This document shows, piece by piece, positions 1-64,000 of a stretch of DNA of 64,000 nt. This stretch comes from Hyphomonadaceae bacterium. GTDB taxonomy: Bacteria; Pseudomonadota; Alphaproteobacteria; Caulobacterales; Aquidulcibacteraceae. The notes below the pieces were generated by a model, which was not told where the DNA came from, ran no database searches, and saw only the letters and a list, made by a program, of their open reading frames with translations. The DNA lies in NCBI GenBank assembly GCA_033764855.1, contig JANRIP010000005.1:102240-166239 (forward strand), written 5' to 3'. Position numbers and translations under genes: made by a program. Every line of letters begins with the position of its first letter. The first letter of the stretch is position 1.

Positions 1-62
1 GCGTGTCTCCTGGCCGCGTACCAAGAACGCCGCGCGAGTCTGAAACCGCGCGGCGTCTAGGC

Positions 63-2060
63 TCATGCAGCGTTGGAGTGCTGCGCCTTCTTGGCGGCCT
101 CCTCCGCACGGCGGCCGGTAAGCTCAACCATGTGGTCGAACTCGGCTTCGAAGGTGGCGAGGCCCTGCGTGAGCGAGCGCAATTCGATGATGAAATTCTG
201 CCGCTCGCTATGCGGCAGATACACGTCGACGCGATCCCAGCCGGGCCAGCCTTCGCGGCTTTCAAAGCCGAGGATTTGACCATTATGCGCGGACACAGCC
301 GAGTTGATTTTCGGCGTGCCCCAGCTTGGCGTGTAGATGGAGAGCTTCTCGATCGGCTCAAGCACGACCGGCTCGCACTCCGCCAAAGCTTCGCTCATGC
401 CGAGGCGGCCGGCCATCTGGAACGCGTGCTCGGAAGAATCGACGCTATGGAAAGAGCCGTCGATCAAGGTCACCGATACATCTACAACGGGAAAGCCGAT
501 CGGGCCTTTGCTCATGGCGTCCTGCACGCCGGCTTCGACGGCGGGAATCCATTGGCGCGGTATGGCGCCGCCGGTGATCTTGTCGACGAACTGAAAGCCC
601 TCGCCGCGCGGCAGCGGCTTCACCTGGATCACGCAATCGCCGAACTGGCCGTGACCGCCGGTCTGCTTCTTGTGCCGACCGCGCTTTTCCGCGTTGCGGC
701 GAATGGTTTCCTGGTAGGGCGTCGACGGGCGCGCGGTGGAGACGTCCACGCCGAAGCGGGATTTGAGCCGATCGATCACGGTGCGCAGGTGCGGATCGCC
801 TTGGCCCTGCAGCAGGATTTCATGCGTGACCTGATCATGCTTCACCTCAAGGCCGGGATCCTCCTCCACCAGCTTTTGCAGCGCGCCGGAGAGACGCACA
901 TCGTCTTTGCGATCCTTGGTGGCGATGGCGAGTTGGAAAACCGGGTAGCGCTTCTTGAAGCTCAGCTTGATTTTCTGCTGACCGTTGCGTGACAGCACAT
1001 CGCCCGCCGCGACGGGATCGAGCTTGCCGATGGCGATGACATCGCCTTTGGGTGCGCTGGAAATTTTCTTAGTCTGCCCATTATTGACGGCGAACAAGGC
1101 GCCGGGGCGCTGGCTTGAGCCATCGCTCAGCGTAAGCTGATCGCTATCCTGCAATGGGCCGCCAAACACGCGGGCGTAAGCCAGCTTGCCGGCCTGGCCG
1201 GCGTGCGAAATCTTCATCACATAGGCGCCGGGGCCGGCGAGGCCGAGGCGCTCGGCGGCGTATTGCGGCGCGGGCGTATCGTGGCGCAGCGCCTTCAACA
1301 GACGGCGCACGCCATGGCCTTGCGCGGTTGAGCCGAAAAACACTGGCGTGATCAAACATTCGCGCGCTTCGCGCACCAGATCGCGATAGACCAGATCGCG
1401 GTCCGGCGTTGTGTCGGAGAGCAATTGCTCCATCAGCGCATCGTCGAAATCGGCCAGCTGTTCGAGCATGTGGAAGCGCGCTTCGGTTTCGCGCTCGGCC
1501 AACTCGGCCGGAATGTCGATCACCTGCGAAGGCTTGCCCTGCTGATAGAGGAACGCGCGCTCCAGCGCGAGATCGACATAACCGGCGACCTTCTCCTCTT
1601 TCCAGATTGGAATCTGCCGCGCGACAAGCGGCAAGGCGCTGACAGGCTGCAGCATCTCCAAGAGATCGCGCACGCGCCCGCGCGCCTGATCAATCTTGTT
1701 GATGAAAAGGAGATGCGGAATTTTCATCTCTTCCAGCGCGTGCAGGCACGGCTGAATCAGAATGGCTTTATCAGGATCGGGATCGGCGACAACGATGGCG
1801 AGATCGACGGCGGGCGTTGCAAAGTCAGCGTCAGCGACGAAATCGACGGCGCCGGGCGTATCGATCATTGCGTAATGGTCACCCATGAAATCGATCGCCG
1901 TGATTTGCACTTCGGTGGACTGGCCCGCCGCGGCCGAGGCTGTGCCCGGACCGCCCGAGGCGGCTGACGCCAGGGCCTGAATCAACGCCGTCTTGCCCGC
2001 CCCGGTCGGACCGACGACGGCGACTGCCCTCACCACATTTGCCGATTTACTGCCAGGCAT
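63..2060 (-). CDS. EF-G-like translational GTPase (elongation factor G paralog)
   Basis: ORF 63..2531 trimmed to the ATG at 2058-2060 (MPGSKSANVV...) because the longer N-terminus runs into the pirin gene. G motifs GPTGAGKT, DTPG, NKID, then EF-G domain II-V-like sequence. Confidence 0.8.
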   Translation of the reverse strand: MPGSKSANVVRAVAVVGPTGAGKTALIQALASAASGGPGTASAAAGQSTEVQITAIDFMGDHYAMIDTPGAVDFVADADFATPAVDLAIVVADPDPDKAILIQPCLHALEEMKIPHLLFINKIDQARGRVRDLLEMLQPVSALPLVARQIPIWKEEKVAGYVDLALERAFLYQQGKPSQVIDIPAELAERETEARFHMLEQLADFDDALMEQLLSDTTPDRDLVYRDLVREARECLITPVFFGSTAQGHGVRRLLKALRHDTPAPQYAAERLGLAGPGAYVMKISHAGQAGKLAYARVFGGPLQDSDQLTLSDGSSQRPGALFAVNNGQTKKISSAPKGDVIAIGKLDPVAAGDVLSRNGQQKIKLSFKKRYPVFQLAIATKDRKDDVRLSGALQKLVEEDPGLEVKHDQVTHEILLQGQGDPHLRTVIDRLKSRFGVDVSTARPSTPYQETIRRNAEKRGRHKKQTGGHGQFGDCVIQVKPLPRGEGFQFVDKITGGAIPRQWIPAVEAGVQDAMSKGPIGFPVVDVSVTLIDGSFHSVDSSEHAFQMAGRLGMSEALAECEPVVLEPIEKLSIYTPSWGTPKINSAVSAHNGQILGFESREGWPGWDRVDVYLPHSERQNFIIELRSLTQGLATFEAEFDHMVELTGRRAEEAAKKAQHSNAA

Positions 2061-2238
2061 GAGCGCATCTCCATTGTTCCCCGTTTCGGGGCTGGGCGGC
2101 GCGCTTCGCCATGCTTCGTCGGCGGCCGGCGCCGCTTCTGGCTTGTCACGGGTCTCGCACTGCGCGAGCCGGAAGATCACTCTTTCACGACATTGAACGT
2201 CTCGCAAGCGAAGCGAGATGCGCTGCTGTTTACGATGT

Positions 2239-3159
2239 TCACCGCTCCGGCAGTGGGATGAACTCTTTGTCGTCGCCCGGCACGAGGCCGAAGCGGCCAG
2301 TCTTCCAGTCTTCCTTGGCTTGCTCGATCCGCTCTTTGCGCGAGGACACGAAATTCCACCATAAATGGCGCGGGCCGAGATTGGCGCCGCCGAGCAACAG
2401 GAAACGCGCGCTCGTGCGCGCGCGAATGGTGATGGGATCGCCGGAGCGTAGCACCAGCAATTTGCCGGGACCGAACACGTCACCGGCAATTTCGATCTCG
2501 CCGCCGACCGTATAGACGGCGCGCTCTTCATGATCGGCGTCGAGCGGCAAGGCTGCGCCCGGCTCCAAATCGGCGCCAGCGTAGAAGATTTCCGAGAAGG
2601 TTTTGACCGGCGAGGTCAAGCCATAGAGCGAGCCAGCGATTACGCGCACATGCTTGCCGCCTTCATTGAGCGCAGGGAGCGCCGCAACATCGTGATGGGC
2701 GAAGAAGGGCGCGCTTTCTTCATGCGCTTCCGGCAGCGCGATCCAGGATTGGATGCCGCTGATCGGCGAGCCGCTCGCGCGCAGTTCTGCCGCAGTGCGT
2801 TCAGAATGCGCGATGCCGCGCCCCGCATTCATCCAATTCACATCGCCAGGCCGGATCGCCTGCGCGGAACCCAGCGTGTCGCGGTGAAAAATCTCTCCGT
2901 CGAACAAATAGGTGATGGTGGCGAGACCAATGTGCGGATGCGGGCGCACATCCAGGCCCTTGCCCGCCTCAAACCGCGCGGGGCCAAATTCATCCCAGAA
3001 GATGAACGGACCCACCATGCGCTTTTCGATCGCCGGCAGGGCGCGGCGCACCATGAAATTATCGCCTAAATCGCGCGGTTTGGGTTCAATCGTCACCATC
3101 ACCTTGCCGTGTTCCGGCAAGGCGTCGGACAGCTGTTCATCGCCTGGTCGCATGGTCAT
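2239..3159 (-). CDS. pirin family protein
   Basis: 306-aa ORF with pirin-like bicupin sequence (RDLGDNFMVRRALP, VGPFIFWDEFGP, HPHIGLATITY). Confidence 0.85.
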   Translation of the reverse strand: MTMRPGDEQLSDALPEHGKVMVTIEPKPRDLGDNFMVRRALPAIEKRMVGPFIFWDEFGPARFEAGKGLDVRPHPHIGLATITYLFDGEIFHRDTLGSAQAIRPGDVNWMNAGRGIAHSERTAAELRASGSPISGIQSWIALPEAHEESAPFFAHHDVAALPALNEGGKHVRVIAGSLYGLTSPVKTFSEIFYAGADLEPGAALPLDADHEERAVYTVGGEIEIAGDVFGPGKLLVLRSGDPITIRARTSARFLLLGGANLGPRHLWWNFVSSRKERIEQAKEDWKTGRFGLVPGDDKEFIPLPER

Positions 3160-3310
3160 ACAGCCATTCTAACATGCATGGCTCGCCCGTCACGCCTACG
3201 CTTTTGCGGGCTTCCCAAGCCTTACGGAAAGGGTAAAACGACGACGCGCGCGGGTGCGTCCCGCGGCCCACGGCGCTGCTTATGCGCCCAATCAAAAATT
3301 GGAGATTTGA

Positions 3311-3556
3311 ATGAGAATCGCTCTTGCCCTCGCGGCCGCACTGGCGTTTGGCCTCGCCGCCTGCAGCCAAGCGGACCAGACCGAAGCTGAAACCAATGCC
3401 GACGCCGCGGCCACCGAAGTCGGCGCCGCCATGGAAAGTGCTGGCGACGCCATCGGCGACGCCGCCAACGAAGCCGGCGAAGCGGTTGAAGGCGCCGTCA
3501 ACGACGCCGCCACTGAAGTCGAGCACGCGACCGACGACAACGAAGCGACCCAGTAA
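3311..3556 (+). CDS. small acidic lipoprotein (hypothetical)
   Basis: 81-aa ORF. Signal peptide with lipobox LAAC, Ala/Glu/Asp-rich mature part, strong terminator right after it. Confidence 0.6.
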   Translation: MRIALALAAALAFGLAACSQADQTEAETNADAAATEVGAAMESAGDAIGDAANEAGEAVEGAVNDAATEVEHATDDNEATQ

Positions 3557-3580
3557 ACGCTTCAACTGCAGACATGAAAT

Positions 3581-3613
3581 GGGCGGCGCTGATCAGGCGC
3601 CGCCCGTTTTATT
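3581..3613 (+). terminator. rho-independent terminator
   Basis: GC stem gggcggcgc / gcgccgccc with a 7-nt loop followed by gttttattt. Lies between convergent genes. Confidence 0.6.
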
Positions 3614-3628
3614 TGACGCTACGCCGCT

Positions 3629-4096
3629 TCAGTTGCGATCCACACGGCACTGGAAGCAGCCATATTTGGAGCGAATGTGAATGTACGCGACGCGCGGATC
3701 CTCGAGGATCGACTCGCATGTCGCGGCCAGCTCTGCTCCTGGCACGATCTGGCCGGTCTCGTAGAGAATCCAATCCGCATTGTCATAACCACGGATCGCC
3801 GCCGGATTGAGAAACGCGAACCAAGGCGGCAGCGCATCGCTGTCATAGTGCGTGCACGCGGCTTGATGCAGAAATATGGGACCCGTTTCCGCATAAGGCT
3901 GAGCCTCGCCGGCAAAGGGCCGATGCGCGAGCACGAGCTTAGGCTCGCCATTGGCGATCAAACCCAAACAATGCCGGCACGGATTGGCGCCGCCTTCGGC
4001 GAGGCGCACAAGCGGTTTCTGGCCATGCGCATCAGCGCCGCCGTGGCGTAAATGCTCGAACAGATCAGTGGCGATGCCACTCACCCTAAAACTCAT
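3629..4096 (-). CDS. DUF1203 family protein
   Basis: 155-aa ORF resembling DUF1203 proteins (MSFRVSG..., NPCRHCL, PYAETGPIFLH). Confidence 0.7.
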   Translation of the reverse strand: MSFRVSGIATDLFEHLRHGGADAHGQKPLVRLAEGGANPCRHCLGLIANGEPKLVLAHRPFAGEAQPYAETGPIFLHQAACTHYDSDALPPWFAFLNPAAIRGYDNADWILYETGQIVPGAELAATCESILEDPRVAYIHIRSKYGCFQCRVDRN

Positions 4097-4171
4097 GCCG
4101 CTCTCTCGCTTCCGTCGGCGAGAGAGTGGCAGGTGAAGATGCGTGGCGCTGGCCGCTTTCGGACGCGCTGT

Positions 4172-6766
4172 TTACGCGGCTTTCTTATCGCTTGCGCCGT
4201 TGAACAGGAAGTCGTTGCCGTCAAAGCTGACGTTGACGCGATCGCCGTCCTTGATGGCGCCTTCCAGGATTTGCCGCGCCAGCGGGTCCTGCACGTCCTT
4301 CTGGATCACGCGCTTCAGCGGCCGCGCGCCCCAGGCGGGATCGTAACCCCGTTTAGCCAGCTCCGCTTTCGCGCGCGCATCGAGCTCCATGCTGATATTG
4401 CGCGCCGCCAAGAGCCGATCGAGCCGCTTCAGCTGGATCTCGACGATCGCGCCCATCTGCGCTTTTTCGAGCCGCTTGAACAGAATGATCTCATCGACGC
4501 GGTTGAGGAATTCCGGGCGGAAGCGCGCGCGCAATTCGCTCATCACGCCATCGCGCGCATCTTCGACATCGGCGCCATCGGGCAGCTCCGCCATATATTG
4601 CGCGCCGGCGTTCGAGGTCATGATCAGAATGGTGTTCTTGAAGTCGACAGTGCGGCCTTGGCCGTCCGTTAGGCGGCCATCGTCCAGCACTTGCAGGAGG
4701 ACGTTGAACACGTCCGGATGCGCTTTCTCGATTTCATCGAACAGCACGACTTGATAGGGGCGGCGCCGCACGGCTTCGGTGAGTGCGCCGCCTTCTTCAT
4801 AGCCGACATAGCCCGGTGGCGCGCCGATCAGACGCGCAACCGAATGCTTCTCCATATATTCGGACATGTCGATGCGCGTCAGCGCATGCTCATCGTCGAA
4901 CAGGAATTCGGCGAGCGCTTTGGTGAGCTCGGTTTTGCCAACGCCGGTTGGGCCCAAGAACATGAACGAGCCGATCGGCCGGTTGGGGTCCTGCAGACCT
5001 GCGCGCGCGCGGCGCACGGCGTCAGAGACAGCGCGCAGCGCCGGCTCTTGGCCGATGACGCGGCCGCGCAGCGACTCCTCCATCGCCAACAGCTTGGCCC
5101 TCTCGCCCTCCAGCATTTTCTCGACCGGCACGCCGGTCCAGCGCGAGACCACGCCGGCAATGGCTTCGGCGTCGACCACTTCTTTCACCAGCCCGCCCGC
5201 ATTGCCGCCGCCTTTCTCAGCGTCGGCGATTTGCTTTTCCAATTGCGGGATGCGGCCATATTTCAGCTCGGACGCGCGGGCGAGATCGCCGCGACGCACG
5301 GCGTTTTCATACTCGGTCTGCAGCCGCTCCAGCTCTTCCTTGGATTTGGAGGTGACTTGCAGTTTCTGCTTTTCGGCCGACCACGCCGCCGTGAGTTCCG
5401 CCGAACGCGTTTCCAGCTGTTTGATTTCGGCTTCGAGCTTGCCGAGCCGATCTTTCGAGGCCGGGTCTTTTTCCTTCTTGAGCGCTTCCAGCTCGATTTT
5501 GAGCTGCAGCATGCGGCGGTCGATCTCATCCAGCTCTTCCGGCTTGGAATCGACCTGCATGCGCAGACGCGAAGCGGCTTCATCCATCAGGTCGATGGCT
5601 TTATCCGGCAGGAAGCGATCGGTGATGTAGCGATGCGAAAGCTGCGCGGCGGCGACGATGGCGGCGTCGGAAATGCGCACGCCATGATGCTGCTCGTAAC
5701 GGTCCTTCAGCCCGCGCAGGATGGAGATGGTATCCTCCACCGTCGGCTCATCGACGAACACGGGCTGGAAGCGCCGCGCCAAAGCCGCGTCCTTCTCCAC
5801 ATGCTTACGATATTCATCGAGCGTGGTGGCGCCGACGCAATGCAGCTCGCCGCGCGCCAGCGCCGGCTTTAACAGGTTGGACGCATCCATCGCGCCATCG
5901 GCTTTACCGGCGCCGACCAAAGTGTGCATTTCATCGATGAAGAGAATGATGCCGCCTTCGGCCGCAGTGACTTCGTTCAGCACCGCCTTCAAGCGCTCTT
6001 CGAATTCGCCGCGGAATTTGGCGCCGGCGATCAGCGCGCCCATATCGAGAGCGAGCAGCTTTTTGTGCTTCAAGCTCTCGGGCACATCGCCATTGATGAT
6101 GCGCAAGGCGAGGCCCTCGGCGATGGCGGTTTTGCCGACGCCGGGTTCGCCGATCAGCACCGGATTATTCTTGGTGCGGCGCGAGAGCACTTGAATGGTG
6201 CGGCGGATTTCTTCGTCGCGGCCAATCACCGGATCCAGCTTGCCCTTGCGCGCATCTTCGGTGAGATCGCGAGCATACTTCTTCAGCGCTTCATATTGAT
6301 CTTCGGCGCTGGCGCTCTGCGCGGTGCGGCCCTTGCGCAATTCAGTGATGGCTTGTTCGAGCTTTTGCGGGGTAAGGCCGGCTTTCTTGAGAATGTCCGC
6401 GGCGGGCCCGGGCGTGATGGCGAGGCCGAACAGCAGACGCTCGGCGGTGACGTAGGAATCACCAGCCTTGGTCGCGGCCTGCTCGGCGGCGTCGAGGGCG
6501 CGGGAGAAAGAGTTGGAGGCGTACATGCGGTCGTTGCCGCCCTGCACTTTGGGCAGCGCCTGCACGGACTTGTCCGCCTCATCGGCGGCCTGACGCGCAT
6601 TGGCGCCGGCATTGGTGATGAGGCTCGCCGCGAGACCCTCGCGGTCATCCAGCAGCGCCTTTAAAAGATGCTGGGTTTCGAGTTGTTGGTTTTGTTCGCG
6701 CAAAGCGATGGTTTGCGCAGCTTGCACGAATCCACGCGCACGCTCGGTGAGCTTTTCCATATCCAT
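4172..6766 (-). CDS. clpB: ATP-dependent chaperone ClpB
   Basis: Two AAA+ modules (Walker A GEPGVGKT and GPTGVGKT) with a long coiled-coil middle domain. Start moved to [13 protein letters not shown] (ATG 6764-6766), with GAGGG 7 nt upstream. Confidence 0.95.
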
Positions 6767-6890
6767 GACGGACCCTCTAAGGCGTCCTGCCCCGACCTCC
6801 ATTGTGGCCGATCAGGGCAGCATGTAGATGGCCAAGACCTAGGTGTGGCAACAGGGCCACACAAGGGTTCGCGGCCACAAAAATTATGGC

Positions 6891-7733
6891 CTAGTGCGCC
6901 ATCAGCAGCGGCAACGTTGACGTACGCAGCAGGTCGCGTGTGGCGCCGCCAAACACCAGTTCGCGCAGGCGCGAATGGGCGTAGCCGCCCATCACCACGA
7001 CATCCGCGCCAAGCGCTTCCGCCTGTTCGAGAATTGCGGCTGAAGCGGAGCGTCCCATACTGTCGACGTTGCTCACCTCGGCCTTGCCGCCGCGCCGCGT
7101 CAGGTGCGCGGCAATGTTGGCGCCCGGCATTTCGCCATGGCCGAACATTTTCGGCTTGGCGTCCACGGTTATGACGGTGACCTGCTCGGCGCGCTCAAAC
7201 AGCGCGTCAGCTTCGGAGAGCGCGCGCGTGGCTTCGCGGCTGGCGTCCCACGCGACGGCGATGCGCTTGCCAATGCTGCCGCCTTTCCATCCCGGGGGCG
7301 CGATGAGCGCCGGGCGGCCGGAGTGAAACAAGACGCCTTCGATCAGCTCTTCGCGGAGATCGCCGCCTATGCCCTCGACCGGGCGGGTCATCACCGCAAT
7401 ATCGGCGTAGCGCGCATGGACGGCGGCGACGCGGCCCAAATCGCGCGAGAGCGCTTCGGCCGTGATCAGTTCGCAAGGCTGCGTCATGGCTTCGAGCCGC
7501 TTGGCCACCTTCTTGCGCTCCACCTCCGCTTCGGCGCGGGCGCGGCCGAGCAGTTCAGCCCAGACCCCAGCTACGACGGTGGGCTCATACGCCAAAGGTT
7601 CATCCGGCAGCGGCGTCAGGAAGGCGGCGCTTAGGTGGGCTTTGCAATCGCGCGCCACCGCTTCCGCCAGCGCCAGCGCCGGCTCATCCGCCTCGGCTTC
7701 GGCGACGATGGCGAGAATATCTTTCCAGCTCAT
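6891..7733 (-). CDS. universal stress protein (tandem USP domains)
   Basis: 280-aa ORF with two UspA-like halves. C-terminal motif VVMGGYAHSRLRELVFGGATRDLL. Confidence 0.8.
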   Translation of the reverse strand: MSWKDILAIVAEAEADEPALALAEAVARDCKAHLSAAFLTPLPDEPLAYEPTVVAGVWAELLGRARAEAEVERKKVAKRLEAMTQPCELITAEALSRDLGRVAAVHARYADIAVMTRPVEGIGGDLREELIEGVLFHSGRPALIAPPGWKGGSIGKRIAVAWDASREATRALSEADALFERAEQVTVITVDAKPKMFGHGEMPGANIAAHLTRRGGKAEVSNVDSMGRSASAAILEQAEALGADVVVMGGYAHSRLRELVFGGATRDLLRTSTLPLLMAH

Positions 7734-7863
7734 GGGACGCGCCTCGCGTTTTCCTCGATCACCGGGCCTTTAGCACAATTGATAGCGCCGCGCCGCCTGT
7801 TCCTGCTTGCGCCGGATCAAACTGGCGCCTGACAAGCCTCGCCCAGGAGCTTAGAACGCGCTC

Positions 7864-9306
7864 ATGAGCAATCCGATCCGTACTGACGCCTACATTAACG
7901 GCGAGTGGCGCAGCGCAACAAAGCGCTTCGACGTGCTGAATCCCGCCAACCAGAGCGTGATCGCGCAGGTTCCCGATCTCGGCGCGGAAGATGCTGAGAA
8001 CGCTGTCGCCAGCGCACATGCGGCGTTTCCGGCTTGGGCGGCGAAATCGGCCAAGGAGCGCGCCGCGATCATGCGCGCCTGGTACGATTTGATGATGGCC
8101 GAGATTGATCGGCTGGCGCAGCTGATCACCATGGAAGGCGGCAAGCCGCTGGCCGAAGCCAAGGGCGAAGCGGCTTATGGCGCGGCCTTCATCGAATGGT
8201 TTGGCGAAGAAGCGAAGCGCGCTTATGGGCGCTCCATCCCCACCACGACGGCGAGCCGGCGTTACGTCACCATCAAGCAGCCGATTGGCGTGTGCGTGGC
8301 GATCACGCCTTGGAATTTTCCAATGGCGATGATCACGCGCAAGGCCGGCCCGGCCATTGCGGCGGGCAACACCATCGTGCTGAAGCCGCCGCAGCAGACC
8401 CCGCTCACCGCGCTGGCGCTTGCCGAGCTGGCGGAAAGGGCCGGCGTGCCGAAAGGCGTGTTCAATGTTGTGACCACGACCGACGCCCGCTCTGTCGGCA
8501 AAGTGTTTTGCGAGAGCCCGCTGGTGCGCAAGTTTTCTTTCACCGGCTCCACTGATGTCGGCAAGATGCTGGGCGGGGCGTGCGTGGCGGCGAATGTGAA
8601 ACGGGTTTCACTGGAGTTGGGCGGCAATGCGCCGCTGCTCGTGTTCGCCGACGCTGATATTGATAAAGCGGTGGCGGGCGCGATCGCGTCCAAATTCCGC
8701 AATGCCGGCCAGACTTGCGTGTGCGCCAACCGCATCCTGGTGGAAGACGCGATCTACGATGAATTCGCGCGCAAGATGACCGACGCCGTGGCGAAGATGA
8801 AAGTCGGCCCTGGCGATAAGGAAGGCGTCGTGGTTGGCCCGCTGATTGACGCGAAAGCGATCGAAAAGGTCGAGCGCATGGTGGGCGAAGCTTTAGCCAG
8901 CGGCGCTGTCGCGCTCACGGGCGGGCAGAAGCACCCCGCCGGCGCGCAATTCTACACCCCCACCGTGCTCGCCAATGTCACGCGCGACATGCGCGTGAAC
9001 ACGGAGGAGATTTTCGGACCGGTGGCGCCTTTGATCCGCTTCAAGACGGAGGATGAAGCCATTGCCATCGCCAATGACACGCCGTTTGGCCTTGCGGCTT
9101 ATTTCTTCACCGCCGACATCAACCGCGCCTGGCGCGTCGCCGAACGCATCGAGGCCGGCATGGTTTCCATCAATGACGGCATCTTCTCCAACGAAGTCAT
9201 TCCCTTTGGCGGCATCAAGGAAAGCGGCCTCGGGCGCGAAGGCGGCGTTGAAGGGTTGGAGGAGTACCTAGAAACCAAGTTCATCAATTTTGGCGGCTTC
9301 GCGTGA
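7864..9306 (+). CDS. gabD: NAD(P)-dependent succinate-semialdehyde dehydrogenase
   Basis: Aldehyde dehydrogenase motifs ELGGNAP and catalytic GQTCVCANR. N-terminus typical of GabD (YINGEW...). Confidence 0.9.
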   Translation: MSNPIRTDAYINGEWRSATKRFDVLNPANQSVIAQVPDLGAEDAENAVASAHAAFPAWAAKSAKERAAIMRAWYDLMMAEIDRLAQLITMEGGKPLAEAKGEAAYGAAFIEWFGEEAKRAYGRSIPTTTASRRYVTIKQPIGVCVAITPWNFPMAMITRKAGPAIAAGNTIVLKPPQQTPLTALALAELAERAGVPKGVFNVVTTTDARSVGKVFCESPLVRKFSFTGSTDVGKMLGGACVAANVKRVSLELGGNAPLLVFADADIDKAVAGAIASKFRNAGQTCVCANRILVEDAIYDEFARKMTDAVAKMKVGPGDKEGVVVGPLIDAKAIEKVERMVGEALASGAVALTGGQKHPAGAQFYTPTVLANVTRDMRVNTEEIFGPVAPLIRFKTEDEAIAIANDTPFGLAAYFFTADINRAWRVAERIEAGMVSINDGIFSNEVIPFGGIKESGLGREGGVEGLEEYLETKFINFGGFA

Positions 9307-9563
9307 AGGCTAGCCCTTCACTTCAAGGCGCTTTCTGGTCGCTTGGCCTTGTGCTCGGCGGTGTCTTACTCACGCCCGCCCTGCTTCTGGCTTGGATTTA
9401 CATATCGCCCGATACAGTCGCCATGACCGTGATTGTAGGCGACGGCGGTCTTTGGGTGACGCTCTTCCCCTACGTCGCCGCGACACTCGCCGGCGTTTGT
9501 TTAGTTTGGCTTTCAATTTTGCGCCTTACACGGCTGACTAAACGGACCAACGCAGGCGCCTAG
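9303..9563 (+). CDS. small membrane protein (hypothetical)
   Basis: 86-aa ORF with 2-3 hydrophobic helices. GTG start overlaps the gabD stop and its stop overlaps the next start. Confidence 0.4.
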   Translation: MKASPSLQGAFWSLGLVLGGVLLTPALLLAWIYISPDTVAMTVIVGDGGLWVTLFPYVAATLAGVCLVWLSILRLTRLTKRTNAGA

Positions 9564-9814
9564 TGAGCCCGGGCTTCGTCTACATCCTAGGCAGTGTGCG
9601 CGGGGCGGATCGGCGCACTTATGTCGGCTGGTGTTTGGACCTTGAGCAGCGGCTCGCCAAGCACAATGCGGGGCTTGGGGCGCGCTCCACACGCGGGCGG
9701 CGCTGGACTTTGCTCTATGCCGAGCGCTACGCCACGCGCAATGAAGCGATGAGCCGCGAAGTTTCCTTGAAGCGGGACCGCAAATTTCGCGCTATGCTGG
9801 CGGCGCTGCTTTAG
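9563..9814 (+). CDS. GIY-YIG nuclease family protein (UPF0213/YhbQ-like)
   Basis: 83 aa with GFVYILGS...TYVGW...RLAKHN...E..LK. No flanking palindromic repeats, unlike the other two GIY-YIG genes. Confidence 0.75.
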   Translation: MSPGFVYILGSVRGADRRTYVGWCLDLEQRLAKHNAGLGARSTRGRRWTLLYAERYATRNEAMSREVSLKRDRKFRAMLAALL

Positions 9815-9823
9815 GGGGAAACC

Positions 9824-10228
9824 ATGGACGACGCTTTCGTCGCGCTCGCGCTCTATACGGGCTTGTCAGCGCTGATGTTGCTGGTATTGACGCTGAATGT
9901 GAGCCTCAATCGCGGCAAGCACCGCACGGTCCAGCCGGGGCAGATGGGCGAAGGCGCCGTCGTCCGCGCCATCCGCGCCCACGCCAATTTCACCGAATAT
10001 GCGCCGCTCGTGCTGCTGATGCTCGGCGTTCTGGCGCTGAACCGCACGGCGGCGCTGCCGATCCATATTCTGGGCGCAGCTTTCCTGGTCGGTCGCGTGC
10101 TGCATGCGCTTGGCATGCTGCAGCCCAAGCATCCGAACGCCGCGCGCGTGCTCGGCGCATTCATTACGGTGCTGGTGTTGCTGGCCGGCGGGATATTATG
10201 CCTGATGCGATTCTATGAGGCGCTTTGA
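9824..10228 (+). CDS. MAPEG family membrane protein
   Basis: 134 aa, 3-4 TM helices, motif RAHANFTEYAPL typical of MAPEG/YecN proteins. Confidence 0.8.
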   Translation: MDDAFVALALYTGLSALMLLVLTLNVSLNRGKHRTVQPGQMGEGAVVRAIRAHANFTEYAPLVLLMLGVLALNRTAALPIHILGAAFLVGRVLHALGMLQPKHPNAARVLGAFITVLVLLAGGILCLMRFYEAL

Positions 10229-10231
10229 GTC

Positions 10232-11128
10232 ATGAGCCTGCGCTTCGCCGTCTATGACGTCTTCACCGATCAGCCCTTCGCCGGCAATCCGCTCGCCGTG
10301 GTGTTTGACGCTGACGCGCTGAGCGATGCGCAGATGCAAACCGTTGCGCGCGAATTCAATCTCTCCGAGACCATTTTCGTGCGCCGCCCGTCCGATGCGC
10401 GCCATGCGGCGCAGGTGCGCATTTTCACGCCCGGCGCGGAGCTTCCATTTGCAGGCCATCCTACTATTGGCGGCGCCATCGCGCTGGCTGAGGATCGTCA
10501 CGAGCCGGGCGCGCCCAATGACGTGGTGCTGGTGCTTGAGGAAAAGATCGGCCCAGTGCGCTGCGGGGTTAAACTGAGCAGCGGGAAAGCCAGCTTCGCC
10601 GAGTTTAGCGTGCCGAAATTGGCTGAACCTGCGGGCGAAGCGCCAGACGCGGCGTCATTAGCGCACGCGCTTGGGCTCACGCCGGCGGATATCGGTTTCG
10701 GCGCCCACGCCCCCTCCTTCTTGAGCGCCGGCGTGCCTTACGTCATGGCGCCGCTGGCGAGCTTGGAGGCGCTGGCGCGGGCGCGTTGTGTCGGCTCGCT
10801 GAGCGAGAGCCTCGGCTGCGCGAGCGTATTCGCCTATGCCCGCGCCGCGCATGATGCAGCACATTCCTTTCGCGCGCGCATGTTCGCGCCGGAGCTTGGC
10901 ATTCCCGAAGACCCGGCCACGGGCAGCGCCGTCGCGGCGTTCGCCGGCGTGCTGGAGCGGTTCGAAGCTTTGCCTGACGGTTGGCACACTTTGCCGGTGC
11001 TGCAGGGGGTGGAAATGGGCCGGCCTTCGCTGATCGGGCTCGAAGTGCAGCTTGAGGCTGGCAAGCTGGCGGGCGCGCGGATCGCCGGACAGGCCGTTAA
11101 AATAAGCGAAGGCGTGCTGTTCGTTTAG
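10232..11128 (+). CDS. PhzF family isomerase-like protein
   Basis: 298 aa. N-terminus VYDVFTDQPFAGNPLAVVFDA...LSETIFV is a PhzF family hallmark. Confidence 0.85.
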   Translation: MSLRFAVYDVFTDQPFAGNPLAVVFDADALSDAQMQTVAREFNLSETIFVRRPSDARHAAQVRIFTPGAELPFAGHPTIGGAIALAEDRHEPGAPNDVVLVLEEKIGPVRCGVKLSSGKASFAEFSVPKLAEPAGEAPDAASLAHALGLTPADIGFGAHAPSFLSAGVPYVMAPLASLEALARARCVGSLSESLGCASVFAYARAAHDAAHSFRARMFAPELGIPEDPATGSAVAAFAGVLERFEALPDGWHTLPVLQGVEMGRPSLIGLEVQLEAGKLAGARIAGQAVKISEGVLFV

Positions 11129-11182
11129 CGTTGCAAGGGTCGCGCTTGTCGGCGGCTTGGCGGCTCCGTTAGATTAAGCGCC

Positions 11183-12298
11183 ATGACGCCCATGTCCCTG
11201 CCCGCTTGGCTCTACACCGATCAGCGCTTTTTCGAGCTGGAGCGCGAGAAAGTCTTTCGCCCCGCCTGGCACATAATGGGCCACATCAATGATGCGCCAA
11301 AGCCGGGCGATTACATCACGCTCGACATATTGGGCGACCGGGTCGTCACGCTGCGCGGCGAGGATGGCGAAATACGCAGCTTCCACAATGTGTGCCGCCA
11401 CCGCGCCGGCAAGCTGGCGCCGGAATCACGCGGCTCATGCGGGCATCGGCTGGTCTGCCCGTATCATGCCTGGAGCTATAAGCTCGACGGCAGCTTTGCC
11501 GGCGCGCCGAAATGGCAAGGCTTTGAGGGGCTCGATCCGCAAGAGCTGGGGCTTGTTCCGGTGGAGCAGGAAATCTTCGCCGGCTTCATTTTTATCCGCT
11601 TCGAAAAGGGCCTGCCCAGCATCGCCGAAATGATGGCGCCCTATGCCGATGAGATCGCGCAGTTCGAAATGGAAAAGCTGGTGCCAAATGGCCGCGTCAC
11701 GCTGCGGCCGCGCACGGTGAACTGGAAGAATGTCGGCGATAATTATTCCGACGGCATGCACATCCCGGTCGCGCATCCTGGGCTTTCGCGCCTGTTCGCC
11801 GGCTCGTACCAGATCGAAGCCCAGCAATGGGTCGATAAGATGTGGGGCCACATTACCGACGCGCCCTCCAACCATTGGCCGGAGCGCCAGTATCAAAAGC
11901 TGCTCGACGGCTTCACGCACATCCCGCCGGAGCGGCGCAAGCTGTGGGTCTATTACAAGCTGTGGCCCAATGTGGCGTTCGACATTTATCCGGACCAAAT
12001 CGACTTCATGCAGTTCGTGCCGGTCTCGGCCACTGAAACCATGATCCGCGAAATCGCCTATGTGCATCCGGATTCCAGCCGCGAAATGAAGGTGGCGCGC
12101 TACCTCAACTGGCGCATCAACCGGCAGGTCAATGCTGAGGATACGGCGCTGATCCAAGCGGTGCAGGACGGCATGGCGTCATCGAGCTACACCACCGGGC
12201 CGCTCTCGCCGAGCGAGCATTGCCTGATCTCCTTCGGCAACCGCATGCGCGCGCTGATCCCGGAAGCCAGCCTCGATCGCGCGCCGGCGACGGTGTGA
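11183..12298 (+). CDS. Rieske (2Fe-2S) aromatic-ring-hydroxylating oxygenase alpha subunit
   Basis: Rieske motif CRHRAGKL...CPYHAWSY, then a catalytic domain with DNYSDGMHIPVAHP. Confidence 0.85.
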   Translation: MTPMSLPAWLYTDQRFFELEREKVFRPAWHIMGHINDAPKPGDYITLDILGDRVVTLRGEDGEIRSFHNVCRHRAGKLAPESRGSCGHRLVCPYHAWSYKLDGSFAGAPKWQGFEGLDPQELGLVPVEQEIFAGFIFIRFEKGLPSIAEMMAPYADEIAQFEMEKLVPNGRVTLRPRTVNWKNVGDNYSDGMHIPVAHPGLSRLFAGSYQIEAQQWVDKMWGHITDAPSNHWPERQYQKLLDGFTHIPPERRKLWVYYKLWPNVAFDIYPDQIDFMQFVPVSATETMIREIAYVHPDSSREMKVARYLNWRINRQVNAEDTALIQAVQDGMASSSYTTGPLSPSEHCLISFGNRMRALIPEASLDRAPATV

Positions 12299-12304
12299 AC
12301 CTCA

Positions 12305-12367
12305 CACCCATTCCCCAGGGGCGGCGAAGCCGCCGGACTTTTGCTTCGCAAAATCCGGGAATGGGTG
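12305..12367. repeat. family-B palindromic element, gene-less copy (B2)
   Basis: Outer inverted repeat cacccattcccc / ccgggaatgggtg enclosing two small hairpins (ggcggc-gaa-gccgcc and ttttgc-ttc-gcaaaa). Termini match the element around the GIY-YIG gene at 57818..58317. Confidence 0.7.
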
Positions 12368-12437
12368 CATGGCCATGCGAGCGCCATACGGCTCTGGCAT
12401 GGCGAGAGCGCGGGCCGCAAGGTCCGCGCCTCTTGGC

Positions 12438-12626
12438 TCAGGCGGGCGTGAGCGCCTGCGGAGCCAGCAGAAGCGCGTCCGAATCGGCCTCGGCGGCCAA
12501 TTCAAACGAAGAGGAACAACGGGCGCAAAAGGCCACGTCGCCGACAATGGTGCGGAAGGTCGAGCGCCGGCGCTGCAACGGCGTGTGGCAGGTCGGACAA
12601 GGCTCGCCGATTTTCTTCTCGAGCAT
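12438..12626 (-). CDS. small zinc-ribbon-like protein (hypothetical)
   Basis: 62-aa ORF with CPTC...CARC pairs. GGAGAG 6 nt upstream of the ATG. Confidence 0.4.
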   Translation of the reverse strand: MLEKKIGEPCPTCHTPLQRRRSTFRTIVGDVAFCARCSSSFELAAEADSDALLLAPQALTPA

Positions 12627-12999
12627 TTTTGTCTCTCCAGGCGCTGCAACATTAGCGACGCAATGTTGAACAGAACCTTTAGGTTACCGGGTCACTAACC
12701 CATCAACGTAAGAGATGCGCATTCGGATCTGCCTCTGCAGGCCCATTTCGTTTCTCAACGCGAATGTGATGCAAACCGCCGCCTTCGCCGCGAGATTTCA
12801 GCGAATTGTGGCGAACCCCCATCGCGAGATCACAGGCTAAAGGATGAGTCGCTTCGCGCCGCCTTACAATTGGACAATCGGCGTCGTCCCCATCACAGCG
12901 CGCTAGATGCGCAACACATGGGCAGGCTCAGCCCTTCTTTTTGGCGCGCTTAGGCGCGCGGGCGACGGTGACGGGCATATCGGCCACTTATCACACCTT

Positions 13000-13104
13000 C
13001 CGTCATTCCGGACGCGCGGAGCGCGATCCGGAATCCAGGGGGTGACACGCTCAGGATGTCGCCCCTGGGTTCCGGGTTCACGCTGCGCGTGCCCCGGAAT
13101 GACG
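13000..13104. repeat. family-A nested-palindrome element (A1, solo)
   Basis: Outer IR ccgtcattccgg / ccggaatgacgg, inner IR ccggaatccagggg / cccctgggttccgg, and arm hairpins cgcgc-gga-gcgcg and cacgc-tgc-gcgtg. Confidence 0.85.
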
Positions 13105-13117
13105 GCAGAGAGAAAAC

Positions 13118-14449
13118 TTGACCGATCTCGCGCCTCGAAGCACGCAAGCCGCAAGGGAGGCCGCTATTACCACAACAACGATTGACCGCGCGCAGACCAA
13201 ACGCGTGCTCGCCGCCAGCCTCGTCGGCACGGCGATCGAGTTCTACGATTTCTATATCTACGCCACCGCCGCCGCTTTGGTGTTCGGGCCGCTCTTCTTC
13301 CCGGCGGACTCGGCGTCAGCGCAGCTCATGGCCTCCTACGCCACTTTCGCGTTGGCCTTCATTGCGCGGCCCGTGGGCGCGGTGGTGTTCGGGCATTTCG
13401 GCGACCGGGTGGGGCGCAAATCGACGCTCGTGGCTTCGCTGCTGCTGATGGGCGGCTCGACCATGGCGATCGCCTTCCTGCCCACTTACGCCATGGCCGG
13501 CTGGATCGCGCCCTTTCTGTTGTGCATGTTGCGGTTCGGCCAAGGCCTGGGCCTGGGCGGGGAATGGGGCGGCGCGGCTTTGCTGGCGGTGGAGAACGCC
13601 CCGCCCGGCTATCGCGCTCGCTTCGGCATGTTTCCGCAACTTGGCGCGCCGGTGGGCTTCATCTTCGCCAATGGCTTTTTCCTGCTGCTCGGCATGGGGC
13701 TGACGGACGAGCAGTTCGTCAGCTGGGGTTGGCGCATTCCGTTTCTCGCCAGCGCGCTGCTGGTGGGCGTGGGCTTGTGGATCCGCCTCAAGTTGACGGA
13801 AACGCCAGCCTTCCAGGCTGCGCTGGAAGAAAAGCCACCCGCGCACGTGCCGCTCGGCGAGGTGCTGGCGAAACATTGGCCGCACGTGCTGGGCGGCACG
13901 CTCGGCGTGATCGCCTGCTTTTGCATCTACTATCTCTCGACCGCCTTCGCGCTTGGCTATGGCGTCGGCCGGCTCGGCTATTCACGCGAGGCATTTCTTG
14001 GCGTGCAGCTCATCGCCATCCTGTTCATGGCGATCGGCATTATCTGGGCCGGCTATTGGTCCGATGCGAGCAATCCGCGCCGCGTGCTGATGTGGGGCTG
14101 CGTGCTGACGATCTTGGCCGGCTTTGCGCTGGCGCCGCTCATGGGCGCGGGCTCGCTGCTGCTGATCGGCGGGTTTCTTTCGCTGACCTTGCTGCTGATG
14201 GGGTTCGTGTACGGACCCCTCGGCGCATGGCTGCCGGGGCTGTTTCCCGCGCGCGTGCGCTATACCGGCGCGAGCGTCGCCTTCAATGTCGGCGGCATTC
14301 TCGGCGGCGGGCTGACGCCCATCATCGCCGAGCAATTGGTGGGCGCGGGCGGGCTCGCTTACGTCGGCTATTATCTGAGCGCGGCGGCGGCGCTCAGCTT
14401 TGTCGGCCTGCTCGCCCTACGCAAATCCGGCGCGCCGGTGGCGGATTGA
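13118..14449 (+). CDS. MFS transporter, metabolite:H+ symporter (MHS) family
   Basis: 443 aa, about 12 TM. N-terminal motif GTAIEFYDFYIYATAAALVFGPLFF and GHFGDRVGRK typical of MHS/ProP-like transporters. TTG start. Confidence 0.85.
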   Translation: MTDLAPRSTQAAREAAITTTTIDRAQTKRVLAASLVGTAIEFYDFYIYATAAALVFGPLFFPADSASAQLMASYATFALAFIARPVGAVVFGHFGDRVGRKSTLVASLLLMGGSTMAIAFLPTYAMAGWIAPFLLCMLRFGQGLGLGGEWGGAALLAVENAPPGYRARFGMFPQLGAPVGFIFANGFFLLLGMGLTDEQFVSWGWRIPFLASALLVGVGLWIRLKLTETPAFQAALEEKPPAHVPLGEVLAKHWPHVLGGTLGVIACFCIYYLSTAFALGYGVGRLGYSREAFLGVQLIAILFMAIGIIWAGYWSDASNPRRVLMWGCVLTILAGFALAPLMGAGSLLLIGGFLSLTLLLMGFVYGPLGAWLPGLFPARVRYTGASVAFNVGGILGGGLTPIIAEQLVGAGGLAYVGYYLSAAAALSFVGLLALRKSGAPVAD

Positions 14450-14547
14450 AGGATGAGTGGCTGCTATTCGCCGAAAACCGCTGCTTCCAGTTTGGCTTCG
14501 TTGGTTTCAAATGCTCCCTTGCACTTCGAGGCCTGGGAGGACCCCGC

Positions 14548-14991
14548 ATGACGGATGAGGAGCTAACGGAGATCGTCGCGCGAACCGAACGCGCTAATCA
14601 GGCCTGGGTCAATGGCGAGTGGGATGTCGGTTACGGCAGCTTTATTTCGCATGCCGACGACGTTTCCATCTATGGGCCATTTGGCGGCCCGTTGACCCTC
14701 GGTGGCAAGGAGTGGGCTGCGCGCGGCCCGCAAACGGTGAAGCAATTCGGCAATGGCGCCTCGACGCTCCACGTCCTGGCGTCATACCAGTCCGGCGATC
14801 TTCTTGTTCTCGTCACCTTGGAAGAGCAGACCACCGACATTGCCGACAAGGTCCGCCATCCCTGGAGCCTGCGGACAACGCAAGTGTATCGGCGCGAAGG
14901 CGGTGAATGGAAAGTTGTGCACCGCCACGCCGATCCGCTCACGCGCTTCCGGCCAACGGAGGAGACGCTTGCGTTGGCGGCCCCGCCTTAA
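14548..14991 (+). CDS. SnoaL/NTF2-like fold protein (DUF4440-like)
   Basis: Only the last 147 codons of ORF 13522..14991 look real. ATG at 14548 with GGGAGG upstream; ends ...GGEWKVVHRHADPL, typical of NTF2-like proteins. Confidence 0.7.
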   Translation: MTDEELTEIVARTERANQAWVNGEWDVGYGSFISHADDVSIYGPFGGPLTLGGKEWAARGPQTVKQFGNGASTLHVLASYQSGDLLVLVTLEEQTTDIADKVRHPWSLRTTQVYRREGGEWKVVHRHADPLTRFRPTEETLALAAPP

Positions 14992-15035
14992 CGATGGAAG
15001 CGACGCGAATGGCGGGCATGGCCAATCGCGGACAT

Positions 15036-15146
15036 TTAATCTCGCCGTCATCCCGGCCGGAGACGCGCAGCGTCGTAGAGCCGGGACCCAGCGCCAAAAC
15101 TCAGCGCTCCGCACCCCTGGCTCCCGGCTCTCCCTCCGGTCGGCCG
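15036..15146. repeat. family-A nested-palindrome element (A2, diverged solo)
   Basis: Outer IR ccgtcatcccggcc / ggccgggatgacgg, arm hairpin gacgc-gca-gcgtc, degenerate inner IR gccgggaccca / ctggctcccggc. Confidence 0.7.
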
Positions 15147-15279
15147 GGATGACGGAGGTTTGGTGGTGAGGTGATGGAAGCTGCGGCCGCTAGCGTGCCC
15201 TTGGTCACATCGCCCGGCGCGGGGGCTGGGTAGGTTTGCTCATCGAAGCGATGACGCTTCGAGTTGAGGAGCAAACCAA

Positions 15280-15372
15280 ATGACCAAGTTTTACAGCCTG
15301 ATCGCCGCCTGCGCCGTGTTCGTTCCGGTGGCTTACGCCACCCTCGCACAAGCCGCGCAAATCGTCGCCTGA
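15280..15372 (+). CDS. 30-aa hydrophobic peptide, paralog 1
   Basis: ATG preceded by GAGGA 9 nt upstream and an in-frame stop 5 codons upstream. Encodes MTKFYSLIAACAVFVPVAYATLAQAAQIVA. Too short for the ORF track. Confidence 0.5.
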   Translation: MTKFYSLIAACAVFVPVAYATLAQAAQIVA

Positions 15373-15450
15373 TCGGCCCCAGCCTCAAAGCTCAGAGATT
15401 TTCCCATGACCAGGATGCAAGCCTTTTCCGCCGCCACTGAGAACCCATCC

Positions 15451-15543
15451 ATGGCGAAATTCTACGCCCTGCTCGCGGCGGTGATGGTGATGGCGCCGCT
15501 CGCCATGGCCACGCTCAGCCAAGCTGCGCAAATCGTCGCCTAA
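15451..15543 (+). CDS. 30-aa hydrophobic peptide, paralog 2
   Basis: Encodes MAKFYALLAAVMVMAPLAMATLSQAAQIVA, 20 of 30 residues identical to paralog 1 by manual alignment, with many synonymous differences. An in-frame ATG at 15406 would give a 45-aa form. No clear SD. Confidence 0.45.
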   Translation: MAKFYALLAAVMVMAPLAMATLSQAAQIVA

Positions 15544-15572
15544 TCCTTCCCGCGATCGAACGCAGCCAAAAA

Positions 15573-15606
15573 GGCCGCCGAGGATGCTCCCCCTCGGCGG
15601 CCTTTT
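15573..15606 (+). terminator. rho-independent terminator after the peptide pair
   Basis: ggccgccgagg / cctcggcggcc stem followed by tttt. Confidence 0.7.
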
Positions 15607-15641
15607 CTTGATGCGATCCTGATGCGCGGCGACGGAGCTGC

Positions 15642-16973
15642 TTAGCTGCTGGCGCATTCCGTTTCTGAGTCATCACCAGCGCGCGAGCCCTGCGCGCCGC
15701 CATCGAGCGCACGCAGCAAGCGGGCGTCGCGCCCGTAAATGTCCTCAGCAAACACGACGCCCGAGTCCGTAACCGTCGCCGTTAGATAGAGGAGATAGAC
15801 GGGCAAAGCGGGCGCCACCTGGATCAGCTGCGTTTCGCCGGACTCGATCGCAGCCTCTAAGGACTCTGCAGTCCAGTCCCCTCCCAGCACGGCGACGGCC
15901 AAGGCTTCAGGCTGGGCAACGCGCACGCACCCATGACTGAGCGCGCGATCAGCACGCTCAAACAGGCTTCGGCTCGACGTGTCGTGCAAAAATACTGCGT
16001 ACGGGTTTGGAAGGTCGAAGCGGAGCCGGCCCAGCGCATTGCCCGCGCCAGGCCGCTGACGCAGCGTGTAAGCGAATGGGCGCGCATTCCAATCCACATC
16101 CGCCAGGCTGACAACGGCGCCTTGCGCATTGACGGCCTCGTAGTTTTCGCGGGCGGCGGCCGCTGGATCGCGCCGGAAGCGCGGCAGCAACTCTGCATTC
16201 AAAATGCTTGAAGGCGGCGTCCAATACGGATTGAGCGTCACCGTTTCAATTTGCGCGGCGAAACTCGGCGTCGGCGTGCGCCGCGCCCCGACAATGACGG
16301 CATGCTCGATTGGCGCGGCGGCGCCATCACGCACGCGCAGCTGGAAGAAGGGGATGAGCACATCGATACGGCGCGGCGGCAGATCGCGCGGCAGCCAGCG
16401 CCAACGCTCGAGCGTGGCGCGCAGCAGATCAATCCGCGTTTCGCGCGCTAAGCCATTGGCGTCGAGCGCGCCTTCCGGCTCGGCGCGCACTTGCGCCAGC
16501 GCGCTCACCAGAGTGCGATAGTCAGCTGATGCCGGCGCCAATGCGCTGAGCACGGCGGAAGCCGCCGCCCCGCCGCGGAGCTCGGCGCGCAGCGCTTCGA
16601 TGTCCGGCGCGGGGGCCCTTGGCATATGCCACTCCGGGTCCGCCGACTCTGGATCGACGCCGCCCTGCGCAAGAGCGTGCGCCAAGCGTGCGAAGAGCGT
16701 TTCGGCTGTTGCATCGAGGCGGGCCGCCGCGCCGGCATCGTGCTGCGCTCTACGCTGCAGCCGATTCAGCTCCTCAAGGGCGGCGCTTTCGGGCGGCAGG
16801 CCCTCCGCTTCGGCGCCAGCAATGGCGATGCGCAGGCCGTCCACGGCGCGATCGTCCCACACGCGGGCGGGCGGCGCAGGAACGGGCTCGGTCGGCGGCG
16901 CTTCGCCGCCGCCCGCACAACTCGCGAGAACAAGCAAAGCCAACAGCATTGTGCGCAGTCTGGCGCGAACCAT
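15642..16973 (-). CDS. L,D-transpeptidase (YcbB/LdtD-like)
   Basis: YkuD catalytic motif LSHGCVRV and long N-terminal scaffold. Start trimmed to MVRARLRTMLLALLVLASC (lipobox) at 16973 so it does not overlap the divergent gene. Confidence 0.85.
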   Translation of the reverse strand: MVRARLRTMLLALLVLASCAGGGEAPPTEPVPAPPARVWDDRAVDGLRIAIAGAEAEGLPPESAALEELNRLQRRAQHDAGAAARLDATAETLFARLAHALAQGGVDPESADPEWHMPRAPAPDIEALRAELRGGAAASAVLSALAPASADYRTLVSALAQVRAEPEGALDANGLARETRIDLLRATLERWRWLPRDLPPRRIDVLIPFFQLRVRDGAAAPIEHAVIVGARRTPTPSFAAQIETVTLNPYWTPPSSILNAELLPRFRRDPAAAARENYEAVNAQGAVVSLADVDWNARPFAYTLRQRPGAGNALGRLRFDLPNPYAVFLHDTSSRSLFERADRALSHGCVRVAQPEALAVAVLGGDWTAESLEAAIESGETQLIQVAPALPVYLLYLTATVTDSGVVFAEDIYGRDARLLRALDGGAQGSRAGDDSETECASS

Positions 16974-17040
16974 TTGCGAGCATCCCCTCACTTGCAGCTG
17001 ACACATTGGCTTGGCCGCGCTCCTCACATAGGGTTCGCCA

Positions 17041-17574
17041 ATGCTCACGCGCCGCTCTACGCTGTTTGCACCTTTGGCCGCACTCGCGCTGGGATCAACA
17101 CCGCGCTCTGCTTTTGCGTCGCAGTCCACGGACGTGCGCGCCTTGCGCCTGCTCAATCTCCACACAGGCGAGTCGCTTGAGGCTGAATACTGGCGCGCGG
17201 GCGCTTATGCGGAAGATGCGCTGGGCGCCATCAACCACATTCTGCGCGACCATCGCACCAATGAAGCGCACATGATGGACGCGCGACTGCTGGATTTGCT
17301 GCACGAGTTGGCGGGCGCGCTGGGGACTAACCGGCCATTTCAAGTCATATCCGGCTATCGTTCGCCAACCACGAACGCCGCCCTGGCTGATGCCAGCGGC
17401 GGTGTCGCGCGGCGCAGTTTGCACATGGAAGGCATGGCCATCGACATCGCGATGGACGGCGTTTCAACCGAAACCGTGCGCGACGCCGCGCTGACGCTTT
17501 CGCGCGGCGGCGTGGGCTTTTATCCGAACCCAGGTTTTGTTCACGTCGATGTCGGCCGCGTGCGGCGCTGGTGA
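17041..17574 (+). CDS. DUF882 / peptidase M15 murein endopeptidase (YcbK/MepK-like)
   Basis: Tat-type signal (RRSTLFAPLAALALG). Motifs SGYRSP, HMEGMAID, FVHVD typical of YcbK family. Confidence 0.85.
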   Translation: MLTRRSTLFAPLAALALGSTPRSAFASQSTDVRALRLLNLHTGESLEAEYWRAGAYAEDALGAINHILRDHRTNEAHMMDARLLDLLHELAGALGTNRPFQVISGYRSPTTNAALADASGGVARRSLHMEGMAIDIAMDGVSTETVRDAALTLSRGGVGFYPNPGFVHVDVGRVRRW

Positions 17575-17577
17575 GCC

Positions 17578-18690
17578 TTAGCCCAGCCAGCTTGGCCGCT
17601 TGAACGGCTTGCCGAGGTCTTTCGCCACTGCCTCGTGCGCGATGGCGCCTTCATAGACGTTGAGGCCGTTGGCGAGGTGGGGATCGTCGATCAGCGCCTG
17701 CTTGTAGCCCTTGTTGGCCAAGGCCAGCGCGAATGGGAGCGTAGCATTGTTGAGCGCAAAGGCGCTGGTGCGCGCCACTGCGCCTGGCATGTTGGCGACG
17801 CAATAATGGATGACGCCATCGACCGTAAACACCGGATCGGAATGCGTGGTGGCGTGCGAGGTCTCAAAGCAGCCGCCTTGGTCGATGGAAATATCGACGA
17901 GCACCGAGCCGGGACGCATGGTTTTCAGCATGGGCTTGGTGATCAGCTTCGGCGCGGCCGCGCCCGCGACCAGCACGGCGCCGACGACCACATCGGCTTC
18001 CTTCACCGCTTCTTCGACGGCGGCTCGGGTTGAGTAGACGGTTTCAAGCCGGCCATTGAATTCGCGGTCCAGCTCTTCAAGCCGGGTCGGGTTTTTGTCG
18101 AACACGGTGACGCGCGCGCGCATGCCGACCGCGATTTGCGCGGCATTGTAGCCAGCGACGCCCGCGCCGAGGATCACGACATCGGCCGGGCGCACGCCAG
18201 GCACGCCGCCCATCAGCACGCCGCGCCCGCCATGGGCTTTTTCCAGATAATGCGCGCCGACTTGGATCGACATGCGGCCGGCCACTTCGCTCATCGGCTT
18301 TAAGAGCGGCAGACGGCCATTGGCGTCCGTCACGGTTTCATAGGCGATGCAGGCAGCGCCGGATTTCATTAGCTCTTCGGCCTGCTCCGGGTCGGGCGCG
18401 AGATGCAGATAGGTGAAGAGCGTGTGCTTGGGCTTCAGCCGCGCAATCTCGACCGCTTGCGGCTCCTTCACCTTCACGATCATGTCGGCGGTTTCGAACA
18501 CCGCGTCGGCGTTCGGAACGATCTTCACGCCAACCTTTTCATAGACCGCGTCCGGCGCGCCAATGCCCTCGCCCGCCTTGGTTTCTAGGAAAACCTCATG
18601 GCCGGCGCGGACCAATTCGGCCGCGCTCTCAGGGGTCAGGCCGACCCGGTATTCGTGGACCTTGATTTCCTTCGGGCAGCCGACGCGCAT
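17578..18690 (-). CDS. ald: alanine dehydrogenase
   Basis: Starts MRVGCPKEIKVHEYRVGLTP (ATG 18688-18690, GGAGA upstream). NAD-binding VVILGAGVAGYNAA. Confidence 0.92.
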   Translation of the reverse strand: MRVGCPKEIKVHEYRVGLTPESAAELVRAGHEVFLETKAGEGIGAPDAVYEKVGVKIVPNADAVFETADMIVKVKEPQAVEIARLKPKHTLFTYLHLAPDPEQAEELMKSGAACIAYETVTDANGRLPLLKPMSEVAGRMSIQVGAHYLEKAHGGRGVLMGGVPGVRPADVVILGAGVAGYNAAQIAVGMRARVTVFDKNPTRLEELDREFNGRLETVYSTRAAVEEAVKEADVVVGAVLVAGAAAPKLITKPMLKTMRPGSVLVDISIDQGGCFETSHATTHSDPVFTVDGVIHYCVANMPGAVARTSAFALNNATLPFALALANKGYKQALIDDPHLANGLNVYEGAIAHEAVAKDLGKPFKRPSWLG

Positions 18691-18814
18691 GGGACGATCT
18701 CCTGGATGCGCCAATTTATCGCGAACGAGCTGCATTTTCTTGGAAATCACGTTAGGCTTGGTGCAGTTTTTGCATCTTTTGTGCAATATGGCCGCCCTAA
18801 TCGGTAATTTCTCC

Positions 18815-19276
18815 ATGCAGCTGGACGAATTCGATCACAAAATTCTCGCGCTGCTGGAGCGCGATGGCTCCCTCACCAGCGCAGCCATAGCCGATGAGGT
18901 CGGCCTCTCCCCCTCCGCCTGCCATCGGCGCGTGAAGGCGATGGAAGCGGCCGGCGTGATTGCGGGCTATGCGGCGATCCTTTCAGAGAAAGCGCTGGGC
19001 CGCAGCGCCACTGTGTTCGTGGCCGTGACGCTCGACAATCAGCGCGCCGACACCATGGCCGCGTTCGAGCGCGCCGTCGCCACCTGCCGCGAGGTGCAGG
19101 ACTGCCATCTGATGACCGGCGAAAGCGATTATTTGCTGCGCATCGTCATCGCCGATGACGACCGCTATGAGCGCGTCCACCGCGAAACGCTATCGAAGCT
19201 GCCGGGCGTGCGGCGGCTGGTGAGCAATTTCACCATCCGCACTGTGTTCCGACGCGCGGCGAGTGTGGCGTATTAA
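18815..19276 (+). CDS. Lrp/AsnC family transcriptional regulator
   Basis: Starts MQLDEFDHKILALLERDGSLT. 153 aa, divergent from ald, the usual arrangement for this regulator type. Confidence 0.85.
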   Translation: MQLDEFDHKILALLERDGSLTSAAIADEVGLSPSACHRRVKAMEAAGVIAGYAAILSEKALGRSATVFVAVTLDNQRADTMAAFERAVATCREVQDCHLMTGESDYLLRIVIADDDRYERVHRETLSKLPGVRRLVSNFTIRTVFRRAASVAY

Positions 19277-19290
19277 AGCTCATCCACCCC

Positions 19291-19430
19291 CGTCATTCCG
19301 GACGAACTCCCGCGAAAGCGGGAGGGAGACCCGGAACCCAGGAGGACTGGGCGCAGCGCCAAACTCGCATCTAAAAAATTGAGGTTGTCGCCCCTGGGTT
19401 CCGGATCGCGCTCCGCGCGTCCGGAATGAC
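19291..19430. repeat. family-A nested-palindrome element (A3, solo, long loop)
   Basis: Outer IR gtcattccggacg / cgtccggaatgac, inner IR ccggaacccagg / cctgggttccgg (perfect), arm hairpins ctcccgc-gaaa-gcgggag and cgcgc-tcc-gcgcg. Fills the gap between two convergent genes. Confidence 0.85.
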
Positions 19431-19455
19431 TGAATTTAGTGAAGCGTACCTTCAC

Positions 19456-20412
19456 TTAAATCGGATAGCGCATCGCGACATTGGCGCGTTCGTATTTCGC
19501 GCCGAACTTTTTCATCACTTCATCGCAATGGTAGAAGCCCATCTTCTCGTAAAGATGGATCGCGGCCTTTTGCTTCGTATTCGTGAGCAAATGAAGCTTC
19601 TTTACGCCCATTTCACGGGCCCGCGCGATCAGTGCGGCAAGTAGAAACTCGCCCGCCTTCTGGCCGCGTTTTTTCGATGAGACCGCCATTTTGGTGAATT
19701 CGTAGTCGCCATCCTTGCCGACTGGCTGCAGCGCGCCGACGCCAATGATGTCTCCATCGCCATCGCGGACGAATAGAATATCGCCGCCCCGATCGATAAT
19801 GTGCTTGCGCGGATTTGACAGCACCTCTTCGTCCGTCTGCTCCATCTTGAACGCTGAGCGAATCCATTCGGCGTTGAGATCGTAAAACGCGCGCGCGAGT
19901 TCATCGCTATAGCGAACAATAGAAAGACCGGGCGGTTCGCCGGAGCGTGTATGGAGCGGCGTCGCGGCGAGCTTGTCCTCGTAGGCCGCCAACCGCTCTA
20001 AAATGTCGACCGCACCCGCCTCCTCGCTCAGTTCGCGCGCCGCTTCCCTGATCTGGCGCCACGCCGTCGCCTTGAGATGCGCCACCTTGCGCCGGCCTTC
20101 GTCCGTCAGACGTATGACGCGAATGCGCTGATCGGTTTCATGCGTCTCATTGCTGACGAGACCGCTCTCCACCATCGCCGATACGGTGCGCGTGATCGCC
20201 GGCTGTGACACCCCGATCAGGTCGCCGAGCTCGCCAATCGTCGCCGCGCCGCGCAGATCGAGCGTCGCCAGGATGACGTTGAAAGCGGGGAGCAGCCGGC
20301 CATGGCCGCCGGCCTCGAAAATCCTGGTGCAATCAGCCTGCATGCGCTCGGCCAGGCGCTTCATGCGGCTGCCCAAGAACAGAAATCCCAGCTCAGCCAG
20401 CGCGTCCGCCAT
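19456..20412 (-). CDS. MarR-type HTH regulator fused to GNAT N-acetyltransferase
   Basis: N-terminal half is MarR-like (LGDLIGVSQPAITRTVSAMVESGLV). C-terminal half is GNAT (GVGALQP...RGQKAGEFLLAALIARAREMG...LYEKMGF). Confidence 0.8.
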   Translation of the reverse strand: MADALAELGFLFLGSRMKRLAERMQADCTRIFEAGGHGRLLPAFNVILATLDLRGAATIGELGDLIGVSQPAITRTVSAMVESGLVSNETHETDQRIRVIRLTDEGRRKVAHLKATAWRQIREAARELSEEAGAVDILERLAAYEDKLAATPLHTRSGEPPGLSIVRYSDELARAFYDLNAEWIRSAFKMEQTDEEVLSNPRKHIIDRGGDILFVRDGDGDIIGVGALQPVGKDGDYEFTKMAVSSKKRGQKAGEFLLAALIARAREMGVKKLHLLTNTKQKAAIHLYEKMGFYHCDEVMKKFGAKYERANVAMRYPI

Positions 20413-20430
20413 CGCTCATTCCATAAGGCT

Positions 20431-20448
20431 TTATATAACTACTTATAT
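20431..20448. promoter_or_regulatory. perfect palindrome, candidate MarR-type operator
   Basis: tatataa-ctac-ttatata, the most AT-rich spot of the intergenic region, 19-36 bp upstream of the MarR-GNAT ATG and upstream of acs. Confidence 0.4.
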
Positions 20449-20540
20449 ACTATGCGGCGCGGGTGTCAACACGATGCGGGAGTTCGCTCTTGTATCGGGT
20501 CGGCCCCGCGCTCTAATCCGCACGCCAAGAGGAAACGCCT

Positions 20541-22490
20541 ATGTCCGATGCTGTTGTCATTCCCGTCCCGCCCGAATGGGCTAAGCGCGCCTATGTGGAT
20601 GATGTCGCCTATCGCTCCATGCATGCGGCGGCTTTGGCCGATCCGGAGGCGTTCTGGGGCGTTGAGGGTCAGCGGCTCGATTGGATCAAGCCCTACACCA
20701 AGGTGAAGGACTGCTCCTTCAACGAGGCTGACTTTCACATTCGCTGGTACGAGGATGGCACGCTCAACGCCGCGTACAATTGCATCGACCGGCATCTGGA
20801 AAAACGCGGCGATCAAGTGGCGATCATTTGGGAAGGTGACGACCCGGCCCACTCCGCGAAATTCACTTATCGCCAGCTGCATGCGGAAGTGTGCCGCTTC
20901 GCCAATGTGCTGAAGGCGCAAGGCGTCAAGAAGGGTGACATCGTCACCATCTACCTTCCGATGATTCCGCATGCGGCCTTCGCCATGCTGGCGTGCGCGC
21001 GCATTGGCGCGGCGCATTCGGTGGTGTTTGGCGGCTTCTCGCCGGAGAGCCTCGCCAACCGTATCAATGATTGCGGATCGAAATTCGTGATCACCGCCGA
21101 TGAGGGCGTGCGCGGCGGCAAAATCATTCCGCTGAAAGCCAATGTGGATGAAGCGCTCGCCCACGCGCACGTGCCAACCAATGTCGACAAGGTGATTGTC
21201 GTCACCCACACGGCCGCGGGCGTGCCGATGGTGGACGGGCGGGACCTTGTTTACGAGGATGAAGCGGAAAAGGTCAGCGCCGAGTGCCCGTGCGAGGAAA
21301 TGAGCGCGGAAGATCCGCTCTTTATCCTCTACACGTCAGGCTCAACAGGAAAGCCGAAAGGCGTGCTGCACACGACGGGCGGTTATCTCGTCTACGCCTC
21401 GATCACGCATCAATATGTGTTCGATTATCATGATGGCGACATCTATTGGTGCACCGCCGATGTGGGCTGGGTGACGGGTCATTCCTACATCGTCTATGGC
21501 CCGCTCGCGAACGGCGCGACGACATTGATCTTTGAAGGCGTGCCGAATTATCCAACCACATCGCGCTTCTGGGAGGTGGTGGACAAGCACCAGGTCAACA
21601 TCTTCTACACCGCGCCCACCGCGATCCGCGCTTTAATGCGCGAAGGCGAAGCGCCGGTGAAGAAAACTTCGCGCGCGAGTTTGCGTCTGCTCGGCAGCGT
21701 AGGCGAGCCGATCAATCCGGAAGCCTGGCTTTGGTATTATCGCACGGCGGGCGATAGCCGCTGCCCAGTGGTCGATACGTGGTGGCAAACCGAAACTGGC
21801 GGCGCGCTGATCACCAATCTGCCCGGCGCCACGGCGATGAAGCCTGGCAGCGCCACGCGGCCTTTCTTTGGCGTCAAACCCGCGCTCGTCGACGAGCAAG
21901 GCAATTTTCTTGAAGGCGCGGCAAGCGGCAATCTGGTGCTGCTGGATTCATGGCCGGGCCAGATGCGCACCGTTTATGGCGATCATAAGCGCTTCTTCGA
22001 CACCTACTTCACCACCTATAGAGGCATGTACTTCACCGGCGATGGCTGCCGCCGCGATGAAGACGGCTATTATTGGATCACCGGCCGCGTCGATGACGTC
22101 TTGAATGTCAGCGGCCATCGCATCGGCACGGCGGAGATCGAAAGCGCGCTGGTGGCGGATACGAAAGTGGCTGAGGCCGCCGTCGTCGGCTATCCGCACG
22201 ACATTAAGGGCCAGGGCATTTATGCGTACGTCACCCTGAAGCAAGGCGTTGAGCCGAGCGATGAGCTGAAGCGCGAATTGGTGCAGGTGGTGCGCCACGA
22301 AATCGGCCCCACTGCGACGCCCGACATCATCCAATGGGCGCCCGGCCTGCCCAAGACTCGCAGCGGCAAAATCATGCGCCGCATCCTGCGCAAGATCGCT
22401 GAGAACGAACTGGGCAATTTAGGCGATACGAGCACGCTGGCGGACCCAAGCGTGGTGGAGGATTTGGTGCGGAATCGGGCAGGGGCTTAA
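20541..22490 (+). CDS. acs: acetyl-CoA synthetase
   Basis: 649 aa. AMP-binding motif [12 protein letters not shown]-terminal [11 protein letters not shown] motif containing the conserved acetylatable lysine. Confidence 0.95.
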
Positions 22491-22499
22491 ACTGCCATC

Positions 22500-22620
22500 C
22501 CATTTCCGTCATTCCGGGGCATGCGCAGCATGAACCCGGAATCCAGGGGATGACAGAGCATATCGGCTGCCCCTGGATTCCGGGTTCGACCTAGCGGTCG
22601 CCCCGGAATGACGGAAATGG
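22500..22620. repeat. family-A nested-palindrome element (A4)
   Basis: 20-bp perfect outer IR ccatttccgtcattccgggg / ccccggaatgacggaaatgg, 18-bp perfect inner IR gaacccggaatccagggg / cccctggattccgggttc, arm hairpins catgc-gca-gcatg and cgacc-tagc-ggtcg. Confidence 0.9.
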
Positions 22621-22632
22621 TAGCGTCGAGCT

Positions 22633-22953
22633 ATGTCCCGCTACGAAGCCATTGCGGTTTACATCATGGCGAATGAGCGCAATGGCACGCTCTATATTGG
22701 CGTGACCAGCAATTTGCCACGACGCGCTCAGCAACATCGCGAAGGGCTCGTTGAAGGCTTCACGCAGAAGTACGGCTGCAAGCTACTTGTTTGGTTTGAA
22801 CAACGCCAAGATATGCACACCGCGCTCGCACGCGAGAAAGAACTCAAGAAGTGGCGCCGCGACTGGAAGCTCGCCCTGATCGAGAAATCAAACCCACAAT
22901 GGCGGGATCTCGCGGAGGACTTCCTAAATCCCCCGCCGCCAACTTTTCTCTGA
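22633..22953 (+). CDS. GIY-YIG nuclease family protein
   Basis: 106 aa with YIMANERNGTLYIGVTSNL...H..G...F..KYG...LVWFE...E..LKKWRRDWK. Bracketed within 12 and 2 bp by elements A4 and A5. Confidence 0.8.
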   Translation: MSRYEAIAVYIMANERNGTLYIGVTSNLPRRAQQHREGLVEGFTQKYGCKLLVWFEQRQDMHTALAREKELKKWRRDWKLALIEKSNPQWRDLAEDFLNPPPPTFL

Positions 22954-22955
22954 TC

Positions 22956-23063
22956 CGTCGTTCCGGGGCGACCGGAGGTCGAACCCGGAATCCAGGGGCC
23001 AGCAAGTACCGCGCTCTCGTCCCTTGGATTCCGGGTTCATGCTCCGCATGCCCCGGAGTGACG
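22956..23063. repeat. family-A nested-palindrome element (A5, inverted relative to A4)
   Basis: Outer IR cgtcgttccgggg / ccccggagtgacg, inner IR gaacccggaatccagggg / cccttggattccgggttc. The arm hairpins cgacc-gga-ggtcg and catgc-tcc-gcatg occur in the opposite order to A4. Confidence 0.85.
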
Positions 23064-23128
23064 AACTGGCCACGCCAACGTAGGTCACACCCCTAGCGCC
23101 GGCCGCCCTACCATTGTATATCCACAGC

Positions 23129-23203
23129 ATGCTCAACGCCCGTTGGCCCGCGTTTCGATTTTTTAGCTGGTCGCCATTCCTGGCGGGCAGGGCCGTATCC
23201 TAG
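23129..23203 (+). CDS. candidate attenuation leader peptide (Trp/Phe-rich mini-ORF)
   Basis: ATG..TAG encodes MLNARWPAFRFFSWSPFLAGRAVS (2 Trp and 4 Phe in 24 codons). It ends 29 nt before a terminator that precedes the DAHP synthase gene. No obvious SD. Confidence 0.4.
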   Translation: MLNARWPAFRFFSWSPFLAGRAVS

Positions 23204-23231
23204 CGCGAGCACGCGAAGCGAGACGAAACCC

Positions 23232-23258
23232 AAGCCGCCAGGATCTGGCGGCTTTTTT
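23232..23258 (+). terminator. rho-independent terminator / candidate attenuator upstream of DAHP synthase
   Basis: aagccgcca / tggcggctt stem with a tttttt tail, ending 39 nt before the GTG start. The 5' stem half ccgccagg can alternatively pair with cctggcgg at 23179-23186, inside the mini-ORF. Confidence 0.65.
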
Positions 23259-23296
23259 ATCGCCCGCCAGCCTTGCGCAAACCGAGAGACTTGAAC

Positions 23297-24355
23297 GTGC
23301 AGATACCGACTGACGACCTCCGCATTCTCGATGTGCGGCCGATCTCCTCACCGATGCAGCTGATCCGCGAGGCGCAGCCTACACAGCAGGCGCTGCAAAC
23401 CGTGATTGACGTGCGCAACGCGTTCAAGCGCATCCTGGATGGCGAAGATGACAGGCTGGCCGTGGTGGTCGGCCCCTGCTCGATCCACGACACCAAGGCG
23501 GCGATGGACTATGCGCGGCGGCTCGCCGAAGCGCGCGCCAAGCATGCAGGCGAACTTGAGCTGATCATGCGCGTCTATTTCGAAAAGCCGCGCACGACCA
23601 CGGGCTGGAAGGGCCTGATCAACGATCCCGAACTGAATGGCACGTTCGAGATCGAGGAAGGTTTGCGCATCGCGCGAAAGCTGCTGCTGGACATAAACGA
23701 TATCGGTGTGCCCACCGGCTGCGAATATCTCGATATGATCACGCCGCAATATATCGCCGACCTGGTTGGCTGGGGCGCGATTGGCGCGCGCACGACGGAG
23801 AGCCAGGCGCATCGCCAGCTGGCTTCTGGCCTCTCCTGCGCGGTCGGCTTCAAGAATGGCACCAAGGGTGATGTGCAAATCGCCGTGGACGCCGTACTCG
23901 CCTCGGCCGCCCCGCACCATTTCATGACCGTGACCAAATGGGGCGTGGTCGCTGTCGCCAACACGGCCGGCAATAGAGATTGCCACATCATCCTGCGCGG
24001 CGGCGCCGACGCCACCAATTATGACGCAGCGAGCGTGCAAGCCGCATGCGCGCTGCTGGCGAAGGCCGGCTTGCCGGAGCGGCTGATGGTGGATGCGAGC
24101 CACGCCAATAGCCGCAAGAACCCAGAGAACCAAAAGCTGGTAATGACCGATATCGCTGCGCAAATCGCCGGCGGCGAGCGGCGCGTGATTGGCGTGATGG
24201 TGGAGAGCAATCTGGTGGCTGGGCGCCAGGATATCGTTCCCGGCAAAGATCTGACCTACGGCCAGAGCGTCACCGATGGCTGCATTGATTGGCAGTCGAC
24301 CGAAAAGGTTCTCGACGAACTGGCGTCCGCGATCAAAGCCCGACGGGCGCGTTAA
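23297..24355 (+). CDS. aroG: class I 3-deoxy-7-phosphoheptulonate (DAHP) synthase
   Basis: GPCSIHD motif. The GTG start at 23297 (GAGAG 8 nt upstream) gives MQIPTDDLRI..., matching the length and sequence of the enterobacterial AroG N-terminus. The track start at 23273 is TTG. Isoenzyme assignment is tentative. Confidence 0.9.
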   Translation: MQIPTDDLRILDVRPISSPMQLIREAQPTQQALQTVIDVRNAFKRILDGEDDRLAVVVGPCSIHDTKAAMDYARRLAEARAKHAGELELIMRVYFEKPRTTTGWKGLINDPELNGTFEIEEGLRIARKLLLDINDIGVPTGCEYLDMITPQYIADLVGWGAIGARTTESQAHRQLASGLSCAVGFKNGTKGDVQIAVDAVLASAAPHHFMTVTKWGVVAVANTAGNRDCHIILRGGADATNYDAASVQAACALLAKAGLPERLMVDASHANSRKNPENQKLVMTDIAAQIAGGERRVIGVMVESNLVAGRQDIVPGKDLTYGQSVTDGCIDWQSTEKVLDELASAIKARRAR

Positions 24356-24408
24356 GAGGTGCGCGACGCCGGCTGATCCGCTAGCTTCTCGCGCAGACGG
24401 GAGGCTCT

Positions 24409-24969
24409 ATGCTGACATTCCTCTTCTTCGCTGGGCTCGCCATCATGGCGGTCGGCGCGATCGTCCTGTTCAACAATCTGATCGCCAAGCGGCAAATGGC
24501 TCATAATGGCTGGGCCGATATTGACGTGCAGCTGAAGCGGCGCGCCGATCTCGTGCCGCAACTGGTGAGCACGGTGCAGGGCTATGCCGCGCACGAGCGG
24601 CAATTGTTCGAGGAGATCGCCGCCAAGCGCACGCAAGCACTCGCCGCCGGAGACGATCCCACCGCACGCGGCGCTGCGGAATCGGCGCTGACCAAACCGC
24701 TCGGGCGTCTCATTGCTGTCGCGGAAGGCTATCCCGAACTCAAAGCTAGCGAGAACTTTCTCGAACTGCAGCGCGCGCTGGCAGACACCGAAAACAAAAT
24801 CGAAATGGCGCGCCGCTTCTATAATGGCGCGGTGCGTGAGCTGAATACGGCGGTGGAGACGTTCCCGGGCAATCTCGTGGCTGGCGCGGCCAATGTGACG
24901 CAGCGCAAGTTTTTCGAGATTGACGCCGCCAGCGCCGCAGCGCCTGCGATCAATTTGGGCCAGCCATGA
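24409..24969 (+). CDS. lemA: LemA family protein
   Basis: 186 aa, N-terminal TM helix. Motifs YAAHERQLFEEI, ENFLELQRAL, RRFYNGAVRELN. Confidence 0.9.
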   Translation: MLTFLFFAGLAIMAVGAIVLFNNLIAKRQMAHNGWADIDVQLKRRADLVPQLVSTVQGYAAHERQLFEEIAAKRTQALAAGDDPTARGAAESALTKPLGRLIAVAEGYPELKASENFLELQRALADTENKIEMARRFYNGAVRELNTAVETFPGNLVAGAANVTQRKFFEIDAASAAAPAINLGQP

Positions 24970-26660
24970 AGGCGCTTTTCTTCGCGCTCATCGCGCTGCT
25001 GTTCGCCGCGCCTGCCTACGCCGCCGAGCAGATCAACCGCTTCGATGTCGTGATCGATGTGGAGACGGATGGCGATATCTTCGTTACGGAAAACATCAAC
25101 GTGACCGCCGAGGGTAATGCCATTCGCCGCGGCATTTTCCGCGATTTGCCGCGCTATTATGAGCGCGAGGGCGAGCGGCTTCCTTATGAATATGAGATCG
25201 AAAGTGTTGAGCGCGACGGGCAAAGCGAGCCGTACGACACCACGCAAGAAGGCAATGCTTTCCGCATTCGCATTGGCGAAGAAGATACGTTCCTTGACTA
25301 TGGCCCGCACGCCTATGTGATCCGCTATCGGGTCAACAATCAGGTGCGCTACTTCGCCGACTATGACGAAATTTACTGGAACGCGACCGGCAATTACTGG
25401 GCCTTCTCGATCGTGCGCGCCAGCGCGACAGTCAACTTGCCGCCCGGCGCGCGCATCACCGCAACGCAAGGCTATACTGGCGCGCTAGGCAAAACCGGAG
25501 ACGCTTACCGATACGTGCAGCGCGGCGACGCGCACATTTTTGAAACGACGCGCCCGCTGCAAATGGGTGAAGGACTCACCATTGCCGTGGGCTTCGCCAA
25601 GGGGCTGATTGATCCACCCTCTTCGGCCGATGAAGGCGCTCTGCTTTGGCACCGCTTCGGCGCGCTCGCGGTTCTGTTCGGATCTGTCGGCGCGCTGTTC
25701 TTTTTTCTGTATCGCGGCTGGACCCGGGTTGGACGCGATCCGACCAAAGGCCCTATCTTCCCGCGCTATGAGGCGCCTGCCGGCTATTCGCCCGCTGCCG
25801 TGCATTACATCTATAATCGCGCGCTTGTCGGCCATCGCGCGCTGATCGCGACCTTCATGAACCTCGCCGTGAAAGGTCGCATCAATATTGATGCGACCAG
25901 CAAACGCGAAACCATCCTGATGCGCTCGCCCGAGCAGAACGCCGCTGGCTTGGCCAATGAAGACCTCTCGCTTGAGCGCTCTCTGTTTGCGGCCAGCAGC
26001 ACCAAGACGCTGGGCGGCGACTACGACCCGGGCTTCACAACCGCGTACACCGCCTTCAAGAGCGCGCTGGGTCGGAACTATGGCAGCGCCTATTTCCGCT
26101 GGAACGCGGCCTACACCATCATCGCGCTCGTGCTGAGCATAGTCATCGTCATCATCGCGGCCAATGTGACGGTGAATTGGACTATCTGGCATTCGCTCGG
26201 CGTTGTGGCGCTTGCGGGGCTCAACATCGCTTTCATGTATTTCATGCCGGCGCCCACGGTGAAGGGTCAGCAAGTCCGCAGCGAGATTGAAGGCTTCAAA
26301 CTTTATCTCGAAACCGCTGAGAAGCTGCAGCTCAACGCGGTCCAGGTCGGCTCGGCCGAGCCGCCGCCCATGACCAAAGAGCGCTATGAGGCGTTCTTGC
26401 CCTACGCCGTCGCGCTCGATGTTGAGCGGCCTTGGACCAAGTATTTCGAACACACGCTGCCGGAGGTCGCGCGCGCCTATAGCCCGACCTGGACCAATAT
26501 GAGCACCGGCCAATCGATCGGTTCGCTCGGCTCATCCTTGGTCAACAATATCAGCTCCGGGGTCAGCAGCGCGCTGCCGCAAAGCTCCAGCTCATCCGGC
26601 TCTGGCGGCGGCGGCTCATCAGGCGGGGGCGGCGGCGGCGGGGGCGGCGGAGGCTGGTGA
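24966..26660 (+). CDS. DUF2207 domain membrane protein
   Basis: ATGA overlap with lemA. Signal peptide, large extracytoplasmic domain, several TM helices, C-terminal Ser/Gly tail ending in a run of 11 Gly plus Trp. The LemA-DUF2207 pairing is a common arrangement. Confidence 0.8.
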   Translation: MKALFFALIALLFAAPAYAAEQINRFDVVIDVETDGDIFVTENINVTAEGNAIRRGIFRDLPRYYEREGERLPYEYEIESVERDGQSEPYDTTQEGNAFRIRIGEEDTFLDYGPHAYVIRYRVNNQVRYFADYDEIYWNATGNYWAFSIVRASATVNLPPGARITATQGYTGALGKTGDAYRYVQRGDAHIFETTRPLQMGEGLTIAVGFAKGLIDPPSSADEGALLWHRFGALAVLFGSVGALFFFLYRGWTRVGRDPTKGPIFPRYEAPAGYSPAAVHYIYNRALVGHRALIATFMNLAVKGRINIDATSKRETILMRSPEQNAAGLANEDLSLERSLFAASSTKTLGGDYDPGFTTAYTAFKSALGRNYGSAYFRWNAAYTIIALVLSIVIVIIAANVTVNWTIWHSLGVVALAGLNIAFMYFMPAPTVKGQQVRSEIEGFKLYLETAEKLQLNAVQVGSAEPPPMTKERYEAFLPYAVALDVERPWTKYFEHTLPEVARAYSPTWTNMSTGQSIGSLGSSLVNNISSGVSSALPQSSSSSGSGGGGSSGGGGGGGGGGGW

Positions 26661-27004
26661 TGCGCGTGGTCAACATTGTTTCGGCGCTCACCGGCGCGTT
26701 CGCGCTCATCATGCTGGCGCTGTTGCGGCACGCTGGCGCTGGCGGCGATATGAGCGCGGTGCTGATAGGCGGCATGCTGCACTTGAGCGCGGCGACGGCG
26801 GGTCTGACCGTTGCGGGGCGCAGTGGTAAACTCAACCTCATCGCCATCGCCATGGTGCTTGTGGGCGCAAACATTTTCGCCGGCGTCATTTACGCCAACG
26901 CCTTGGCGCCGGGGCATCCGTTTCACGCGCTAGCGCCGCTCGGCGGCGGCCTGCAAATTATCGGCTGGATTCTCCTGGCCTTCGCGTCGCCCGAGCGGCG
27001 CTAA
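26657..27004 (+). CDS. DUF423-like small membrane protein
   Basis: 115 aa, 4 hydrophobic helices, C-terminal PLGGGLQIIGW motif. Overlaps the previous stop. Confidence 0.65.
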   Translation: MMRVVNIVSALTGAFALIMLALLRHAGAGGDMSAVLIGGMLHLSAATAGLTVAGRSGKLNLIAIAMVLVGANIFAGVIYANALAPGHPFHALAPLGGGLQIIGWILLAFASPERR

Positions 27005-27081
27005 CATCTGCGCGCGCAAGTCGCGCACTCGCCAAACGCCGCTGATGCGCTAAATGCTAGCGCTGAAGCCGGAGACGCCTT

Positions 27082-28266
27082 TTGTTCGATATGACGCCAA
27101 CCGCCCCTGTCAGCCTTGACGCCATTATCCGGCAGCTTGAAAGCGCCATCGCCGGCGCGCTGATGCTGAACCCTGAGCAAGCGGCGCTGCGCGCTGGGAT
27201 CAGCTTCCTGATCGTTGGCGGCGCAGCGATTTTGATGACCATTATTCGCTTGGCGTTGCGCGCCGTGGTTTCGCGCGTGACGCCGGAGGACGAGCAGCAG
27301 AGCAAAAAGCGCGACGCCAGCCGCAAGGTTGGCGGGCTGGCCTTGGCTTTGGTTCGTCTCGCCATTGTGGTGGGCGCGATCTACTTCTTGCTGCGCGTTT
27401 GGGGCCTGGATTTCGGGCTGTTCACGGGCGGCGCGGTCGGGGCCGCGCTCGCGGGCATTGGCCGCGCACTGCTCATCATCATTATCGCCATTGCGGCGGT
27501 GGAGGTTTCCGGCTTCGCCATCTTGCGCAGCCTGCACCGTGTCGCGCGCTCGGCGCGCGATCCGCGCCGGGCGGCGCAAGTGCGTACGCTGGCGCCGGTG
27601 CTGCGCGGGGCGGTGCAGACCATTATCGTGGTGCTGGCGGCGATGATGTTTCTGTCGCAGCTCGGCGTTGAGGTTGGCCCGCTTGTGGCTGGCGCCGGTA
27701 TTGTCGGGCTTGCTGTCGGCTTCGGCGCGCAAACCATCGTCAAAGACTTTCTCACCGGTATCTTTCTCATTGTCGAAGACATCGTCTCGATCGGCGATGT
27801 GGTGCAGATCGGCGAGTTTGGCGGCGTCGTTGAGGAGATGTCGCTGCGCACCATCAGGCTGCGCGACTTTGACGGTACGCTGCACATTTTCCCGTACAGC
27901 GAAGCGCAAGTGATCCATAATCGGACCAAGACGTTTTCGTACGCCGTGTTCGATCTCTCAGTCGATTATTCCGCCGACATTCCGCGCGCCATTGAGGTGA
28001 TGAAGGAAACCGGCGCCGAACTGCGCGCCGACAGTGAGTTCGCGCCGCTGCTGCTCGACAGCATCGAGGTTGTCGGCGTCGATAAGCTGGCCGATTCCGC
28101 GGTCGTGCTCAAGGCGCGGATCAAGACGCTCCCGGGCAAGCAATGGACCGTGAAGCGCGAATATTTGAAGCGCGTCAAAGCGGCGTTCGACGCGGCGGGC
28201 GTCATCATCCCGTTCCCCACGCTGAAGCTGATCCCCGCGGACGGCCCGGTGCGCGAGGAAGGCTGA
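27082..28266 (+). CDS. mechanosensitive ion channel (MscS family)
   Basis: Several TM helices, then the MscS beta domain (DFLTGIFLIVEDIVSIGDVV...G.VEE...R.T.LR...G). TTG start with GGAGA 7 nt upstream; alternative ATG at 27091. Confidence 0.85.
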   Translation: MFDMTPTAPVSLDAIIRQLESAIAGALMLNPEQAALRAGISFLIVGGAAILMTIIRLALRAVVSRVTPEDEQQSKKRDASRKVGGLALALVRLAIVVGAIYFLLRVWGLDFGLFTGGAVGAALAGIGRALLIIIIAIAAVEVSGFAILRSLHRVARSARDPRRAAQVRTLAPVLRGAVQTIIVVLAAMMFLSQLGVEVGPLVAGAGIVGLAVGFGAQTIVKDFLTGIFLIVEDIVSIGDVVQIGEFGGVVEEMSLRTIRLRDFDGTLHIFPYSEAQVIHNRTKTFSYAVFDLSVDYSADIPRAIEVMKETGAELRADSEFAPLLLDSIEVVGVDKLADSAVVLKARIKTLPGKQWTVKREYLKRVKAAFDAAGVIIPFPTLKLIPADGPVREEG

Positions 28267-28304
28267 AGGCCCAAGTTTGCCAAGCGCCGCGCTTGGGTTT
28301 ACAT

Positions 28305-28402
28305 GATCGGCACCCGGGGAGCCGCGCCGAAGCGGCTGAGATTGGGCTGACGCCCTGACCCGTTGAACCTGATCCGGGTCATGCCGGCGAAGGGAGAGAC
28401 CC
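28305..28402 (+). promoter_or_regulatory. TPP (THI-box) riboswitch
   Basis: Conserved elements ggggagc...gctgaga...ccctgacccgttgaacctgatccgggtcatgccggcgaaggga directly upstream of thiC. Boundaries approximate. Confidence 0.85.
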
Positions 28403-28482
28403 ATGACGCCAGCCAACACCAATTGCGCGCGCCGCGGCCAGACCGCCGCTTCCGCGCGCGCATCTCGTCCCATCCAGGATAA

Positions 28483-30387
<1,905 letters not shown>

Positions 30388-30418
30388 AATCGGGCATGCA
30401 GGTTGCCCTTATTGGGAG

Positions 30419-31354
30419 ATGGCTAATTTGCCGGAGGTGCAAAAAGTAGAGAACTTGGCAGACTTGGCTCCGCCAGAGTGGAAAGATTCAGCGTCTGGAT
30501 TCAATTATGCGCGGTTTCGCTTTTTTCCGTCGGGTATTGCTGTCGACTCCGCCGAGGTGGAGGTACTGAAGTCCCTCTTTCCGCTTTTGGGTTTGATTTC
30601 CACCCACCCAGTCCGCTTTACACTTGTGAAAACTGACGACGGGACCAAATTTCGAGCGGTTTCGACGCAAATATGCCACCGCGACGGCCAGCGTCATGTG
30701 CTGACAGAATTTGGCGAAAAGGAAATTCCAAGCGGGGCCTATTTGGTGGTGTTTAGCCCGGTCCCGATTTTACCAGATAGTCGATCCAACGACGGAAAAG
30801 CGGAGCAGGCCATTAGCGTCTGCCGCGGCCTCGCAACAGCCGCACTCGGCCATACGGCAGCGGAAAAGGCGATCTACACTTGCGACTCTTACTTACGCGA
30901 GGTTCGCACGACTATCTCCGCCGACACGATCGAGAATTTCATAAGCGTAGAGCGCTACTGCTACCTTGATACCGAGACGCTGCGAGATATCTCGACCGCG
31001 ATGCGCACGCACCTTAAACCGGATGTCAGAGAGCGGTTTGAAACTGCTTTGATGCTTCTTGGCAGCGCAACAGCCGTAATCGACTCAACCATACGCCTGA
31101 TGCATACGTGGATCGCGTTAGAAGTTGCATCGGGCTCTCGTGGGAAAGCTGAAGAGGCGGTAAAGCTCACAACGAGCGGCGACGGGACACCATACCAACG
31201 CATCAAAGATGCTCGCGACGACCTGTTTCACAGGGGCAAGCGGCCAACGCTTTCAAGCAGTGATGAGCGGATTGTGCACGCCGCTCTGATCAACGTCTTG
31301 CTCGGCTACTACCGCAAGCAAACCAAAACAGTTGGCTCGATCTCAGAGACGTAG
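30419..31354 (+). CDS. hypothetical protein with C-terminal HEPN-like motif
   Basis: 311-aa ORF in a visibly AT-richer segment, with no family I recognise. The C-terminal helical region contains WIALEVASG...RIKDARDDLFHRG (Rx4H). GGGAG abuts the ATG, so the exact start is uncertain. Confidence 0.6.
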   Translation: MANLPEVQKVENLADLAPPEWKDSASGFNYARFRFFPSGIAVDSAEVEVLKSLFPLLGLISTHPVRFTLVKTDDGTKFRAVSTQICHRDGQRHVLTEFGEKEIPSGAYLVVFSPVPILPDSRSNDGKAEQAISVCRGLATAALGHTAAEKAIYTCDSYLREVRTTISADTIENFISVERYCYLDTETLRDISTAMRTHLKPDVRERFETALMLLGSATAVIDSTIRLMHTWIALEVASGSRGKAEEAVKLTTSGDGTPYQRIKDARDDLFHRGKRPTLSSSDERIVHAALINVLLGYYRKQTKTVGSISET

Positions 31355-31356
31355 CT

Positions 31357-31516
31357 CCCTTCTCCCCTTGAGGGGAGAAGGTGGCCCGGAGGGCCGGATG
31401 AGGGGATCACGGTGGTCGCGGAATGGGGCGACGTCACCAGCGCTAAAGTTGGAAACAAAGAACTGCCCCTCATCCGTCGGCTTCGCCGACACCTTCTCCC
31501 CTCAAGGGGAGAAGGG
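31357..31516. repeat. family-C composite palindromic element (C1)
   Basis: Terminal hairpins cccttctcccc-ttga-ggggagaagg and ccttctcccc-tcaa-ggggagaaggg, with internal IR atgagggg / cccctcat. Begins 3 bp after the stop of the preceding gene. Confidence 0.85.
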
Positions 31517-31572
31517 TTGGACCGGCGCTCACCCGGCGCTGCGCGCCACCCTCTCCCCTCAAAGGGAGAGGG
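31517..31572. repeat. family-C half element
   Basis: ctcacccggcgctgcgcgccaccctctcccc-tcaaa-gggagaggg resembles the right half of C elements. Confidence 0.6.
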
Positions 31573-31588
31573 ACAATAAGCTGGAAGC

Positions 31589-31939
31589 ATGAAGCGCAAT
31601 CCGGACAGCGTCCGTCGCGCGCGTGAGAGCCGCGCGGAGATGACCAATGCGGAGACCAAGCTTTGGTCGCTGCTTCGGGATCGTCGGCTGATCAGCCGCA
31701 AATTCCGCCGCCAGCACACGATTGGAATTTACGTTGTCGACTTCGCCTGCCCGGCGCTCCATCTCGTGATTGAGGTGGATGGGCCGTCGCACGACGCGGA
31801 AGACCAGAAGGTGTTTGACGCGCAGCGTACCGAATACCTCCAACGCGAAGGCTGGCGCGTGATCCGGTTCAAGAATGACGAAGTGTATCAGTCGTTCGGA
31901 TACGTGCAGGAGCGCATCATAGCCGAATGCGGCGAGTGA
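31589..31939 (+). CDS. DUF559 (Vsr-like endonuclease fold) protein
   Basis: 116 aa with MTNAETKLWSLLR...FRRQH.IG.YVVDFACP...LVIEVDG.SH...D..R...L...GWRVIRF.N.EV, typical of DUF559. Confidence 0.85.
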   Translation: MKRNPDSVRRARESRAEMTNAETKLWSLLRDRRLISRKFRRQHTIGIYVVDFACPALHLVIEVDGPSHDAEDQKVFDAQRTEYLQREGWRVIRFKNDEVYQSFGYVQERIIAECGE

Positions 31940-31946
31940 TAAGCAT

Positions 31947-32100
31947 CCCCTCTCCCCTTGAGGGGAGAGGGTGGCGCGAAGCGCCGGGTGAGGGGCTGAC
32001 GGTGTCGGCAGAATAAAGCTCGATCTCGTTCGCTTGGCGCCAGATACGCGCCCCTCATCCGCCCGCTTCGCGGGCACCTTCTCCCCTCAAGGGGAGAAGG
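31947..32100. repeat. family-C composite palindromic element (C2)
   Basis: cccctctcccc-ttga-ggggagaggg ... gtgagggg / cccctcat ... ccttctcccc-tcaa-ggggagaagg. Starts 8 bp after the DUF559 stop. Confidence 0.85.
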
Positions 32101-32254
32101 AAAAAGCATAGCGTGACACCCACCAACCCCGCTCCAAGCGCGGATACACCCCGCCCTATCCCGCAACCTCCCGCGCCAAACCCCAGCAGAATCCGCCCAC
32201 CCGCGCCAATCTATCCGACTGGCCCCGCGCCCAGCGCACACTCAGCGCTCCCAC

Positions 32255-32767
32255 ATGCACACGCCCCGCACCCACCGTCCCAAACCAAAGCCCGCCCGGA
32301 TCACATGCAGACTCGCACCCTGGGCGCGGCTTTGGCTTTCGTGCATTGCGGCGCTCCTCTCCACCGCCGCCTGCGTGCTGCCGCCCGCGCTGCAACGGCG
32401 CCTGCCCGTGCTCGATCTGCCGCTCAAAGTGCTGGGCCGGCACGTCGCGCGGCTCATCCTCTTATGCGCGTATGAGCGCGCCGCGCTGCCGACAAGCGAG
32501 CGCGCCCTAGAAAGCCTGCGCGCAGCGGGCGCGATGAGCGCGCTGTTGCGCACCGGCGTGCAGCGCCATCTCGTCAACGCTGACGGCGCGTTCGACCTCG
32601 CCGCCATCGCGCGCACCTGCGCCAATCCCGAGCCGGCAATTGCCGACATGGCCGCCGCGCTCGAACGCGGCCTCACCCGCCGCAATCCGATCCTGCCGCG
32701 CGCCGCGTGCGAACCTCTGCGCACGCTTGCGCCGCGTGCGCTCGCGCATGCGTGCGATACGTCCTGA
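32255..32767 (+). CDS. hypothetical protein (possible lipoprotein)
   Basis: Third-position G/C bias favours this frame over the Arg/Ser-rich antisense ORF. It has a hydrophobic segment WLSCIAALLSTAAC, no recognisable family and an uncertain start. Lies between C2 and C3. Confidence 0.35.
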   Translation: MHTPRTHRPKPKPARITCRLAPWARLWLSCIAALLSTAACVLPPALQRRLPVLDLPLKVLGRHVARLILLCAYERAALPTSERALESLRAAGAMSALLRTGVQRHLVNADGAFDLAAIARTCANPEPAIADMAAALERGLTRRNPILPRAACEPLRTLAPRALAHACDTS

Positions 32768-32838
32768 CGGCAATCGACAATCGACAATCATATCCACGCC
32801 GAGTCCCACGACTCCGGCGGCGCTCGCGTGTGCCTCAA

Positions 32839-32962
32839 CCCCCTTCTCCCTCGCGGAGAAGGGGGCAGGGGGATGAGGGGCGTTCAATCAAGCCGGCGCC
32901 TGCGTGTTTCCCTCGCCCCTCACCCCGCCGCTACGCGGCGACCCTCTCCGCAAGGGAGAGGG
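32839..32962. repeat. family-C composite palindromic element (C3, diverged)
   Basis: cccccttctccc-tcgc-ggagaaggggg ... gatgagggg / cccctcac ... ccctctcc-gcaa-gggagaggg. Abuts the 3' end of the ABC ATPase gene. Confidence 0.75.
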
Positions 32963-32973
32963 TTGAGCCGGAG

Positions 32974-33738
32974 CTACTCGAACGTCGCCACAAACGCCCC
33001 ATCCAAGTCCCTCACGCGCGCGCGGCGGCCATAGGCGGCTTGCAGCGTCTCTTCCGTCAGCGCTGCGCGCGGGGCGCCTTGGGCGATGACGCAACCTTCG
33101 CGCAGCAGCACGATGCGATCGGCGGCGCGGGCGGCGAGTGCAACGTCGTGCGTTGAAAAGAGCGCGCCGCCGCCCCGGCCCGCATGCGCCCGCACTATGT
33201 CGGCGACGCCCAGCGCTTGGGCGGGATCGAGCCCCGCTGTGGGTTCATCCAGCAGCAAGAGCGGCGCGGCTTGCGCCAGCGCGCGAGCCAAATGCGCGCG
33301 CGCTTTCTCGCCGCCGGAAATTTCGTCCATGCGCCGCGCGCGCAAGGCGGTGAGATCGCAGGCGTCGATGGCGGAATCGACAGCGGCGCGGTCGGTCATG
33401 CTGAGCGTATCGGGCGCGGCGCCATAAGCGTAGCGCCCAAGCGCGACCAGACGCTCCACGCTCACCGGCCAGATCGATTGCGGGCGCTGCGGCAGATAAG
33501 CGGCGCGCAAGGCGCGTTCGCGCGCTGAGAGTTCGCGCGGATTTCTCTGCAACAATTTCGCCTCGCCGCTCGAAGCGATCAGCCCGAGCGATGCGCGAAT
33601 AAGTGAGGTTTTGCCCGCACCGTTCGGCCCTAGCAACGCCACCACTTCGCCGGGCGCGATGGTGAGCGAAACAGAGTCCACCACGCGCGCGCCGCGCAGC
33701 GTGACGCTGAGATTGGTGAGCTCGAGCAGCGCGCTCAT
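32974..33738 (-). CDS. ABC transporter ATP-binding protein (FecE/BtuD type)
   Basis: Walker A GPNGAGKTS, signature ISGGEKAR, Walker B LLLLDEP. Last gene of a riboswitch-controlled operon. Confidence 0.9.
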   Translation of the reverse strand: MSALLELTNLSVTLRGARVVDSVSLTIAPGEVVALLGPNGAGKTSLIRASLGLIASSGEAKLLQRNPRELSARERALRAAYLPQRPQSIWPVSVERLVALGRYAYGAAPDTLSMTDRAAVDSAIDACDLTALRARRMDEISGGEKARAHLARALAQAAPLLLLDEPTAGLDPAQALGVADIVRAHAGRGGGALFSTHDVALAARAADRIVLLREGCVIAQGAPRAALTEETLQAAYGRRARVRDLDGAFVATFE

Positions 33739-34691
33739 GCTTCGCCTCCGCGCGAAGCCAGGCGCGCGGCGATCAGCGCAAACACCGGCCCGCCAATCAA
33801 AGCGGCGGCGACGCCGAGTTTCAGCTCCGTATCCGTAGGCAACACGCGCACCAGCAGGTCAGCCAGCGCCAGCATGGCCCCGCCCGCCAGCGCGCTCGGC
33901 AACAAGATGCGCGCCGGATCGTGGCCGGCGAACACGCGCACCAGATGCGGCGCCGCGATGCCGACAAAGCCGATCACGCCGGCCACCGCCGTCGCTCCGC
34001 CCACGCAAGCGGCGGCGCCGAACACGACCAGCCAGCGCGTGTGCGAAAGCTCTGCACCAATGGCGGCGGCTGCCTCTTCGCCCAAAGTCAACGCCTGCAA
34101 GCCGCGCGCGGCGGCAAGGATTAGAGCCGCGCCAAGCAATAGCAGCGCGCCAACCAAGGCCGCATCTTCCAGCGAACGCCCTTCGACGGAGCCGAGCGTC
34201 CAGTTCACTAGATCCGCCAGCGCGCCGGGATTGGGCGCGAGGTTCAAGGTCAGTGCGATCAGGCCGCCAGCGCTGGAGGAAAGTCCCACGCCAATCAGCA
34301 CCAGGCTCGCCGGTCCGCGCGCAGCCGCGCCGAGCACAGTGATGAGCAGCGAAGCGCCGAGCGCGAACAGCACCGCCATGAGCGGCGCGAAGCTCGCAAA
34401 GCCAAACGCGAACGCGAGCACGGCGCCAAGCGCCGCAAAGCCAGAAAGGCCAAGCACGCCGGAATCCGCGAGCGGATTGCGCAGCAGACCTTGCAAAGCC
34501 GCGCCGGAGAGGCCGAGCGCTGCGCCGACCAGCCAAGCGGTGAGCACGCGCGGGAAGCGGATTTCCCAGACGATGGCGTGCGTCATCGCATCATTGTGCA
34601 GCGGATTGACCGAAACGGGGCCAAGCCAAAGCGACGCCGCAATCGCGCCGAGGCTCAGTAGTGCGAGCGTAAGAGTAAGCCGCCAGCTCAT
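33735..34691 (-). CDS. FecCD/BtuC family ABC permease
   Basis: Start trimmed to MSWRLTLTLALLSLG (ATG 34689-34691), giving ATGA overlap with the upstream gene. Typical FecCD sequence (RFPRVL, LSGAALQGLLRNPLAD, IGFVGI.APH). Confidence 0.85.
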   Translation of the reverse strand: MSWRLTLTLALLSLGAIAASLWLGPVSVNPLHNDAMTHAIVWEIRFPRVLTAWLVGAALGLSGAALQGLLRNPLADSGVLGLSGFAALGAVLAFAFGFASFAPLMAVLFALGASLLITVLGAAARGPASLVLIGVGLSSSAGGLIALTLNLAPNPGALADLVNWTLGSVEGRSLEDAALVGALLLLGAALILAAARGLQALTLGEEAAAAIGAELSHTRWLVVFGAAACVGGATAVAGVIGFVGIAAPHLVRVFAGHDPARILLPSALAGGAMLALADLLVRVLPTDTELKLGVAAALIGGPVFALIAARLASRGGEA

Positions 34692-35497
34692 GGCGCCAGC
34701 AGTGCAGCTTGCACCGCTTCGGCTGCGTCGATAGCGAACCAAGCTTCGCAGGATATGGCCCCGGCCGGCAACGCCAAGGTGCGCGCGTTCGCCAGCGCTC
34801 GGCGCACCACCGGATGGCGCGAGGGCGACCATGCATCCATGCGCGTGCGGCCGGTGCCGAAGAAGCCGGTGGCGATCAGGGCGGGCGGGGTTGTGACAAG
34901 GCGCTCGAGCGGCAGCACGGTCCAGCTCGCGCCGCTCCATGAATTGCGCCCGCCCGCTTGCACGATCACATCGTGCATCAGCACGCCGGAGCCTGCGACG
35001 GCGCCCGCTGAAGAGAGATACATCACCGCCGGGCGCTCTGCAGGTGCGCGCGCGTGCAAGCGCGCGAGGCGGAGGTCGAGGTCAGCGGCTAGCGCGGCGC
35101 CGCGTTCGGCCTGACCGATGGCGGCGGCGGCGTGCAACAGGTCAGCGCGCGCGGCGGCGAAGCTGGGGGCATCGCCGACTTGCAGCACCGGCACGCCAAA
35201 GCGGCCATAGACTTCGGCCGCATCCCACGGCCCGCCCCAATTGCGCACGATCAGGTCAGGGCGAAGCGCCAGCACATCCTCCAGCGAGCCGCGCGTTTGG
35301 CGGATGCCGACAGCGCGATCGCGGAAATAAGAGTCATCACGCTGCGCGCCGATAGAGAGCGCGGCAATCTGCGCGCGATCGGCCAAAGCGAGCACAAATT
35401 GGTCTGCGCAATAATCCAGCGACACGATGCGCTGGGGCGCCGCTTCGGCGCGCGATGCAAACAGAAGCGCCAGAGCGCAAACGAGAAACCGGCCCAC
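34688..35497 (-). CDS. periplasmic substrate-binding protein (BtuF/cluster A type)
   Basis: 269 aa with signal peptide, RIVSLDYCADQFVLAL and PDLIV motifs. GTG start with GGAGGA upstream. First gene after the cobalamin riboswitch. Confidence 0.8.
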   Translation of the reverse strand: MGRFLVCALALLFASRAEAAPQRIVSLDYCADQFVLALADRAQIAALSIGAQRDDSYFRDRAVGIRQTRGSLEDVLALRPDLIVRNWGGPWDAAEVYGRFGVPVLQVGDAPSFAAARADLLHAAAAIGQAERGAALAADLDLRLARLHARAPAERPAVMYLSSAGAVAGSGVLMHDVIVQAGGRNSWSGASWTVLPLERLVTTPPALIATGFFGTGRTRMDAWSPSRHPVVRRALANARTLALPAGAISCEAWFAIDAAEAVQAALLAP

Positions 35498-35524
35498 TTA
35501 TCCTCCAGCGGTCCCATCCCGGAC

Positions 35525-35700
35525 CCAAGGATCGTTTGCCGGCAGGTCTTCTGGCTTCGCGGGTCAGCGCTTTGATCCGCCTTCCCGGATTGCTCCAGTG
35601 GCTGGTTGGATCAGAGCTCGCCGCTTACAGCTGCGGGCGCAGCCGCGGAATTGCACCGCGTTCCCTCGTGCTCCTTACGGAGACCGACATGGGCTCTCTT
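35525..35700 (-). promoter_or_regulatory. cobalamin riboswitch
   Basis: The minus strand reads ...agggaacgcggtgcaattccgcggctg...gccactgg (B12 box, plus-strand ccagtggc at 35595-35602)...gggaaggc...agaagacctgccggc. Boundaries approximate. Confidence 0.85.
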
Positions 35701-35735
35701 AAAGGCGCGGCGGCGGCGGCGCAATCGAACGCGCC

Positions 35736-36092
35736 CTAAAGGATTTCGCGCACGCGCTCTTTCGGCCGGGCCAGCAGCGCGCCTTTGGCGCTGACGACGA
35801 AGGGACGCTCGACCAGGACCGGATGCTCGATCATGGCCTCGATCAGCTTGGCGTCGCTGATTTTGGAATCGAGCAAGCCTAGCTCCTCGGCCTCTTTGGC
35901 CCTGTTGCGCAGCGCTTGGCGCGCGGTGAGGCCGGCGTCGGCGAACAGCTTTTTGAGCTGCGGCTTGGTCCATCCGGCCTTGAGATACTCGACCACGACA
36001 GGCTTAGCCCCGCTGGCCACGATCAGCTCCAGCACTTGGCGGGAGGTGGAGCATTTCGGGTTGTGATAGATGGTGACGCTCTTAGCCATCAC
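35736..36092 (-). CDS. ArsC/Spx family protein (arsenate reductase-like, YffB type)
   Basis: 118 aa with IYHNPKCSTSR motif. Start directly abuts the stop of the upstream GS-like gene. Confidence 0.8.
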   Translation of the reverse strand: MMAKSVTIYHNPKCSTSRQVLELIVASGAKPVVVEYLKAGWTKPQLKKLFADAGLTARQALRNRAKEAEELGLLDSKISDAKLIEAMIEHPVLVERPFVVSAKGALLARPKERVREIL

Positions 36093-37445
36093 TCACACCT
36101 TCAAGAGCAGATGGTCCCGTTCCCATGACGAGATCACGCCTTCGAACGCGTTCAGCTCGTGCGCTTTGATGCGCTGGAACGCGTCGCAAAAATGTGCGCC
36201 TAAAAGATCGATGACAGGCTGGCATTCCTTGAAGCGGCCCAGAGCCTCATCGAGGGTGCGCGGCAAAGTGCGCGCCCATTTATAGGCGCTGCCTTGCACC
36301 ATTTCCTTCGGCTCAATCTTATCGCGAATGCCGATATAACCGCAGATCAACATGGCGGAAATGGCGAGATAGGGATTCGCGTCAGCGCCCGGCAAACGGT
36401 TTTCGATGCGCCGATTGGTCGCGTCCGAAATCGGCACACGCAGACCGCAGGAGCGGTTATCGTAACCCCATTGCAGATTGATCGGCGCGGACCAATCCGG
36501 ACGCATGCGCCGGAACGAATTGACGTTCGGCGCAAAGAGCGGCGCGACCTCGCCCAGATATTCCTGCAGACCGCCGACAAAGTGGCGAAACATCTCGGAA
36601 TTGTCGCCATTATCGGTGGCGAACAGATTGGCGCCCTTCTTGTCGACGACCGAGGCGTGCAGGTGCATTGCGCTGCCCGGCTGGTGCTCCATCGGCTTGG
36701 CCATGAATGTCGCATAGACGCCGTGCTTCAGCGCCACCTGACGCACGATGCGCTTGAACACCAGAACTTGGTCCGAAACGTGGACCGGATCGCCATGGTT
36801 GAAATTGATCTCGAGCTGCGCGGCGCCGCTCTCGTGAATCATGGTGTCGAGATGAAGCGAGGCCGCCTCGGCGTGCTCATAAATCGTCTCGATCAGATCT
36901 TCGTATTCCGTAATGGCTTCGAGACCATAAGGCTGGGGCGAAGTTTCGTGCCGGCCTGAGCGGCCTTTCGGCGGCTCGAGCGGAAGGTCTGGATCGGTGT
37001 TGACCTGAGTGAGATAGAATTCCAGCTCTGGCGCAACGACCGGCCGCAATCCTTCCTTCTGATAAAGCTCCACCACGCGCTTCAACACATAACGCGGCGC
37101 GACGTCGAACGGTTCGCCGCTGGTATGGTATGCGTCGGCGAACACAAACGCTGTCGGCGTTTTGTAGCCTGGGGCGACGCAGATGGTTTGAAGGTCCGGG
37201 CGCAGCACAACATCGGGATCCGACATCGCGATGGCTTCGTCCGCATCGTCGGAATATTCGCCTGTGACTGTCAGCGAGTAAATGCTGGACGGAATCCGCA
37301 GACTCCCATCGCGCTCGCTCTGCAGGAATTTTTGCGCTGGGAAGACCTTGCCACGCACGACACCGTTAAGGTCAGGGACGAGACATTCGACCTCGCCAAT
37401 GCCGCGCTCGTTAATCCAACTCGCAAAAGATTTCACTTCAGACAT
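36093..37445 (-). CDS. glutamine synthetase family protein (gamma-glutamyl-polyamine synthetase-like)
   Basis: Type I GS catalytic-domain motifs (KPMEHQPGSAMHLHASV, NSFRR, DNRSCGLRV, ENRLPGADANPYL). ATG at 37443-37445 preferred over the GTG at 37454. Confidence 0.88.
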   Translation of the reverse strand: MSEVKSFASWINERGIGEVECLVPDLNGVVRGKVFPAQKFLQSERDGSLRIPSSIYSLTVTGEYSDDADEAIAMSDPDVVLRPDLQTICVAPGYKTPTAFVFADAYHTSGEPFDVAPRYVLKRVVELYQKEGLRPVVAPELEFYLTQVNTDPDLPLEPPKGRSGRHETSPQPYGLEAITEYEDLIETIYEHAEAASLHLDTMIHESGAAQLEINFNHGDPVHVSDQVLVFKRIVRQVALKHGVYATFMAKPMEHQPGSAMHLHASVVDKKGANLFATDNGDNSEMFRHFVGGLQEYLGEVAPLFAPNVNSFRRMRPDWSAPINLQWGYDNRSCGLRVPISDATNRRIENRLPGADANPYLAISAMLICGYIGIRDKIEPKEMVQGSAYKWARTLPRTLDEALGRFKECQPVIDLLGAHFCDAFQRIKAHELNAFEGVISSWERDHLLLKV

Positions 37446-37691
37446 GCAACACACAATTTGAAATGGCGCGCGCGATTGCGCGCCGCGATGACGCGCAAAT
37501 CCGGTTCGAAACAGCTTTCAAACGAGTGCGGGGGGCCGAAGAAAAGCCGCCGCGCGCATCTCCCCTTAGAAAAGGGAAGCGGGAGCGCATGGATCACCTA
37601 ATGCGCCAATATGGGCGGGCCGCTTGCGGCAAGTCAAGCCGAAGCGTTGCGCGATTGAGCGCGTTCCCTCACGTTTTCCGCGAATTTACCC

Positions 37692-39089
37692 TTATTCTTC
37701 AGCCTTAAGCGCACGCAATGCAGGTTCGGCTTCGCGCAAGCTCTTACCGATAATATCGATGGCGCGATCGATTTCCGCATGCGTGAAAATAAGCGGCGGG
37801 CTCATCACAATCGTATCGCGAATGCCGCGCACCATCAGGCCATTCTTGATGCACAGATCGCGCACGATCGGGCCAGCTTTGCCTTCCTTGCCGGTGAAGC
37901 GCTTATTCGTGCCCTTCTGCGCCACGATTTCGACGGCGCCGAGAAGCCCAAGCGAACGCGTTTCGCCAACCAGCGGATCAGCATCCAGGCGCTTCAGCGC
38001 GTTGGCGAGATAAGGTCCCGCATCATTGCGCACGCGTTCAACCAAGCCCTCGCGCTCAATGATCTCGATGTTCTTCAGCGCAACGGCGGCGCAGGTTGGA
38101 TGGCCGGAATAAGTATAGCCGTGCACGAACTCGCCGCCATCGGCGCGCAGCGCTTCGACGATCTTGTGCGAAACCGCGGTCGCGGAAATCGGCAGATAGC
38201 CGGAGGACAAACCCTTCGCCATTGGCACGAGATCGGGCTTCAAGCCGAAATGCTGGAAGCCGAACCAAGAGCCGAGGCGGCCGAAGCCGGTGATGACTTC
38301 ATCAATGACCAAGAGAATGCCGTACTTCTTGGTGATGGCTTGCACGCGGTCCCAATAGGTTTTGGGCGGGAAGATCACGCCGCCTGCGCCCTGCACCGGC
38401 TCGCCGATGAAAGCAGCGACATTCTCAGGGCCAACTTGCAGGATGCGATCCTCAATCGCTTGCGCGGCGCGTGCAGCGAAGGCCTCTTCGTCTTCCTCGA
38501 AGCCCTCCATGAATTTGTAGGGCTGCATGACATGCTCGACGCCGGGGATCGGCAGATTGCCGATCGGGTGCATGTGCTTCATGCCGCCCAGACTGACGCC
38601 GGCGACGGTAGAGCCGTGATAAGCGTTCCAGCGGCTGATGAAGACTTGCCGCTTTGGCTGGCCGACAACTTTCCAATAATAGCGCACCAGCCGCAGCACG
38701 GTGTCATTCGCTTCCGAGCCGGACGAATTGAAGAAGATGTGCTGCAGATCGCCGCCGAGTTTTTCGGCGAGCTTTGTGGCGAGCTGGATGGTGGGCGGCG
38801 TCGCGGTTTTGAAGAAGGTGTTGTAGAAAGGCAGTTCGAGCATTTGCTCGTACGCCGCCTTGGCGAGCTCTTCGCGGCCATAGCCGACATTCACGCACCA
38901 AAGGCCGGCCATACCGTCGAGCAGCGCATTGCCGTCGCCATCATAAATGGTGGAGCCTTCGGCGCGCGTAATGATGCGGCTGCCGCCGAGACGTTCGATC
39001 TCGGCATAACTTGCTTGCGCCGGCAAGTGGTGTGCGAGATCGAGCTTGCGCAGCTCAGGAACATTATAATTACGCAGTGTTTTGGACAT
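37692..39089 (-). CDS. class III aminotransferase (putrescine/omega-amine:pyruvate type, SpuC-like)
   Basis: Start trimmed to MSKTLRNYNVPEL (ATG 39087-39089). Motifs GLWCVNVGYGR, VIDEVITGFGRLG. Confidence 0.9.
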   Translation of the reverse strand: MSKTLRNYNVPELRKLDLAHHLPAQASYAEIERLGGSRIITRAEGSTIYDGDGNALLDGMAGLWCVNVGYGREELAKAAYEQMLELPFYNTFFKTATPPTIQLATKLAEKLGGDLQHIFFNSSGSEANDTVLRLVRYYWKVVGQPKRQVFISRWNAYHGSTVAGVSLGGMKHMHPIGNLPIPGVEHVMQPYKFMEGFEEDEEAFAARAAQAIEDRILQVGPENVAAFIGEPVQGAGGVIFPPKTYWDRVQAITKKYGILLVIDEVITGFGRLGSWFGFQHFGLKPDLVPMAKGLSSGYLPISATAVSHKIVEALRADGGEFVHGYTYSGHPTCAAVALKNIEIIEREGLVERVRNDAGPYLANALKRLDADPLVGETRSLGLLGAVEIVAQKGTNKRFTGKEGKAGPIVRDLCIKNGLMVRGIRDTIVMSPPLIFTHAEIDRAIDIIGKSLREAEPALRALKAEE

Positions 39090-39103
39090 GAGACGCTCCT
39101 CCC

Positions 39104-39886
39104 TCAGGCCGGCGCTAGCTTTTCGCGACGCAGTGCGCGGCCGAGCAGTTTGAAAAATGTTTGCGATTGCGGGTTTTCGTGCGCGCGCCATTCGGGGTGC
39201 CATTGCACCGCCAAAATTTGCGCGCCGTTGATGTCGGCGGAGATGGCTTCCACTACGCCATCCGGCGCCAGCGCTTCCACGGTCAAGCCTTTGCCGAGTT
39301 TATCGACGCCCTGATAGTGCACGCTCACGACATCGAGCTGATCGCGATTGTAAGCGCGTTTCAGGATGCCGCCTTCGCACAGCGTAACCGGATGCAAGTG
39401 GCTGAAATATTCGGTGAAGCTTGCATCGCTCGGCGCGTGATGGGGAATGAGATCAGGACTTTCGGCCATGTCGCGCCGAAGCGTGCCGCCAAAATACACG
39501 TTCAATTCCTGAAAGCCGCGGCAAATGCCGAAGACGGGCTTGCCGAGATCGAGCATGGCTTCGATCAGATGCGCGGTCATTTCATCGCGCGCGGGATCGA
39601 ACGGCCCAGGCGCATCGTCGACCAGCACGCCATAGCGCTTTGGATCGAGATTGCTCGGCGTGCCGGTGAGCAACAGGCCGTCAAGGCACGGCGCCACTTC
39701 GCGCGCGTGCATCAAGTCCGGCATGGCCGGCACAAGCAGCGCCGCCGCATCGGCGTAAGTGAGCGCTGACACGGCATAGCGTGTCATCACCGCCTGCGCG
39801 GCCTGCCCTTCGACATCGCGGTTGCATGCAATAATGCCGAGCACCGGCCTGGGGCCGGCGGAATGCGCTGCTTCCATGTCCTTCAT
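39104..39886 (-). CDS. gamma-glutamyl-gamma-aminobutyrate hydrolase family (PuuD-like, peptidase C26)
   Basis: Class I amidotransferase motifs GICRGFQ (Cys nucleophile) and VQWHPEW. Confidence 0.85.
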   Translation of the reverse strand: MKDMEAAHSAGPRPVLGIIACNRDVEGQAAQAVMTRYAVSALTYADAAALLVPAMPDLMHAREVAPCLDGLLLTGTPSNLDPKRYGVLVDDAPGPFDPARDEMTAHLIEAMLDLGKPVFGICRGFQELNVYFGGTLRRDMAESPDLIPHHAPSDASFTEYFSHLHPVTLCEGGILKRAYNRDQLDVVSVHYQGVDKLGKGLTVEALAPDGVVEAISADINGAQILAVQWHPEWRAHENPQSQTFFKLLGRALRREKLAPA

Positions 39887-39899
39887 TTGGGGCGTGATA

Positions 39900-41087
39900 T
39901 CACGAGAGCAGGACGGCTGGCGAGCAGGCGTGCCACGCCAACCAGACGGGCTCGTCCCAGGTAAAGTCTTCTTGATCGTAGCGCGTCAGATTGGAGCGGA
40001 AGGTCTTTACGCGGCGACCGCCGGCAATCTCGACTTCGAAGATGGTCTCACTGCCCAAATAGACGATGTCCCGGATCGTGCCGGGCACGACATTGGCGCC
40101 TGCCGGGGCGTCCTCCATCTTCATCGCGGCCGATCCTTCGGGCCGCTTGTGCATTTCGATCTTTTCCGGCCGCAACGCGACCCACACCGTCGACCCCTTC
40201 GCGCCGGAGACGCCGTGATCGAGATAGACCGGCGCTTCCAGCTCCGGCGACTGCACCACAGCGTGGCCGGGTTCATCTTCAGCCAACGTGCCCTCGAACA
40301 TGTTCACCGAGCCGACAAAGTCAGCGACGAAGCGCGAATTGGGGAATTCATAAAGATCGGCTGGCGTCGCTACTTGCTGCAGCAGGCCGCGATTCATGAC
40401 GGCGCAGCGCGTGGCGATGGCGAGCGCTTCATCCTGATCGTGCGTGACCATGATGAAAGTAATGCCGACCTTCTCCTGCAATGAGGTGAGCTCGGAGCGC
40501 ATTTGGTCGCGCAACTTGGCGTCGAGCGCGGAGAGCGGTTCGTCCAGCAACAGCACCCGCGGGCGCTTCACCAGCGCGCGCGCCAGCGCCACGCGTTGGC
40601 GTTGGCCGCCGGAGAGCTGATCGGGCTTGCGCTCGCCAAAGCCGCCGAGCTTCACCAGCTCCAAGGCTTCGGCCACGCGCTCCTTGCGTTCGCGATCCGG
40701 CACGCCGTCCATTTTGAGGCCGTAGGCGACGTTATCGTCGACGCTCATGTGCGGAAACACGGCATAGGACTGAAACACCATATTCACTGGCCGCTTATTG
40801 GGCGGCAGATGGGCGATGTCCTTGCCGTCAATCAGGATGCGGCCTTCGGTGGGTGTTTCGAAGCCGGCGAGCATGCGCAGCAGCGTGGTCTTACCGCAAC
40901 CGGAAGGGCCGAGCAGCGCAAAGAATTCGCCTTCCTGAATCTGCAAGTTCACATTATCGACCGCCACCACTTTGCCGAAGCGCTTGGTGATGTTTTCGAA
41001 ATTGATGATCGTGTTCGGCTTCACCGCCGCATTGGGGCGGACGGCTATGCTCGATACGCCATTGGAAGTTTGGGCGACGTCACTCAT
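39900..41087 (-). CDS. polyamine ABC transporter ATP-binding protein (PotA/PotG type)
   Basis: Walker A GPSGCGKTT, signature LSGGQRQR, C-terminal TOBE-like domain. ATGA overlap with the permease gene. Confidence 0.9.
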   Translation of the reverse strand: MSDVAQTSNGVSSIAVRPNAAVKPNTIINFENITKRFGKVVAVDNVNLQIQEGEFFALLGPSGCGKTTLLRMLAGFETPTEGRILIDGKDIAHLPPNKRPVNMVFQSYAVFPHMSVDDNVAYGLKMDGVPDRERKERVAEALELVKLGGFGERKPDQLSGGQRQRVALARALVKRPRVLLLDEPLSALDAKLRDQMRSELTSLQEKVGITFIMVTHDQDEALAIATRCAVMNRGLLQQVATPADLYEFPNSRFVADFVGSVNMFEGTLAEDEPGHAVVQSPELEAPVYLDHGVSGAKGSTVWVALRPEKIEMHKRPEGSAAMKMEDAPAGANVVPGTIRDIVYLGSETIFEVEIAGGRRVKTFRSNLTRYDQEDFTWDEPVWLAWHACSPAVLLS

Positions 41088-41941
41088 GACTTTGCTTTCG
41101 CTTTGTTTTCCGATGCCGTCTGCATCTGCAGACCCACTGCCGTCAGGAATATGGTGAGTACGATCAAGATTGTGGAGGCCGCGTTCACCTCCGGCGTCAC
41201 CGAGAAACGGACCATCGAATAGACCTTCACCGGGAAGGTGATGGTGTCAGGCCCCGCGGTGAAGAAGGTGATCACGAAGTCATCCAGGCTGAGGGTGAAG
41301 GCCAGCAGTGCGCCGGCGACGAGCCCCGGCTGCATGTGCGGCACCAGCACGTCGATGAAGGTGCGCCATTCACTGGCCCCCAAATCCTTGGCCGCCTCCT
41401 CCAGTTCGCGATTGAACGAAACCAAGCGCGCGCGCACCACGGTCGCCACGAACGGGAATGCGAAAGAGGTGTGGGCGATGATGATGGCGCCCAAATTGAG
41501 CGGCCACGGCATGCCCATTGGCCAAGGCAAGACGCGGGCAAAGAAAACCAGCATGGCCACGCCCATGCAGATTTCCGGCACGACGATCGGCAGCGCCATG
41601 CCGCCCTCAAACGCGGTTTTGCCGGGGAAGCGGAAGCGCCAGAGCGCGACAGCCGCGAGCGCCCCGAGCACGACGCTGAAAATGGTGCAGAAGAAAGCGA
41701 TCGTCATCGAGTTGGCGAAAGCTTGGATCAGCGAGTCATTGCTGAGCGCCTTCTCGTAATATTTGAGCGTAAAGCCCTGCCAGACGATGTTGCGGCGGCT
41801 GTCATTGAAGCTGAACGCCATCAGCGTGATCAGCGGCAGGTAGAGAAAGAGCAGCGTCAGCCCCACGGTCGCGCGGAGCGGCCATCGCCGCATATAATCG
41901 AGCGGACCCGGCTTGTCTTTTTTGACGGCGACGTCGCTCAT
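41084..41941 (-). CDS. polyamine ABC transporter permease (PotC/PotI type)
   Basis: Start trimmed to MSDVAVKKDKPG (41941), giving a 4-bp overlap with the upstream permease gene. EAA-loop region EEAAKDLGAS. Confidence 0.88.
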   Translation of the reverse strand: MSDVAVKKDKPGPLDYMRRWPLRATVGLTLLFLYLPLITLMAFSFNDSRRNIVWQGFTLKYYEKALSNDSLIQAFANSMTIAFFCTIFSVVLGALAAVALWRFRFPGKTAFEGGMALPIVVPEICMGVAMLVFFARVLPWPMGMPWPLNLGAIIIAHTSFAFPFVATVVRARLVSFNRELEEAAKDLGASEWRTFIDVLVPHMQPGLVAGALLAFTLSLDDFVITFFTAGPDTITFPVKVYSMVRFSVTPEVNAASTILIVLTIFLTAVGLQMQTASENKAKAKS

Positions 41942-42849
41942 CCCACGCCCCGCTTCTTGGCGCGGCTCTCGATCAAGGCCTGCACGGCGATGGCGAAGAA
42001 GGTCAGATACATGAGCAGGAAGGAGAGCGCCGCGCCGAACGGCCAATCATTGGCGCGCTTGAATTGGCGCTCGATCACGTTGGCGATCATCTGGCTGTCT
42101 GGGCCTCCCAGCAGGTCCGGCGTCAGATAAGCGCCGAGCGCGGGAATGAAGGTGATGAGAATGCCTGAGGCGATCCCAGGCGCGGCGAGCGGGACAACGA
42201 CGCCCATAATCGTGCGCATATGCCCCGCGCCGAGATCGAGGCTGGCTTCCATTAGCGAGCGATCCATGCGGTCAAGCGCGGAATAGAGCGGCAGCACCAT
42301 GAAAGGCAGGTGCACGTACACTAGGCCGAAGATCACCGCGAAATTGTTGTGCAGCAATTCCAGCGGCTCGAACGCGCCGAGCGGCTGCAGGCCCACCAGA
42401 GTCATGAGCCCGGAGGCATTGTTCCAAAGCCATTCAACGCCGAAATTGACATAGCCCTCCGTGCGCAGCACGGCGATCAGCGCATAGGTTCGGATCAAAA
42501 GGTTGGTCCAGAACGGCAGCATGATCAGCAGCAGCAGCCATGCCTTGGCGCGCGGCGAAGCGAAGGCGATGGCGAGCGCCACTGGGAAGCCGATGATGAG
42601 GCAAATCAGCGTCGTCGCGCCGGCTATGATCACCGACTTGATGAAGATGCCGACATAGAGCGGCTCAAGCGCGCGGAAATAATTGGCGAAGGTGCCAGTC
42701 AGCGCAATGTCGGCGAGGCCCTGGTTCTCGCCGAACGAATAGGCCCAGATGACCGCCATCGGGACCAGAAAGAAGGCGACAAGCCAAAACGCCGGCGGCG
42801 TCAGCACCACGCCGAAGGCGGCTTTGGCTTGTTTCCAAGTCTGCTCCAC
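41938..42849 (-). CDS. polyamine ABC transporter permease (PotB/PotH type)
   Basis: 303 aa, 6 TM, EAA-loop MEASLDLGAG. Confidence 0.88.
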   Translation of the reverse strand: MEQTWKQAKAAFGVVLTPPAFWLVAFFLVPMAVIWAYSFGENQGLADIALTGTFANYFRALEPLYVGIFIKSVIIAGATTLICLIIGFPVALAIAFASPRAKAWLLLLIMLPFWTNLLIRTYALIAVLRTEGYVNFGVEWLWNNASGLMTLVGLQPLGAFEPLELLHNNFAVIFGLVYVHLPFMVLPLYSALDRMDRSLMEASLDLGAGHMRTIMGVVVPLAAPGIASGILITFIPALGAYLTPDLLGGPDSQMIANVIERQFKRANDWPFGAALSFLLMYLTFFAIAVQALIESRAKKRGVG

Positions 42850-42864
42850 AAAAACTCCCGGAGC

Positions 42865-43968
42865 TTACGCGGCGCGAACCCGCGTGATGAGTTCTTCGAA
42901 TTGCTGCGCTTTTTCCGCGCCTTCAAACGCGCCGTACTCGCACTTGGCCAGACGATCCGCCGGCGGGAAGATGACCGGGTTATTCTTGTAGGAGTCATCC
43001 ATCAGTGCGCGCGCCGCTGCGTTCGGCGTCGGGTACAAGATCTCCTTGGTGATCTCGCTGCCCGCTTCACCATCCAACAGATAGTTGATGAAGGCGTGCG
43101 CGCCTTCAAGGTTCGGCGCACCGACTGGAATGCAGAGACAATCCGAGTTGAGTAGGCTGCCTTCAGTCGGCACCAGGAAGTCGATGTCAGCGTCTTCCTC
43201 CATGACCTGGGCGATGTCGCCATTATACTCGAGCACGAGATCGACATCGCGCGCGAGCAGCATGTCCTGGCCATTATCCTCGTGGAAGGCTTTGATGTGC
43301 GGCTTCTGACGGATCAACATTTGTTCGATCTGCGTCAGCATTTCGTCCGGAATGCCGTTCACCGAATGGCCGAGATATTTGGCGCACAGGCGGATGAGAT
43401 CCGCCGATTCTGAAAGCAGCGCGATCTTTTGCGAGAACTGATCGCTGTCGAACAGCCACTTCCAGCTATCCGGCACAAATCCGGCAGGCATGGCGGATTT
43501 GCGGTAGGCAATGCCAAGCACGAGCCAAGTATACGGCATGGAATAGCGGCGGCCCGGATCGAAGGCGGCGTCCTGGAATTCCGGCAGCAAGTTGGCGAAG
43601 TTCGGAATCTTGGCGCGATCGAGCGGCTCAAGCATTTGCGCTTCGGACATGCGCGTCACGAATTCATTCGACGGCACGATCACGTCATAGCCGGGATTGC
43701 CGGCGCGCAGGCGCGCGAACAATTCGTCATTGGTGGCGAACAGACTCATCCGGACTTCAGTGCCCGTGGCAGCCTTGAAGTCGTCGAGCGTGGTGGGGCC
43801 GATATAAGTGTCCCAGTTATAGAAATTGACGACCGGCGCGCCGCCCCCGCCAGGCGAACACCCTGCCGCCCCACCGACAAAGCTCATGCCGATCGCAGCG
43901 GCGCCAAATTGTTGGAGGATGGACCGGCGCGAGGCGCCCTTGATAATGGTGGATTTGGTCATCTGCAC
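42865..43968 (-). CDS. polyamine ABC transporter substrate-binding protein (PotD/PotF type)
   Basis: Tat-like signal plus lipobox (SRRSILQQFGAAAIGMSFVGGAAGC). PotD/F-like sequence (NFYNWDTYIG, YDVIVPS). Confidence 0.88.
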   Translation of the reverse strand: MQMTKSTIIKGASRRSILQQFGAAAIGMSFVGGAAGCSPGGGGAPVVNFYNWDTYIGPTTLDDFKAATGTEVRMSLFATNDELFARLRAGNPGYDVIVPSNEFVTRMSEAQMLEPLDRAKIPNFANLLPEFQDAAFDPGRRYSMPYTWLVLGIAYRKSAMPAGFVPDSWKWLFDSDQFSQKIALLSESADLIRLCAKYLGHSVNGIPDEMLTQIEQMLIRQKPHIKAFHEDNGQDMLLARDVDLVLEYNGDIAQVMEEDADIDFLVPTEGSLLNSDCLCIPVGAPNLEGAHAFINYLLDGEAGSEITKEILYPTPNAAARALMDDSYKNNPVIFPPADRLAKCEYGAFEGAEKAQQFEELITRVRAA

Positions 43969-44118
43969 CCTTCCTTGAGGTTGGCCGTACTGCCTGACAG
44001 CGCAACTGGATCAATAACCTAACAAGCACGCAACTTCGATCCGGGATCAATACGCCTTCCCCAGGGACGCGCCGAAATTCGCACCCGTTCCCGTTCTGTA
44101 CGTGCTACCGGCGCCGCA

Positions 44119-44481
44119 TCAGCGGGCGTTGCGCTCTCCGGTCAGCCATTCGACGATCTGGTTTTGGTCGTTAAGCAGCACCACGCTTGGCTTGATCGGC
44201 TCTTTCGCCAGCTCGAAGCCCATGATGATCACTTGCTCGCCAGCTTTGATTAGGTGCGCGGCGGCGCCGTTGATGGAAATGATACCCGAACCGCGCGCGC
44301 CGGCGATGATGTAGGTCTCCAGCCGCGCGCCGGAGGTGTTGGACACCACCATGACGCGCTCGCCCTCCCACATGCCGACAGCATCGACCAAATCCATGTC
44401 AATCTCAATCGAGCCGACATAGTTGAGGTTCGCGTCGGTCACGCGGCCATTATGCAGCTTTGAGCGCATCACCCAGCGCAT
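44119..44481 (-). CDS. panD: aspartate 1-decarboxylase
   Basis: 120 aa with KLHNGRVTDANLNYVGSIEID, containing the Gly-Ser self-processing site. Confidence 0.9.
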   Translation of the reverse strand: MRWVMRSKLHNGRVTDANLNYVGSIEIDMDLVDAVGMWEGERVMVVSNTSGARLETYIIAGARGSGIISINGAAAHLIKAGEQVIIMGFELAKEPIKPSVVLLNDQNQIVEWLTGERNAR

Positions 44482-44499
44482 TCAGAGTCTCCGTCACTC

Positions 44500-45882
44500 T
44501 TAGGTTGCGCGCAGATACCAATCGAGATCGGTGCTGGGGATGACGCCTTGATAGCGGTCCTGCTCGATTCGCTTCACGGCCGCGTACATGTTCACGAAGC
44601 GCTCGCCGAAATACTCTTTCAGCAAAGCAGACTCGGCGAAGCGATCGGTGGCGGCGAACCAATTGGTCGGCAGCTTTTCGCCGGTCTGACCGCCTGCCTG
44701 TGCGTAGCCGTCGCCTACAATGGGCGGGCCGGGATCGATCTTATTGCTGATGCCATGATGCACCGCCGCTAACAGCGCAGCGACAGCGAGCGCGGGATGC
44801 GCATCGGCGCCGGCGACGCGGTGTTCGATGTGGCGCGTATGCGGCGCGCCGGCGGGCACACGGAAGGAAACGGTGCGATTATTGACGCCCCAGGCGGTCG
44901 CGGTCGGCGCGTAGGAATTGGCGCGGAAACGGCGGAAGGAATTGGCGTTAGGCGCGAAGATGGCCATTGAGTCGCCGATCAGCGCCTTCATGCCGCCGAC
45001 AGCATGCTTCAGCGCGGGTGAGCCTTCGAGCGCTTCGCTGGCGAAGATGTTTTTCCCCGCCGCGTCATTCACGCTGACATGCATGTGCATGCCCGAGCCG
45101 GGATAATCGGCGAAGGGCTTGGCCATGAAGGTGGCCTCAAAGCCATGCTTGAGCGCAACGCCCTTGCAGGCGCGCTTGTAGAGAATGGCGTCGTCAGCCG
45201 AGCGCATGGCGTCGGCGTGGTGCTTCAGTGTGAGTTCGAGTTGGCCGGGCCCATATTCGCTGATCGCGCCTTCGAGCGGAATGCCGCACGCATCGGCGGC
45301 CGCCCAGAGCTCGCGCAGGAAGGGCGCGGCCTCTTCCATCTCGGTCAGCGAATATTGATCGTGCTGGCTGGGTCGGCGGCTGTTCAGCGGAAACTGCGCC
45401 ACCTTGAGTTCGCCGCCCACATAATTTGGATCGACCAGATAGAATTCGAGTTCGCACGCCACCACCGGCGTCAGGCCGTCAGCCTTGAAGCGATCGATCA
45501 CGCCTTGCAGCACGTGGCGCGGGTCGAGAAAGTTCGGCGTTCCGTCCTGTTCGTAAATCGAGACTTCGACTTGCGCCAATTCCGGGCCAAGCCATGGCGC
45601 GAGCGTGAGGCGCCCAGGCACGGGGCGGCCAATGCGGTCCGCATCGCCCTCTTCCCAGATGAAGCCGGTTTCTTCGCAGTCACGGCCGGTAATGTCCGTC
45701 ACCAGCATGGAGGTGGGCAGGAAACGGCCCTGCTCATAGAGCGGGATCAGCTCATGGCGGCGCAAGCGCTTGCCGCGCGGCACGCCTGATAAGCCCGTAT
45801 AAATGATTTCGAAGAATTGGACGTTCGGGTTGGCGTCCAGAAACGCCTTTGCTTCCTTCACATCGCCAATGGCGCTCGTCAT
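44500..45882 (-). CDS. glutamine synthetase family protein (gamma-glutamyl-polyamine synthetase-like), second copy
   Basis: GS catalytic motifs (KPFADYPGSGMHMHVSV, NSFRRF, NNRTVSFRV, EHRVAGADAHPAL). First gene of the minus-strand cluster. Confidence 0.88.
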   Translation of the reverse strand: MTSAIGDVKEAKAFLDANPNVQFFEIIYTGLSGVPRGKRLRRHELIPLYEQGRFLPTSMLVTDITGRDCEETGFIWEEGDADRIGRPVPGRLTLAPWLGPELAQVEVSIYEQDGTPNFLDPRHVLQGVIDRFKADGLTPVVACELEFYLVDPNYVGGELKVAQFPLNSRRPSQHDQYSLTEMEEAAPFLRELWAAADACGIPLEGAISEYGPGQLELTLKHHADAMRSADDAILYKRACKGVALKHGFEATFMAKPFADYPGSGMHMHVSVNDAAGKNIFASEALEGSPALKHAVGGMKALIGDSMAIFAPNANSFRRFRANSYAPTATAWGVNNRTVSFRVPAGAPHTRHIEHRVAGADAHPALAVAALLAAVHHGISNKIDPGPPIVGDGYAQAGGQTGEKLPTNWFAATDRFAESALLKEYFGERFVNMYAAVKRIEQDRYQGVIPSTDLDWYLRAT

Positions 45883-46069
45883 GATTTTCCGTTGGATGAT
45901 CGCTATGCCTGCCCGCTCTCTATCCTGTTCCCGGGCGCGACGCGAGCCTTAAGCCGAGCGCCCGCCCTGGCGTTAACGCCGAGTGGGGCGCTCCGATAAG
46001 GCGCGGAGGCTTGTTTCAGATCAAAGTGGCCGGCCTTCAAGCAGCCTATCTCCGCGCGAGGAGTTAGCC

Positions 46070-46318
46070 ATGACCGAGCATTTCGATCACGCCTTGGAGG
46101 AGGAATTCTCCGAACACCGCGAAACCATTCATCGGCTGAAAATCAGCGACCCTTCCTTCAAGACCCTGCTCGAACGCAATCACGCGCTTTGGCTGCAAAT
46201 CCAGAACATCCAGAACAATGTCACGCCCGCCGACGACCAGACCCGGCATGATCTGGAAAAGCAGCGGCTCGTGCTGCTGGACGAAATAGCGGCCCGCGTT
46301 GGGGCTGCAGAAAGCTGA
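46070..46318 (+). CDS. DUF465 (YdcH-like) protein
   Basis: Start at MTEHFDH (GAGGAG upstream). 82 aa with H..I..LK..D..F..L......L, typical of DUF465. Confidence 0.7.
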   Translation: MTEHFDHALEEEFSEHRETIHRLKISDPSFKTLLERNHALWLQIQNIQNNVTPADDQTRHDLEKQRLVLLDEIAARVGAAES

Positions 46319-46372
46319 CGCTTGCGCCCAGCCTGGGAGAAAGTGGTAGTTTCCTCCTAGCAGGGGGAAACG

Positions 46373-48385
46373 ATGGGTCGGCTTTGGATCATTTTGCTGG
46401 GCGCGGTCGTGTTGGGCTGCGCCCAACCGTCCGCCGCGCCATCACCCGACTATAGCCCCACGATCACGCGCGACTCATTTGGCGTCGCCACCGTGCATGG
46501 GCGCGACGATGCGGAGACTGCCTACGGTCTGGCGCTTGCGCATGCGGAGGACAATTTCGCCACCATCCAATTGGTGGCGCTAGCGGCGCGCGGACGACTG
46601 GGCGCTCATCTCGGACGCGATGGCGCGCCCTCCGACTTTTTGTGGAACCTGATCGAGGTGAAGCAAAGCGTCGAGCAAGGCTATGAGACGCTTTCACCAG
46701 AATTTCGCAGCGTGCTTGAAGGCTATGCGGCAGGTCTCAACGCCTATGCCGCGGCGCATCCTGATGAAGCCCTGCCCGGCGCACGCAACCTCACCGGGCG
46801 CGACGTCGCGGCGGGGTCGGCGCTGACGCTGCCGCTGTTTTTCGGCTTCGATCATGTGCTGGGCGTGCTGGCCGATGAAACAAGCCACCCTTGCGCGGCG
46901 CGAGAGGCGCGCGCGGAAAATATTGATTGGGGCTCCAACGCCTTTGCGGTAGCGCCCTCTCGCTCGAGCGATGGGCATACGCGCGTCATCCTCAATTCGC
47001 ATCAGCCCTGGGACGGCCCGGTGGCCTGGTACGAAGCGCGGATCGAAAGCGATAGCGGCTGGCGCATGCATGGAGGCGTGTTTCCCGCCGCGCCGTTCCC
47101 GGTGGTCGGGACCAATGGCGCGCTGGGTTGGGCGGCGACGGTGAACTTTCCTGACCTGATCGATCTTTATCGGCTGACCACCGACGCGGAGCATCGCGGC
47201 CAGTATTTCTATGACGGCGCGTGGCGGCGGTTTGAAACGCGCACGGTTTGGCTTTGGGTGAAGATGGGCTGGTTCACCGTACCCGTGCCGCGCACGCTGC
47301 GCTATTCGGTTTATGGTCCGGCGTTCGAAACCGCCGATGGCTGGGTGAGCGTGCGTTATGCGGGCGAGCACGAAATCCGCGCGCTCGAGCAATTCTATCG
47401 CATGGGCAAAGCGCGCAGCTATGAAGAGTGGCGCGCGGCCATGGACATGCGCGCCATCCCCTCCTTCAATTTCATCTATGGCGACGCCAGCGGACGCATC
47501 GCGTTTCACTACAATGCCAGCTTGCCGCGCCGCGCGCCGGGTTATGATTGGTCCGGTTGCGTGCCGGGCGACACCAGCGCCACGCTCTGGCCACAGCGTG
47601 AATATCTGGCGACGCCGGTTTTGGACACGCCCAATTCAGGCTGGCTCTACTCGGCTAATGGACAGCCTTGGTCCTCCACCGATCCGGCTTCGGATTTGCA
47701 GCCCGCACAGTATGCGGAGGTAGCGCCCTTCATCGAAACCAACATGACCAATCGTAGCTATCGCGCCGTCGAAATCCTCTCTCCACTGCGCACAATCAGC
47801 GCTGAGCAATTGTTGGCGGCGAAGTTTGACGTGACCTCCAGTTCGCAATCGCGCACGGAAGCTGCGATCCAGCGCATCCTGGGCGCGGACGCGAGCAATG
47901 ATGCGGAGCTGGCGCAGATTCAGGCGGTGCTGCGCCGATGGGACCGGCGCGCGGCGCAAGACTCGACCGAGGCGCCGCTGGCGCTGCTCATGTTCTACCC
48001 GCTCTATAACGCCCGCCTTTACGGCCAGCCCGAGCCCGATCCGATTGCGACAGCGCGCGATGGCGCGCGCTATCTCATGCAGCATTTCGGCAAGCTGGAC
48101 CCGCCGCTGGGCGAGGTGCTGCGGCTCCGGCGCGGCGATGTGGACCTGCCGTTGCAGGGCGCGCCGGACACGCTGCGCGCGCTGCGCTGGCATCCCGATC
48201 CAGACGGGCGCCTCAGCGCCGATTTTGGCGATGGCTTGATGATGGTGATGGACTGGGCGCCCGATGGCGCGCTCACCGTGCAGAGCATCCACCAATGGGG
48301 GGCCAGCAACCACCCAGAAAGCCCGCATTATAATGATCAATCGCCACTTTACGCGCGCCACGAATGGCGCACCAACCCCTGGTGA
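46373..48385 (+). CDS. penicillin acylase family Ntn-hydrolase (peptidase S45; acyl-HSL acylase-like)
   Basis: Lipoprotein-type signal (VVLGC). Autoprocessing and nucleophile site DWG-SNAFAV. 670 aa. Confidence 0.85.
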   Translation: MGRLWIILLGAVVLGCAQPSAAPSPDYSPTITRDSFGVATVHGRDDAETAYGLALAHAEDNFATIQLVALAARGRLGAHLGRDGAPSDFLWNLIEVKQSVEQGYETLSPEFRSVLEGYAAGLNAYAAAHPDEALPGARNLTGRDVAAGSALTLPLFFGFDHVLGVLADETSHPCAAREARAENIDWGSNAFAVAPSRSSDGHTRVILNSHQPWDGPVAWYEARIESDSGWRMHGGVFPAAPFPVVGTNGALGWAATVNFPDLIDLYRLTTDAEHRGQYFYDGAWRRFETRTVWLWVKMGWFTVPVPRTLRYSVYGPAFETADGWVSVRYAGEHEIRALEQFYRMGKARSYEEWRAAMDMRAIPSFNFIYGDASGRIAFHYNASLPRRAPGYDWSGCVPGDTSATLWPQREYLATPVLDTPNSGWLYSANGQPWSSTDPASDLQPAQYAEVAPFIETNMTNRSYRAVEILSPLRTISAEQLLAAKFDVTSSSQSRTEAAIQRILGADASNDAELAQIQAVLRRWDRRAAQDSTEAPLALLMFYPLYNARLYGQPEPDPIATARDGARYLMQHFGKLDPPLGEVLRLRRGDVDLPLQGAPDTLRALRWHPDPDGRLSADFGDGLMMVMDWAPDGALTVQSIHQWGASNHPESPHYNDQSPLYARHEWRTNPW

Positions 48386-48399
48386 GCTAAACCGCGCTT

Positions 48400-49722
48400 A
48401 TGCCTGATACCGCCCGCCCGAACTCACTCGACGCCTTCTGGATGCCGTTCACGCCGAACAGGGCGTTCAAGGCCGATCCGCGCATGGTCGTGCGCGCCGA
48501 AGGCATGCACTATTACACCGCCGACAATCGCGCGATCCTCGACGCTACGTCTGGCCTTTGGTGCGTGGCGTGCGGGCATGGGCGCAAGCCGATCGTGGAA
48601 GCGATTCAGCGCACGGCGGCGGAGCTTGATTATGCGCTGAGCTTCAATCTCGGCCATCCGCTGGCGTTCGAGTTCGCCAATCGCCTGGCCGGCATCTTGC
48701 CCGAGGGCGTCGACCGCATCGCCTTCACCAATTCGGGCTCGGAAAGCGTCGACACGGCGCTGAAGATCGCGCTGGCCTACCAAAAGGCGCGTGGCAAGCC
48801 TGGCAAGTTCCGGCTGATTGGGCGCGAACGCGGCTATCATGGCGTCAATTTTGGCGGCATTTCCGTGGGCGGCATTACCCGCAATCGGATGACGTTCGGA
48901 CCCATGGTCGCCGGCGTCGATCACCTGCCGCACACACTCGATATTGCGCGCAACGCCTTCTCACGCGGCCTGCCGGCGCATGGGGCGGAGCTTGCAGATG
49001 CGCTGGAACGGCTGGTGCAATTGCACGATGCTTCGACCATCGCCGCAGTGATCGTTGAGCCGGTTGCGGGCTCGACTGGCGTGATCATCCCGCCAAAGGG
49101 CTATCTTGAGCGCCTGCGCGAACTCTGCACCAAACACGACATTTTGCTGATCTTCGATGAGGTGATTACCGGCTTCGGGCGCCTCGGCGCGCCGTTCGCC
49201 TCCGATTGGTTCGGCATCAAGCCTGATATCATCACCATGGCCAAAGCCATCACCAATGCGGCAGTGCCGATGGGCGCTGTGGCCGCCTCGCGCGAGATTT
49301 ACGACACCATCCTCGCCAATAGTGAAACGCCGATCGAACTGTTCCACGGCTACACTTCGACCGCGCATCCGCTCGCCTGCGCCGCCGGCATCGCGACGCT
49401 GGACGTCATGCGCGACGAGAACCTGTTTCAGCGCGCCGCCGACCTCTCGCCCTATTGGGAAGACGCGCTGCACGCGCTGCGCGATGCGCGCCATGTGATC
49501 GATATCCGCAATTTAGGGCTCATTGGCGGCGTCGAACTTGAGCCGCGACCGGGCGCGGCGAGCAAACGCGCGCTCGAGGCTTTCAACGGCGCCTTCGATA
49601 AGGGCGTGCTGATCCGCGTGACCGGCGACATTATCGCCTTCTCGCCGCCATTGGTGATCGAAAAGGCGCAGATTGATCAGATCGTCAGCGTCGTGCGCGA
49701 CGTGCTCAGCAAGATCGACTAA
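48400..49722 (+). CDS. omega-amino acid:pyruvate aminotransferase (beta-alanine--pyruvate transaminase-like)
   Basis: Class III aminotransferase. N-terminus LDAFWMPFTPNR and motifs GLWCVACGHGR, IFDEVITGFGRLG, TMAKAITN. Confidence 0.9.
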   Translation: MPDTARPNSLDAFWMPFTPNRAFKADPRMVVRAEGMHYYTADNRAILDATSGLWCVACGHGRKPIVEAIQRTAAELDYALSFNLGHPLAFEFANRLAGILPEGVDRIAFTNSGSESVDTALKIALAYQKARGKPGKFRLIGRERGYHGVNFGGISVGGITRNRMTFGPMVAGVDHLPHTLDIARNAFSRGLPAHGAELADALERLVQLHDASTIAAVIVEPVAGSTGVIIPPKGYLERLRELCTKHDILLIFDEVITGFGRLGAPFASDWFGIKPDIITMAKAITNAAVPMGAVAASREIYDTILANSETPIELFHGYTSTAHPLACAAGIATLDVMRDENLFQRAADLSPYWEDALHALRDARHVIDIRNLGLIGGVELEPRPGAASKRALEAFNGAFDKGVLIRVTGDIIAFSPPLVIEKAQIDQIVSVVRDVLSKID

Positions 49723-51347
49723 GCCGCCGCGGCGCGCACAGGTCCGTGTTGGTTCGCAACCGGCACGCTCACGCTGAAGGTTGAGCCCTTGCCCAGCTGG
49801 CTGACAACCTTGATATCGCCGCCCATGGCGCGCGCCAATTTGAGCGAGATCGCCAAGTCCAGTCCGCTGGCGGTGTCGTCGATCACTTCGCTTGCGGCGT
49901 TGGCGGGCTTAAAGCGCTCAAACAATTGCGCTGTCTCCTGCAGCGTCATGCCGGCGCCGGTATCGGCGACGTTGAACACCAAGAAAGCGCCGTCAGCGCT
50001 TGGATGAGCGGAGAGGCTGACCCTGCCGCGCTGTGTGGATTTGGCCGCGTGGCTCACCAGATTCAGCAGGCACTGACGCAAGCGCGCATGATCGGCTAGA
50101 ACGAGATTATCGCTTGGACTGACCACGAGTTTATTGCCTTGCGCATCGGTGATGGGCTCGGCAATTTCAGCCACCTCAGCCAGCAATTCGCCCGCATGAA
50201 CGGGCTCGATCTGCATGGAGAGTCGCCCCGCATCGAGGCGCGATTGATCGAGAATGTCGCTCACCAGTCGGCTCAGTTGCCGCCCCGCCGCCGTGATGCG
50301 CGCAGAATCTTCTCGGAGCGCGGCGCCCTTCGGCCCAAGCGCGGCGCACTCCTCCTCAATCAGCTCCGCATAACCGATAATGGTGTTGATCGGCGAACGC
50401 AGCTCGTGGCTCATGGTAGCGATAAAATCTGATTTGAGGCGGCTTGCTTCAACCAAACTCTCCGCCCGCACAAGACTGGCGACCTGCCGCTCGACCTGCT
50501 TTCGCGCGATCAGCACAGTCAAGAACCCGCCAAGCGCAAGGGCCGCCAAGACCAGCCAAAAACGATACTTCAACCCAGCCAATCCTGGGTGCGGATGCGG
50601 CCAACTCAATCGGCCGACTTCTGCGCCATCGGCCCCAATGACGCCAATGGACACGGCGTCGGGCGCGGCGTCGGGGCCAAAGCTGAGAGTCCGCAGATTG
50701 AGGTCGTGGCCCATCGTCTCGATGCGAGATGGATCGAGGAATTGGACCGCAGCGAGGTAATACAAATCTTCGCGACCGGCCAGAGCGCGCCGCGCGGCAT
50801 CGTTTTCCGGAGTAATTGGCGTGACGCCGATAATCGCCAAATTATCGCCGACGGCGGCATAAGTGTGCGCGACGCCTAGCGCCGGGTCTTCGGTTCCAGC
50901 CAGGGTGCTCAAATTCGGCGCGCGAGAGGCCGCGTCAACGAGTTGCATCGTTACGTTGGCGGGCGCGTTCTCGTTAAACCAGACAAAGCGCGGCGACTCT
51001 CCTGGGCGGAACACAATGAGCGCATCCGCCACGGAAGAATAGAACATGCCCTTTAGCCAGGACGCACTGAACTGCACGCTAGTATTCGCGTAGGCGTCGT
51101 CCCAGTTGGCGTAATCGAGGGCCAAAGCGTCAAGCGCGCGCATGCGCCCATCTAGGGCGCCCTGCACCAGGTGGCGCGTGCCATCGGCAAAGTCCCGATC
51201 TTGCTGCCGCGCGAAACCCACCAGCATGAGCAGGGCCAACACGCCGATCAGCAGCACAAGGCCAATGATCGGCGCGCCGGCGCTCAGCCAGGCGTGTCGT
51301 GCAGAATCAATGCGGGGAGTAATTCGCGGACGCATTTGAGGTTGCAC
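49719..51347 (-). CDS. sensor histidine kinase
   Basis: Two TM segments flank a periplasmic sensor domain (tentatively CHASE4-like). H-box MSHELRSPIN and a C-terminal HATPase domain. No response regulator gene adjacent. Confidence 0.85.
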   Translation of the reverse strand: MQPQMRPRITPRIDSARHAWLSAGAPIIGLVLLIGVLALLMLVGFARQQDRDFADGTRHLVQGALDGRMRALDALALDYANWDDAYANTSVQFSASWLKGMFYSSVADALIVFRPGESPRFVWFNENAPANVTMQLVDAASRAPNLSTLAGTEDPALGVAHTYAAVGDNLAIIGVTPITPENDAARRALAGREDLYYLAAVQFLDPSRIETMGHDLNLRTLSFGPDAAPDAVSIGVIGADGAEVGRLSWPHPHPGLAGLKYRFWLVLAALALGGFLTVLIARKQVERQVASLVRAESLVEASRLKSDFIATMSHELRSPINTIIGYAELIEEECAALGPKGAALREDSARITAAGRQLSRLVSDILDQSRLDAGRLSMQIEPVHAGELLAEVAEIAEPITDAQGNKLVVSPSDNLVLADHARLRQCLLNLVSHAAKSTQRGRVSLSAHPSADGAFLVFNVADTGAGMTLQETAQLFERFKPANAASEVIDDTASGLDLAISLKLARAMGGDIKVVSQLGKGSTFSVSVPVANQHGPVRAAAA

Positions 51348-51433
51348 GAACCTTAATGCTTCCGCGTTGCGGAACCGTTAGTGACGCGGCGCAAAACCCA
51401 CGTAAAGCAGCACAATCATGCTTTCTGAAGCGT

Positions 51434-53290
51434 TTAATTTTGCTCCAGAACCTCACTCGCCTCAAGCCACGCCGCTTCCGCTTTCGCCAAAGCGGTTGCC
51501 GCATGTTTACGTTCCTTAAGCAAGCTTTCGCCGCGCGCATGATCGCGCGTGAAGAGGTCGGGATCGGCAAGCGCCGCGTCGATGCGCGCCAGCGCGGCTT
51601 GCGCCTGCTCCATTTCGGTTTCAGCAGTCTCAAGCTTGCGCTGCAGCGTGTATTTGGAGTGCTTCGGCTTGGGCTCCGCGCGGCCAATCACAGCGGCGGC
51701 CTGCTTCTCGCCTTCTTCGCGCGGCCGGTCGGCGGCGGCGACAAGTTTTCGGTAATCTTCAAGATCGCCCTCATACTGGCGGGCGCGACCGTGATAGACG
51801 AGCCAAAGCCGGTCAGCGCAGGCCTCGGCCAGGTAGATGTCGTGCGTGATGAGCAGCACCGCGCCTTCATACTCGTTAATCGCGTGAATGAGCGCTTCGC
51901 GGCTATCAATGTCCAAGTGCGAAGTCGGTTCGTCGAGAATAAGCACATGCGGCATTGAGTGCGCCATCAAGCCGAGCAGCAGGCGCACTTTCTCGCCGCC
52001 GCTGAGGCTTTCAACCTTGGTGTCGATCTTATCGACGCCAAAGCCGATGCGGGCGGCGAGCGCGCGCAGTTTGGGCGGCGCCCAGTCAGGCTCGAGATCG
52101 CGAATATGTTCGAGCACGGTTTCACCCGCACGCAATTCGTCCAGCTGATCCTGGCTGAAATAGCCCATCACGGCTTTGCCCGAAGCGACGCGCTTGCCCG
52201 ATAGCAGCGGCAAACGCGCAGCGATGGACTTTACCAGCGTGGTCTTGCCCTGCCCGTTCGGGCCGATGATGACGATGCGGTCGTCATGATCGAGGCGCAG
52301 CGAGACGCGCTTCAAAACCGGCTTGCCTTCGACATAGCCGAGATCGCACTCGTCCATCACCACGAGCGGCGAGGCCAATGGCGCGGGGTCCTCGAAATGG
52401 AACGGCACGGTGCGCTCTTCGAGCGGCACGGCGATGTCCTGCATCTTCTCCAGTTGTTTGATGCGGCTCTGCGCCTGAGCGGCCTTCGAAGCCTTGGCGC
52501 GGAAGCGATCGATGAATTTCTGCAGATGCGCTTTTTGCGCATCCTGCTTGGCCTTCATCCCCTGCGCCAGCGCCATGCGCTCGGCCTTCTTTTTCAAGTA
52601 GGCGTCGTAGCCGCCGACGAAGATTTCGAGCTTCTTATCGTCTAGCGCCAGCACGTGCGTCACCGAACGGTTCAGCATTTCGCGGTCGTGACTGACGCAC
52701 ACGACCGTGTGCGGATAGTCGCGCAAATATTCTTCGAGCCAGGCCGCGCCTTCGAGATCGAGATAATTGGTCGGCTCGTCCAGGATCAGCAGATCAGGGG
52801 CCGAGAACAGCACGCCCGCGAGCGCGGCGCGCATGCGCCAGCCGCCGGAAAATTCACGCGCGGCGCGGCGCAGATCGGACTGCTCGAAGCCAAGACCGAT
52901 CATAATGGCGCTGGCGCGCGCTTCCGCAGAGTAACCGTCAATCTCCGCGAGGCGCACATGGATCTCGCCGATCCGGTCCGGGTCGGTTGCGGTTTCCGCT
53001 TCGGCAAGCAGGCCCGACAATTCCGCATCGGCGCCGATCACCAGATCGAGCAGCGGCGTATCCACCTGCGGCGCTTCCTGCGCGACGAAGCCCATGCGCG
53101 CGCCGCGCCTTACGCGAATGGCGCTATTGGGTTTGCCGGCCTCTTCGCCGATAAGGCGAAGCAATGTGGATTTGCCCGTTCCGTTCCTGCCTACGAGACC
53201 GACCTTCCAGCCCTCCGCAATGAAGGCATTTGCCTGCTCAAACAGCACGCGTCCGCCAATGCGGTAGGTAAGGTCGACAATTTCGAGCAT
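51434..53290 (-). CDS. ABC-F family ATPase (translation-associated, YheS/Uup-like)
   Basis: Two ABC cassettes (GRNGTGKST, GPNGQGKTT), no TM domain, charged linker and C-terminal coiled coil. Confidence 0.92.
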   Translation of the reverse strand: MLEIVDLTYRIGGRVLFEQANAFIAEGWKVGLVGRNGTGKSTLLRLIGEEAGKPNSAIRVRRGARMGFVAQEAPQVDTPLLDLVIGADAELSGLLAEAETATDPDRIGEIHVRLAEIDGYSAEARASAIMIGLGFEQSDLRRAAREFSGGWRMRAALAGVLFSAPDLLILDEPTNYLDLEGAAWLEEYLRDYPHTVVCVSHDREMLNRSVTHVLALDDKKLEIFVGGYDAYLKKKAERMALAQGMKAKQDAQKAHLQKFIDRFRAKASKAAQAQSRIKQLEKMQDIAVPLEERTVPFHFEDPAPLASPLVVMDECDLGYVEGKPVLKRVSLRLDHDDRIVIIGPNGQGKTTLVKSIAARLPLLSGKRVASGKAVMGYFSQDQLDELRAGETVLEHIRDLEPDWAPPKLRALAARIGFGVDKIDTKVESLSGGEKVRLLLGLMAHSMPHVLILDEPTSHLDIDSREALIHAINEYEGAVLLITHDIYLAEACADRLWLVYHGRARQYEGDLEDYRKLVAAADRPREEGEKQAAAVIGRAEPKPKHSKYTLQRKLETAETEMEQAQAALARIDAALADPDLFTRDHARGESLLKERKHAATALAKAEAAWLEASEVLEQN

Positions 53291-53339
53291 GGCCGGCGCT
53301 GATAGCAGATCATGCGGAACTTAGACGAGCCCCTATAGG

Positions 53340-53757
53340 TCAAGCGTCGCCATGTTCGATTCCCTTTGCCAACCGATTGACGGCGAGCCGGCTGGGATCG
53401 CCAAGCACGAAGTGTCGGAAGACGGCGTTCACTGGAGGCCCTTCGATCCGCAGCAGGATCGCAACCGCGTGCTCCACTCCCGCATCGAGTTCGCATGCGA
53501 GGATTGAACACGCTCGGCCCGCGGGCCAGGCAGGCCTAACGCGCCCGCCCCGGCGCTGGGGCGGCAAGTTCGCCCCGGCGTGCGAGCTTATGAACGAGGC
53601 GCGGCCACTCCGCCGCAAATTCAGCTGCGGCATAATGCTGATTGGGAGCCAGCGTGGATAAGAGCGCTGCAATGCGCTGGCGTTCCTTGGATGGGTCTAT
53701 CGTCGTTTCACGGCGCGTGGCGATGCGGTCTGCGGGTGGGAAAAGCATGGTCGTCAT
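53340..53757 (-). pseudogene. possible frameshifted hypothetical gene (two overlapping same-strand ORFs)
   Basis: ORFs 53536..53757 and 53340..53672 overlap by 137 nt in different frames. Both have coding-like third-position bias outside the overlap. No family recognised. Confidence 0.25.
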
Positions 53758-54086
53758 CCTGTGATCGGGGCGCGCGCGGCGCTGGCGTATTGGAGCGGCG
53801 TCAGTTCGAAATTGCGCGACAACACCGGCGCATCGCCCGGATCCCGCCTTTTGCAGCCCGCCCGTCCACGCTGCGCATATCCGGCCTCCAAAACCTAGTT
53901 ACTCGACCGATTTGATGTAGTATAAGGGTGATCAAGCCGCCGTCAAGGCTGCTCCGAAGTTGGACGGGTTTTTGCGCGATTTGCCGTCCGCGAAGGGCGG
54001 TCTTGACGGCGGCGAAGCGCCAAGCCCGCGCCAAACAAAGCAACGGCGTTGAAGCCGAGGCGCTTTCTCGGACTTTAGGGAGAAAC

Positions 54087-54162
<76 letters not shown>

Positions 54163-54295
54163 TTTCCAGAGGCGCGGGATATAGAGCCCAGCTGAACACA
54201 ACGTCAACTGAGCCTGTGGCGCGGGCCGCGGGTTTCAACTGCTGACCAAGAGCGAGGGTTGAAACCACGTTCCGAGATTGGCCGTATCCTTCAGC

Positions 54296-54778
54296 ATGTC
54301 CCTCAAACTCACCCGCCGCACCGCCCTGCTCGGGGCCGCCATCTTGCTTACGCCCGCCATAGCGCTGGCGCAGGATCGCTATGCTCGCGACCCGATCCGC
54401 AATCTGACGGACGCGCAATGGCGGGCGCGGCTCTCGCCGAGCGCTTATTCCGTGTTGCGCCACGAGGCGACCGAGCGGCCCTTCACCAGCCCTTTGAATG
54501 ATGAACACCGCAATGGCGTATTCGCCTGCGCCGGCTGCGGACTGCCTTTGTTTAATTCGCAATGGAAGTTCGATTCCGGCACGGGCTGGCCGAGTTTCTT
54601 CCGCGCCATCGATCAGAATATCGGCCGCCGCACCGATCGCTCGCTCGGCATGGTGCGCACGGAGTATCACTGCGCGCGCTGCCGCGGGCATCAGGGGCAT
54701 GTGTTCAGAGACGGGCCGCCGCCAACCGGGCTGCGCTATTGCAATAATGGCGTCGCACTCACCTTCACCCCGGCATGA
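54296..54778 (+). CDS. msrB: peptide-methionine (R)-S-oxide reductase, exported
   Basis: Tat-type signal MSLKLTRRTALLGAAIL. Zn-binding CAGC...CARC and catalytic RYCNNG. ATG 54296 preferred over TTG 54278. Confidence 0.9.
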   Translation: MSLKLTRRTALLGAAILLTPAIALAQDRYARDPIRNLTDAQWRARLSPSAYSVLRHEATERPFTSPLNDEHRNGVFACAGCGLPLFNSQWKFDSGTGWPSFFRAIDQNIGRRTDRSLGMVRTEYHCARCRGHQGHVFRDGPPPTGLRYCNNGVALTFTPA

Positions 54779-55464
54779 GGATCGAAATGAAAGTGTCCAC
54801 TCTGAAAGCGCTGGCCTGCGCCATGGCGATCGCCGCGTGCGCGCCGCCGGCGCTTTCCGAAGAGCCGGCGCGGCTGATGCCAGCGCCGCGCGCCGATGTG
54901 GCCGCGCAAGGCGCCGCGAGCCAGACCGCTGTGCTCGCCGGCGGCTGCTTCTGGGGTTTAGAAGGCGTGTTCGAGCATGTGCGCGGGGTTGAGCGCGTGC
55001 GCTCCGGCTATGCCGGCGGCGATGCGCGCCGCGCCAATTATAGCGATGTCACCACCGGCACGACCGGCCATGCGGAATCGGTGGAAATTGTGTTCGATCC
55101 GCGCGTGATCAGCTATGGCGAAATCCTGCGCATTTATTTTTCCGTCGCCACCGACCCGACCCAGCTTAACCGCCAAGGCCCGGATGTCGGCACGCACTAT
55201 CGCGGCGCGATCTTCTATGCCAATGCGGAGCAAGAGCGCGTGGCGCGCGCTTACGTGGCGCAGCTGACGGCGGCGCGCGCGTTCTCAAATCCGATCGTCA
55301 CCCGCATCGATCCGCTGACGCGGTTCTTCCCAGCGGAAGACTATCACCAGGACTATCTCTGGTCGCACACGCGCCAACCTTACATCGTCATCAATGATCT
55401 GCCGAAGATCGAAAATCTGCGGCGGTTGTTTCCTGATCGCTACTCCGCGCAGCGTTCGGGCTGA
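54775..55464 (+). CDS. msrA: peptide-methionine (S)-S-oxide reductase, exported
   Basis: N-terminal signal sequence (KVSTLKALACAMAIAAC). Catalytic GGCFWG motif. ATGA overlap with msrB. Confidence 0.9.
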   Translation: MRIEMKVSTLKALACAMAIAACAPPALSEEPARLMPAPRADVAAQGAASQTAVLAGGCFWGLEGVFEHVRGVERVRSGYAGGDARRANYSDVTTGTTGHAESVEIVFDPRVISYGEILRIYFSVATDPTQLNRQGPDVGTHYRGAIFYANAEQERVARAYVAQLTAARAFSNPIVTRIDPLTRFFPAEDYHQDYLWSHTRQPYIVINDLPKIENLRRLFPDRYSAQRSG

Positions 55465-55466
55465 GC

Positions 55467-57161
55467 ATGACGCTCCCGCTCATCGCGTATCTGGCTGGCG
55501 TGCTGACCATACTCAGCCCGTGCATCTTGCCCGTGCTGCCCTTCGTGTTCGCGCGCGCCGACCGGCCTTTCGTCACCAGCACCCTGCCTATGCTGATCGG
55601 CATGGCGATTACGTTCGCGGGCGTCGCTACTTTGGCGGCGATTGGCGGCGCATGGGTGGTGCACGCCAACCAGGCTGGGCGATTCTTAGCTCTGGCGCTG
55701 CTCATCGTATTTGGCTTGGCGCTGCTGTTTCCCGCCTTTGCGGAACGTGCGACAGCGCCGCTGGTGGCGCTGGGCAATCGGCTCAACAATAAAGCCAACG
55801 CGCAAAGCGCGAGTGTCGGCGCATCCTTGCTGCTTGGCGTCGCCACTGGATTATTGTGGGCGCCTTGCGCGGGACCGATCCTGGGTTTGTTGCTGACGAC
55901 AGCTGCGATTCAGGGCGCCAATGTGCAAACCAGCCTGCTGTTGCTCGCTTATGCGCTCGGCGCGGCGACCTCACTTGCGGTCGCGCTGTTCGCCGGCGGG
56001 CGCGTTTTTGCGGCGCTGAAGCGAAGTCTCGGCGCGGGCGAATGGATCAGGCGCGGCCTCGGCGCAGCCGTTTTGGCTGGCGCAGCCGCAATCGCCTTGG
56101 GTTTGGACACGGGTTTGCTGGCGCGCCTGTCCGCAAGCAGCACCGAACGGATCGAGCGCGCCCTGCTCGATATGGGCGGGCATGAGCCCGACGCACGCAT
56201 GAGCGCGGACGGACAGCCTGCACCCTCTTTAGAAGGCGGCGTGGCGTGGCTGAACTCACCGCCGCTGACGATGGAGCAATTGCGCGGCAAGGTCGTGCTG
56301 ATCGATTTCTGGACTTATTCCTGCATCAACTGTTTGCGCGCTTTGCCTTATGTCGAAGCCTGGGCGGACAAGTATCGAGAACATGGGCTGGTGGTGATTG
56401 GCGTGCACGCGCCAGAATTCGCGTTCGAGCGCGACGAAGGCAATGTGCGCCGCGCGATGGCAAATCTTGGAGTGGATTATCCGGTCGTGCTCGACAACCA
56501 GTTCGCGATCTGGCGCGCTTACAATAATCGCTACTGGCCAGCGCACTATTTCATCGATGCAAGTGGCGTGATCCGCCACCATCGTTTCGGCGAAGGCCAG
56601 TACGATAATTCCGAGCGCGTCATTCAAGAGCTGCTGCGCGAGGCTGGCTATGATCCGCCCGGCGGGCTGGTCGATCCCAATGCGCAGGGCGCATCGGCGC
56701 CAGCTTCCGCCGAGCCGCCGCAATCGCCGGAGACTTATATTGGCTATAGACGGCGTGAGAATTTCGTCTCCGCTGAACAGCGGACAGACGCGGTCTATAC
56801 TTACGAAACGCCAACGACGCTGCAGCTCAATCAATGGGGCTTGGTTGGCGAGTGGAAAGTCATGCGCCAGTCTGCCGAGCTTTCAACGGCGGGCGGCGCG
56901 ATCCGCTTTCGGTTCAATGCGCGCGATCTGCATTTGGTGCTGGCGCCCGGCGCAGACGGCGCGCCAGTGCGCTTCCGCATCACCATTGATGGGCGTGCGC
57001 CAGGCGCTGCAGCGGGCATGGATGTGAACGCGGCAGGCGAAGGGGTGGTGCGGGAGGAGCGGCTCTACCAGCTGATCCGCGGCGGGGGCGACGGCGAGCG
57101 CAGCTTCGAAATCGAGTTCCTGGACCCCGGCGTGCGCGCTTTCGCCTTCACCTTCGGGTAA
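55467..57161 (+). CDS. dipZ: cytochrome c biogenesis protein DipZ (CcdA/DsbD membrane domain fused to thioredoxin-like domain)
   Basis: CcdA-type TM domain (SPCILPVLP, WAPCAGPIL), periplasmic TlpA-like domain with WTYSCINCLR, extra C-terminal beta-rich domain. Confidence 0.85.
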   Translation: MTLPLIAYLAGVLTILSPCILPVLPFVFARADRPFVTSTLPMLIGMAITFAGVATLAAIGGAWVVHANQAGRFLALALLIVFGLALLFPAFAERATAPLVALGNRLNNKANAQSASVGASLLLGVATGLLWAPCAGPILGLLLTTAAIQGANVQTSLLLLAYALGAATSLAVALFAGGRVFAALKRSLGAGEWIRRGLGAAVLAGAAAIALGLDTGLLARLSASSTERIERALLDMGGHEPDARMSADGQPAPSLEGGVAWLNSPPLTMEQLRGKVVLIDFWTYSCINCLRALPYVEAWADKYREHGLVVIGVHAPEFAFERDEGNVRRAMANLGVDYPVVLDNQFAIWRAYNNRYWPAHYFIDASGVIRHHRFGEGQYDNSERVIQELLREAGYDPPGGLVDPNAQGASAPASAEPPQSPETYIGYRRRENFVSAEQRTDAVYTYETPTTLQLNQWGLVGEWKVMRQSAELSTAGGAIRFRFNARDLHLVLAPGADGAPVRFRITIDGRAPGAAAGMDVNAAGEGVVREERLYQLIRGGGDGERSFEIEFLDPGVRAFAFTFG

Positions 57162-57227
57162 GCGCCGATCTGGACGAATCCGTCCAAACCAGACTAGACG
57201 GGAGCCCTTCGCAACCGCCGGACGCCC

Positions 57228-57533
57228 ATGATCCCCGCCATTATCAATCTGGTCGACGCCGTTCTGGCGCTCATCATCGTGGTGCTGATCATCCACGTCG
57301 TGCTGTCCTGGCTATTTGCTTTCGATATTGTCAGCCGGCGCAATCAGTTTGTCGGCGCGGTGTTCGAGTTCACCACCCGCTTGACCGACCCACTGCTGAA
57401 GCCGCTGCGCCGGATCATTCCGCCGATCGCTGGTGTCGATCTTTCTGTGCTGGTGCTGCTGCTCTTGATCCAGTTCTTGCGTGAATTGCTGCCCTGGCTT
57501 GGCGGCTTGCTGATTGGCAGCCCGCTCTATTGA
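57228..57533 (+). CDS. YggT family membrane protein
   Basis: 101 aa, two TM helices. Motif P.L.PLRRIIPPI.G.DLS typical of YggT. Confidence 0.8.
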   Translation: MIPAIINLVDAVLALIIVVLIIHVVLSWLFAFDIVSRRNQFVGAVFEFTTRLTDPLLKPLRRIIPPIAGVDLSVLVLLLLIQFLRELLPWLGGLLIGSPLY

Positions 57534-57811
57534 GCCGGCTGCGGGTCCGGCTAACACCTTCGGGCGGCGCCGACCGCATTGACGGCGCAGGCGCGGACGA
57601 GAAAGGCCCCTATCTCAAAGCGCGCGTGCGCGCCGCGCCGGAAAAGGGTCTCGCCAATGCCGCGCTGGAGACGTTGATCGCCAAAGCGCTTGGCGTGGCG
57701 AAATCGAATGTCAGCGTTGCGCGCGGGACCACATCGCGCATGAAGAGTGTTGAGATAGAAGGCGTCAGCGACGCGGAGGTGTCCGCACTTCTTAGCAAGC
57801 ACAGCACTTAA
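57530..57811 (+). CDS. DUF167 (YggU-like) protein
   Basis: 93 aa, overlaps the yggT stop. The yggT-yggU pairing is conserved in many bacteria. TTG start. Confidence 0.75.
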   Translation: MSRLRVRLTPSGGADRIDGAGADEKGPYLKARVRAAPEKGLANAALETLIAKALGVAKSNVSVARGTTSRMKSVEIEGVSDAEVSALLSKHST

Positions 57812-57817
57812 ACCTCC

Positions 57818-58317
57818 CACCCATTCCCGGGGCGCCGCGCAGCGGCGAGCCCGGGACCCATAAACTGGCTTGTCTAAAGATTGCCATTTGCTGCGCCCCG
57901 CGCACAATTCCGCAATGCGCACTGACGAAAGCCGCCTGACCGCGACCTACATGCTCGCCAACCGCAAACACGGCACGCTTTATCTCGGTTCAGCGCTCGA
58001 CCTGGTTCAGCGCATGAGCGAACACAAATCCGGTCTCGGCTCCCAGTTCGTCGCGAAATATGGGCTGGATCGGCTTGTTTGGTTTGAGCCATTTATGCTC
58101 GTCTCAGAGGCGCGCGACCGCGAATACCAACTGAAGAAATGGCGGCGAGACTGGAAGATCAATCTCATCGAGCATGAAAATCCAGACTGGGATGACCTCT
58201 ATCCCACGCTTACAGGCGGAACGCCGATGCGCTCTCGCTGGCGTCCAGGCTAGACTTCAAAACAAACGTGTTTATGGGTCCCGGACTTGGCGCTTTGCGC
58301 CAATCCGGGAATGGGTG
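57818..58317. mobile_element. family-B nested-palindrome element carrying a GIY-YIG gene (B1, putative mobile unit)
   Basis: Outer IR cacccattcccgg (57818-57830) / ccgggaatgggtg (58305-58317). Inner IR ccgggacccataaac (57851-57865) / gtttatgggtcccgg (58270-58284). Arm hairpins cgccgc-gca-gcggcg and ttggcgc-ttt-gcgccaa. The gene occupies the loop. Confidence 0.7.
57915..58253 (+). CDS. GIY-YIG nuclease family protein
   Basis: Start at MRTDESRLTATYMLANRKHGTLYLG. Shares GTLY[IL]G, KYG, LVWFE, LKKWRRDWK, LIE, NP.W.DL with the 22633..22953 protein. Confidence 0.8.
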   Translation: MRTDESRLTATYMLANRKHGTLYLGSALDLVQRMSEHKSGLGSQFVAKYGLDRLVWFEPFMLVSEARDREYQLKKWRRDWKINLIEHENPDWDDLYPTLTGGTPMRSRWRPG

Positions 58318-58349
58318 TTCAAACACCGCTCACCAATTCGGAGCCGCTT

Positions 58350-59237
58350 ATGACCGCCCGCATCATTGATGGAAAAGCCGTTGCCGCCAGCGTGCGTGCT
58401 GACGTGGCGAAGGCGGTGGCGGCGCTGCCGGGGCAGCCGGCGCTCGCCGTGGTGTTGGTCGGCGACAATCCGGCCAGCCATGTTTATGTGGCGTCGAAAG
58501 TGAAGATGACGGCGGAAGCCGGCATGCGCTCGGTAGAGATCCGCCTGCCTGCCGACACGAGCGAATCCGAGTTGATCTCGAAAGTGTCCGCGCTCTCAAA
58601 CGATCCGGAGATGGACGGCATTCTCGTTCAGCTGCCGCTGCCTAAGCACATCAGCGAGCCCAAAGTGCTGGCGGCGATCGATCCGATGAAGGATGTGGAC
58701 GGCCTCACCGAAGCCAGCGCCGGCAAGCTGGTGCTTGGCAAGCCGGGCCTCAGGCCCTGCACGCCGGTTGGCTGCGTGATCTTGGCGAAAACCGAGCGGG
58801 CTGATCTCACTGGCGCCAATGTCGTGGTGATTGGCCGCTCCATTCTGGTGGGCAAGCCTGCAGCGTTGCTCTTCCTCGAACAGAACGCCACCGTGACCAT
58901 CGCTCACTCCAAGACGCGCGATCTGAAAATGGTGTGCCGCGGCGCAGATATTCTCGTCGCCGCCGTGGGGCGGCCGGAAATGGTGCAGGCCGATTGGGTG
59001 CGCCCGGGCGCGATCGTGATCGATGTCGGCACCAATCGCGTGCCCGCGCCCGAAAAAGGCGAAGACAAAACCAAGCTGGTCGGCGATGTGCATTTCCCTA
59101 CCGTCAGCCAGGTGGCCGCCGCGATCACGCCCTCGCCCGGCGGGGTGGGGCCGATGACCATCGCCTGCCTGTTGCGCAATACGGTGATCGCCGCCTGCGC
59201 CCGGCGGGGCTGGCCGCTGCCCGACGCCCTCGCCTAA
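58350..59237 (+). CDS. folD: bifunctional methylenetetrahydrofolate dehydrogenase/cyclohydrolase
   Basis: Start trimmed to [13 protein letters not shown]. Motifs [35 protein letters not shown]. Confidence 0.92.
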
Positions 59238-59360
59238 GCAATGAATGCTGCGCATGCGAGCAGGATGGAGGGTTCATCTTGCGCGCGACGCACGGCGCTT
59301 GTGGTGAGTTCTGCCCCGGTCTAGCTTCCGCCCCCATCGGGACCAGGGAGGTACGGGACA

Positions 59361-60977
59361 GTGACAGCGACAACAGAGGGCGGAAAACCAACCCCGCCGC
59401 TAGGACGTCTCTTCCTGCGCAAGAGCGTTGAGCAAATGCACGCCGAACATGAAGCCGGCGAACTGAAAAAATCGCTCGGCGCACTCAATCTCGTTCTGCT
59501 CGGCATTGGCTGCATTATCGGCACCGGCATTTTCGTGCTGACCGGCCGTGCGGCGGCGGAATTCGCCGGCCCCGGCATCATGATCTCGTTCGTGATCACC
59601 GGCGCGCTCTGCGCTTTCGTCGCCCTCGCCTACGCCGAGCTGGCGGCGGCGATTCCGGTTTCGGGTTCCGCTTACTCCTACTCCTACGCCTCCATGGGCG
59701 AGTTGGTGGCTTGGGTGATGGGCTTGTTGCTCGTGCTCGAATATGGCCTCGCCGCTTCAACCGTCGCGGTGGGCTGGTCGGGGTACGTCGTCAGCTTCTT
59801 GGCCGATTACAACATTCACATCCCAACCGCGCTGCAAGCCGCGCCGGGGGTCGAGGTGACCGACCACGCCACGGGCGAAGTGATTGGCGTTGGAGTCGTC
59901 AATCTGCCCGCCCTGTTGGCGATCGGCGCGGTGACGCTGTTGCTCACAGTGGGCGTTTCAGAATCCGCGACGGTCAATAATGTCGTCGTCGCGATCAAGG
60001 TCACGGTGGTGATCGCCTTCATCGTAATTGGCGCGCCCTACGTCGACACGGCCAATTGGGTGCCGCTCGTGCCCGAGCAAGTGCCCGCGCCCCCGCCTGG
60101 CACGGACATGAGTTTCGGAGCTCAGCTTGGCCGCGCGCTGATGGATGTGATCACCGCGCGCGAAGATGCGCCGGTTTACGGCATTGGCGGTTTGATCACC
60201 GCAGCAGCCACCATCTTCTTCGCTTACATTGGATTTGAGGCGGTCTCGACCGCCGGCGCGGAATCGAAGAACCCGGCCAGAGACATGCCGATTGGCATTC
60301 TCGGCTCGCTGATCGTCTGCACCATTTTGTACATCCTCACCTGCGCGGTGCTGGTTGGCATTGTGCCCTACCAGCAGCTCAACAATCCCGCGCCCATCGC
60401 CATGGCGGTCGACGCGATCGGCCTCGGCTGGTTTGCGACGCTGGTGAAGATTGGCGCCATTGCCGGCCTTTCTTCGGTGATGCTGGTGCTGCTCTACGGC
60501 CAGACCCGCATCTTCTACACCATGGCGCGCGATGGGTTGATCCCGCCTGTGTTCGCCAACGTGCACTCCAAGTTCAAGACGCCCTGGGTGAACACGCTCT
60601 TGGTGGGCGCTCTGGCGGCGGGCTTTGCCGGCTTTATGAGCCTCGATGCGCTGGCGAACCTCACCAATGTCGGCACCCTGGTGGCGTTCGGCATTATCTG
60701 CCTCACTGTGATGTATCTGCGTTTTGCGTCGCCGAACATGAAGCGGCCATTCAAGATGCCGGCTTGGATCGCCTTCCCGGTTTGCTTGCTGGGCGCGCTG
60801 ATGTGCTTCTTGCTGCTGATGGCGCTGATGGGCCATGTGCAGACCCGGAACTTCTTCCTGGTCTATCTGGCGCTCGGCCTCATCGTGTACTTCGTGTACG
60901 GCATGTGGAACTCGAAGCTCGGCCGCGGCATCACTGTCACCGGCACGACCGACGAGCCAAACCCGACGCAGCCCTAA
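59361..60977 (+). CDS. amino acid permease (APC superfamily, cationic amino acid transporter-like)
   Basis: 538 aa, about 12-14 TM. Motifs GIGCIIGTGIFVLTG and FAYIGFEAVSTAGAESKNP. GTG start. Confidence 0.88.
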   Translation: MTATTEGGKPTPPLGRLFLRKSVEQMHAEHEAGELKKSLGALNLVLLGIGCIIGTGIFVLTGRAAAEFAGPGIMISFVITGALCAFVALAYAELAAAIPVSGSAYSYSYASMGELVAWVMGLLLVLEYGLAASTVAVGWSGYVVSFLADYNIHIPTALQAAPGVEVTDHATGEVIGVGVVNLPALLAIGAVTLLLTVGVSESATVNNVVVAIKVTVVIAFIVIGAPYVDTANWVPLVPEQVPAPPPGTDMSFGAQLGRALMDVITAREDAPVYGIGGLITAAATIFFAYIGFEAVSTAGAESKNPARDMPIGILGSLIVCTILYILTCAVLVGIVPYQQLNNPAPIAMAVDAIGLGWFATLVKIGAIAGLSSVMLVLLYGQTRIFYTMARDGLIPPVFANVHSKFKTPWVNTLLVGALAAGFAGFMSLDALANLTNVGTLVAFGIICLTVMYLRFASPNMKRPFKMPAWIAFPVCLLGALMCFLLLMALMGHVQTRNFFLVYLALGLIVYFVYGMWNSKLGRGITVTGTTDEPNPTQP

Positions 60978-60999
60978 GGGCGAGCTTCGGCTCAAACAT

Positions 61000-61034
61000 G
61001 CGCCGCCATCGCAAGATGGCGGCGCTTTTGTTTT
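61000..61034 (+). terminator. rho-independent terminator
   Basis: gcgccgccatc-gcaa-gatggcggcgc followed by ttttgtttt, 23 nt after the permease stop. Confidence 0.75.
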
Positions 61035-61067
61035 GGGGCTAAGCCTGCACGCAGGAGACACGGACCC

Positions 61068-61361
61068 ATGCCAATTGCGAAACTCGGCGCCTCCGCCGCC
61101 CTTGCGCAGCTGCCGACCTGGAGCGTCGTCATCGGGCGCGACGCCATCTTCAAGCAATTCCGCTTCGCCGATTTCAATCAGGCGTTCGGCTTCATGACCC
61201 AGGCAGCGCTCTATGCCGATAAGCATGACCATCACCCGGAATGGTCCAATGTCTATAATCGCGTTGACGTAACGCTCACCACGCATGACGCCGACGGCGT
61301 GACGGAGAAAGATGTTGCGCTGGCGCGCTTCATGGATGAAGCCGCCGCGCGCTTTGCTTGA
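61068..61361 (+). CDS. phhB: 4a-hydroxytetrahydrobiopterin dehydratase
   Basis: 97 aa with F.F.DF..AF.FM...A..A.K.DHHPEW.NVYN.V...L.THD motif. Confidence 0.9.
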
Positions 61362-61387
61362 ATCGCATCGATAATGAGGAGGCGCGC

Positions 61388-62167
61388 ATGAGCGGCCGGC
61401 TGCAGGGCAAGAAGATTTTCATCACCGGCGCGGCGCAGGGGCTGGGCGCGGCCATCGCCAAGGGCGCGGCGGGCGAAGGCGCCAAGGTCGCGCTGGCGGA
61501 CATTAATGCGAGCGGCGCTGAGGCGATGGCGGCGGCGATCAACGCCCAGCAGGGCGCAGGCACGGCCTTCGCCTATGCGCTCGATGTCACCAATGAGGCG
61601 CAGTGGATCGCGGCGCTTGAGGCGGCTAACACAGCCATGGGCGGCATATCGGGCTTGGTCAACAATGCAGGCATTGGCGGCGGCCATCGCGGCATTGAGG
61701 AAACCGAGCTCAGCGAGTTTCGCCATGTGATGAGCGTGAATGTCGATTCCGTGTTTCTAGGCGCCAAGCACTGCATCAAGTATTTGGCCAAGAACCAGCC
61801 CGGTTCGATCGTGAATCTCTCTTCGATCGCCGGGCTGATCGCCGCGCACAACATGCCAGCCTACAACGCGTCGAAGGCGGCGGTGTGGTTGCTCTCGAAA
61901 AGCATCGCGCTGTATTGCGCCAAGAAGAAACTCGACGTGCGCTCCAATTCGCTGCACCCCACCTTCATCGATACGCCGATCCTCGATCCGTTTCGGGAAA
62001 TGTTCGGCAAGGAAGACGCAGAGGCGAAGCTGGCGCGGCAGATTCCGCTTGGCCGCATTGGCCGCCCCGAGGATATCGCAAACGCAGCAATTTATCTCCT
62101 CTCAGACGAAAGCCGCTTTATCACCGCCTCGGAGATCAAACTGGACGGCGGCATCTCGGCCATGTGA
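61388..62167 (+). CDS. SDR family oxidoreductase
   Basis: Start at MSGRLQGKKIFITGAAQGLG (AGGAGG upstream). Motifs NNAG and catalytic YNASK. Confidence 0.88.
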   Translation: MSGRLQGKKIFITGAAQGLGAAIAKGAAGEGAKVALADINASGAEAMAAAINAQQGAGTAFAYALDVTNEAQWIAALEAANTAMGGISGLVNNAGIGGGHRGIEETELSEFRHVMSVNVDSVFLGAKHCIKYLAKNQPGSIVNLSSIAGLIAAHNMPAYNASKAAVWLLSKSIALYCAKKKLDVRSNSLHPTFIDTPILDPFREMFGKEDAEAKLARQIPLGRIGRPEDIANAAIYLLSDESRFITASEIKLDGGISAM

Positions 62168-62220
62168 CTTGCCCCAATCCCGCCGGGCGCCGAGATGATA
62201 GTGTAGGAATAAAGGACAAG

Positions 62221-62709
62221 ATGATGCGCACTGCTTTCGCCGCTCTCCTCACTCTCACACTCGCTGCGTGCGGCCAGCAGCCCAGCGCGCCCGCCGACAC
62301 CAGCGCCCAGCCGGCGCAGGAAGCCGGCGCGGTGGAGTTCGGCTCTACACGCAACATGCCGGATTGGCTGTTCATCCTGCGCACCAATGATGGCGGCACC
62401 ATCCATTTCAACCAGCGCACCGTAACGCGCGCCGACGGCATGGCCGACATCTGGCTGCAGGTGCGCCATGGCCGCGATCAGCTCTTCGCCATGGAAAGTG
62501 AAACGCGCGAAACCGTGGTCCATTACGAGGTTGAGCGTCTGCATTATCGCTTCAACTGCCAGGACAATACGTTCGTGGTTGTTGAGCGCCAGATCATGGG
62601 CGCGAACGAGCAGGTGGTGGCGCGCAACGAGCCAACGCAGATTTACCGCGCTGTGCCCGAGGGCGGCGCCGCGGCGCATGTTCTGCCGATCGCCTGCCGC
62701 GGCGGCTAA
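62221..62709 (+). CDS. hypothetical lipoprotein
   Basis: Only the last 162 codons of ORF 61885..62709 are used. MMRTAFAALLTLTLAAC has a lipobox. No family recognised. Confidence 0.6.
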   Translation: MMRTAFAALLTLTLAACGQQPSAPADTSAQPAQEAGAVEFGSTRNMPDWLFILRTNDGGTIHFNQRTVTRADGMADIWLQVRHGRDQLFAMESETRETVVHYEVERLHYRFNCQDNTFVVVERQIMGANEQVVARNEPTQIYRAVPEGGAAAHVLPIACRGG

Positions 62710-63143
62710 GCCCCTCGGCGCTGGTAAAGAATGTTGGTGAGCAAAACACGCGCGCCCGTGGCGCCGAGCGTGCGATCCACAGCCTGCTGCATCAGCCGTG
62801 AGAGCACGTTGGGATCGGGCGCGGTGCGCTCGCGATAATAGACCGAAGCGTAAGTCGAGAGCGCGGTGCGCAAGGCGTCGCGCAGGCGCGGGCCGGAAGC
62901 CGCCACGCGCCGGCGCAAAGCCGCATCCTGCACGTCAACCCCCATGTCGACCACGATGGTGCCCATGGTGGCCTCGCGGCGGATCACGGCGGCGGAGAGT
63001 GTCGGCAACGGAACGTACGACTCGGCCGATGTCAGCCGCTCTTGCCGGTCAGGAGGCGCGCTCTCGCTCCCCGAAGCCCAAGCGGGTCCGGCTGCAAGCG
63101 CCGCGACGGCGGCGATCATGAGGGCGCGGCGGCTGTGACGCAT
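62706..63143 (-). CDS. hypothetical exported protein
   Basis: 145 aa with signal peptide MRHSRRALMIAAVAALAAGPAWA. No family confidently recognised. Confidence 0.55.
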   Translation of the reverse strand: MRHSRRALMIAAVAALAAGPAWASGSESAPPDRQERLTSAESYVPLPTLSAAVIRREATMGTIVVDMGVDVQDAALRRRVAASGPRLRDALRTALSTYASVYYRERTAPDPNVLSRLMQQAVDRTLGATGARVLLTNILYQRRGA

Positions 63144-63187
63144 GGCGCGTCAATGTGCTTAAGCTTGGCTAAAGAAGCGTGAATGAA

Positions 63188-64000
63188 TCAGCCTTCGGCT
63201 GCGAACATGGCGCGCAAGTCCACGGTGGAGCGTTCGCCAAGCGCTTGGAAATGAGCCCCGAGCCAGCGCTCGCAGGCGGCGCGTCCAACTTTGAACAGGC
63301 CTTCGAAATAGTAGAGATCAGTATTGAGGTCAGCGCCGATGGCGAGCGGGCTGAGCGCCTGGTCTTCGCTTACATTGTGGATCAGCATTTTGCGGTAGCG
63401 CCCTTCGGGCAGCCGGCTTTGATCGATCAGGCGAGCCACGAACTCAATCGCCCGCAATTCGCTGAGCAGACTGGCGTTGAAGGTGATCTCATTCATGCGC
63501 GCGCTAATGTCGGCGGCGTTGCGCGGCGCGCCTTCGCGCACGATTGGGTTCACTTGCACGATGAGGATGTCGCAAGTGGCTTGAATGTCGAATAGCGGGA
63601 AAAGCGCGGGATTGCCGACAAAGCCGCCATCCCAGTAAGGCGCGCCATCAATTTCCACCGCCTGGAAAAGCTGCGGCAAACACGCGGACGCCATCAAATG
63701 ATCGGCGGTCAGCTCCTTATTGCTGAAGATGCGGATGCGGCCAGTTTCAACATTGGTGGCCCCGATGAAGAGCGGGATCGCGTTGGGCGCGCGCACGCGC
63801 TCGAAATCCACCAGCTCCTCGACCACTTCCTTCAGCGGATTAAGATTGAGCGGGTTCAGATCATAGGGCGACGCCACGCGCGTGGCGACATCGGCCCACT
63901 GCGCCATGTAGGAACCCCAGCCGGGCGCAAACGAGTTGAGGAAAGCCAGCATGGGCGTGCGCCGATAGGGATTGGATCGCCCCGCGCGCGCGACACCCTC
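63188..64000 (-). CDS. patatin-like phospholipase family protein (5' end beyond window)
   Basis: The reading frame stays open to the window edge upstream of the listed Met. The C-terminal half of a patatin domain is present, with the catalytic-Asp motif YWDGGFVGNPAL. Confidence 0.8.
   Translation of the reverse strand, partial: EGVARAGRSNPYRRTPMLAFLNSFAPGWGSYMAQWADVATRVASPYDLNPLNLNPLKEVVEELVDFERVRAPNAIPLFIGATNVETGRIRIFSNKELTADHLMASACLPQLFQAVEIDGAPYWDGGFVGNPALFPLFDIQATCDILIVQVNPIVREGAPRNAADISARMNEITFNASLLSELRAIEFVARLIDQSRLPEGRYRKMLIHNVSEDQALSPLAIGADLNTDLYYFEGLFKVGRAACERWLGAHFQALGERSTVDLRAMFAAEG

Follow-up and report, generated by a model that had tools for sequence, protein, structure and literature searches.

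Organization of the nuclease cassette and its relatives in the window

The window, by which we mean the whole stretch of 64,000 nucleotides that was analyzed, contains a gene for a small GIY-YIG nuclease between a DUF167/YggU ORF, which ends at 57811, and the gene for FolD. The nuclease gene is enclosed by inverted repeats, and the unit they compose occupies 500 bp at 57818-58317. A second nuclease gene of the same kind and additional, gene-less repeats were also found in the window, and the repeats fall into two families, as follows.

57915..58253, plus strand: single-domain GIY-YIG nuclease gene, Ssn-like paralogue ("family 1"), 112 aa (PF01541, E=1.3e-12)
57818..57865, plus strand: left hairpin unit, family 1, consisting of the tag CACCCAT, stem half TCCCGG, variable arm hairpin GCGCCGC-GCA-GCGGCG, stem half CCGGGA and tail CCCATAAAC
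58270..58317, minus strand: right hairpin unit, family 1, reading on the minus strand CACCCAT-TCCCGG-ATTGGCGC-AAA-GCGCCAAGT-CCGGGA-CCCATAAAC
57881..57908, plus strand: promoter-like site TTGCCA-16-CACAAT, 7 nt upstream of the nuclease start codon (a consensus match only, with 0.2 expected by chance)
12305..12367, plus strand: 63-bp gene-less family-1 derivative, in which the outer tags and both arm hairpins are kept and the inner stem halves and tails are deleted
22633..22953, plus strand: second single-domain GIY-YIG nuclease gene ("family 2"), 106 aa, found by tblastn (PF01541, E=1.2e-15, residues 8-79)
22500..22620, no strand assigned: family-2 head-to-head dimer upstream of the second nuclease gene, with units CGTCATTCCGGGG-[hairpin]-AACCCGGAATCCAGGGG at 22507-22549 (plus) and 22570-22613 (minus)
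22954..23063, no strand assigned: family-2 head-to-head dimer directly 3' of the second nuclease gene
13001..13104, no strand assigned: gene-less family-2 dimer
19291..19430, no strand assigned: gene-less family-2 dimer, more diverged

The initial annotation had described the 500-bp unit as a nested palindrome with outer and inner inverted repeats, and this was confirmed at 57818-58317. A repeat finder recognized imperfect inverted arms of 56 nt at 57818-57873 and 58262-58317, which are 79% complementary and separated by 388 nt. The outer 13-mers, CACCCATTCCCGG and CCGGGAATGGGTG, are exact at 57818-57830 and 58305-58317, respectively, and the inner repeats lie at 57851-57865 and 58270-58284. 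The outer 13-mer, whose copy at 58305 is on the minus strand, also occurs exactly at 12355 on the minus strand and with two mismatches at 12305; when up to two mismatches were allowed, six matches were found in the window, compared with 1.9 expected. Folding bore out the proposal that each arm forms a small hairpin, and the z values against shuffled sequence ranged from -3.0 to -4.8 for the arms and the 63-bp copy. The arms of the 500-bp unit have no T-run terminator, none of these elements matched an RNA family of Rfam at gathering thresholds, and, as had been noted from the start, no transposase gene exists within about 2.5 kb of the cassette. The proposal that the GIY-YIG ORF lies inside the central loop holds for the window, where 57915-58253 is wholly between the arms, but not as a rule, because the family-1 genes of relatives are situated 7-40 bp from, or between, complete dimers. 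The arrangement in the window is better read as unit-gene-unit, which is the NTS-ssnA-NTS layout introduced below, rather than as a gene in the loop of one element.

PF01541 is the only Pfam match above the curated cut-off in the family-1 protein and covers residues 11-83. In an alignment with 18 homologues, Y23 and E70 are invariant and Y12 is invariant or nearly so (at least 90%), so the catalytic residues, whose integrity had been raised as a point to check, are intact; G25, R33, and H37 are likewise invariant. The AlphaFold model of the protein (pLDDT 86.7) is composed of one beta-beta-alpha-alpha-beta-alpha-alpha domain, and Foldseek retrieved only GIY-YIG domains, with UPF0213, the UvrC N-terminal domain, and Slx1 as the nearest folds. 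About 25 residues follow the catalytic domain at the C-terminus; neither Pfam nor the AlphaFold model shows a separate DNA-binding domain of the I-TevI type, and Pfam finds no transposase domain in the gene. An identical protein is annotated in a Hyphomonadaceae MAG. The family-2 protein, for which 5429 homologues were found, is 46% identical to the family-1 protein, and the spacings of the catalytic Tyr/Tyr/Glu residues are 11 and 47 residues in both (Y12/Y23/E70 in family 1 and Y10/Y21/E68 in family 2). Among solved structures, and also in sequence, UPF0213/YhbQ-type proteins (PDB 1zg2, 1ywl) come closest; they consist of a bare GIY-YIG domain of about 95-107 aa. Their identity to the window protein is only 24-28% (E=2e-7). 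To our knowledge, no association with repeats has been described for the UPF0213/YhbQ family. A reading of the protein as a homing endonuclease was rejected on domain content: the score for TIGR01453 was 18.3 bits against a cut-off of 56.05, and the linker and DNA-binding domain are absent.

The family-2 unit has the composition CGTC, ATTCCGGG ... CCCGGAAT, CCA, with an 8-bp stem that starts with AT. In total, the 64-kb window contains two family-1 and four family-2 elements.

Structure and dispersal of the repeats and their pairing with nuclease genes

Genomes, one per species, were scanned with a family-1 pattern that corresponds to the right arm of all copies seen, CCGGACTT-N(8-18)-AATCCGGGAATGGGTG. 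At least 113 stretches, most of them gene-less, match the pattern in roughly 25-30 genomes, which supports the initial view of a dispersed palindrome family with gene-less copies; all the matches listed are from Terricaulis, Vitreimonas, and related Hyphomonadaceae/Caulobacteraceae MAGs, one of which has at least 15 loci. Pairing of the termini gave 124 distinct elements among the matches listed: one of 44 bp, one of 63 bp, about 44 of 100-109 bp, about 70 of 120-155 bp, and five of 500-520 bp with the gene inside. Gene-less copies outnumber gene-linked ones by about 110 to about 15 among the matches listed. The common gene-less form, which accounts for nearly all of the 124, is a head-to-head dimer of about 100-155 bp with the inner repeats kept and the tags outside. 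Its usual layout is CACCCATTCCCGG - [hairpin] - CCCGGGACCCATAAACAC - variable spacer - GTGTTTATGGGTCCCGG - ACTT[hairpin]AAT - CCGGGAATGGGTG, where the spacer joining the two units varies from roughly 10 to 60 nt. In a frequent variant, a T-to-C change in the outer left arm is paired with an A-to-G change in the inner left arm (CATCCCCGG...CCGGGGCCC), which reveals local base pairing between TCCCGG and CCGGGA. The two halves are therefore independent hairpin units, and together they form an inverted doublet.

The inner repeat is thus part of the standard element, and the 63-bp copy at 12305-12367 is a rare derivative from which it has been deleted (one of the 124 distinct elements among the matches listed has this form). 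This copy represents neither the usual non-autonomous form nor an unoccupied site. The annotation of this copy as sharing the outer termini and arm hairpins of the cassette, without the inner repeat and the gene, was right except that its left terminus is slightly different (CACCCATTCCCCA). The suggested MITE-like relationship is not supported, as neither a target-site duplication nor an empty site was found among the loci compared. The 63-bp copy is predicted to fold as a three-way junction (-24 kcal/mol, z = -4.75).

The paired changes that had been noticed between the two window copies, which keep the arm stems, proved to be real and general. At least 20 different stem sequences occur in the right arm and at least 39 in the left arm, mostly as perfect stems of 6-7 bp, while chimeric controls, in which arms from different copies were combined, pair over only about 3.3 bp. 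The arm stems covary, and selection on the hairpin structure is evident. C|GAA|G and C|GCA|G, both of the form C-GNA-G, are by far the most frequent loops on the unit strand of either half, and we take them to be the very stable DNA mini-hairpin of the d(GCGAAGC) type. Such symmetry between the halves would be superfluous in a single transcript and points to a structure at the DNA level.

The tag CACCCAT, conserved in at least 97% of 238 termini, is the most conserved part of the element, and the bases 5' of it are poor in G and otherwise variable. Both window copies begin after a host stop codon with a similar hexamer: taa-acctcc follows the DUF167/YggU ORF at the left arm of the cassette, and tga-acctca follows a 371-aa ORF ending at 12298 at the 63-bp copy. 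The ACCTC[AC] hexamer that had been proposed to follow stop codons is thus present at both window copies, but it occurs at only three of the 238 termini and is not a shared target. No target-site duplication was found at these 238 termini.

Elements are kept at orthologous sites whose flanks are just 77-88% identical. At such sites the arms are conserved and the spacers diverge, with compensatory substitutions in the arm hairpins, a combination that suggests constraint or homogenization. When the joined 150-bp flanks of every element were searched against all collected loci, only occupied orthologous sites and no empty sites were recovered; this result is uninformative about mobility because the loci had been chosen by the presence of an element. 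The presence/absence polymorphism predicted at the outset was likewise not found in this sample, which is biased toward occupied sites. An apparent strain polymorphism between yggU and folD was discarded, because the contigs encoding an identical YggU protein stop inside the left arm, which represents an assembly break at the repeat and not an allele.

The link between the palindrome and the GIY-YIG gene, which had been proposed from the window, is specific both in loci found via the repeat and in loci selected by the protein. All 12 family-1 genes in the repeat-selected loci are less than 40 bp from, between, or inside family-1 elements, and in each of the four loci chosen by the protein alone a cognate element abuts or embraces the gene. 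One of the latter (L001) has the order yggT-yggU-gene-folD, the same arrangement as in the window, and in another (L005) 34 bp separate the gene from a complete 134-bp dimer upstream, and no element follows downstream; in Terricaulis silvestris (L123) and in L124, a complete dimer is located 8-18 bp upstream of the gene. The sites of the family-1 gene in various genomes include yggU-folD, peroxidase-HSP70, a position beside an integrase-family gene, and acyl-CoA dehydrogenase-SnoaL. All three family-2 genes, i.e., that of the window and two protein-selected ones from other genomes, have family-2 dimers on both sides. Since the genes of each family are accompanied by the repeats of that family, the association is specific and cognate, each of the two window paralogues having its own repeat family.

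As a by-product of the analysis, a gene for a DUF559 nuclease at 31589-31939 was observed to have double-hairpin repeats of its own on its flanks, in the same manner, in all five genomes that were inspected. A limited literature search found no description of a DUF559 gene within its own repeats.

Comparison with Ssn nucleases and REP sequences

The initial annotation knew of no established description of palindromes centered on a GIY-YIG gene, but two published systems are directly relevant: the Ssn nucleases with their NTS/SRM repeats (Chenal et al., Nat Commun 2025, PMC11893778) and the CGTC-tagged REPs (Di Nocera, De Gregorio, Rocco, BMC Genomics 2013, PMC3733652). SsnA of Neisseria meningitidis is a single-domain GIY-YIG protein of 94 aa (cd10448) with the catalytic residues Y6, Y17, and E64. 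Its substrate is the hairpin repeat NTS (CGTCATTCCCGCGMAVGCGGGAATCYRG), of which it recognizes just one strand and only when that strand is single-stranded; the cut falls a few nucleotides upstream of the repeat. The tag is the region most important for cleavage, and the characterized members of the family cut single-stranded DNA but neither duplex DNA nor RNA (PMC11893778). SRM repeats occur near 71% of the thousands of SsnA homologues and flank 42% of them on both sides, and the homologues cut their own repeat variants (PMC11893778). The same authors likened the NTS-ssnA-NTS layout to an insertion sequence and to RAYT/REP, and left open the mobilization of the repeats by the nuclease; the role demonstrated in Neisseria is the modulation of transformation, not transposition (PMC11893778).

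The window proteins resemble Ssn in being single-domain GIY-YIG proteins (about 94-112 aa in all) with the same spacing of the catalytic Tyr/Tyr/Glu residues, and their genes are likewise flanked by hairpin repeats in which a conserved 5' tag gives the orientation and a C follows the palindrome. As in NTS-ssnA-NTS, the repeats stand on both sides of the gene, with one unit per side in family 1 and a full dimer per side in family 2. Gene-less repeat copies are dispersed in the genomes by the hundreds, and each homologue has its own repeat variant, which also agrees with the Ssn system. The repeats differ from SRMs in several respects: the loop is replaced by an extra mini-hairpin of 12-19 nt in place of 0-5 nt, the family-1 tag is CACCCAT in place of HGTCWY, and nearly every unit is part of a long head-to-head dimer. 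In addition, the host is a free-living Caulobacterales MAG.

The published SRM string, HGTCWYN(0-2)YYVSBRHN(0-5)WNVSBRGN(0-2)RNCYNB, has no strict match in the 64-kb window. Three family-2 units, including both units of the dimer at 22500..22620, match it when the loop limit is relaxed to at most 24 nt (about 12-16 nt are needed, while the published limit is 5), and family 1 is missed because its tag is CACCCAT and not HGTCWY. We also scanned 80 protein-selected metagenomic relatives of 44-61% identity with the strict string. The minimum free energy of the flanks discriminated too poorly in GC-rich relatives, so inverted-repeat scoring and the SRM string were used instead. A strict SRM was found within 300 bp of the gene in 19 of the 80 relatives, and on both sides in nine; the density near the genes was 0.76 per kb versus 0.035 per kb further away, i.e., about 22-fold higher, and the tags mostly face outward. 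Ten SRM-flanked proteins are 48-61% identical to the window proteins, and they include two 96-aa proteins (L150 and L177; 48-55% identity) beside whose genes the exact N. meningitidis NTS consensus is present. A family-agnostic scan for inverted repeats detected a strong palindrome in the flank of 40 of the 80 loci, compared with about 5% per flank in controls.

CGTC-tagged REPs occur mostly in alpha-proteobacteria, and their unit consists of the tag CGTC (or TGTC/CCTC), an 8-9-bp stem starting with A,T, a loop of 4-5 nt, and the tail CCA; they mostly form "HH" dimers with the tags outside and spacers of 20-100 bp, and they "apparently lack a dedicated transposase" (PMC3733652). Family 2 agrees with them in its CGTC tag, 8-bp stem starting with AT, and CCA tail, and both window families share with them the alpha-proteobacterial hosts, the HH dimers with tags outside, and the lack of an associated transposase. 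The differences are the loops of 12-19 nt, which fold into a 5-7-bp hairpin with a GNA triloop, and, in family 1, the tag CACC, the 6-bp stem TCCCGG/CCGGGA, and the tail CCCAT. GIY-YIG genes were not noticed in the study of the CGTC REPs (PMC3733652). The REPIN-RAYT system (Bertels and Rainey 2011, PMC3116915; Nunvar 2010, PMC2817692) is comparable in its inverted doublets of REP hairpins, in the small cognate gene flanked by repeats, and in long persistence at orthologous sites; the enzyme here is, however, a hydrolytic GIY-YIG nuclease and not a Y1 HUH transposase that acts via covalent intermediates. Unlike in MITEs and insertion sequences, no target-site duplication was seen at the 238 termini, and the gene encodes no transposase domain.

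The window cassette is, on this comparison, most probably a divergent member of the Ssn system published in 2025 and not a new kind of element. The points of difference, namely the conversion of the loop into a mini-hairpin, the CACCCAT tag, the obligate long head-to-head dimers, and the presence of two cognate pairs in one genome, are a modest but useful addition.

Possible action of the nuclease and its significance

The 500-bp unit is probably an Ssn-type nuclease cassette, in which the protein belongs in or very close to the Ssn family and the repeats are derived CGTC-type (SRM-like) REPs. The 112-aa nuclease gene would be bracketed by two inverted hairpin units of about 48 nt with their conserved tags outward, and the same two units without the gene, joined by a spacer, would constitute the head-to-head dimers of 103-155 bp dispersed in genomes of the Terricaulis/Vitreimonas clade. 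The units would have been derived from REPs by replacement of the 4-5-nt loop with an extra C-GNA-G mini-hairpin and, in family 1, by the change of the tag from CGTC to CACC. If the protein acts as SsnA does, it would bind the folded unit only in single-stranded DNA, and only the strand that reads CACCCAT, and would cut a few nucleotides 5' of the tag, i.e., in or next to acctcc (57812-57817) on the plus strand and just to the right of 58317 on the minus strand. The cuts are therefore predicted to fall outside both ends of the 500-bp unit and on opposite strands. Such cuts may spread the repeats, or they may serve a host function, for instance the restriction of incoming single-stranded DNA known from Neisseria.

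An alternative explanation, close to that of the initial annotation, is that the unit is an autonomous element with MITE-like derivatives, in which the GIY-YIG nuclease would copy the palindromes in the way proposed for RAYT and REPINs and the unit-gene-unit form would be the founder. The layout resembles that of an insertion sequence with tags outward, gene-less copies far outnumber gene-linked ones (about 110 versus about 15 among the matches listed), the gene is found at unrelated loci in different genomes, and each paralogue has its own repeat family; moreover, Di Nocera et al. found no transposase for the CGTC REPs (PMC3733652), and the same IS/RAYT analogy was raised by Chenal et al. (PMC11893778). 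The elements are, however, retained at orthologous sites across species, which indicates slow turnover, and no target-site duplication, empty site, or polymorphism was seen in the sample biased to occupied sites. The role established in Neisseria is, in addition, the modulation of transformation and not transposition (PMC11893778). Because GIY-YIG nucleases hydrolyze DNA without rejoining it, and each dimer strand offers a single cleavable unit, the known activity alone does not explain transposition. We regard nuclease-driven mobilization of the repeats as possible but doubtful.

The variable position of the gene, which lies inside a dimer in the window, L001, and L032, beside one in L005, L123, and L124, and between several in L038, L085, and L102, might alternatively be explained if it were a free-standing selfish gene of the homing type that landed in or next to existing REP dimers, the repeats being only its target and spreading by other means. 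No conserved cassette boundary between loci was seen, however, and the match to the group I intron endonuclease model TIGR01453, which would favor such an origin, is weak, with 18.3 bits against a cut-off of 56. The protein also has no I-TevI-type DNA-binding domain, and the characterized members cut only single-stranded DNA, not duplex homing sites (PMC11893778), which makes this explanation unlikely. Still less credible is the absence of any functional link, by which the palindromes would be ordinary REP-like terminators or mRNA stabilizers that fill any intergenic space. That both family-1 copies in the window begin just after a stop codon, and that REPs in general sit downstream of genes (PMC3733652), would fit such a role, but the family-specific pairing of gene and repeat recurs in independent genomes, SRMs are about 22-fold enriched next to the genes of relatives, the arms have no T-run terminator, and the GNA loops occupy the unit strand in each half, a symmetry for which a single transcript has no need; we consider this explanation highly improbable.

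With the Ssn-type cassette as the preferred reading, a broader idea can be put forward, which we hold even more tentatively than the mobilization of the repeats by the nuclease. Ssn-type GIY-YIG nucleases and, in parallel, DUF559 (Vsr-like) nucleases might be the long-missing makers and maintainers of the CGTC-type and related alpha-proteobacterial REP dimers, through a route that depends on a nuclease and not on an HUH enzyme: single-stranded DNA would be nicked, and host repair or template switching would follow. This genome would then hold at least three independent, co-evolving nuclease/repeat pairs, similar to RAYT/REPIN.

The SRM string scores the genome of the window as repeat-free despite its two Ssn-like genes with abundant cognate repeats, which means that the definition now in use is too narrow both for the Ssn family and for its repertoire of repeats. 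The DUF559 parallel suggests that more than one nuclease fold can take part in a gene-in-repeats layout. The two co-resident pairs, with the tags CACCCAT and CGTCAT, constitute a natural specificity switch for enzymes that are being developed as site-specific cutters of single-stranded DNA. Finally, the explicit link between an Ssn gene and CGTC REPs makes the origin of those REPs, which "lack a dedicated transposase" (PMC3733652), testable.

Family 2 and the variants of family 1

In addition to the 112-aa GIY-YIG nuclease gene and its CACCCAT-tagged hairpin units (family 1), the window carries a second Ssn-like paralogue with its own CGTC-tagged repeat family (family 2), and the copies of family 2 in the window outnumber those of family 1.

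22633-22953, family-2 Ssn-like paralogue
22500-23063, region with two family-2 dimers flanking the gene
13001-13104, gene-less family-2 dimer
19291-19430, gene-less family-2 dimer

In several genomes, one subtype (CACCCATCCCCGGATGAATGC...) of the family-1 dimer, i.e., two hairpin units placed head-to-head, is enclosed by one more inverted repeat on its outside, ATTGAA[AT]CAC ... GTGATTCAA, which constitutes a third level of nesting; this repeat is found in the dimer flanks at L049, L062, L074, L091, L093, L097, L120, and L010, which are loci from related genomes. The family-1 nuclease gene at L038:5628-5935 is represented by two overlapping matching pieces in different frames, with dimers still on both sides, and is apparently frameshifted, either as a pseudogene or through an assembly error.

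Assembly, binning and neighboring features

Two short-read contigs whose YggU protein is identical to that of the window stop within the element's left arm (L121:2283-2320 and L122:2283-2318), an example of how these repeats break assemblies and will be under-counted in MAGs. A family-1 dimer was also observed in L058, a contig of 5.1 kb from a bin labeled "uncultured Dehalococcoidia"; the flanks of this dimer are 96-99% identical to an alphaproteobacterial MAG contig (L018), and the contig is probably mis-binned.

In T. silvestris, the family-1 gene with its dimer has a tyrosine-recombinase gene immediately upstream (L123:8929-9831), and another is located 2 kb from a family-2 gene in a second genome (L126:12370-13284), both being of the XerC/XerD domain type (Phage_int_SAM + Phage_integrase). 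Neisseria dRS3 repeats are reported targets of a phage recombinase, and the proximity seen in these two cases may be a coincidence. Three RNA features identified with Rfam at gathering thresholds are unrelated to the nucleases and repeats.

35524-35703, minus strand, cobalamin riboswitch
28305-28412, plus strand, TPP riboswitch
54090-54162, minus strand, tRNA gene

A DUF559 nuclease gene bracketed by double hairpins

The window also contains a nuclease gene of another fold. The units that bracket it are inverted double hairpins with the layout CCTCATCCGG-(GC hairpin)-CACC-TTCTCCCC-loop-GGGGAGAAGG.

31589-31939, plus strand, DUF559 nuclease gene (116 aa, Vsr-like PD-(D/E)XK), within region 31357-32100
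31528-31572 and 31948-31992, its arms (complementarity, 96%)

The gene-within-units layout was found for all five DUF559 genes examined, four of which had been picked by protein alone. Beyond the window, DUF559 loci occur at L123:955-1585, L208:1420-1905, L209:1850-2030, and L212:1420-1905; at L209, the hairpin units are present only downstream of the gene. About 25 more copies of the DUF559-type hairpin are distributed over 20 loci that lack a DUF559 gene. A limited literature search found no published account of a DUF559 nuclease/repeat pair. The DUF559 gene and its hairpins appear to form an Ssn-style nuclease/repeat pair that uses another nuclease fold.
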